Source: Suipraeoptans sp.
Lineage (GTDB): Bacteria; Bacillota; Clostridia; Lachnospirales; Lachnospiraceae
DNA length: 12,066 bases
Assembly (NCBI GenBank): GCA_047973235.1
Contig: JBKEBP010000032.1
Coordinates: 1 to 12,066, forward strand
Direction: 5' to 3'
Each line of letters starts with the position of its first letter. The stretch's first letter is position 1. The notes under the pieces were generated by a model, which worked only from the letters and a program-made list of their open reading frames with translations, was not told the origin of the DNA and searched no databases. Position numbers and translations under genes: made by a program. Shown here piece after piece: positions 1-12,066 of the stretch.

Positions 1-105
1 ATATCCGAAAGAGTATTTATCTGTGAGTGTGGTAATATAATGGATAGAGATATAAATGCTGCAATAAATATAAGAGAAGAAGGTAAAAGATTAGTAAGTG
101 CGTAA
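1..105 (+). CDS. tnpB: 3' end of an IS200/IS605-family TnpB (OrfB) transposase-associated RNA-guided nuclease; the gene continues upstream of the window. Frame 1 reads ...ISERVFICECGNIMDRDINAAINIREEGKRLVSA*
   Basis: C-terminal CxxC zinc-finger half (CECG) followed by the RuvC-III-like motif DRDINAAINI, which is characteristic of TnpB C-termini. Stop TAA at 103-105. AT-rich like the right half of the window. Confidence 0.78.
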   Translation: MSERVFICECGNIMDRDINAAINIREEGKRLVSA

Positions 106-235
106 CTGCACAAAATAATAAAGGAACCGCAGGGCATGCGGGGATAGCTTGTTAACACTTATCCCACTAGGGATATAACACAAGAAGCTCCCACTTCATA
201 AAGCATTGGCTTTAAGTGGTGAGAGTATGTCACAA
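20..235 (+). ncRNA. Putative TnpB omega-RNA (reRNA) scaffold overlapping the tnpB 3' end and the right end. The guide segment would lie at about 220-240.
   Basis: Established TnpB biology places the omega-RNA over the last ~100-150 nt of tnpB plus the RE. Consecutive hairpins at 127-141, 141-165 and 191-219 are consistent with a structured scaffold. Boundaries are approximate and not verified. Confidence 0.3.
152..179 (+). promoter_or_regulatory. Candidate sigma-70-type promoter inside the IS right end that could drive the downstream operon (-35 TTAACA 152-157, 16-nt spacer, -10 TATAAC 174-179)
   Basis: Hexamer matches 5/6 and 5/6 with a 16-nt spacer. It is the only reasonable promoter-like match between the tnpB stop and the first operon gene. 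Confidence 0.25.
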
Positions 236-261
236 TGCAGACAGGATGGATTGAATTAACT

Positions 262-2799
262 ATGCAAATATTTAAATGCAAAATGTGTGGTGATGATCTG
301 AATGTGATAGAGGATCAAAACTGCGGTACCTGCGAGTCATGTGGCTCGACCATGACACTACCGTCGAGTGCCGACGAACGAAAAACCAATCTTTTTAACC
401 GTGCCAATCACTATCGTCGATTGGGCGATTTCGATAAGGCACTGACTGCATACGAAAATATTCTTGCTGACGATTTCGCTGAGGCTGAGGCGCATTGGGG
501 AGTGGTTTTGTGCCGATTCGGCATTGAGTATGTCGAAGATTTGACAAGTGGCGAGCGCATACCTACAGTCAACCGTATGCAGCTAACCTCTGTGCTCAGT
601 GATTCTGATTATCTCGCCACCCTAGAGCATGCACCGGACAACTACACTAGGGAGCTATATGAAAAAGAAGGCTCTGCTATTGCCAACATCCAAAAGGGCA
701 TTTTGGCTGTGTCTCAAGGTGAAGACCCATATGATATTTTTATTTGCTATAAGGAATCTTCCGACAGTGGTACGCGTACCAAAGACAGCGTGCGGGCTCA
801 GGAAATATATCACGCGCTAACCAATGCCGGATATCGCGTGTTTTTTTCACGCATTTCTCTTGAAGATAAGGTCGGACGGGAGTATGAGCCTTACATATTT
901 GCTGCTCTTAGTTCAGCCAAGGTCATGCTTGTTGTCGGTACTCAGGCAGCACATTTTAATGCCGCCTGGGTAAAAAACGAATGGAGTCGTTATCTAGCAC
1001 TTATGAAAAACGACCACAGCCGATTGCTCATTCCCTGCTATCAGGACATGGATGTCTATGATATCTCAGAGGAGCTTTCGATGCTACAGGCACAGGACAT
1101 GGGCAAGCTGGGATTTATTCAGGATTTGCTGCATGGCATTGAGAAAGTACTTAAGAGTGGAACTTCGGAGCCACCAGTCGAAGCCGCTGCATCTGTAATC
1201 GCGGCAGTGCCGGGAGTTGAATCTCTCTGCGAACGAGGTCTGTTATTCTTAGAAGAGGGGGATTTTGAGCAAGCGGATTGGTATTTTGAAAGGGCACTGG
1301 ATATTGAGCCTAGACATGCACCGGCTTATGTTGGCAAGCTCTGTGCAGAGCTTAAGGTTAAAAAAGAACAGGACCTACCCGTTGCAGCTGCAGTTTCACA
1401 TTCAATTGAAAATAGCTCAAATTACAACAGGGCACTTCGTTTTGCCGACGAAGATCTGCGTTCGCGATTAGAGGACTATGCAAAAGAGTCGGCACTGCTT
1501 AAAGATTACAATGCAGCACTTGCTCTGTTTGAGGATAGAAAATACGACGAGGCATTTTTGACTTTTCAATCTCTTGGAAATTATAAGGATAGTGAGGAGC
1601 GAGTTGCAGTTTTTACAGATGCTGTTGAAACGAGGAAGGCGGATACCTATCAATGTGCAGAGGATTTACTTGCTGATGGCAGCTACATTGGTGCCGCAAT
1701 AAAGTTTTCATCTCTAGGAAAATATCGTGACGCGTCTGCTAGGGCAGACAAGTTTGTAAAGCAGTGGAGGCTGGACTTGGCTGAAACGGTCGCTGCCGAT
1801 GGCGATCATACAGTTATGTTGAGGTCAGATGGCACAGTCATTGCTATTGGCGAAAATAAAGACGGCCAATGTAATACAAGTGACTGGTCGGATATTGTGG
1901 GGATTGCAGCGGGGTATCGCCACACTGTGGGTCTAAAAAATGATGGAACAGTGGTGGCTGTTGGTCAAGATGCTTTTGACACCTGCAATGTTACAGGCTG
2001 GACGGATATTGTGGCAGTTTCTGCAGGAAAGAATCATACAGTGGGATTAAAAGCTGACGGAACAGTGATAGCTGTTGGCAATAATGATTCTGACCGGTGT
2101 AATGTGGATGACTGGTCAGATATTGTGGCAGTTTCTGCAGGATCGCATCATACAGTGGGTCTAAAAGCTGACGGAACAGTGGTAGCAGTTGGCACTGGTG
2201 GAAACAGTCAGTGTGAGGTAACCGACTGGATGAGTATTGTGGCAGTTTCTGCAGGAGAGGGTCATACAGTGGGATTAAAAGCTGATGGAACAGCGGTAGC
2301 AGTTGGCAAAAATATCTTTGATCAGTGTGAGGTGACCAACTGGACGGATATTGTGGCGATTTCTGCAGGATCCAAACCGTCAATTGGCTTAAAATCAGAT
2401 GGTACGGTTGTTGCTGCCGGCGGGGTTGCTTGGGACCAGAGTGATGTGGATGCCTGGACGGGTATTGCAGCAATTTCAGCAGGAACACATCATGCAGTGG
2501 GATTAAGAGCCGATGGAACAGCGGTAGCAGTTGGCAAAAATATCTTTGAACAGTGCGAGGTGACTGACTGGACGGGTATTATGGTATACAATAAAAAAAA
2601 TATAAATATAGCAAAACTAGTGGCTGCAGAAGCCGTGAAAAAGACAGGGCTAAACGCTGCAGAGACAGTAAAAAATAAAGAATTAGAGACCACAAAGTCC
2701 GCAAAAAAATGGAAAGACGCCGGCCTGTGCCGCCACTGCGGCGGGAGAATAGGCGGACTGTTGATTAAAAAATGCAAGGCATGCGGCGAGACGCAGTAA
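262..2799 (+). CDS. Multidomain TIR-domain protein. Layout: N-terminal zinc ribbon (CKMCG...CGTCESCG), helical linker, TIR domain (about nt 733-1150, DIFICYKESSDSG...WVKNEW), TPR-like helical repeats (about 1220-1790), seven-blade RCC1-like beta-propeller (1798-2580), Lys-rich linker, C-terminal zinc ribbon (CRHCGG...CKACG). Predicted NAD+-consuming immune-type effector fused to repeat sensor domains.
   Basis: Long ORF in the track (235-2799). I place the start at ATG 262 (MQIFKCKMCGDD), just before the zinc ribbon; 235 is possible but lies inside the IS-end hairpin region. The TIR hallmark motifs include a Glu (codon 979-981, in KNEW) at the position of the catalytic glutamate. Seven ~38-aa repeats of the form xHTVGLKADGTVVAVGxNxxxQCxVxDWxDIVAVSAG are RCC1-like blades. 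Coding sequence is GC-rich. Confidence 0.9.
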   Translation: MQIFKCKMCGDDLNVIEDQNCGTCESCGSTMTLPSSADERKTNLFNRANHYRRLGDFDKALTAYENILADDFAEAEAHWGVVLCRFGIEYVEDLTSGERIPTVNRMQLTSVLSDSDYLATLEHAPDNYTRELYEKEGSAIANIQKGILAVSQGEDPYDIFICYKESSDSGTRTKDSVRAQEIYHALTNAGYRVFFSRISLEDKVGREYEPYIFAALSSAKVMLVVGTQAAHFNAAWVKNEWSRYLALMKNDHSRLLIPCYQDMDVYDISEELSMLQAQDMGKLGFIQDLLHGIEKVLKSGTSEPPVEAAASVIAAVPGVESLCERGLLFLEEGDFEQADWYFERALDIEPRHAPAYVGKLCAELKVKKEQDLPVAAAVSHSIENSSNYNRALRFADEDLRSRLEDYAKESALLKDYNAALALFEDRKYDEAFLTFQSLGNYKDSEERVAVFTDAVETRKADTYQCAEDLLADGSYIGAAIKFSSLGKYRDASARADKFVKQWRLDLAETVAADGDHTVMLRSDGTVIAIGENKDGQCNTSDWSDIVGIAAGYRHTVGLKNDGTVVAVGQDAFDTCNVTGWTDIVAVSAGKNHTVGLKADGTVIAVGNNDSDRCNVDDWSDIVAVSAGSHHTVGLKADGTVVAVGTGGNSQCEVTDWMSIVAVSAGEGHTVGLKADGTAVAVGKNIFDQCEVTNWTDIVAISAGSKPSIGLKSDGTVVAAGGVAWDQSDVDAWTGIAAISAGTHHAVGLRADGTAVAVGKNIFEQCEVTDWTGIMVYNKKNINIAKLVAAEAVKKTGLNAAETVKNKELETTKSAKKWKDAGLCRHCGGRIGGLLIKKCKACGETQ
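1798..2580 (+). repeat. Seven tandem 114-bp (38-codon) coding repeats encoding the RCC1-like propeller blades. Long identical DNA stretches recur between units (e.g. attgtggcagtttctgcagga three times; ggaacagcggtagcagttggcaaaaatatctttga in units 5 and 7).
   Basis: Direct reading of the nucleotide and protein periodicity. The spurious antisense ORFs 1991-2488 and 2490-2804 are by-products of this repeat. Confidence 0.85.
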
Positions 2800-2835
2800 T
2801 TCATCTAGTTATAAAACACAAAGGAGGGGATAAAT

Positions 2836-4290
2836 ATGTCAAAAATCGTAATCAAATGCCCACAATGCAATGTAGAGGTTAATACAGATGTAAGTGCCAG
2901 TGCATACGAATGCCCAATCTGCAATCAGAATATTGATGTTCAGGCACAGATTGCCAAAATGCGCATCTCTAAAGAAGGGCTTGTCTCTATAGTTAAATAC
3001 GAGGGTGGAAATAACACCTTTGTCTGGAAACACCCTATTGAGGACTTCAATCTGGGCAGCCAGCTTATCGTCCACGAGTCGCAGGAGGCCCTGTTCTTCC
3101 GCGACGGCCAGGCCCTAGATCTCTTTGGTGCGGGACGATACACATTAGAGACACAGAATCTACCGCTGTTGGAAAAAATCTATCGGCTCCCCACAGGAGG
3201 GGAGACTCCGTTCCACGCGGAAGTATATTTCATAAATAAAACAGTCCAAATGGGCATTAAATGGGGCACAGATAGCAAGGAGCGTATGTTTGACCCCATC
3301 TCCGGTTTGCATATCGATATCGGTGCGTCGGGCGAGTTTAACCTGCGAGTGGCTGATTCTCGCAAGCTAGTATTGAAGCTTGTGGGTACCGCCGGTGGGT
3401 TAGAGCGTGGCGAGTTGTTGTCTATGGGCAAAAGCGACGGAAATTCAAATGGTATGCAGGGATATTTCCGGGCACTCATCATGACGCAGGTGAAAACCCA
3501 TCTCGCGCAAAGCATCAAGGCACAGAGTATCAACATTCTGGAGATAGATGCTAAGCTTACAGAGCTTTCACAAGCGCTTAAGGATCAGGTTAACGCAGGT
3601 CTTGAGGAATATGGACTGACTATGCCTGAGTTTTTTGTGGTACGTGTTGTTACGCCTGATGACGATTCAAACTTCAAGCGTATGAAGCAGCAATACGCTG
3701 ATCAGTATTTGAAAATCCGTGAAGAGCAAATAAGAAAAACCGAAGCTGAGGCTGCTGCAGAGCGCAAACTGGTAGAAGCCGAAACTGAGGCGCGCATGAA
3801 AATTGTGGGTGCTAAGGGCGAGGCCGAGACCTACCGCCTGCAAGCTGAGGTAGAAGCTAAAGAAATGCAGATGAAGGGATACACCTATCAGCAGGAGACA
3901 TCCCGTCAAGTGGGCATGGAAGCCATGAAGAACGGTATCGCAGGCGAAGGCGGCGGTGGATCGGGTGGTGTACTGGGCGATGTTGCAGGTCTGGGTATTG
4001 CGCTAGGTGCTATGGGCGGCGTGGTAGGCATGACTAAGGACGCGCTTAATCCCATGATAGATGGTAGTCTGCAAAACACTATGGGTGGTGTGGTTACCAA
4101 TAACGCCTCAGAGGGGACGGCTAGAGGCTGGTCCTGCCCAGCATGTGGTAAAACTGAAAACATTTCAAATTTCTGTGGTGAGTGTGGTGCAAAGCGTCCG
4201 GAAACATCATCCGGTTGGGCGTGTAACTGTGGTCAAAATGGTATTACCAGCAAGTTCTGCCCCGAATGTGGAACGAAGCGACCGGAATAG
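2836..4290 (+). CDS. SPFH/Band-7 family protein of the COG4260 type (YdjI-like, 'putative virion core protein' family). Carries an N-terminal zinc ribbon (CPQC...CPIC), central SPFH domain, Ala/Glu-rich coiled coil, Gly-rich hydrophobic segment and two duplicated C-terminal zinc ribbons (CPACG..FCGECGAKRPE and CNCG..FCPECGTKRPE).
   Basis: Strong RBS AGGAGGGG 6 nt upstream of ATG 2836, 36 nt after the gene-1 stop. The N-terminal region (VKYEGGNNTFVWKHPIEDFNLGSQLIVHESQEALFFRDGQALD...) and the coiled-coil/zinc-ribbon layout match PF13421/COG4260 proteins as I remember them. Confidence 0.88.
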   Translation: MSKIVIKCPQCNVEVNTDVSASAYECPICNQNIDVQAQIAKMRISKEGLVSIVKYEGGNNTFVWKHPIEDFNLGSQLIVHESQEALFFRDGQALDLFGAGRYTLETQNLPLLEKIYRLPTGGETPFHAEVYFINKTVQMGIKWGTDSKERMFDPISGLHIDIGASGEFNLRVADSRKLVLKLVGTAGGLERGELLSMGKSDGNSNGMQGYFRALIMTQVKTHLAQSIKAQSINILEIDAKLTELSQALKDQVNAGLEEYGLTMPEFFVVRVVTPDDDSNFKRMKQQYADQYLKIREEQIRKTEAEAAAERKLVEAETEARMKIVGAKGEAETYRLQAEVEAKEMQMKGYTYQQETSRQVGMEAMKNGIAGEGGGGSGGVLGDVAGLGIALGAMGGVVGMTKDALNPMIDGSLQNTMGGVVTNNASEGTARGWSCPACGKTENISNFCGECGAKRPETSSGWACNCGQNGITSKFCPECGTKRPE

Positions 4291-4301
4291 AGGAGGATAA
4301 G

Positions 4302-4973
4302 ATGAAGTTGAATATAAAAAAGTCATTTTGGTATGTGCTTGGTCTCGTGACTGTCATATATTTGGTGATAAGCCTTGCAATACCATTCAATAAAACAGCG
4401 ACCTACTGGCTTGCATTTGCCTTTGGGCTTATCGCGCTTGCGGCACAGATTATCTTTTTTAGGAATGCCTTTGATGGAGCGGAGAAGGTCATTAGCAAGC
4501 TATATGGCTTTCCGATTGCTCGTGTTGGTCTGATTTATCTTGTGGTGCAGGTTGCTATCAGCTTTATAATTATGACCTTTGCCGCGAGTTGTCCATTGTG
4601 GGTGTCAGTGTTACTTGGCATTGTGTTGGCCGCCTTGGCGGGCATTGGACTTACCGGCACTGTGGTTAGTCGTAAGGCGGTAGAAAAGCGTGAAGCACAG
4701 ATTGTCTCCGATAAAACGGACATCATGAAGCAGCTTCGAGCTGAAGCTGAGTCATTTGCCAAATTTGCACCAGAGGAGCTGCGCGTTGAAGCGGGAAAGC
4801 TTGCTGAAGCCATTCGTTACAGTGATCCCGTGACGACTGATGCGTTACAAGAAACAGATACTGCCCTTCTCGTGGTAATGCGCGAGCTGCAGGTGAATAG
4901 TAATGCAGATTCAGTGTTGGCATTTTCAAAAAAATTAGAGGAACGAAATATACGCTGTAAAGCGCTGAAATGA
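4302..4973 (+). CDS. Small integral membrane protein with four predicted TM helices and an ~90-aa cytoplasmic helical C-terminal domain; third gene of the operon
   Basis: RBS AGGAGG 5 nt upstream of ATG 4302, 12 nt after the SPFH stop. The ORF track starts earlier at 4266 in the same frame, but the RBS supports 4302. Hydrophobic segments are FWYVLGLVTVIYLVISLAI, YWLAFAFGLIALAAQIIFF, IARVGLIYLVVQVAISFIIMTF and LWVSVLLGIVLAALAGIGL. Confidence 0.8.
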   Translation: MKLNIKKSFWYVLGLVTVIYLVISLAIPFNKTATYWLAFAFGLIALAAQIIFFRNAFDGAEKVISKLYGFPIARVGLIYLVVQVAISFIIMTFAASCPLWVSVLLGIVLAALAGIGLTGTVVSRKAVEKREAQIVSDKTDIMKQLRAEAESFAKFAPEELRVEAGKLAEAIRYSDPVTTDALQETDTALLVVMRELQVNSNADSVLAFSKKLEERNIRCKALK

Positions 4974-5002
4974 AGGCGAAGCATGAGATAATATGTTTCT
5001 AA

Positions 5003-5048
5003 AAAGCCGATTGATTTTCGATATTGAAAATCAGTCGGCTTTTCTCTC
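5003..5048 (+). terminator. Rho-independent terminator closing the three-gene operon
   Basis: 16-bp stem AAGCCGATTGATTTTC / GAAAATCAGTCGGCTT with one G-U pair and loop GATATT, followed by TTTTCTCTC. Confidence 0.7.
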
Positions 5049-5069
5049 ATAGTCACAAGTGAAATTTCA

Positions 5070-5099
5070 TTTACATATATAACAAGTGTATTGTACAAT
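5070..5099 (+). promoter_or_regulatory. Possible promoter of the glycyl-radical-enzyme operon (-35 TTTACA 5070-5075, 18-nt spacer, -10 TACAAT 5094-5099)
   Basis: Hexamer matches only. AT-rich background makes this weak. Confidence 0.2.
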
Positions 5100-5145
5100 A
5101 ATTGAAAAGAAAACTGATTATCGTGAAATGATAGGAGGATTTGTT

Positions 5146-7518
5146 ATGAGCAGTACGAAAAGAATAGAGCGCTTGAGGCAAGAATATATTAATTCTAAGC
5201 CAGCTATTTGTTATGAGAGAGCACGTATATATACAGAGTCACATAAAAGAACAGAGGGAAAGCCGATAGCAATCAGAAGAGCACAAGCATTTTATGATTT
5301 TTGCAATGAGTTTAAATGCAAGATTTTCGACGATGAATTGATAGTCGGGACAGCCGGGAAATTTAGAAGGTCCGGGATATTAACACCTGAGTACTCTTGG
5401 ATGTGGGTGGACAGAGAGATGGATGATTTTGATAAACGTCCACAAGATCCATATATGATGACAAAGGACCAAATACGATACGTTAGAGAAGAAATCTTTC
5501 CTTATTGGGAGGGGAAGTCGTTAGAAGAACACTTTCTGGCACGACTGCCTAAGAGCACTGCAAAACTCGCGATAGATACTGGAATTATAGATAATGATTC
5601 GAAATGGCGTCAGGCAGTTGGTGAGATAACGCCTGATTATCAGGATATACTGTTTGTTAAAGGATTTGCAGGAATAAAAGATGAAGCTAAGGCTAAGCTA
5701 AAACAACTCGATTATTCTGACAGTGATGATTATGACAGAGCGATTTTTTACAAGTCTGTTATCTTAGTTAGTGAAGGCATTATAACATTTGCTAAGAAAT
5801 ATTCTGAGGAAGCAGCAAAACTTGCAGAAAAAGAAAATGATATAAAAAGAAAAGAAGAGCTAATAAGAATAAGTGAAGTGTGTAGTAAAGTTCCAGCAAA
5901 TCCTCCCCAAAGTTTTCATGAAGCAATTCAATTTGTATGGTTCACACAGTTAGGAGGAATTATTTCAGAGAATCCTCTGGCGCTAAATCCGGGACGATTT
6001 GATCAGTATATGTATCCATACTATAAAACGGATATAGAGTCGAATAAATTAAACGAAACTGATGCAATGGAGTATATAGAGGCTTTATGGCTCAAGTTTT
6101 CAGAGTGGGTATGGACGATATCATCGAATACTGCCGGTTTTTTTGCAGGATATAACCAATTTCAGAATTTAACCATAGGAGGAAGAACCAGAGAAGGCTT
6201 TGATGCAACTAATGAATTATCATATATGTGCCTTGATGCTACAGACAGTGTAAGAACTCACCAACCGGGATTGAGCGTTAGAATTCACAGTGATTGTCCA
6301 AGTGAGTTTCTAGATGCAGTTTGTAAACTGGTTAGTAAAGGGACAGGGTTTCCTGCGATACATAACGACCAAGCGGGTACCCAGATGCTCCTACAGGCAG
6401 GGTACGAGCCGGAAGATGCAAGGGATTGGAATAATTGCGGATGTGTAGTACCACATTTTAGAAAAACAGGTGAATGGACATCGGCTGTTAATGTGAATTT
6501 TGGTGCAGCGCTTGAGTATTCGCTAAACAGCGGCAGAAGTAGAATTACCAATGAAGTGATGGGAATAACAACAAATGAAATAGATGAGTATGAAGATTTT
6601 GATGAGGTGAAAAATGCATTTTTACTTGAACTTGATAATTTGATACATCATTCTGTAGTCGCAAGCATTGCCGCACAGAAATTACACCAAGAGATGGTTC
6701 CACGACCGTTTTTATCATCTTGTGTTGATGATTGTTTGCAAACGGGAGTTGATTTGAGTAATGGAGGAGCACACTATAATGTAGGTCCTGTTCTTACCGG
6801 TATAGGATTAGCAATAACTGCAAATTCTCTTGCTGTTATTAAAAAACTTGTATTTGAAGAGAAGAAAACCACACTTAGTGAATTAAATGATGCAATGAAT
6901 AAAAACTGGGAAGGCTATGAAGAACTAAGACGCCTAGTACTCAAAGTTCCTAAGTATGGAAATGACAATGATTATGTCGATAGTATTGCAGTTGAAATCT
7001 CAAACTATTATTATAGAAATATTAGAAAACATAAAGATATATTCGGATCTAATTTTAATAGTGCTTTCATGGGAATATCCAATTATATACCAACTGGCAG
7101 AGTAATCGGAGCTACGCCTGATGGACGAAGAGCGGGTGAACCATTGACGGAAGGTGTTTCACCATATGCCGGAAGTGATGTAGAAACGCCTTTAGCGGCA
7201 ATGCGCTCAAGTGCAAAGGTAAATCATGATGTACACACGGGAGGCACACTTCTTAACTTAAGATTAGGTGAAGATATGGTATCTACAAACCGTGGAAGAA
7301 GAAACTTAGGTGCGATGATTCAAGCATATTTTTCACTTGGAGCATTTCATGTGCAATTTAATACAGTATCTACAGATACACTTTTAAAAGCGCAAAAAAA
7401 TCCTGAAGATTATAAAGCTCTTTTAGTTAGGGTTGCAGGATATAGCACTCAGTTTGTCAACCTGTCTAAAGAAATGCAGGATGGCATCATAGTAAGAACA
7501 GCACATGAAAAGTTCTAA
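5146..7518 (+). CDS. Glycyl radical enzyme of the PFL2/glycerol-dehydratase/CutC/HypD fold with unassigned substrate. Glycyl-radical motif RVAGYS (Gly codon 7438-7440). Cys loop WNNCGCVVP (Cys codons 6436-6438 and 6442-6444) lacks the Glu at Cys+2 typical of dehydratase/lyase members.
   Basis: N-terminal ERLRQEYINSKPAICYERARIYTESHKRTEGKPIAIRRAQA, internal GATPDGRRAGEP, and C-terminal LLVRVAGYSTQFVNLSKEMQDGIIVRTAHEKF are family hallmarks. Start chosen at ATG 5146 (RBS AGGAGG 5134-5139) rather than the track's 5086. Confidence 0.9.
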   Translation: MSSTKRIERLRQEYINSKPAICYERARIYTESHKRTEGKPIAIRRAQAFYDFCNEFKCKIFDDELIVGTAGKFRRSGILTPEYSWMWVDREMDDFDKRPQDPYMMTKDQIRYVREEIFPYWEGKSLEEHFLARLPKSTAKLAIDTGIIDNDSKWRQAVGEITPDYQDILFVKGFAGIKDEAKAKLKQLDYSDSDDYDRAIFYKSVILVSEGIITFAKKYSEEAAKLAEKENDIKRKEELIRISEVCSKVPANPPQSFHEAIQFVWFTQLGGIISENPLALNPGRFDQYMYPYYKTDIESNKLNETDAMEYIEALWLKFSEWVWTISSNTAGFFAGYNQFQNLTIGGRTREGFDATNELSYMCLDATDSVRTHQPGLSVRIHSDCPSEFLDAVCKLVSKGTGFPAIHNDQAGTQMLLQAGYEPEDARDWNNCGCVVPHFRKTGEWTSAVNVNFGAALEYSLNSGRSRITNEVMGITTNEIDEYEDFDEVKNAFLLELDNLIHHSVVASIAAQKLHQEMVPRPFLSSCVDDCLQTGVDLSNGGAHYNVGPVLTGIGLAITANSLAVIKKLVFEEKKTTLSELNDAMNKNWEGYEELRRLVLKVPKYGNDNDYVDSIAVEISNYYYRNIRKHKDIFGSNFNSAFMGISNYIPTGRVIGATPDGRRAGEPLTEGVSPYAGSDVETPLAAMRSSAKVNHDVHTGGTLLNLRLGEDMVSTNRGRRNLGAMIQAYFSLGAFHVQFNTVSTDTLLKAQKNPEDYKALLVRVAGYSTQFVNLSKEMQDGIIVRTAHEKF

Positions 7519-7557
7519 CATAGAAGAGTTTTTATAGAGAAGAGTTTGAGGTAAAAA

Positions 7558-8466
7558 ATGAAAACAGTGCAAGACAAAGGCATGATACTTCAGATGCAGA
7601 ACCTTTCAGTTAATGATGGAGAGGGTATACGAACAACTATTTTTATGGCAGGTTGTCCTCTTAGATGCAAATGGTGTTCCAACCCTGAAAGCTTTACGAT
7701 AAAAAGAAAAGTGGCTGTATATCAATCAGAATGTATTAAATGTGAAAGGTGTAAAGATATATGTCCTTCTAATTTGTACATAAGTGAAAACAGAGCAGAT
7801 GAGAAACAGTGTATGCTCTGTGGAGCATGCGTAGAGAGTTGTCCGACACATGCTATCGAAATTATGAATGAGCAAATTTCTATAGATGACATAGTTAAAA
7901 GAATTGAAAGAGAAGAGCTTTTCTTTAGATATTCAAATGGTGGTGTGACATTTTCCGGTGGTGAAGCTACATTTCAGGAAGGATTTCTTAGAAGTATCGT
8001 TGACAGATTATATGAAAGAAATACTTCAATGTGGCTTGAAACTTGTGGGTATTTTGATTTTAATAGTTGCCGAGATATACTAGAGAAGCTCGACCATGTA
8101 TTTTTTGATATAAAGACTATGGATAGTACAAAGCACAAAGAGTATACCGGTGTTGATAACAAGTCAATTCTTGAAAATGCTAAGCATATATATGAGTTAA
8201 ATATTCCGATGACTATACGAGTCCCGTTAGTAAAACATATAAATGATAATGATGAAAACATTTATATGCTGTCATCATTTATTAGAGAGAATATTCCAAA
8301 TGCTGATATTGAAATATTACCGTATCATAATCTTGGTCTTATGAAATATAAGGCATTGGGGTATGAAGAACTTATAAATGAATACGAAACACCGGATGCC
8401 AAAAGAATTAGTGAAATATATAAAATATTCAGTACACACGATGTGAAAAGTGTTGAATACCGCTAA
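7558..8466 (+). CDS. Glycyl-radical-enzyme activating enzyme (radical SAM) with two additional ferredoxin-like 4Fe-4S motifs
   Basis: CPLRCKWC radical-SAM CxxxCxxC near the N-terminus, plus CIKCERCKDICP and CMLCGACVESCP. It lies 39 nt downstream of the GRE with RBS GAGGT. The ~300-aa size is typical of GD/CutD-type activases. Confidence 0.9.
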   Translation: MKTVQDKGMILQMQNLSVNDGEGIRTTIFMAGCPLRCKWCSNPESFTIKRKVAVYQSECIKCERCKDICPSNLYISENRADEKQCMLCGACVESCPTHAIEIMNEQISIDDIVKRIEREELFFRYSNGGVTFSGGEATFQEGFLRSIVDRLYERNTSMWLETCGYFDFNSCRDILEKLDHVFFDIKTMDSTKHKEYTGVDNKSILENAKHIYELNIPMTIRVPLVKHINDNDENIYMLSSFIRENIPNADIEILPYHNLGLMKYKALGYEELINEYETPDAKRISEIYKIFSTHDVKSVEYR

Positions 8467-8514
8467 AAATTAGAGAAAATATTATAATAATAACAAAAGG
8501 GATGAGGAAGAACA

Positions 8515-9363
8515 TTAGGTAAGCAGGTGCAAGTGATTTTCAAAGTTAACGCCATCGTTACCGGGAATGTTTTCTTGCGTTGAATCTTCCAATGAATGAT
8601 ATATAAAATCACCTGCAACTCTAATGCATTCGTCTACGGACTTTCCTTTAGCAATACCACCGGCTATGCATGAGGCGAATAAGTCCCCGGTACCGGAATA
8701 GCTTTTGCCTACATATGGAAATGAGAAGAAAGCAAAAGACTCACTAGTAACATGAAGGTTTCCCATATGGGCTATACCGACTTCGTTTTCTATTCGAATA
8801 CCGGTTACAATAACATGCTTATTTGAATTATTACAAAGAGACTTAGCGGTCTCTTTGATTTTATTTATTTTAGCGGAAGAATTTGAAATTTCATTAAGTG
8901 AATCGAAATCAGAACCTGTAAGTAAGCATAATTCCGTTAGATTGGGAGTTATAATTGTTGCCATTTTACATAGCTCGACAAGTTCAATACGAAGTGCGTC
9001 GCTGAACAAGCCATGAGTCACGCCATCATCACCCATAACCGGATCAACCAGAAGGAAGGTATCCTTTTTCATGAAAACTGATAGAAATTTCAAAATCTTA
9101 TCAACTTGTTTTTCACTTGCGAGGAAACCGGTATAAATACCATCAAAGTGAGGATTTAGTTTCTTCCATTCGTCTATGAAAATATCCATTTTATCAGTAT
9201 AGTCATCACAGAAATAGCTGTCATAGCCGGTCTGGGAAGTTAATATCGCAGTAGGCAGAGGATAAGCGCTTGCACCCATAGATGAAATTACTGAAATTGC
9301 AGCTACGAGTGAACAACGACCAAAACCTGATAAATCATTTATTACGGCAATTTTTTTTGTCAT
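8515..9363 (-). CDS. pdxK: Pyridoxal/pyridoxamine kinase family protein (PfkB/ribokinase superfamily, PdxY/PdxK-like)
   Basis: 282 aa. It has the N-terminal IAVINDLSGFGRCSLVAAISVISSMG motif and the GTGD-type anion-hole motif (SYSGTGDLFAS) seen in PdxK/PdxY-like kinases. It is convergent with the activase gene. Confidence 0.65.
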   Translation of the reverse strand: MTKKIAVINDLSGFGRCSLVAAISVISSMGASAYPLPTAILTSQTGYDSYFCDDYTDKMDIFIDEWKKLNPHFDGIYTGFLASEKQVDKILKFLSVFMKKDTFLLVDPVMGDDGVTHGLFSDALRIELVELCKMATIITPNLTELCLLTGSDFDSLNEISNSSAKINKIKETAKSLCNNSNKHVIVTGIRIENEVGIAHMGNLHVTSESFAFFSFPYVGKSYSGTGDLFASCIAGGIAKGKSVDECIRVAGDFIYHSLEDSTQENIPGNDGVNFENHLHLLT

Positions 9364-9435
9364 TTGGCAATCCTTTCGAATATCTTAATTATTCATCAAT
9401 ATTACACCAAATTGTTGGATTTGGAAATATACTGA

Positions 9436-9464
9436 TTGAAAAAAATTAAAAATAAGAATAGAAT
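9436..9464 (+). promoter_or_regulatory. Candidate promoter for the sigma-factor gene (-35 TTGAAA 9436-9441, 17-nt spacer, -10 TAGAAT 9459-9464)
   Basis: 5/6 and 5/6 hexamer matches with optimal spacing. The region is AT-rich, so chance matches are possible. Confidence 0.3.
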
Positions 9465-9499
9465 AGGATGTATAAATACTAATAACAAGGAGAAACACA

Positions 9500-10330
9500 A
9501 TGGAAAGAGAAGAACAAGCTTATTTACGAGAAATAGGTGATATTCCTCTTTTAACGGCAGATGAAGAGGTTGAATTGGCAAAAAGAATAGAGCAGGGTGA
9601 TGAAGCAGCTAAAACAAAACTTGAAGAGTCAAATTTGAAACTTGTTGTTTCAATTGCAAAGAAGTACCGTGGAAGAGGACTATCTTTTATGGATTTAATT
9701 CAAGAAGGTAATCTGGGGCTAATTAGAGCAGCAGAAAAATTTGATTACAAAAAGGGATTTAGATTTTCGACATATGCAAACTGGTGGATAAAACAATCTA
9801 TGACTAGAGCAATATTAGATAAATCAAGGACTATAAGGGTACCGGTTCATATGGCTGAAAATATCAATAGAGTATTAAAAGCTTCTAACGAGTTGACGGT
9901 AAATTTGGGCCGCGAGCCTACGCCGGCTGAAATTTCAATACATATGGGGACTAACACAGAACGAGAAGTATGTGACATGCTGGGATATGCACAAGATCCA
10001 CTATCACTTGAAACACCATATGGTGAAGAGGATGATACTAATTTAGAAAGCTTTATTGAGGACGTTAACAGTAGTAACCCCGAACTGGAAATAATGAAGG
10101 GCGTATTACACTCGGAAATAGAAGAAATTCTTGATACTTTGACAGAACGAGAAAAGAAAGTTATCAAAATGAGGTTTGGACTTAATCAAGAGGAGAAGAT
10201 ATATACTCTTGAGGAGGTTGGAAAGGACATAGGTCTTACTAGAGAACGTATTAGGCAGATAGAAAATAGAGCACTACGACAACTAAGAATTAATTTACAA
10301 AAAAGAGATAGTATGAGTGGGTCTTTATAG
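9500..10330 (+). CDS. Sigma-70 family RNA polymerase sigma factor. Regions 1.2-4 are very similar to primary RpoD/SigA, but region 1.1 and the non-conserved insert are absent (276 aa).
   Basis: [41 protein letters not shown] (region 2), a region 3 segment, and [27 protein letters not shown] (region 4.2 HTH). RBS AAGGAG 7 nt upstream. Confidence 0.9.
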
Positions 10331-10351
10331 GGTTATTATGCCGAAAAGCAG

Positions 10352-10380
10352 TTGACACTAGTGAGAAACTAGGATATAAT
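10352..10380 (+). promoter_or_regulatory. Consensus sigma-70 promoter for tRNA-Arg: -35 TTGACA (10352-10357), 17-nt spacer, -10 TATAAT (10375-10380)
   Basis: Perfect 6/6 matches for both hexamers with a 17-nt spacer, about 28 nt upstream of the tRNA 5' end. The spacer contains the palindrome CTAGTgagaaACTAG. Confidence 0.65.
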
Positions 10381-10408
10381 AACTTTTGCTGTTAATTAAG
10401 ATAGCAAT

Positions 10409-12033
<1,625 letters not shown>

Positions 12034-12066
12034 ATATAGACAGTAGAAGTTAAAACATATATAATA

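Follow-up and report, generated by a model that had tools for sequence, protein, structure and literature searches.

An IS200/IS605-family right end with a covarying omega-RNA scaffold directly upstream of a TIR gene in a Suipraeoptans contig

The first 233 nt of the window (the whole 12,066-nt stretch of DNA analysed here, a complete contig of a Suipraeoptans sp. metagenome-assembled genome, MAG) consist of the 3' end of a tnpB gene and the structured right end (RE) of the IS200/IS605-family element to which it belongs, and the element stops 28 nt before the start codon of a gene for a TIR-domain protein (Table 1). The RE is at the same time the scaffold of an omega-RNA. The preferred reading, to which a probability of about 0.88 was assigned, is an ordinary IS200/IS605 right end in which the adjoining host flank would serve as guide, TnpB would act in homing and the tnpB/omega-RNA transcript would read through into the TIR gene.

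Table 1. Coordinates of features at the left edge of the window and the basis on which each was placed
Feature	Position (nt)	Strand	Basis
tnpB 3' end, last 34 codons and TAA stop (103-105)	1-105	+	Translation, Pfam, tblastn
omega-RNA (reRNA) scaffold, also the IS200/IS605-family right end (RE)	112-233	+	Covariance model R1
Hairpin A, CCGCA-GGGCA-TGCGG, 5 bp, conserved GGRAC-type loop	127-141 (127-131/137-141)	+	Covariation
Stem B (148-151/181-184), around hairpin C	148-184	+	Covariation and fold of the window
Promoter-like motif TTAACA (152-157)-16-TATAAC (174-179), inside the RE	152-179	+	Weak, probably fortuitous
Hairpin C, TATCCC (160-165), loop ACTA, GGGATA (170-175)	160-175	+	Covariation of helix 3
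Terminal hairpin D, GC-U-CCCACU...AAAGC-ATTG-GCTTT...GGUGAG-A-GU	187-226	+	Covariance-model alignment, apical covariation
Helices of hairpin D	basal 187-195/218-226, apical 200-204/209-213	+	Covariance-model alignment
RE terminus ATGTCAC, boundary and predicted right cleavage site after C233	227-233	+	Family alignment
Predicted guide-equivalent host flank, AATGCAGACAGGATGG (16 nt, 234-249), at most 20 nt (to 253; + ATTG)	234-253	+	Boundary at 233 and published rule
TIR-TPR-RCC1 gene, start revised to ATG262 (MQIFKCKMCGDDL...)	262-2799	+	Homologues, Pfam

Translation of positions 1-105 in frame 1 gives ISERVFICECGNIMDRDINAAINIREEGKRLVSA followed by the stop, and the remaining two frames are stop-rich. 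The 34-codon peptide scored 31.9 bits (E 1.5e-7, cut-off 26.3) against Pfam PF07282 (Cas12f1-like_TNB), which represents the zinc-ribbon/RuvC-III region of TnpB, and matched 311 plasmid records by tblastn, the annotated ones being TnpB or transposase; the assignment of these bases in the earlier note to the last codons of a TnpB is therefore borne out. The same note had taken the zinc finger and the RuvC-III motif to be intact, which holds for the latter (DRD..NAA.NI, read as MDRDINAAINI) and for half of the former, as only the second CxxC pair (CECG) lies inside the window. The NCBI label for the 34-aa product is 'MAG: zinc ribbon domain-containing protein [Suipraeoptans sp.]'. Because the window is the whole MAG contig, tnpB is broken at base 1 by the contig end and not by biology. 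A contig break inside an element usually points to a multicopy repeat; here the repeat broke the assembly, which explains the contig end at this place, and the element is presumably complete upstream of it.

Between the tnpB stop codon and the end of the element lie 128 nt (106-233) that carry three hairpins, in keeping with the earlier description of about 125 nt with three hairpins after TnpB, and the covariation seen in relatives agrees with them. Folded as a single sequence, 112-233 reached -35.1 kcal/mol (z = -3.2), a stability equalled by 0 of 200 shuffles, and hairpin D folded as DNA gave z = -3.4. RNAalifold on 13 relatives returned 27 consensus pairs, 18 of them compensatory. A covariance model (R1) was built from these 13 relatives with the window left out, and the search with it, a check proposed in the earlier note, returned one match in the window: it covers the full model, lies at 112-233 (+ strand) and scores 96.1 bits (E 7e-20), the second-best score across the 12 kb being 7 bits. 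Together with a boundary that is shared family-wide (see below), this score upholds the earlier identification of the structured stretch as an IS200/IS605 right end with its omega-RNA.

Pairing was then quantified on 79 distinct family sequences in an alignment that had been fitted to the model: 96.8% of pair cells were paired, compared with 78% in column shuffles and 32-57% in a partner-slide control, and changes on both sides were found in 20 of the 27 pairs. By helix, compensatory changes affected all five pairs of hairpin A (helix 1), two of the four pairs of stem B (helix 2) and all six pairs of hairpin C (helix 3; both-sided changes, 99.7% of cells paired), and the apical stem of hairpin D (helix 5) covaried in four of four pairs. 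Because the search pattern itself dictated the basal stem of hairpin D, the conservation of that stem is circular and uninformative. The window sequence folded alone gives the same B/C structure, and its one departure from R1 in a stem is the mismatched pair C191-A222. Hairpin D is the last stem of the omega-RNA and, by analogy with characterised elements, its single-stranded DNA is likely to be the subterminal palindrome (IP-RE) for TnpA. Hairpin A on the minus strand is followed by TTCCTTTATT and was called terminator-like; it might end antisense transcripts that run into the IS, or the call could be due to chance.

Relatives were collected by scanning one genome per species with a terminal-hairpin pattern, AAGAAGCNCCCACTT..AAGTGGTG, which matched at least 119 loci from taxa that include Lachnospiraceae, Enterococcus, Bacillaceae and Acholeplasmatales. 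With a single exception, the 119 matches listed terminate in G(T)TCAC or in a form that differs by one base (ATCAC, ATTCAC), and immediately beyond this ...TCAC terminus the flanks are unrelated. When window positions 1-233 were compared with the family loci by blastn, the alignments reaching the 3' part all stopped at 233, and an initial alignment to the sequence 3' of tnpB in Ruminococcus albus pRUMAL01 and Finegoldia magna pFMC showed similarity that ended at ...GATGTCAC. Since similarity in the relatives stops after GTCAC, the right end is at 233 and not at about 220. The earlier note had raised the case of other IS copies ending well before position 150, with the hairpins as host sequence; this comparison, run on the family, placed the ends of the copies at the equivalent of 233. 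The closest members among the matches listed come from Blautia, Coprococcus and Mediterraneibacter (about 76% identity over 120-233).

The genetic context of the relatives identifies the element. Annotation gives tnpB for the copies in R. albus (tnpB only) and F. magna, and in Coprococcus comes (locus L069) the same RNA lies directly 3' of a 367-aa TnpB (PF12323, PF01385, PF07282), itself preceded by a Y1 (IS200-like) transposase (PF01797); the C-terminus of this TnpB, LSERVYHCACGNEMDRDRNAAINIREEARRMLTA, resembles the window peptide (22 of 34 residues the same by eye). From these three contexts, window positions 1-233 are an IS200/IS605-family right end. Lachnospiraceae copies (L100, L124, L054, L033, L042) share a conserved left-end block, TTTTAA(C/T) and then a CTCC..GGGAG hairpin, which suggests, from sequence, a T-rich TAM. 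The left arm is absent from the C. comes copy (1-60 of L069), whose left end looks truncated. The resulting Bacillota omega-RNA family is very widespread, with members in at least 119 species-level genomes, and is not represented by any Rfam model.

Some candidates and observations were set apart from the family. P0001, apparently the closest TnpB by protein, has a different RNA in its 3' flank with no R1 match; it was retrieved with a chimeric 51-aa query carrying an F. magna prefix, a heuristic search that returned nine fragments. Five viral-contig TnpB loci from a scan for tnpB codon strings belong to a different omega-RNA subfamily. A 1249-bp Blautia scaffold with Ns (L024) shows the tnpB 3' end and omega-RNA three times (77-196, 434-553 and 1117-1236), probably a scaffolding artefact of the repeat and not a tandem array. 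At L069, a RAGATH-18 RNA (75 bits) lies at 4896-4968, about 3 kb downstream of the IS copy, and is unrelated to it. A literature string search with the conserved RNA motif gave chance matches only.

Exact copies were sought with IS-specific 22-mers in genome and metagenome contig collections (0 matches) and with a junction/empty-site 24-mer in metagenome contigs (0 matches). These searches covered the two contig collections, and their outcome is an absence of data, not counterevidence.

In elements of this type the 3' end of the omega-RNA scaffold is set by the RE, and the guide derives from sequence beyond the transposon (PMC10278001). The ISDra2 RNA takes its last ~16 nt from the flank, and its target is the donor joint, made up of TAM and flank (PMC8612924). 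With the element ending at 233, the guide would be the 16-20 nt given in Table 1. The earlier note had placed it at about 220-240, overlapping the start region of the TIR gene: an overlap with that region exists, and positions 220-233 still belong to the scaffold. The flank 234-253 doubles as the 5' leader of the TIR gene, and both ATG235 and AGGA/GGA Shine-Dalgarno candidates (243-250) lie within it. Because the gene starts at ATG262 (see below), the putative guide covers this leader and the likely Shine-Dalgarno region, not the homology-supported start codon. The guide 16-mer has no second copy within the window.

The preferred reading can be laid out as a sequence of predicted steps. As single-stranded DNA, the hairpin at 187-226 and TCAC at 230-233 would provide the recognition and cleavage signals for TnpA; as RNA, the three covarying hairpins would form the scaffold bound by TnpB. 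The omega-RNA would have to be transcribed past the boundary, across 233, for which reason its guide would be the first 16-20 nt of host DNA. The guide would then have its standard role: after excision, TnpB would cut the restored empty site (TAM and then AATGCAGACAGG...), and the transposon would be copied back as a result. Transcription of the genes for the TIR protein, the SPFH protein and a 235-aa protein from this side would come from read-through of the tnpB/omega-RNA transcript.

The start of the TIR gene was assigned by homology. Its product has Pfam domains TIR_2, TPR and RCC1_2, and the TIR-TPR-RCC1 homologues all begin MAI[LIF]KCKMCGG, which aligns with ATG262 (MQIFKCKMCGDD). Starting at ATG235 would add nine residues absent from every homologue, and the NCBI start, ATG352 (815 aa), removes the conserved N-terminal CxxC..CxxC zinc ribbon. 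By these sequence comparisons the gene starts at ATG262, not at ATG235 or ATG352. ATG235, with GGTGAGAG inside the IS, could still be the start in use, because the Shine-Dalgarno region of ATG262 is poor (AGGA 15 nt and GGA 11 nt upstream). The gene follows the IS end directly, as had been noted earlier, the first ATG of the long ORF being at 235, two bases past 233. Database searches with the protein started at 235 or at 262 returned no record; the SPFH protein was found on one Logan contig, which starts inside the TIR gene and gave no upstream extension.

Other explanations of the first 233 nt were weighed against this reading. The element might be a relic without activity, in which a decayed or truncated tnpB 3' end stands beside a solo RE as a mere scar and no functional TnpB-omega-RNA complex is made. 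That only 34 codons are visible would fit, as would the failure to find the exact IS anywhere else in three collection scans and the presence of degenerate copies in the family (frameshifted tnpB in L031, diverged 5' scaffold in L020, shortened left end in L069). The 34 codons, however, form an open frame that passes the Pfam threshold and retains the catalytic DRD and a CxxC, the scaffold fits the model over its full length with a single mismatched pair, and the contig break inside the element is shared by many relatives: 51 of the 119 listed family matches are cut, by the end of the sequence stored for them, within 185 nt upstream of the terminal hairpin, often with only 2-10 nt left and in several contigs of one MAG. 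Repeats broke these assemblies just as happened in the window. A relic was accordingly judged unlikely. A structured leader directly 5' of a gene, with a fold that beats its shuffles in stability, could in principle also be a host regulatory RNA for the TIR gene (a riboswitch, an attenuator or the terminator of an upstream gene) and not part of a transposon, but the same structure stands 3' of tnpB at more than 100 sites that share neither their genomic context nor their downstream genes. No Rfam family reached its gathering score on the window or on eight relatives, the one signal on the window being a weak match to RF02841 Ref70 (121-225, 19.7 bits, E 0.52, gathering 115); no + strand terminator was predicted; and the TIR homologue loci L131 and L133 have plain spacers of 28-55 nt with no such leader. 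A host RNA was given next to no credence.

A further question is how the TIR gene is transcribed. The 28 nt before ATG262 cannot hold a native promoter, and transcription from this side must therefore pass out of or through the IS. This would suit an outward sigma-70 promoter inside the RE driving the TIR operon, for which the earlier note had proposed the motif at 152-179. The motif does occur, about 55 nt before the end of the IS and directed towards the gene, with 10 of 12 consensus matches and a 16-nt spacer, and such a motif is contained in only about 5% of shuffles of 101-262. Equally good relaxed matches, however, number nine on the + strand of the window (0.75 per kb), close to chance. 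The -10 hexamer ends in C and lacks T(-7), and a consensus promoter scan did not call it; in sigma-70 -10 hexamers A(-11) and T(-7) are near-invariant. Relatives carry TAGATA...CATTGA at the same columns, so the motif is no conserved feature of the family, and its -10 falls partly on the 3' arm of hairpin C, a covarying helix in which pairing constrains the sequence. The motif thus stands and its role as a promoter is improbable. Read-through from tnpB is, we infer, the most plausible source of transcription into the TIR gene from this side, because no intrinsic + strand terminator was predicted between 100 and 600 and the omega-RNA transcript must cross 233.

A family preference for sites just upstream of co-directional genes was considered and dropped. 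In a crude ORF survey of 110 distinct family flanks, the nearest ORF was co-directional in 65 and opposite in 45, which is no convincing bias, and a co-directional ORF started within 60 nt in 27 of the 110, about a quarter. As ORFs this close are common in family flanks, the arrangement in the window is not special. A regulatory extension of read-through, in which TnpB bound to the omega-RNA leader of the TIR mRNA would cover the guide and ribosome-binding region and gate both processing and translation, is a long shot; if true, it would amount to cis-regulatory coupling of an OMEGA element with an immune-like effector and would put the TIR-SPFH module under transposon control.

The genes downstream of the IS form a conserved three-gene module (262-4973) that encodes, besides the TIR-TPR-RCC1 protein, one SPFH/Band_7_1 protein and one of about 230-235 aa. 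Homologous loci were found at L131 (4038-9309) and L133 (2969-8418), with identities of 53% for TIR, 42% for SPFH and 27% for the ~230-aa protein (E 6e-20). Gene order there is SPFH, 230 aa, TIR and in the window TIR, SPFH, 235 aa, a circular permutation. PADLOC gave no match for the three island proteins, and the module may be an undescribed defence-like system. Extra zinc-ribbon segments were seen at both ends of the SPFH protein (2836-4290; weak DZR and Zn_ribbon_6 Pfam matches), and a conserved C-terminal GLCxxCGG...KCxxCG ribbon in the TIR protein and most retrieved homologues. G+C content is 46-50% in 262-5000 and 33-39% in 5000-12066, the latter, housekeeping part holding pyruvate formate-lyase (PFL), its activase, pyridoxal kinase, a sigma factor and glycerol kinase; this step is consistent with horizontal acquisition of the TIR-SPFH cluster. 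The idea in the earlier note that an IS end beside the island hints at how the island moved finds no support: excision of IS200/IS605 elements is precise and confined to the DNA between their own ends (PMC3201880), and neither a second IS copy nor a composite structure is visible in the window. An IS 28 nt before an apparently acquired TIR-SPFH cluster is of mild interest, in that expression of the cluster from this side passes transposon sequence.

The closest mechanistic parallel is the ISDra2 TnpB/reRNA system (PMC8612924, PMC10278001). In both, the scaffold is drawn from the tnpB 3' region and RE and ends at the transposon boundary, the guide is (in the window, would be) the adjoining host flank, and TnpB has C-terminal zinc-ribbon and RuvC-III motifs. 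The window scaffold differs in sequence and hairpin set, its terminus is TCAC, and the TAM, TTGAT in ISDra2, would be T-rich if the TTTTAA(C/T) left-end block of the window's relatives is a guide to it. A literature search for biochemical work on the window's branch of the family found none. IS608 (ISHp608) likewise has a subterminal imperfect palindrome followed by T-C-A-N at the exact end, its right cleavage site being TCAA, 10 nt 3' of the palindrome (PMC3201880); the analogous distance in the window, from the last strong basal pair (C190-G223) to 233, is also 10 nt. Unlike IS608, the window has TCAC in place of TCAA and a longer hairpin (about 40 nt) that is also an RNA stem, and its TnpA site is a prediction.

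Within the family, the Lachnospiraceae copies (C. comes L069, Blautia difficilis L031/L033, Mediterraneibacter L044) share with the window the four helices and the GGAG(C/T)ATGTCAC end; the window copy differs from them in AGAG in place of GGAG at the 3' foot (the one C-A mismatch), in a shorter spacer after the stop codon and in compensatory changes in hairpins A and C. The hairpin order of the window is similar to that of Rfam RF02841, Ref70 (Enterococcus sRNA 70), and the Ref70 model gave 35 bits (E 0.0078, gathering 115) on the omega-RNA of an Enterococcus family member (L032, 3218-3343, - strand); Ref70 may itself be a TnpB omega-RNA, which is a lead and not a statement of membership. The TldR proteins, nuclease-dead TnpB-derived RNA-guided repressors (PMC10705468), resemble the window in having a TnpB-type protein and a guide RNA beside host genes. 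A TldR-like domestication was rejected, since the RuvC-III DRD of the window is intact and its guide corresponds to the insertion flank, preceded by the RE end and not by a TAM; the element in the window is a routine IS605 insertion.

Follow-up and report, generated by a model that had tools for sequence, protein, structure and literature searches.

A three-gene operon encoding TIR, SPFH and four-helix membrane proteins in Suipraeoptans sp., with a composition suggestive of horizontal acquisition

Introduction

The contig analysed here, 12,066 nt of a Suipraeoptans sp. MAG (GCA_047973235.1 JBKEBP010000032.1:1-12066; hereafter, the window), changes in base composition near nt 5000, raising the question of where its left part came from and what the three genes encoded there do. 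A sequence-only reading had described a GC-rich island at nt 106-5050, lying between an AT-rich tnpB fragment and an AT-rich glycyl-radical enzyme (GRE) locus, and had proposed that a TIR/SPFH operon entered a low-GC Firmicutes-type chromosome as one unit. We consider it reasonably probable that a three-gene operon at nt 234-~5049 was acquired horizontally and that its products (g1, g2 and g3) form a module for TIR-based defence working by a g2-g3-g1 membrane mechanism.

Base composition and codon usage

The island (nt 234-4973) has a GC content of 47.0 %, compared with 36.6 % at nt 5051-12066, and the means of 100-nt windows are 0.471 in the island and 0.369 in the right half (Mann-Whitney, p=1.3e-13). 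The abrupt step described earlier is real and its right edge is sharp, but it is smaller than claimed and has other bounds. The 48-63 % GC given for genes 1-3 is too high: 60-nt windows in the island have a median of 46.7 % (range 30-68 %), with at least 48 % in only 46 % of windows, and the segment is better termed less AT-rich than GC-rich. Estimates for the surrounding genes were accurate, with 29.5 % measured for the tnpB fragment at nt 1-105 (~30 % estimated) and 38.0, 33.4 and 37.9 % for the GRE, its activase (AE) and glpK, respectively (~32-40 % estimated). Antisense ORFs, which had been described as long and Pro/Gly-rich, are indeed denser in the island (seven of at least 80 aa in 4.7 kb vs three in 7 kb), but only one of the seven is Pro-rich.

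Using 7 kb of the contig and two relatives (37-38.5 % GC) as the host baseline, we found both base composition and codon usage of the island to be off host values, as expected of a genomic island. GC3s is 0.422 in the island, 0.249 in the backbone and 0.244 in GRE/AE, while the RSCU distance is 0.145 for the island and 0.083 for GRE/AE relative to the backbone; codon usage is thus not host-like. Nor is the host a genome of ~50 % GC with an anomalous right half, as the right half carries backbone genes and the contigs of the relatives have 37.3-38.5 % GC (GC3 ~0.32).

A difference of this kind could also arise in a native operon from gene content, here Gly/Ala-rich repeats and a coiled coil. 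Amino-acid composition does contribute: GC1 is 0.53-0.57 in the island vs 0.42-0.49 in the remaining genes, and amino-acid composition alone lifts the GC predicted under host codon choice from ~37 % to 40.7 %. The observed value is 47.3 %, however, and amino-acid composition accounts for ~4 points (~40 %) of the 10.4-point excess and codon choice for ~6.6; synonymous sites differ strongly from those of the host (GC3s 0.422 vs 0.25). The same module is also flank-like in GC elsewhere. In 25 non-redundant loci of other genomes, module GC minus flank GC has a mean of 0.000 (sd 0.032, range -0.054 to +0.064), one example being a module of 37.6 % GC within a 37.8 % host, which makes the +0.104 seen here an outlier. 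Together with relatives that lack the segment at the syntenic site (see below), this largely refutes a native origin, which we regard as highly improbable.

Borders of the island and assembly

The contig starts inside tnpB, of which the last 34 codons, covering the RuvC-III/Zn-finger region, are present (nt 1..105, + strand). Two NCBIfam models, guided_TnpB (E=1.7e-5) and IS200_TnpB (E=5e-5), hit this 34-aa fragment, both below the full-length cut-offs, and BLASTn matched it to tnpB genes annotated in Ruminococcus albus and Finegoldia plasmids. The following stretch (nt 106..233, + strand) probably forms the right end of an element of the IS200/IS605 type, the expected region of the omega-RNA scaffold, as indicated by conservation with two IS copies: it can be aligned with the IS copy of R. 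albus pRUMAL01 and with phage contig MT835512, and the homology stops at GAGnATGTCAC (223-233). An Rfam search of nt 106-233 gave no family match, and the fold z-score of only -2.3 lends weak support. The left boundary had been placed wrongly at nt 106, since nt 106-233 most probably belong to the IS and the island proper runs from nt 234.

The sequence at the IS/island junction (nt 234..261, + strand) forms the leader of g1 and carries AGGATGGA, a Shine-Dalgarno-like element, at 243-250; no sigma-70-like site was detected on the + strand before nt 541. The right end of the IS precedes the start of g1 by only 28 nt, which leaves too little space for a promoter of its own. The native promoter region has thus been displaced, and with its removal by the IS, expression of the operon may be poor in this genome. 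As the contig ends inside the IS, the left extent of the island is not defined, leaving the right border as the sole defined one.

At that border, the maximum-likelihood change point in GC falls at ~4895, and GC in 300-nt windows drops from 0.47 to 0.33 over nt 4650-5250. The switch had been placed at the operon terminator, and it does match the positions of the g3 stop (4973) and of a hairpin at 5001-5043 (dG -32.2 kcal/mol, z -5.8; 0/200 shuffles equally stable). RNA folding identifies this as the intrinsic terminator of the operon (nt 5001..5049, + strand), with an A-tract, a perfect 19-bp stem, a 4-nt loop and a U-tract. Beyond it and outside the island lie a promoter-like site (5070-5099, + strand) and two accessory genes with host-like codon usage, GRE (5146-7518, + strand) and AE (7558-8466, + strand), followed by the host backbone: a pdxK-like kinase (8515-9363, minus strand), a sigma-70 factor (9500-10330), tRNA-Arg(ACG) (10408-10483) and glpK (10525-12033).

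Since the window is a short 12-kb MAG contig with a repeat (the IS) at one end and a sharp compositional change in an intergenic region, DNA from two organisms might have been joined near nt 5000 during assembly or binning. This is scarcely credible given that a Logan contig from run SRR30067233, built with another assembler, matches window positions 2520-9324 at 100 % identity and so spans the island/GRE junction. Moreover, the junction contains no repeat to mislead an assembler and has the normal signals, a terminator and then a promoter-like site.

Other hallmarks of island insertion were not found. Flanking direct repeats, which the sequence-only reading had suggested looking for, and att-type repeats are not present at the island edges, and the 12,066-nt window encodes no integrase or other recombinase. 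The insertion is not tRNA-adjacent, as host-like genes separate it from tRNA-Arg, at a distance of 5.4 kb; on the left, the IS and the end of the contig cut the border short.

Comparison with related genomes

The two nearest relatives found (L171 and L172) share the glpK-sigma-pdxK order with the window, but beside pdxK, where the window has AE-GRE-island, both have a variable gene and then a NUDIX gene. The segment is therefore not shared by relatives at this site, a comparison of low resolution given that their pdxK genes are 63-65 % identical to that of the window. No strain-level empty site was found, every protein of the window being a singleton at 90 % identity, and no close donor emerged, the best homologues being 74 % (g2), 53 % (g1) and 50 % (g3; 47-50 % for its best matches) identical.

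That the relatives have neither GRE/AE nor the operon beside pdxK, and that the best relatives of the GRE are scattered across phyla, could instead suggest that the left 8.5 kb (IS, TIR/SPFH operon and GRE/activase) is one larger island. We consider this improbable. By the codon usage values given above, GRE/AE are indistinguishable from the backbone and the operon is not, and the two sets of genes were not seen together elsewhere: the operon was found in 0/80 GRE loci and this GRE in 0/87 operon loci.

Overall, composition, codon usage, the relatives and the 25-locus calibration give good support to the proposal that the operon was acquired horizontally into a low-GC Firmicutes-type chromosome. 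The further claim that it came as one unit is plausible rather than demonstrated: the near-universal linkage of the three genes speaks for it, whereas GC3 (0.40 for g1, 0.51 for g2 and 0.46 for g3) and the best homologues differ among the genes. As in other atypical genomic or defence islands, a step in GC and codon usage, an adjoining IS, absence at the syntenic site of relatives and defence-type cargo occur together; unlike in such islands, the borders have no integrase, att repeats or tRNA.

The operon and its products

The three genes lie on one strand with tight spacing and a single terminator. g1 (845 aa; nt 262..2799, + strand), delimited by Pfam matches and homologue starts, encodes in order a Zn ribbon (277-333), TPR, a TIR domain (about 733-1161; Pfam TIR_2), a variable helical/TPR linker, a seven-bladed RCC1-type beta-propeller built of 7 x 114-nt repeats (1762-2649; seen in Pfam and as DNA repeats) and a second Zn ribbon (2728-2784), all on the + strand. 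Pfam E values were 4e-41 for RCC1_2, 1.3e-10 for TIR_2 and 2e-10 for TPR_1. The N-terminal Zn ribbon is found in 116/120 homologues, fixing the start of g1 at 262. Conservation is highest in the TIR domain, at 66 % identity; the linker, at 31 %, is hypervariable.

Glu240 (codon 979-981, + strand), in the motif WVKNEW, is invariant in 39 homologues and aligns to the Glu of 'WCLMEL' in L6/L7, thereby matching the W-x-x-x-E pattern; we take this position to be that of the catalytic Glu of TIR NADases. The AF2 model of the domain (pLDDT 83, pTM 0.79) has a TIR fold, and its top PDB matches in Foldseek were L7-TIR, SARM1, AbTir and SPARTA (E 1e-6 to 1e-4). The modelled fold is thus NADase-like, and g1 would be predicted to cleave NAD+.

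g2 (484 aa; nt 2836..4290, + strand) is an SPFH protein (Pfam Band_7_1, 1.4e-38) consisting of a Zn ribbon (residues 8-29), an SPFH domain of the YdjI/SamI type, an EA-rich coiled coil, a Gly-zipper-like segment and two C-terminal Zn ribbons (residues 434-480). The Gly-rich segment, a 19-mer at residues 379-397 kept in 113/120 homologues, is its sole hydrophobic stretch, and there is no N-terminal membrane anchor. With more than 8000 homologues and a modal length of 620 aa, the family has g2 as its shortest member; no sequence relative was found in the PDB.

g3 (223 aa; nt 4302..4973, + strand) belongs to an uncharacterised family of 1472 representatives (50 % clustering) of 220-237 aa. Kyte-Doolittle segments and the alignment reveal four N-terminal hydrophobic helices and a helical cytoplasmic domain in which the motifs RYSDPVS and ERNxxCK are conserved, and a single-sequence AF2 model is all-helical (pLDDT 65). 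Searches of Pfam, NCBIfam, PADLOC and PHROG returned no matches to g3, and no relative was found in the PDB.

The module in other genomes

Elsewhere, a TIR-TPR gene lies upstream in 52/53 loci and a g3-like gene downstream in 60/62, although gene order varies among loci. Tandem TIR/RCC1 paralogues number one to three per locus, and at some loci (e.g. L084) the SPFH and g3 genes are paired with a TPR-RCC1 protein that lacks a TIR domain. Flanking genes include Mob_Pre (6), DUF6076 (5), resolvase (4) and TnpV (4), and in one IMG/VR contig a virion protein, an endolysin and a serine recombinase are followed directly by the module, at the end of a prophage. Small serine recombinases are markers of defence loci (PMC13552941). 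Neighbours of defence type also occur (AbiH, Lit-like Peptidase_U49 and YhcG/PDC-S02 nucleases), with mobility genes outnumbering bona fide defence genes in the survey. The TIR-SPFH-4-TM trio is therefore a widespread mobile module of gut Firmicutes, uncharacterised so far.

Comparison with known systems

The TIR_2 domain of g1, with Glu at the catalytic position, is shared with the TIR defence proteins (Thoeris ThsB, SpbK, TIR-NLR/Avs-like proteins and SPARTA TIR-APAZ). Further likenesses are a predicted fold nearest to NAD-cleaving TIRs, fusion of the TIR domain to TPR/beta-propeller putative sensors and mobile, defence-like contexts. In contrast to those systems, the module has no ThsA-type effector, STAND NTPase, Argonaute or SAVED/STING, and its TIR protein is obligatorily accompanied by an SPFH and a 4-TM protein, a pair that, to our knowledge, is part of no described TIR system. 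PADLOC-DB v2.0.0 gave no matches for g1, g2 or g3 at E<=0.01, Thoeris models included, the operon has no ThsA-like gene, and the NCBIfam Thoeris type III model ThcB4 reached 17 bits, where the cut-off is 220. Our literature search found no paper describing a TIR-SPFH-4-TM system.

g2 resembles the SPFH cage proteins (HflK/C-FtsH, flotillin and QmcA-NfeD) in having a long EA-rich coiled coil after the SPFH domain, the region responsible for assembly into oligomeric cages on the membrane (PMC11260169, PMC12005517), but it differs from them in its multiple Zn ribbons and Gly-zipper-like segment and in lacking an N-terminal transmembrane anchor and an NfeD/FtsH partner. With YdjI/SamI it shares the Pfam family, the missing N-terminal anchor, and a C-terminal low-complexity region and Zn finger. 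As with YdjG/YdjH (SamG/SamH), the adjacent gene encodes a small multi-pass membrane protein by which the SPFH protein could be recruited (PMC8581546; doi 10.64898/2026.02.06.704340). The B. subtilis pspA-ydjGHI operon nevertheless differs: neither the window nor related loci contain a PspA-family gene, g3 has no detectable similarity to any Pfam family, leaving homology to YdjG/H unsupported, the TIR-TPR-RCC1 protein is a constant third partner, and the module is found on mobile elements, whereas YdjGHI belongs to the sigma-W stress regulon.

These likenesses raise the possibility that the operon was acquired but is not immune, being an envelope-stress or membrane-organisation module related to YdjGHI/SamGHI in which TIR is a protein-interaction scaffold. 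The adjacent membrane partner gene, the TIR-less TPR-RCC1 partners at some loci, the lack of a PADLOC match and the frequent horizontal acquisition of accessory SPFH genes without known defence roles (PMC13086221) would all fit. We nevertheless think it unlikely, because neither pspA nor an ESCRT-III gene occurs in or near the module, the catalytic Glu is invariant in a TIR fold nearest to enzymatic TIRs, paralogues are expanded in tandem, the linker is hypervariable, and the module occurs at prophage ends, on mobilisable elements and beside AbiH and Lit-like genes.

A candidate defence module

We infer a defence role by guilt by association; the trigger, the NADase activity and the g2-g3-g1 interactions are likewise inferred. 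In the proposed scheme, the operon would occupy a variable spot beside the glpK-sigma-pdxK backbone of a ~37 % GC gut Lachnospiraceae genome, its codon usage not yet having drifted to host values, and would be a reduced version of the gut-Firmicutes module. g1 would be both sensor and effector, combining a TIR NADase-type domain with TPR and an RCC1 propeller between Zn-ribbon caps; g2 would be a cytosolic YdjI/SamI-type SPFH scaffold, and g3, with its four TM helices, is probably its membrane anchor. Together, g2 and g3 may assemble a membrane-associated SPFH complex that holds or concentrates g1. A phage-derived cue would act as the trigger, be it a protein to which the propeller/TPR binds or a perturbation of the membrane that the SPFH complex senses, upon which the TIR domains may oligomerise and either cleave NAD+ or produce a signal. 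The infected cell would then stop growing, resulting in abortive infection, and the trio is thus a candidate for a new TIR-based, membrane-coupled anti-phage defence system.

Organization of the contig

The window corresponds to an entire 12,066-nt contig of an NCBI metagenome-assembled genome labelled Suipraeoptans sp. (Lachnospiraceae). It opens with the 3′-terminal 105 nt of a tnpB gene (1–105, forward strand), followed on the same strand by three closely spaced genes, g1 (262–2799, 845 aa), g2 (2836–4290, 484 aa) and g3 (4302–4973, 223 aa), and a terminator formed by a perfect 19-bp hairpin and U-tract (5001–5049, forward strand; dG −32.2 kcal/mol, z=−5.8). Downstream, also on the forward strand, lie a promoter-like site (5070–5099), a glycyl-radical enzyme (GRE) gene (5146–7518) and the gene for its activase (AE) (7558–8466). 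The remainder encodes a pdxK-like kinase on the minus strand (8515–9363), a sigma-70 factor (9500–10330), a tRNA-Arg(ACG) (10408–10483), which is the sole Rfam match in the window, and glpK (10525–12033). Exact-protein look-ups returned one other contig only, from the same or a near-identical organism, and a Logan contig (SRR30067233) is 100 % identical to positions 2520–9324, crossing the junction between g1–g3 and the GRE gene in an independent assembly.

Base composition and codon usage

A sequence-only reading had described a GC-rich island at 106–5050 that was acquired horizontally as one unit. The GC step is real (47.0 % at 235–4973 vs 36.6 % at 5051–12066; 100-nt window means 0.471 vs 0.369, Mann–Whitney p=1.3e-13), but its amplitude is lower than described and its left boundary within the contig lies at 234. 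The low GC content of the surroundings was borne out, with 29.5 % in the tnpB fragment (put at about 30 %) and 38.0, 33.4 and 37.9 % in the GRE, activase and glpK genes, respectively. The figure of 48–63 % within g1–g3 was an overestimate, as 60-nt windows have a median of 46.7 % and less than half of them attain 48 %. The right-hand switch is as abrupt as proposed, with a change point at ~4895 and 300-nt windows dropping from 0.47 to 0.33, and it falls together with the g3 stop codon and the 19-bp hairpin. In line with the long antisense ORFs that had been noted, the island is richer in antisense ORFs of 80 aa or more (7 vs 3), but just one of them is Pro-rich.

Codon usage sets the island apart from the pdxK-like, sigma-70 and glpK backbone genes (GC3s 0.422 vs 0.249; RSCU distance to the backbone 0.145), while the GRE/AE genes resemble the backbone (GC3s 0.244; RSCU distance 0.083). 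Encoding the island proteins with the codon preferences seen in the other genes gives an expected GC content of 40.7 % vs the 47.3 % observed, so that ~4 of the 10.4 GC points are attributable to amino-acid content and ~6.6 to codon choice. As a family control, we collected 80 metagenomic loci carrying the same module and used the 25 non-redundant ones with at least 6 kb of flank. The GC content of the module elsewhere ranges from 37.6 % to 60 % and tracks that of the host, with a module-minus-flank difference averaging 0.000 (sd 0.032, range −0.054 to +0.064); the value for the window, +0.104, is beyond the range of all 25 loci.

The nearest relatives of the pdxK-like gene product are just 63–65 % identical, indicating a poorly sampled lineage. 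The two nearest relatives with this backbone (L171 and L172) retain the glpK–sigma–pdxK order on contigs of 37.3–38.5 % GC (GC3 ~0.32). Past pdxK they carry a variable gene and then a NUDIX gene, and neither GRE/AE nor the TIR/SPFH operon (g1–g3) is present beside pdxK. The sigma-70 factor in this glpK/sigma/divergent pdxK arrangement is short (271–276 aa) and annotated as RpoD/SigA. The sequence past the 3′ end of pdxK is different in each genome compared (the window, L171 and L172), which suggests a local variability hotspot.

Taken with the codon and family-control results, these relatives support the proposed horizontal acquisition into a low-GC Firmicute: we found neither a host GC content of about 50 % nor relatives carrying the segment with host-like codon usage. 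Transfer of the operon as one unit is plausible. The search for homologues revealed no close donor, the highest identities being 74 % (g2), 53 % (g1) and 47–50 % (g3), and because all proteins of the window are singletons at 90 % identity, there is no strain-level empty site for comparison. The window contains no integrase and no tRNA-adjacent insertion, and a search for direct repeats flanking the island, which the sequence-only reading had suggested, found none. A 31-nt direct match (74 %) between 271–301 in g1 and 5311–5341 in the GRE gene was rejected as an att repeat and attributed to chance, both copies lying within coding regions that encode 'FKCK'. As a compositional island it is an unremarkable example of horizontal transfer; what the check adds is calibrated evidence for that inference.

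The GRE/AE pair has a separate history. The GRE passes the cut-off of the PFL2-3 subfamily only and falls below those for CutC, HypD and sulfopropanediol dehydratase. The best relatives of the pair (66–73 %) are scattered among Anaerotignum, an alphaproteobacterium (Cohaesibacter) and C. difficile, and a reference-genome scan with the GRE returned 80 loci at no more than 73 % identity, none with the pdxK/sigma/glpK backbone or the island genes. Its scattered relatives and its absence beside pdxK in L171 and L172 make GRE/AE look accessory; given its host-like codon usage, it is an older arrival or came from a donor of similar GC content, separately from the transfer of the island.

The IS element at the left edge

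The contig starts inside a tnpB gene of the IS200/IS605 type. BLASTn analysis of positions 1–240 revealed matches to annotated IS200/IS605 tnpB genes on Ruminococcus albus and Finegoldia plasmids and to a human-gut phage contig. In a three-way alignment, the IS copies can be aligned past the tnpB stop codon as far as '...GAGnATGTCAC' (223–233) and are fully divergent thereafter, placing the start of the island (234) at the IS junction; positions 106–233, which had been counted as island DNA, appear to be the right end of the IS. The right end of a TnpB element encodes the omega-RNA scaffold, and the conservation of 106–233 would be the behaviour expected of such an end. Rfam returned no omega-RNA or other family in positions 1–234, and the fold z-score of the IS right end is only −2.3. 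Were the element active, the 16–20 nt that follow its end, AATGCAGACAGGATGGATTG, would be the omega-RNA guide.

The IS ends at 233, 28 nt upstream of the g1 start, and the gap holds only a Shine–Dalgarno-like AGGATGGA; no sigma-70-like site is predicted on the forward strand before position 541. The native promoter region therefore appears to have been displaced, and any transcription into g1 probably enters from the IS, whose insertion may have silenced or rewired expression of the operon here. As a transfer vehicle the IS was rejected: mobilization of flanking operons is not known for TnpB-only IS200/IS605 elements, and at 29.5 % GC the IS is host-like or lower in composition, which makes a separate insertion more likely.

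Proteins encoded by the module

The product of g1 comprises an N-terminal Zn ribbon, TPRs, a TIR_2 domain (1.3e-10), a helical/TPR linker, a seven-blade RCC1-type propeller (RCC1_2, 4e-41) and a C-terminal Zn ribbon. Translation is likely to begin at the ATG at 262, since 116/120 homologues start with the zinc ribbon (MAIxKCKMCGGDL...), which the NCBI start at 352 (815 aa) removes. The propeller blades correspond to seven tandem 114-nt DNA repeats (1762–2649, 61–78 % identical) that could serve as a substrate for gain or loss of blades by recombination. Homologues of g1 range from ~700 to 1490 aa. The TIR domain is the most conserved region, with a median identity of 66 %; the N-terminus reaches 53 % and the linker, alignable in just 33/119 homologues, 31 %. 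Within the TIR domain, Glu240 (979–981) of the WVKNEW motif is invariant in 39 sequences and aligns in the TIR profile, weakly (E 0.003–0.2), with the Glu of 'WCLMEL' in the flax L6/L7 TIR and of 'WCQYEL' in a TLR TIR. An alignment-based AF2 model of the domain (pLDDT 83, pTM 0.79) is closest to the NAD-cleaving TIRs L7, SARM1, AbTir and SPARTA TIR-APAZ. Judged from its conservation, the motif and this model, the g1 TIR domain looks catalytically competent. A PDB sequence search with g1 returned designed TPR proteins only. Matches in PHROGs were limited to RCC1 repeats and weak lipoprotein hits.

The g2 protein consists of a Zn ribbon, an SPFH domain of the Band_7_1 family (1.4e-38), an EA-rich coiled coil, a Gly-rich hydrophobic segment and two further Zn ribbons. 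The hydrophobic segment is Gly-zipper-like, GDVAGLGIALGAMGGVVGM (residues 379–397, window 3970–4026), and is the sole hydrophobic stretch of the protein; the corresponding segment is the most hydrophobic 19-mer in 113/120 homologues and is present in distant partners too. This segment may insert into membranes or form pores. No member of the family is shorter than g2; lengths peak at a mode of 620 aa, and the other members have additional Zn ribbons. A PDB sequence search with g2 gave no match.

The g3 protein combines four hydrophobic helices with a C-terminal helical domain that bears the conserved motifs SKxYGFPIARIG, RYSDPVS and ERNxxCK. Its family comprises 1472 representatives at 50 % clustering, all of 220–237 aa, and matches no Pfam, NCBIfam, PADLOC or PHROG model. 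No PDB relatives of g3 were found, a profile search yielding coiled-coil noise only, and its single-sequence AF2 model (pLDDT 65) was too weak for a fold search.

Conservation and mobility of the module

More than 8000 close homologues of each of the two large proteins, g1 and g2, are present in the protein collection. Among SPFH loci with enough sequence, the SPFH gene is preceded on its own strand by a TIR-TPR gene in 52/53 and followed by a g3-like gene in 60/62. Typical gut versions have one to three tandem TIR/TPR/RCC1 paralogues and a small variable gene ahead of the SPFH gene, of which the window carries a minimal version; the small gene encodes a DUF4760 protein in one case. Gene order varies, being HTH/SPFH/g3/TIR-RCC1 in L085 and L086, for instance, and L082 and L085 have a divergent XRE-type regulator. 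In some loci, TIR-less TPR-RCC1 proteins adjoin SPFH/g3 (L084, 1912–3810; the first genes, of ~617 aa, in L091, L099 and L139). Together with the two to three tandem paralogues seen in many loci, these TIR-less partners suggest that the propeller/TPR partner may be the constant element and the TIR one of several possible heads.

The 139 ORFs flanking 26 of the loci include six Mob_Pre relaxases, four resolvases, four TnpV and five DUF6076 proteins, as well as four YhcG-type nucleases (PADLOC candidate PDC-S02), and AbiH and a Lit-like Peptidase_U49 adjoin the module in individual loci. In an IMG/VR sequence (L088, UViG_3300031555_010668; 4410–13037), the module, consisting of SPFH, a g3-like gene, a 153-aa gene and TIR/RCC1, directly follows a virion protein, an endolysin and a small serine recombinase of the DNA invertase type, and is prophage-end cargo. 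It has been proposed that small serine recombinases mark defence loci (PMC13552941). The g1/g2/g3 trio is a conserved, mobile unit.

A candidate membrane-coupled TIR defence module

The cargo is more interesting than the compositional status of the island: it is a widespread, uncharacterized TIR/SPFH/membrane module and a promising candidate for a novel variant of TIR-based immunity. On balance, we favour a role in anti-phage defence, if by a modest degree. None of the three proteins is recognized by a PADLOC v2 model. Unlike Thoeris, the module lacks ThsA (ThcB4 scores 17 bits vs a cut-off of 220), and it has no STAND NTPase, Argonaute, SAVED or STING partner of the kind found in other TIR systems. 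The searchable literature on SPFH with TIR, RCC1 or anti-phage, or on DUF4760, yielded no account of the system; in Kaur et al., Band7-like domains figure solely as scaffolds of other conflict systems (PMC7159879). By analogy, the module would work like a TIR-based abortive-infection system while belonging to none so far described.

We can outline how it might do so, although the specific scheme is rather unlikely to hold as drawn. g3 would anchor an oligomeric g2 assembly at the membrane, and g1 would be bound to or concentrated at the g2/g3 assembly, perhaps via the Zn ribbons common to g1 and g2. A phage cue would then let the TIR domains oligomerize; it could be a protein recognized by the propeller/TPR region, or the SPFH complex could sense a disturbance of the membrane. 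The TIR domains would consume NAD+ or make a signal, stopping growth of the infected cell. The scheme draws on the resemblance of g2 to B. subtilis YdjI/SamI, which is recruited to the membrane by the membrane proteins YdjG/H and there organizes an envelope-stress response (PMC8581546; doi 10.64898/2026.02.06.704340). Coiled-coil SPFH proteins are known to form membrane-attached cages (PMC11260169, PMC12005517).

The strongest competing functional reading is that the module serves envelope stress without any immune function, which we regard as improbable. The YdjI/Band_7_1 family includes g2, but the operon is without pspA and recognizable YdjG/H.

Within the defence reading, we put forward tentatively, at somewhat below even odds, that the trio represents a new membrane-coupled immune class in which a g3-anchored SPFH cage sequesters or licenses a TIR NADase. 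The trigger would lie at the membrane, for example phage genome entry or attack by a lysis protein, and the Gly-zipper segment, which might disrupt membranes, could be a second effector. If true, an SPFH protein would for the first time have a role in defence, and envelope-stress machinery of the Psp/YdjI type would be linked to TIR immunity. More generally, should the module be immune, TIR-based immunity would gain a membrane-scaffolded branch, and accessory bacterial SPFH proteins, a large group, would gain a first function. Thousands of family members occur in Firmicutes of the human and animal gut. Firmicutes dominate the gut microbiome, and an immune role would bear on phage–bacteria dynamics and on phage therapy in the gut.

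Follow-up and report, generated by a model that had tools for sequence, protein, structure and literature searches.

Three genes lying in the same direction were identified in the window, the whole stretch of 12,066 nt that was analysed, and their features are listed in Table 1. The open reading frames and the gaps of 36 and 11 nt agreed on re-reading with those of the preliminary description. The sites AAAGGAGGGG and GAGGAGGA are strong ribosome-binding sites in front of genes 2 and 3, as had been reported, and that of gene 1 is weak. A gap of 36 nt means co-transcription and does not imply strict translational coupling, so the earlier term "translationally coupled" was given up. Folding revealed only one convincing terminator in the window, a hairpin of -26.3 kcal/mol, in line with the common terminator proposed before. 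The GC content was 0.471 over 262-4973 compared with 0.367 over 5100-12066, and it falls to the host level at the terminator. Upstream, the translation of 1-105, ISERVFICECGNIMDRDINAAINIREEGKRLVSA and then a stop codon, matched the Cas12f1-like TNB family PF07282 (E 1.5e-7, above the cut-off), which together with the GC difference bore out the description of the locus as compositionally foreign and next to an IS end. The region between this tnpB end and gene 1 has a host-like GC content of 0.37; it gave no match in an Rfam search, and no consensus promoter was found on its + strand.

Table 1. Features of the three-gene locus and its flanks (positions in the window)
Feature	Position	Strand	Basis or remark
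tnpB 3' end (IS200/IS605-type accessory nuclease), context outside the system	1-105	+	PF07282
IS right-end-like untranslated region and gene 1 leader	106-261	+	hairpin at 127-141
Gene 1, 845-aa ZnR-TPR-TIR-TPR/helical-repeat-RCC1 propeller-ZnR protein	262-2799	+	ORF, Pfam, 195 complete homologues
N-terminal Zn ribbon (C6, C9, C21, C24) and TPR (aa 36-82)	262-507	+	CxxC positions, Pfam
TIR domain, aa 151-300	712-1161	+	Pfam TIR_2
Second TPR (aa 319-357) and helical 'GxYKDS'-type repeats (aa ~425-512), linker from TIR to propeller	1216-1797	+	
Seven-blade RCC1-like beta-propeller, 38-aa blades	1798-2622	+	variable 'sensor' module of this paralogue
Gene 1 C-terminal Zn ribbon (C823, C826, C838, C841)	2719-2796	+	CxxC map
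Gene 2 ribosome-binding site	2820-2829	+	sequence read
Gene 2, 484-aa SPFH (Band_7_1) protein	2836-4290	+	Pfam Band_7_1
Gene 2 N-terminal Zn ribbon	2848-2949	+	
Gene 2 SPFH domain	2968-3666	+	
Gene 2 coiled coil	3667-3939	+	
Gene 2 Gly-zipper hydrophobic segment	3940-4038	+	hydropathy peak aa 375-401
Gene 2 two C-terminal Zn ribbons	4123-4287	+	cysteine map
Gene 3 ribosome-binding site	4290-4297	+	overlaps gene 2 stop codon
Gene 3, 223-aa protein	4302-4973	+	AF2 model, pLDDT 89; family alignment
Gene 3 four TM helices	4314-4676	+	hydrophobic helices read; AF2
Gene 3 cytosolic helical bundle	4677-4970	+	AF2 model
Gene 3 invariant loop RYSDP, in helical bundle	4815-4829	+	family alignment
Intrinsic terminator of the operon	5002-5046	+	hairpin, z = -8.0, then U-run

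Judged from its sequence, the product of gene 1 is a putative sensor carrying a putatively NAD+-cleaving TIR domain. An alternative start exists (ATG at 235), and position 262 was favoured since the Zn ribbon of the homologues begins at residue 5-6. The N-terminal ribbon was present in 191 of 195 TIR homologues, and with the TPR behind it (Pfam TPR_1/2, aa 44-69) it makes up a ZnR-TPR module common to all accessory proteins of the system, with or without TIR. The CxxC pairs of gene 1 lie at aa 6/21 and 823/838, the second belonging to a C-terminal ribbon found in only 15 of the 195; of the two gene 1 ribbons, only the N-terminal one bore out the theme of zinc ribbons at both ends of genes 1 and 2 put forward earlier. 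TIR_2 matched aa 159-280 (E 1.3e-10, 42 bits against a Pfam cut-off of 28). The glutamate at the catalytic position, E240 (codon GAA, 979-981), was invariant in all 111 TIR domains compared, about 35 further TIR positions being invariant or nearly so across these paralogues. In weak matches of the family TIR profile to the PDB (E 0.004-0.27), WVKNEW was aligned to WCLMEL of the flax L6/L7 TIR, whose Glu falls at the same place, and the claim of a TIR domain with the catalytic-position Glu was upheld on each of these counts. The TPR array and the seven-blade propeller were recovered as described. The linker was read from the sequence with TPR_8 at aa 320-352 and PDB matches to consensus-TPR proteins. 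The propeller was recognised by six RCC1_2 matches and WD40_RLD, its seven DGT-centred repeats were read directly, and the RCC1-type blades correspond to a 114-nt tandem repeat at 1927-2584. No NTPase family (STAND, NACHT, NB-ARC) was found by Pfam in gene 1, as had been noted, or in 10 sampled paralogues.

In gene 2, Band_7_1 (PF13421) was matched over aa 70-276 (E 1.4e-38), with weak zinc-ribbon matches at both ends, cysteine pairs at aa 8/26, 434/447 and 463/475 (CxC at 463-465, CxxC in the rest) and a Gly-rich segment at aa 369-401. Aligned homologues shared about 62-75% identity. The SPFH protein of the window was the shortest of its family and could be partly decayed. Its structure model (pLDDT 52) was too poor for judging ring-forming features. 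The ribbons had been explained as YdjG-like ribbons fused onto the SPFH protein; this fusion is not needed, since YdjI of Bacillus subtilis itself has a C-terminal Zn finger (PMC8581546). Gene 3 belonged to no family of Pfam (NfeD included), NCBIfam, PADLOC or PHROGs, and it forms a family of its own with 4258 clusters at 50% identity. The model of the 4-TM protein matched nothing specific, and neither gene 2 nor gene 3 contained a ligand-binding domain (SLOG, Macro, SAVED, etc.) recognisable by Pfam, PADLOC or NCBIfam.

The SPFH type was distributed patchily, in 396 of 185,579 GTDB species representatives. The 4-TM gene lies directly 3' of it in almost all loci with downstream sequence (L037 is the exception), and in a few loci one TIR-less RCC1 gene stands between the two. 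TIR genes were present in 65 of 83 SPFH-anchored loci, 3 loci lacking them despite sufficient room. Conversely, the SPFH-4TM core was found in 61 of 80 TIR-anchored metagenome loci, and in all of the other 19 one or both flanks were shorter than 3 kb. Seen from both anchors, the three genes were therefore tightly co-conserved. The "three-gene operon" was right in this respect and wrong as a fixed trio: a constant SPFH and 4-TM core is accompanied by 1-5 TIR genes, always on the strand of the core. The TIR proteins have a median length of 842 aa. Paralogues of one locus shared 64% identity over 99% of the ZnR-TPR-TIR part, meanwhile their C-terminal parts had an effective identity of about 16% (best-HSP identity multiplied by coverage) and carried RCC1, BspA-LRR with Flg_new, 15 Sel1 repeats, ankyrin, DUF6273 or TPR arrays. 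Given these variable repeats and the changing number of TIR genes per core, the TIR proteins resemble exchangeable sensors or signal generators more than 'the effector', which would leave the membrane pair as their shared output or platform.

A rather unlikely alternative, which still deserves weight, is that the TIR proteins are sensor and effector in one, NLR-like without the NTPase, while the SPFH and 4-TM proteins serve as tether, chaperone or brake. A ligand on the repeats would lead to TIR oligomerisation and lethal NAD+ depletion, and the core would keep the TIRs inactive or position them at phage DNA entry sites. This would suit the architecture of an N-terminal enzymatic domain with C-terminal repeats, the common ZnR-TPR adaptor (which implies physical docking and not a diffusible signal), the known role of SPFH proteins such as YdjI as scaffolds, and a core without detectable ligand-binding domain. 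Yet in pNP21, L086 and L033 the core was found alone or with rare TIR-less partners that retain the ZnR-TPR module, from which a role of the core independent of TIR follows. It is also conserved more strictly than any single TIR paralogue, and the invariant cytosolic motif of the 4-TM protein would be needless for a mere tether.

The neighbourhood consisted of mobile elements and defence genes instead of pspA-type operons, which answered the question of a housekeeping context. At annotated loci, AbiH was observed at one, AbiE and restriction-modification (RM) genes on a mobilisable element at another, and a relaxase and a recombinase were also present; among 147 flanking proteins, LeoA/BC, DRT UG26 and several PDC candidates were revealed. 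Many neighbours were ordinary genes, which counts against a defence function. It is quite improbable that the TIR-repeat proteins are exported effectors against host or competitor cells, like the Tcp proteins of pathogens, with the SPFH and 4-TM proteins for delivery or self-protection. The 'eukaryote-like' Ank, Sel1, LRR and RCC1 repeats are typical of host-directed effectors and the organisms are gut commensals; on the other side, hydropathy showed neither a signal peptide nor a TM segment in the TIR proteins, their N-terminal Zn ribbons are of cytosolic type, no conserved secretion-system genes were found nearby at the annotated loci or among the flanking proteins, and Abi and RM genes neighbour the system.

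[quoted passage not shown] There too a Band_7_1 protein has a Gly-rich segment and a C-terminal Zn finger (YdjI, PMC8581546), and its gene lies beside those of small membrane proteins which anchor it. [quoted passage not shown] We regard this as improbable. No PspA gene was present in the window or the annotated loci, and of the 132 Pfam families matched by the 147 flanking proteins, the 25 most frequent did not include PspA_IM30. Here there is one membrane partner rather than two, TIR genes are attached, and the system is patchy and carried by mobile elements, in contrast to a core operon of the sigma-W regulon. The conservation of the catalytic Glu and of the other TIR positions does not fit a scaffold, and a housekeeping stress module does not typically comprise paralogues in tandem whose binding domains have diversified.

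The system is not described in Pfam, PADLOC v2, NCBIfam 2026 or the literature searched, so the earlier remark that no defence system of this composition had been described still holds for these sources. According to a recent survey (bioRxiv 10.64898/2025.12.03.692087), Thoeris systems use signals made by TIR proteins and often TM effectors. Of types I-XI, the nearest are III, which has several TIR genes, and II, V, VII and X, whose effectors are transmembrane. In common with Thoeris, the operon combines a TIR protein that retains the catalytic Glu with a non-TIR, membrane-associated partner, the number of TIR genes around the single partner varies, and the loci lie on mobile elements or in defence islands. 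The nearest TIR models were all immune ones and all below threshold: ThcB4 of Thoeris III matched all 14 domains compared, at E 3e-8 in the best case, and retron-TIR and ThsB1 models were matched as well, the PADLOC ThsB1 model reaching E 2e-4 or weaker on TIR domains. The TIR of the window scored about 17-21 bits with NCBIfam ThcB4, far under the cut-off of 220 bits; no Thoeris HMM reached its threshold, and full-length gene 1 had no PADLOC match at all. Genes 2 and 3 contain no known Thoeris effector domain (SLOG-SIR2, Macro-TM, caspase-like, DUF2270, DUF6650, SLATT etc.), and none of the 29 effector types given in the accessible part of the survey is an SPFH and 4-TM pair. Unlike the small ThsB-like proteins, the TIR proteins here are large, with big repeats, and share an adaptor that suggests physical docking, unlike canonical Thoeris; TIR-less partners also occur.

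A constant TIR with diversified repeats (LRR, TPR, beta-propeller, ankyrin), in paralogue families with a constant N-terminal and a variable C-terminal part, recalls STAND/NLR sensors (Avs, bNACHT, TIR-NLR) and animal TLRs. The former differ by their NTPase/NACHT and by lacking the obligate link to a separate membrane core, and TLRs differ in that the TIR proteins here do not span the membrane. Rst_2TM_1TM_TIR is a three-gene TIR system of the E. coli P2/P4 hotspots in the PADLOC/DefenseFinder catalogues, likewise an operon of a TIR protein and two membrane-related proteins. Its PADLOC models matched none of genes 1-3, the only signal in gene 2 being a faint PDC-S64 Zn-ribbon match; to our knowledge it has no SPFH protein and its TIR architecture differs. 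Unlike in SPFH-NfeD operons (stomatin/QmcA type), gene 3 had no NfeD match in Pfam. Plant HIR proteins, which are SPFH proteins, associate with NLRs. HIR2 is reported to interact with receptor proteins (PMC13534476). A similar SPFH scaffold might organise membrane immune receptors here, a eukaryotic analogy which concerns the SPFH fold only. A Band7-like domain, for which a role in assembling multimeric superstructures has been predicted (Kaur et al. 2020, eLife, PMC7159879), also occurs in the vWA-MoxR (VMAP) ternary conflict systems of bacteria. Those systems centre on NTPases and have Band7 as a fusion to vWA proteins, whereas here neither vWA nor MoxR is present and a separate SPFH protein is paired with the 4-TM protein and the TIRs.

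Context and architecture together point to a defence role, and the best reading is a multi-sensor TIR system resembling Thoeris and TLRs, with the SPFH-4TM core as shared output or platform. The constant part is the membrane core, formed by the Zn-ribbon SPFH/Band_7_1 protein and the 4-TM protein with its cytosolic helical bundle, and the variable part is a set of 1-5 accessory proteins with the same ZnR-TPR adaptor, a TIR domain that appears catalytically competent and differing C-terminal repeats. An infection-derived ligand may be bound by the C-terminal repeat domain, and the ZnR-TPR module would seat the TIR proteins at the membrane core, where they oligomerise. NAD+ could then be cleaved in a Glu240-dependent way, giving an ADPR-derived product and/or a drop in NAD+. 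The SPFH assembly, possibly a large ring holding its membrane partner by analogy with other SPFH proteins, would in turn release or activate the 4-TM protein, so that the membrane is compromised and the infected cell is stopped. Many sensors would thus feed one output, by analogy with several ThsB proteins and one effector in Thoeris and with the constant signalling domain and variable repeats of TLR/NLR proteins. Against this reading, the number of Zn ribbons in the SPFH protein showed no correlation with TIR gene number (rho 0.07, p 0.74).

As a whole the preliminary interpretation was partly supported. It was contradicted neither by the TIR domain nor by the co-conservation or the gene neighbourhood; the fixed trio was given up, the TIR as 'the effector' became less likely, and the ribbon theme was narrowed. 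The mobile gene cluster of which this locus is a single copy is widespread in gut Clostridia, has gone undescribed and most likely forms a novel type of anti-phage system. With a probability of about 0.5, it represents a mobile multi-component conflict system of anaerobic gut Firmicutes, most likely anti-phage and of abortive-infection type, in which many sensors would share one output.

The genes lie together by more than chance, and the locus belongs to a large and so far undescribed system containing TIR proteins. Three ORFs on the same strand filled positions 262-4973, with intergenic gaps of 36 nt between gene 1 (TIR protein) and gene 2 (SPFH protein) and of 11 nt between gene 2 and gene 3 (4-TM protein). 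Shine-Dalgarno sequences were identified upstream of gene 2 (AAAGGAGGGG) and gene 3 (GAGGAGGA), and the hairpin behind gene 3 was the sole convincing terminator. The observation that had singled out the operon was real, and nearly every detail of its preliminary description (ORFs, gaps, ribosome-binding sites, shared terminator and domains) was correct. The GC content of the operon was 47.1% versus 36.7% in the 7 kb downstream, with the change located at the terminator, and the operon abuts an IS200/IS605-type element, since the window begins within the C-terminus of TnpB. A compositionally foreign locus at an IS end, as had been proposed, was thus confirmed.

In positions 1-261, some 150 nt resembling an IS right end, including a hairpin at 127-141, came after the tnpB 3' end (TNB domain). 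An omega-RNA was expected there, and no Rfam match was obtained in positions 1-5200. Read by eye, the operon promoter may lie in the IS end (TTAACA-16 nt-TATAAC at about 151-178). Two minus-strand ORFs (165 and 104 aa) in 1991-2804, opposite the RCC1 repeats and the 3' end of gene 1, were rejected as genes, being shadows of the repetitive, G-skewed coding strand. The region 8515-12033 was ordinary low-GC host DNA.

Features of the window and of related loci (handles beginning with L); ZnR, zinc ribbon
Feature	Sequence	Position	Strand	Details
TnpB C-terminus	window	1-105	+	PF07282, E 1.5e-7
Gene 1	window	262-2799	+	ORF, 845 aa
Gene 2	window	2836-4290	+	ORF, 484 aa
Gene 3	window	4302-4973	+	ORF, 223 aa
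Terminator	window	5002-5046	+	19-bp hairpin and U-run, -26.3 kcal/mol, z = -8
PFL-like glycyl-radical enzyme and its radical-SAM activase	window	5086-8466		Pfam domains; directly 3' of operon
Pyridoxal-kinase-like gene	window	8515-9363	-	by eye from translation
Sigma-70 family factor	window	9500-10330		by eye from translation
Glycerol kinase	window	10525-12033		by eye from translation
TIR-less ZnR-TPR-RCC1 gene	L006	1912-3810
TIR-less ZnR-TPR-RCC1 gene	L008	5007-6515
TIR-less ZnR-TPR-RCC1 gene	L043	11624-13300
TIR-less ZnR-TPR-RCC1 gene	L049	11515-13080
TIR-less ZnR-TPR-RCC1 gene	L083	11624-13303
TIR-less ZnR-TPR-RCC1 gene	L097, L105, L108, L110
Small extra gene	L002	7540-8004		DUF4760, 154 aa
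Small extra gene	L170	9279-10004		unannotated, 241 aa
SPFH and 4-TM pair	L033	9866-12164
Distant core variant	L167	6700-10053		B. fibrisolvens plasmid pNP21, NZ_CP146965.1, 20 kb

The SPFH gene together with the 4-TM gene is called the core here. With the SPFH alignment as query against one genome per GTDB species, the SPFH type was found in 396 species, mostly of Lachnospiraceae, Oscillospiraceae, Ruminococcus and Acutalibacteraceae, with further hosts in Allobaculum and a Flexilinea (Chloroflexota) MAG; in gut metagenomes, relatives with about 60% identity numbered in the thousands. Among the SPFH-anchored loci (80, plus those from exact-protein look-ups), a homologue of gene 3 lay directly 3' of the SPFH gene in almost every locus with continuing sequence, locus L037 being the exception. 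ZnR-TPR-TIR genes were encoded on the same strand, upstream and/or downstream, in 65 of 83 loci, and a TIR gene was absent despite room in only three of the 83 (L033, L046 and L086). Conversely, when metagenome contigs were anchored on the TIR domain, the core was found in 61/80 loci, and in each of the 19 coreless loci at least one flank was shorter than 3 kb. TIR genes and core are therefore linked in both directions, almost obligately. Co-conservation of the three genes in other genomes was borne out, while the idea of a trio held for a conserved system and not for a fixed set, with one to five TIR genes per locus. As a further conserved accessory gene no candidate survived: genes within the clusters were heterogeneous insertions, and the largest BLAST cluster had 3 members.

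In a few loci one TIR-less ZnR-TPR-RCC1 gene separated the SPFH gene from the gene 3 homologue, usually besides upstream TIR-RCC1 genes; its product could be a decoy or regulator. A more distant core was carried by the Butyrivibrio plasmid pNP21 with a ZnR-TPR-coiled-coil partner and without any TIR; its SPFH protein was 41% identical, and its gene 3-like gene was annotated as only 145 aa, with the RYSDP motif kept. The neighbours on pNP21 were an RM S subunit, a recombinase and a YoeB/RelB toxin-antitoxin pair. For 10 kb in both directions the L033 pair, which may be an orphan core, was free of TIR and ZnR-TPR genes; it was flanked by a LacI-type regulator and ABC permease and by an ATP-grasp gene. 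In L002 and L170, small extra genes separated the SPFH gene from the last TIR gene; they overlapped the SPFH start by 4 nt and were not conserved across the family. Since the TIR-less partners keep it, the N-terminal ZnR-TPR module is the element common to every accessory protein, and we infer that it could serve as the adaptor to the core.

Gene 1 encodes a four-Cys zinc ribbon, a TPR (aa 44-69), a TIR_2 domain (aa 159-280, E 1.3e-10, above the Pfam gathering score), a second TPR (aa 320-352) and helical repeats, then in its C-terminal half seven 38-aa RCC1-type blades, visible in the DNA as a 114-nt tandem repeat, and a C-terminal zinc ribbon. No NTPase domain was found in it by Pfam, in agreement with the earlier remark that a STAND NTPase was missing. 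The catalytic-position Glu, which had been reported as retained, belongs to a WVxNEW motif and was invariant in 111/111 TIR domains (E240 in gene 1, codon 979-981), together with about 35 further positions invariant or nearly so. A TIR-only profile was substituted for the full-length protein in the PDB search, as the latter retrieved consensus-TPR designs only; the profile paired E240 with the WCLMEL Glu of the flax L6/L7 TIR, which we take to be the catalytic residue, in weak matches (E 0.004-0.27). A search with residues 1-150 gave only short fragments of the same family, and an exact-match look-up of the protein gave no record.

Complete TIR proteins (n=195) spanned 264 to 1643 aa. The N-terminal zinc ribbon was present in 191 of them and the RCC1 propeller in 63; the C-terminal ribbon occurred in only 15, so zinc ribbons at both ends are right for gene 1 of the window and wrong as a family trait. 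Sampled paralogues without RCC1 carried DUF6273, BspA-type LRR plus Listeria-Bacteroides repeats, fifteen Sel1 repeats, ankyrin repeats or long TPR arrays. Paralogues at the same locus shared 64% identity across 99% of their ZnR-TPR-TIR part, and in the C-terminal part effective identity (best-HSP identity multiplied by coverage) was only about 16%. Such proteins would combine a constant signalling half with a variable binding half.

Gene 2 encodes a zinc ribbon, a Band_7_1 SPFH domain (Pfam, E 1.4e-38), a coiled coil, a Gly-zipper-like hydrophobic stretch (aa 375-401) and two C-terminal zinc ribbons. It is the shortest of its family (484 aa versus about 590-650), lacking two N-terminal and at least one C-terminal ribbon relative to 71-75% identical proteins, and more still against forms of roughly 620 aa; it may be either a minimal or a partly decayed form. 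One zinc ribbon per docked TIR was rejected, as the C-terminal CxxC count was uncorrelated with the number of TIR genes (rho 0.07, p 0.74, n = 24). The AF2 model from a 12-sequence alignment was unusable (pLDDT 52). Gene 3 had no match in Pfam, NCBIfam, PADLOC or PHROGs. Its AlphaFold model (pLDDT 89), for which PDB and BFVD yielded no specific fold relative, contained four TM helices and a cytosolic helical bundle, with the invariant RYSDP motif in a loop of the bundle. The family is large and unnamed (4258 clusters at 50% identity, E <= 1e-3), and its best 150 members were nearly all of about 220-235 aa without domain fusions. Judged by identity to the window proteins (about 35-40% versus about 60%), it evolves faster than its SPFH partner.

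Among PADLOC v2 models, none matched the three proteins except for a faint zinc-ribbon match. The best curated TIR models were Thoeris type III ThcB4, retron-TIR, FxsC, ThsB1 and PDC-S66; ThcB4 matched 14/14 TIR domains at best E 3e-8, far under its 220-bit cut-off. By sequence these are immune-type TIRs, to none of which the gene 1 TIR belongs. Full-text searches found no literature joining SPFH/Band_7 with Thoeris, TIR defence or defence islands, and SPFH, Band_7 and RCC1 are not mentioned in the available portion of the text and tables of a TIR-signalling survey that describes 29 effector types and names Thoeris I-XI (bioRxiv 10.64898/2025.12.03.692087). The statement that no system of this composition had been described therefore stands for PADLOC v2 and these searches. 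In vWA-MoxR conflict systems, Band7-like domains have been predicted to build superstructures (PMC7159879). As a precedent for the core, YdjI of B. subtilis comes closest; it depends on its neighbouring membrane proteins, YdjG and YdjH, and recruits PspA (PMC8581546).

A PSP-like membrane-stress role, for which YdjI would be the model, ranks low because no PspA gene was found in the window or annotated loci and the system is mobile and patchy. Among 147 proteins flanking about 70 loci, 132 heterogeneous Pfam families were matched, the commonest being HTH regulators, resolvases, relaxases and integrases; PspA_IM30 was absent from the 25 commonest. PADLOC matches among these proteins included LeoA/LeoBC, DRT (UG26), a type I RM specificity subunit and several PDC candidates. 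AbiH adjoined the system in L002 and L003; in L004, L170 and L171 the system was cargo of a mobilisable element (relaxase, NikA/MobC, AAA_25, DUF6076, serine recombinase), with AbiEi/AbiEii and Eco57I-like RM alongside in the latter two. Housekeeping or pspA-type contexts, named earlier as the alternative, were thus not the rule, but L168 and L169 showed a chromosomal copy at a DDE transposase with housekeeping genes around. As observed contexts rather than a controlled enrichment score, these fit a mobile accessory system tending to travel with defence genes. Phage origin was rejected, with no gene 2 relative in IMG/VR, one weak 22% match in GenBank phages and trivial PHROGs matches.

The putative, still unproven function is TIR-based, Thoeris-like immunity, with modular sensors similar to those of TLR/NLR proteins and with an SPFH and 4-TM partner that is unprecedented. 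We propose a TIR system in which several sensors share one membrane output. Variable repeats would bind infection cues, and the ZnR-TPR module would keep the TIR proteins at the core; activation would lead to Glu240-dependent NAD+ cleavage, which the core would turn into membrane damage or growth arrest. This proposal is favoured because paralogue arrays have constant N-terminal and variable C-terminal parts, a strict one-core-per-locus rule holds, and TM effectors in Thoeris offer a precedent for membrane output. In its main rival, only the TIR proteins act as effectors, and the core scaffolds or restrains them; the existence of cores with TIR-less partners speaks for a core that does more than tether. 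Export of the TIR proteins as effectors is less likely, as they have no export signals. By analogy, though rather improbably, an SPFH ring or cage at the membrane might form a supramolecular immune platform. Interchangeable TIR receptors and TIR-less decoys or regulators would dock there, with the ZnR-TPR module as their dedicated adaptor, and the 4-TM protein held inside would act as executioner. Prokaryotes would then have an equivalent of the receptor signalling that rafts or SPFH proteins organise in plants (HIR-NLR) and animals (TLR platforms). If true, this would be one mode of TIR immunity that relies on scaffolded contact and not on a diffusible nucleotide alone.

If the proposed multi-sensor system is confirmed, SPFH/flotillin-like scaffolds, in a role so far unrecognised, and the unnamed 4-TM family (>4000 clusters at 50% identity) would count among the components of TIR-based immunity in bacteria. 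The paralogues would form a natural sensor library of LRR, ankyrin, Sel1, RCC1 and TPR modules on one constant signalling chassis, which bears on the evolution of TLR/NLR-like modular recognition. A testable function is also offered for Band_7_1/COG4260 proteins, whose role, to our knowledge, is obscure beyond YdjI. In the gut microbiota of humans and animals, this would be a defence system common among Clostridia, a group that E. coli- and Bacillus-centred screens sample poorly, and hence of relevance to phage-microbiome dynamics.
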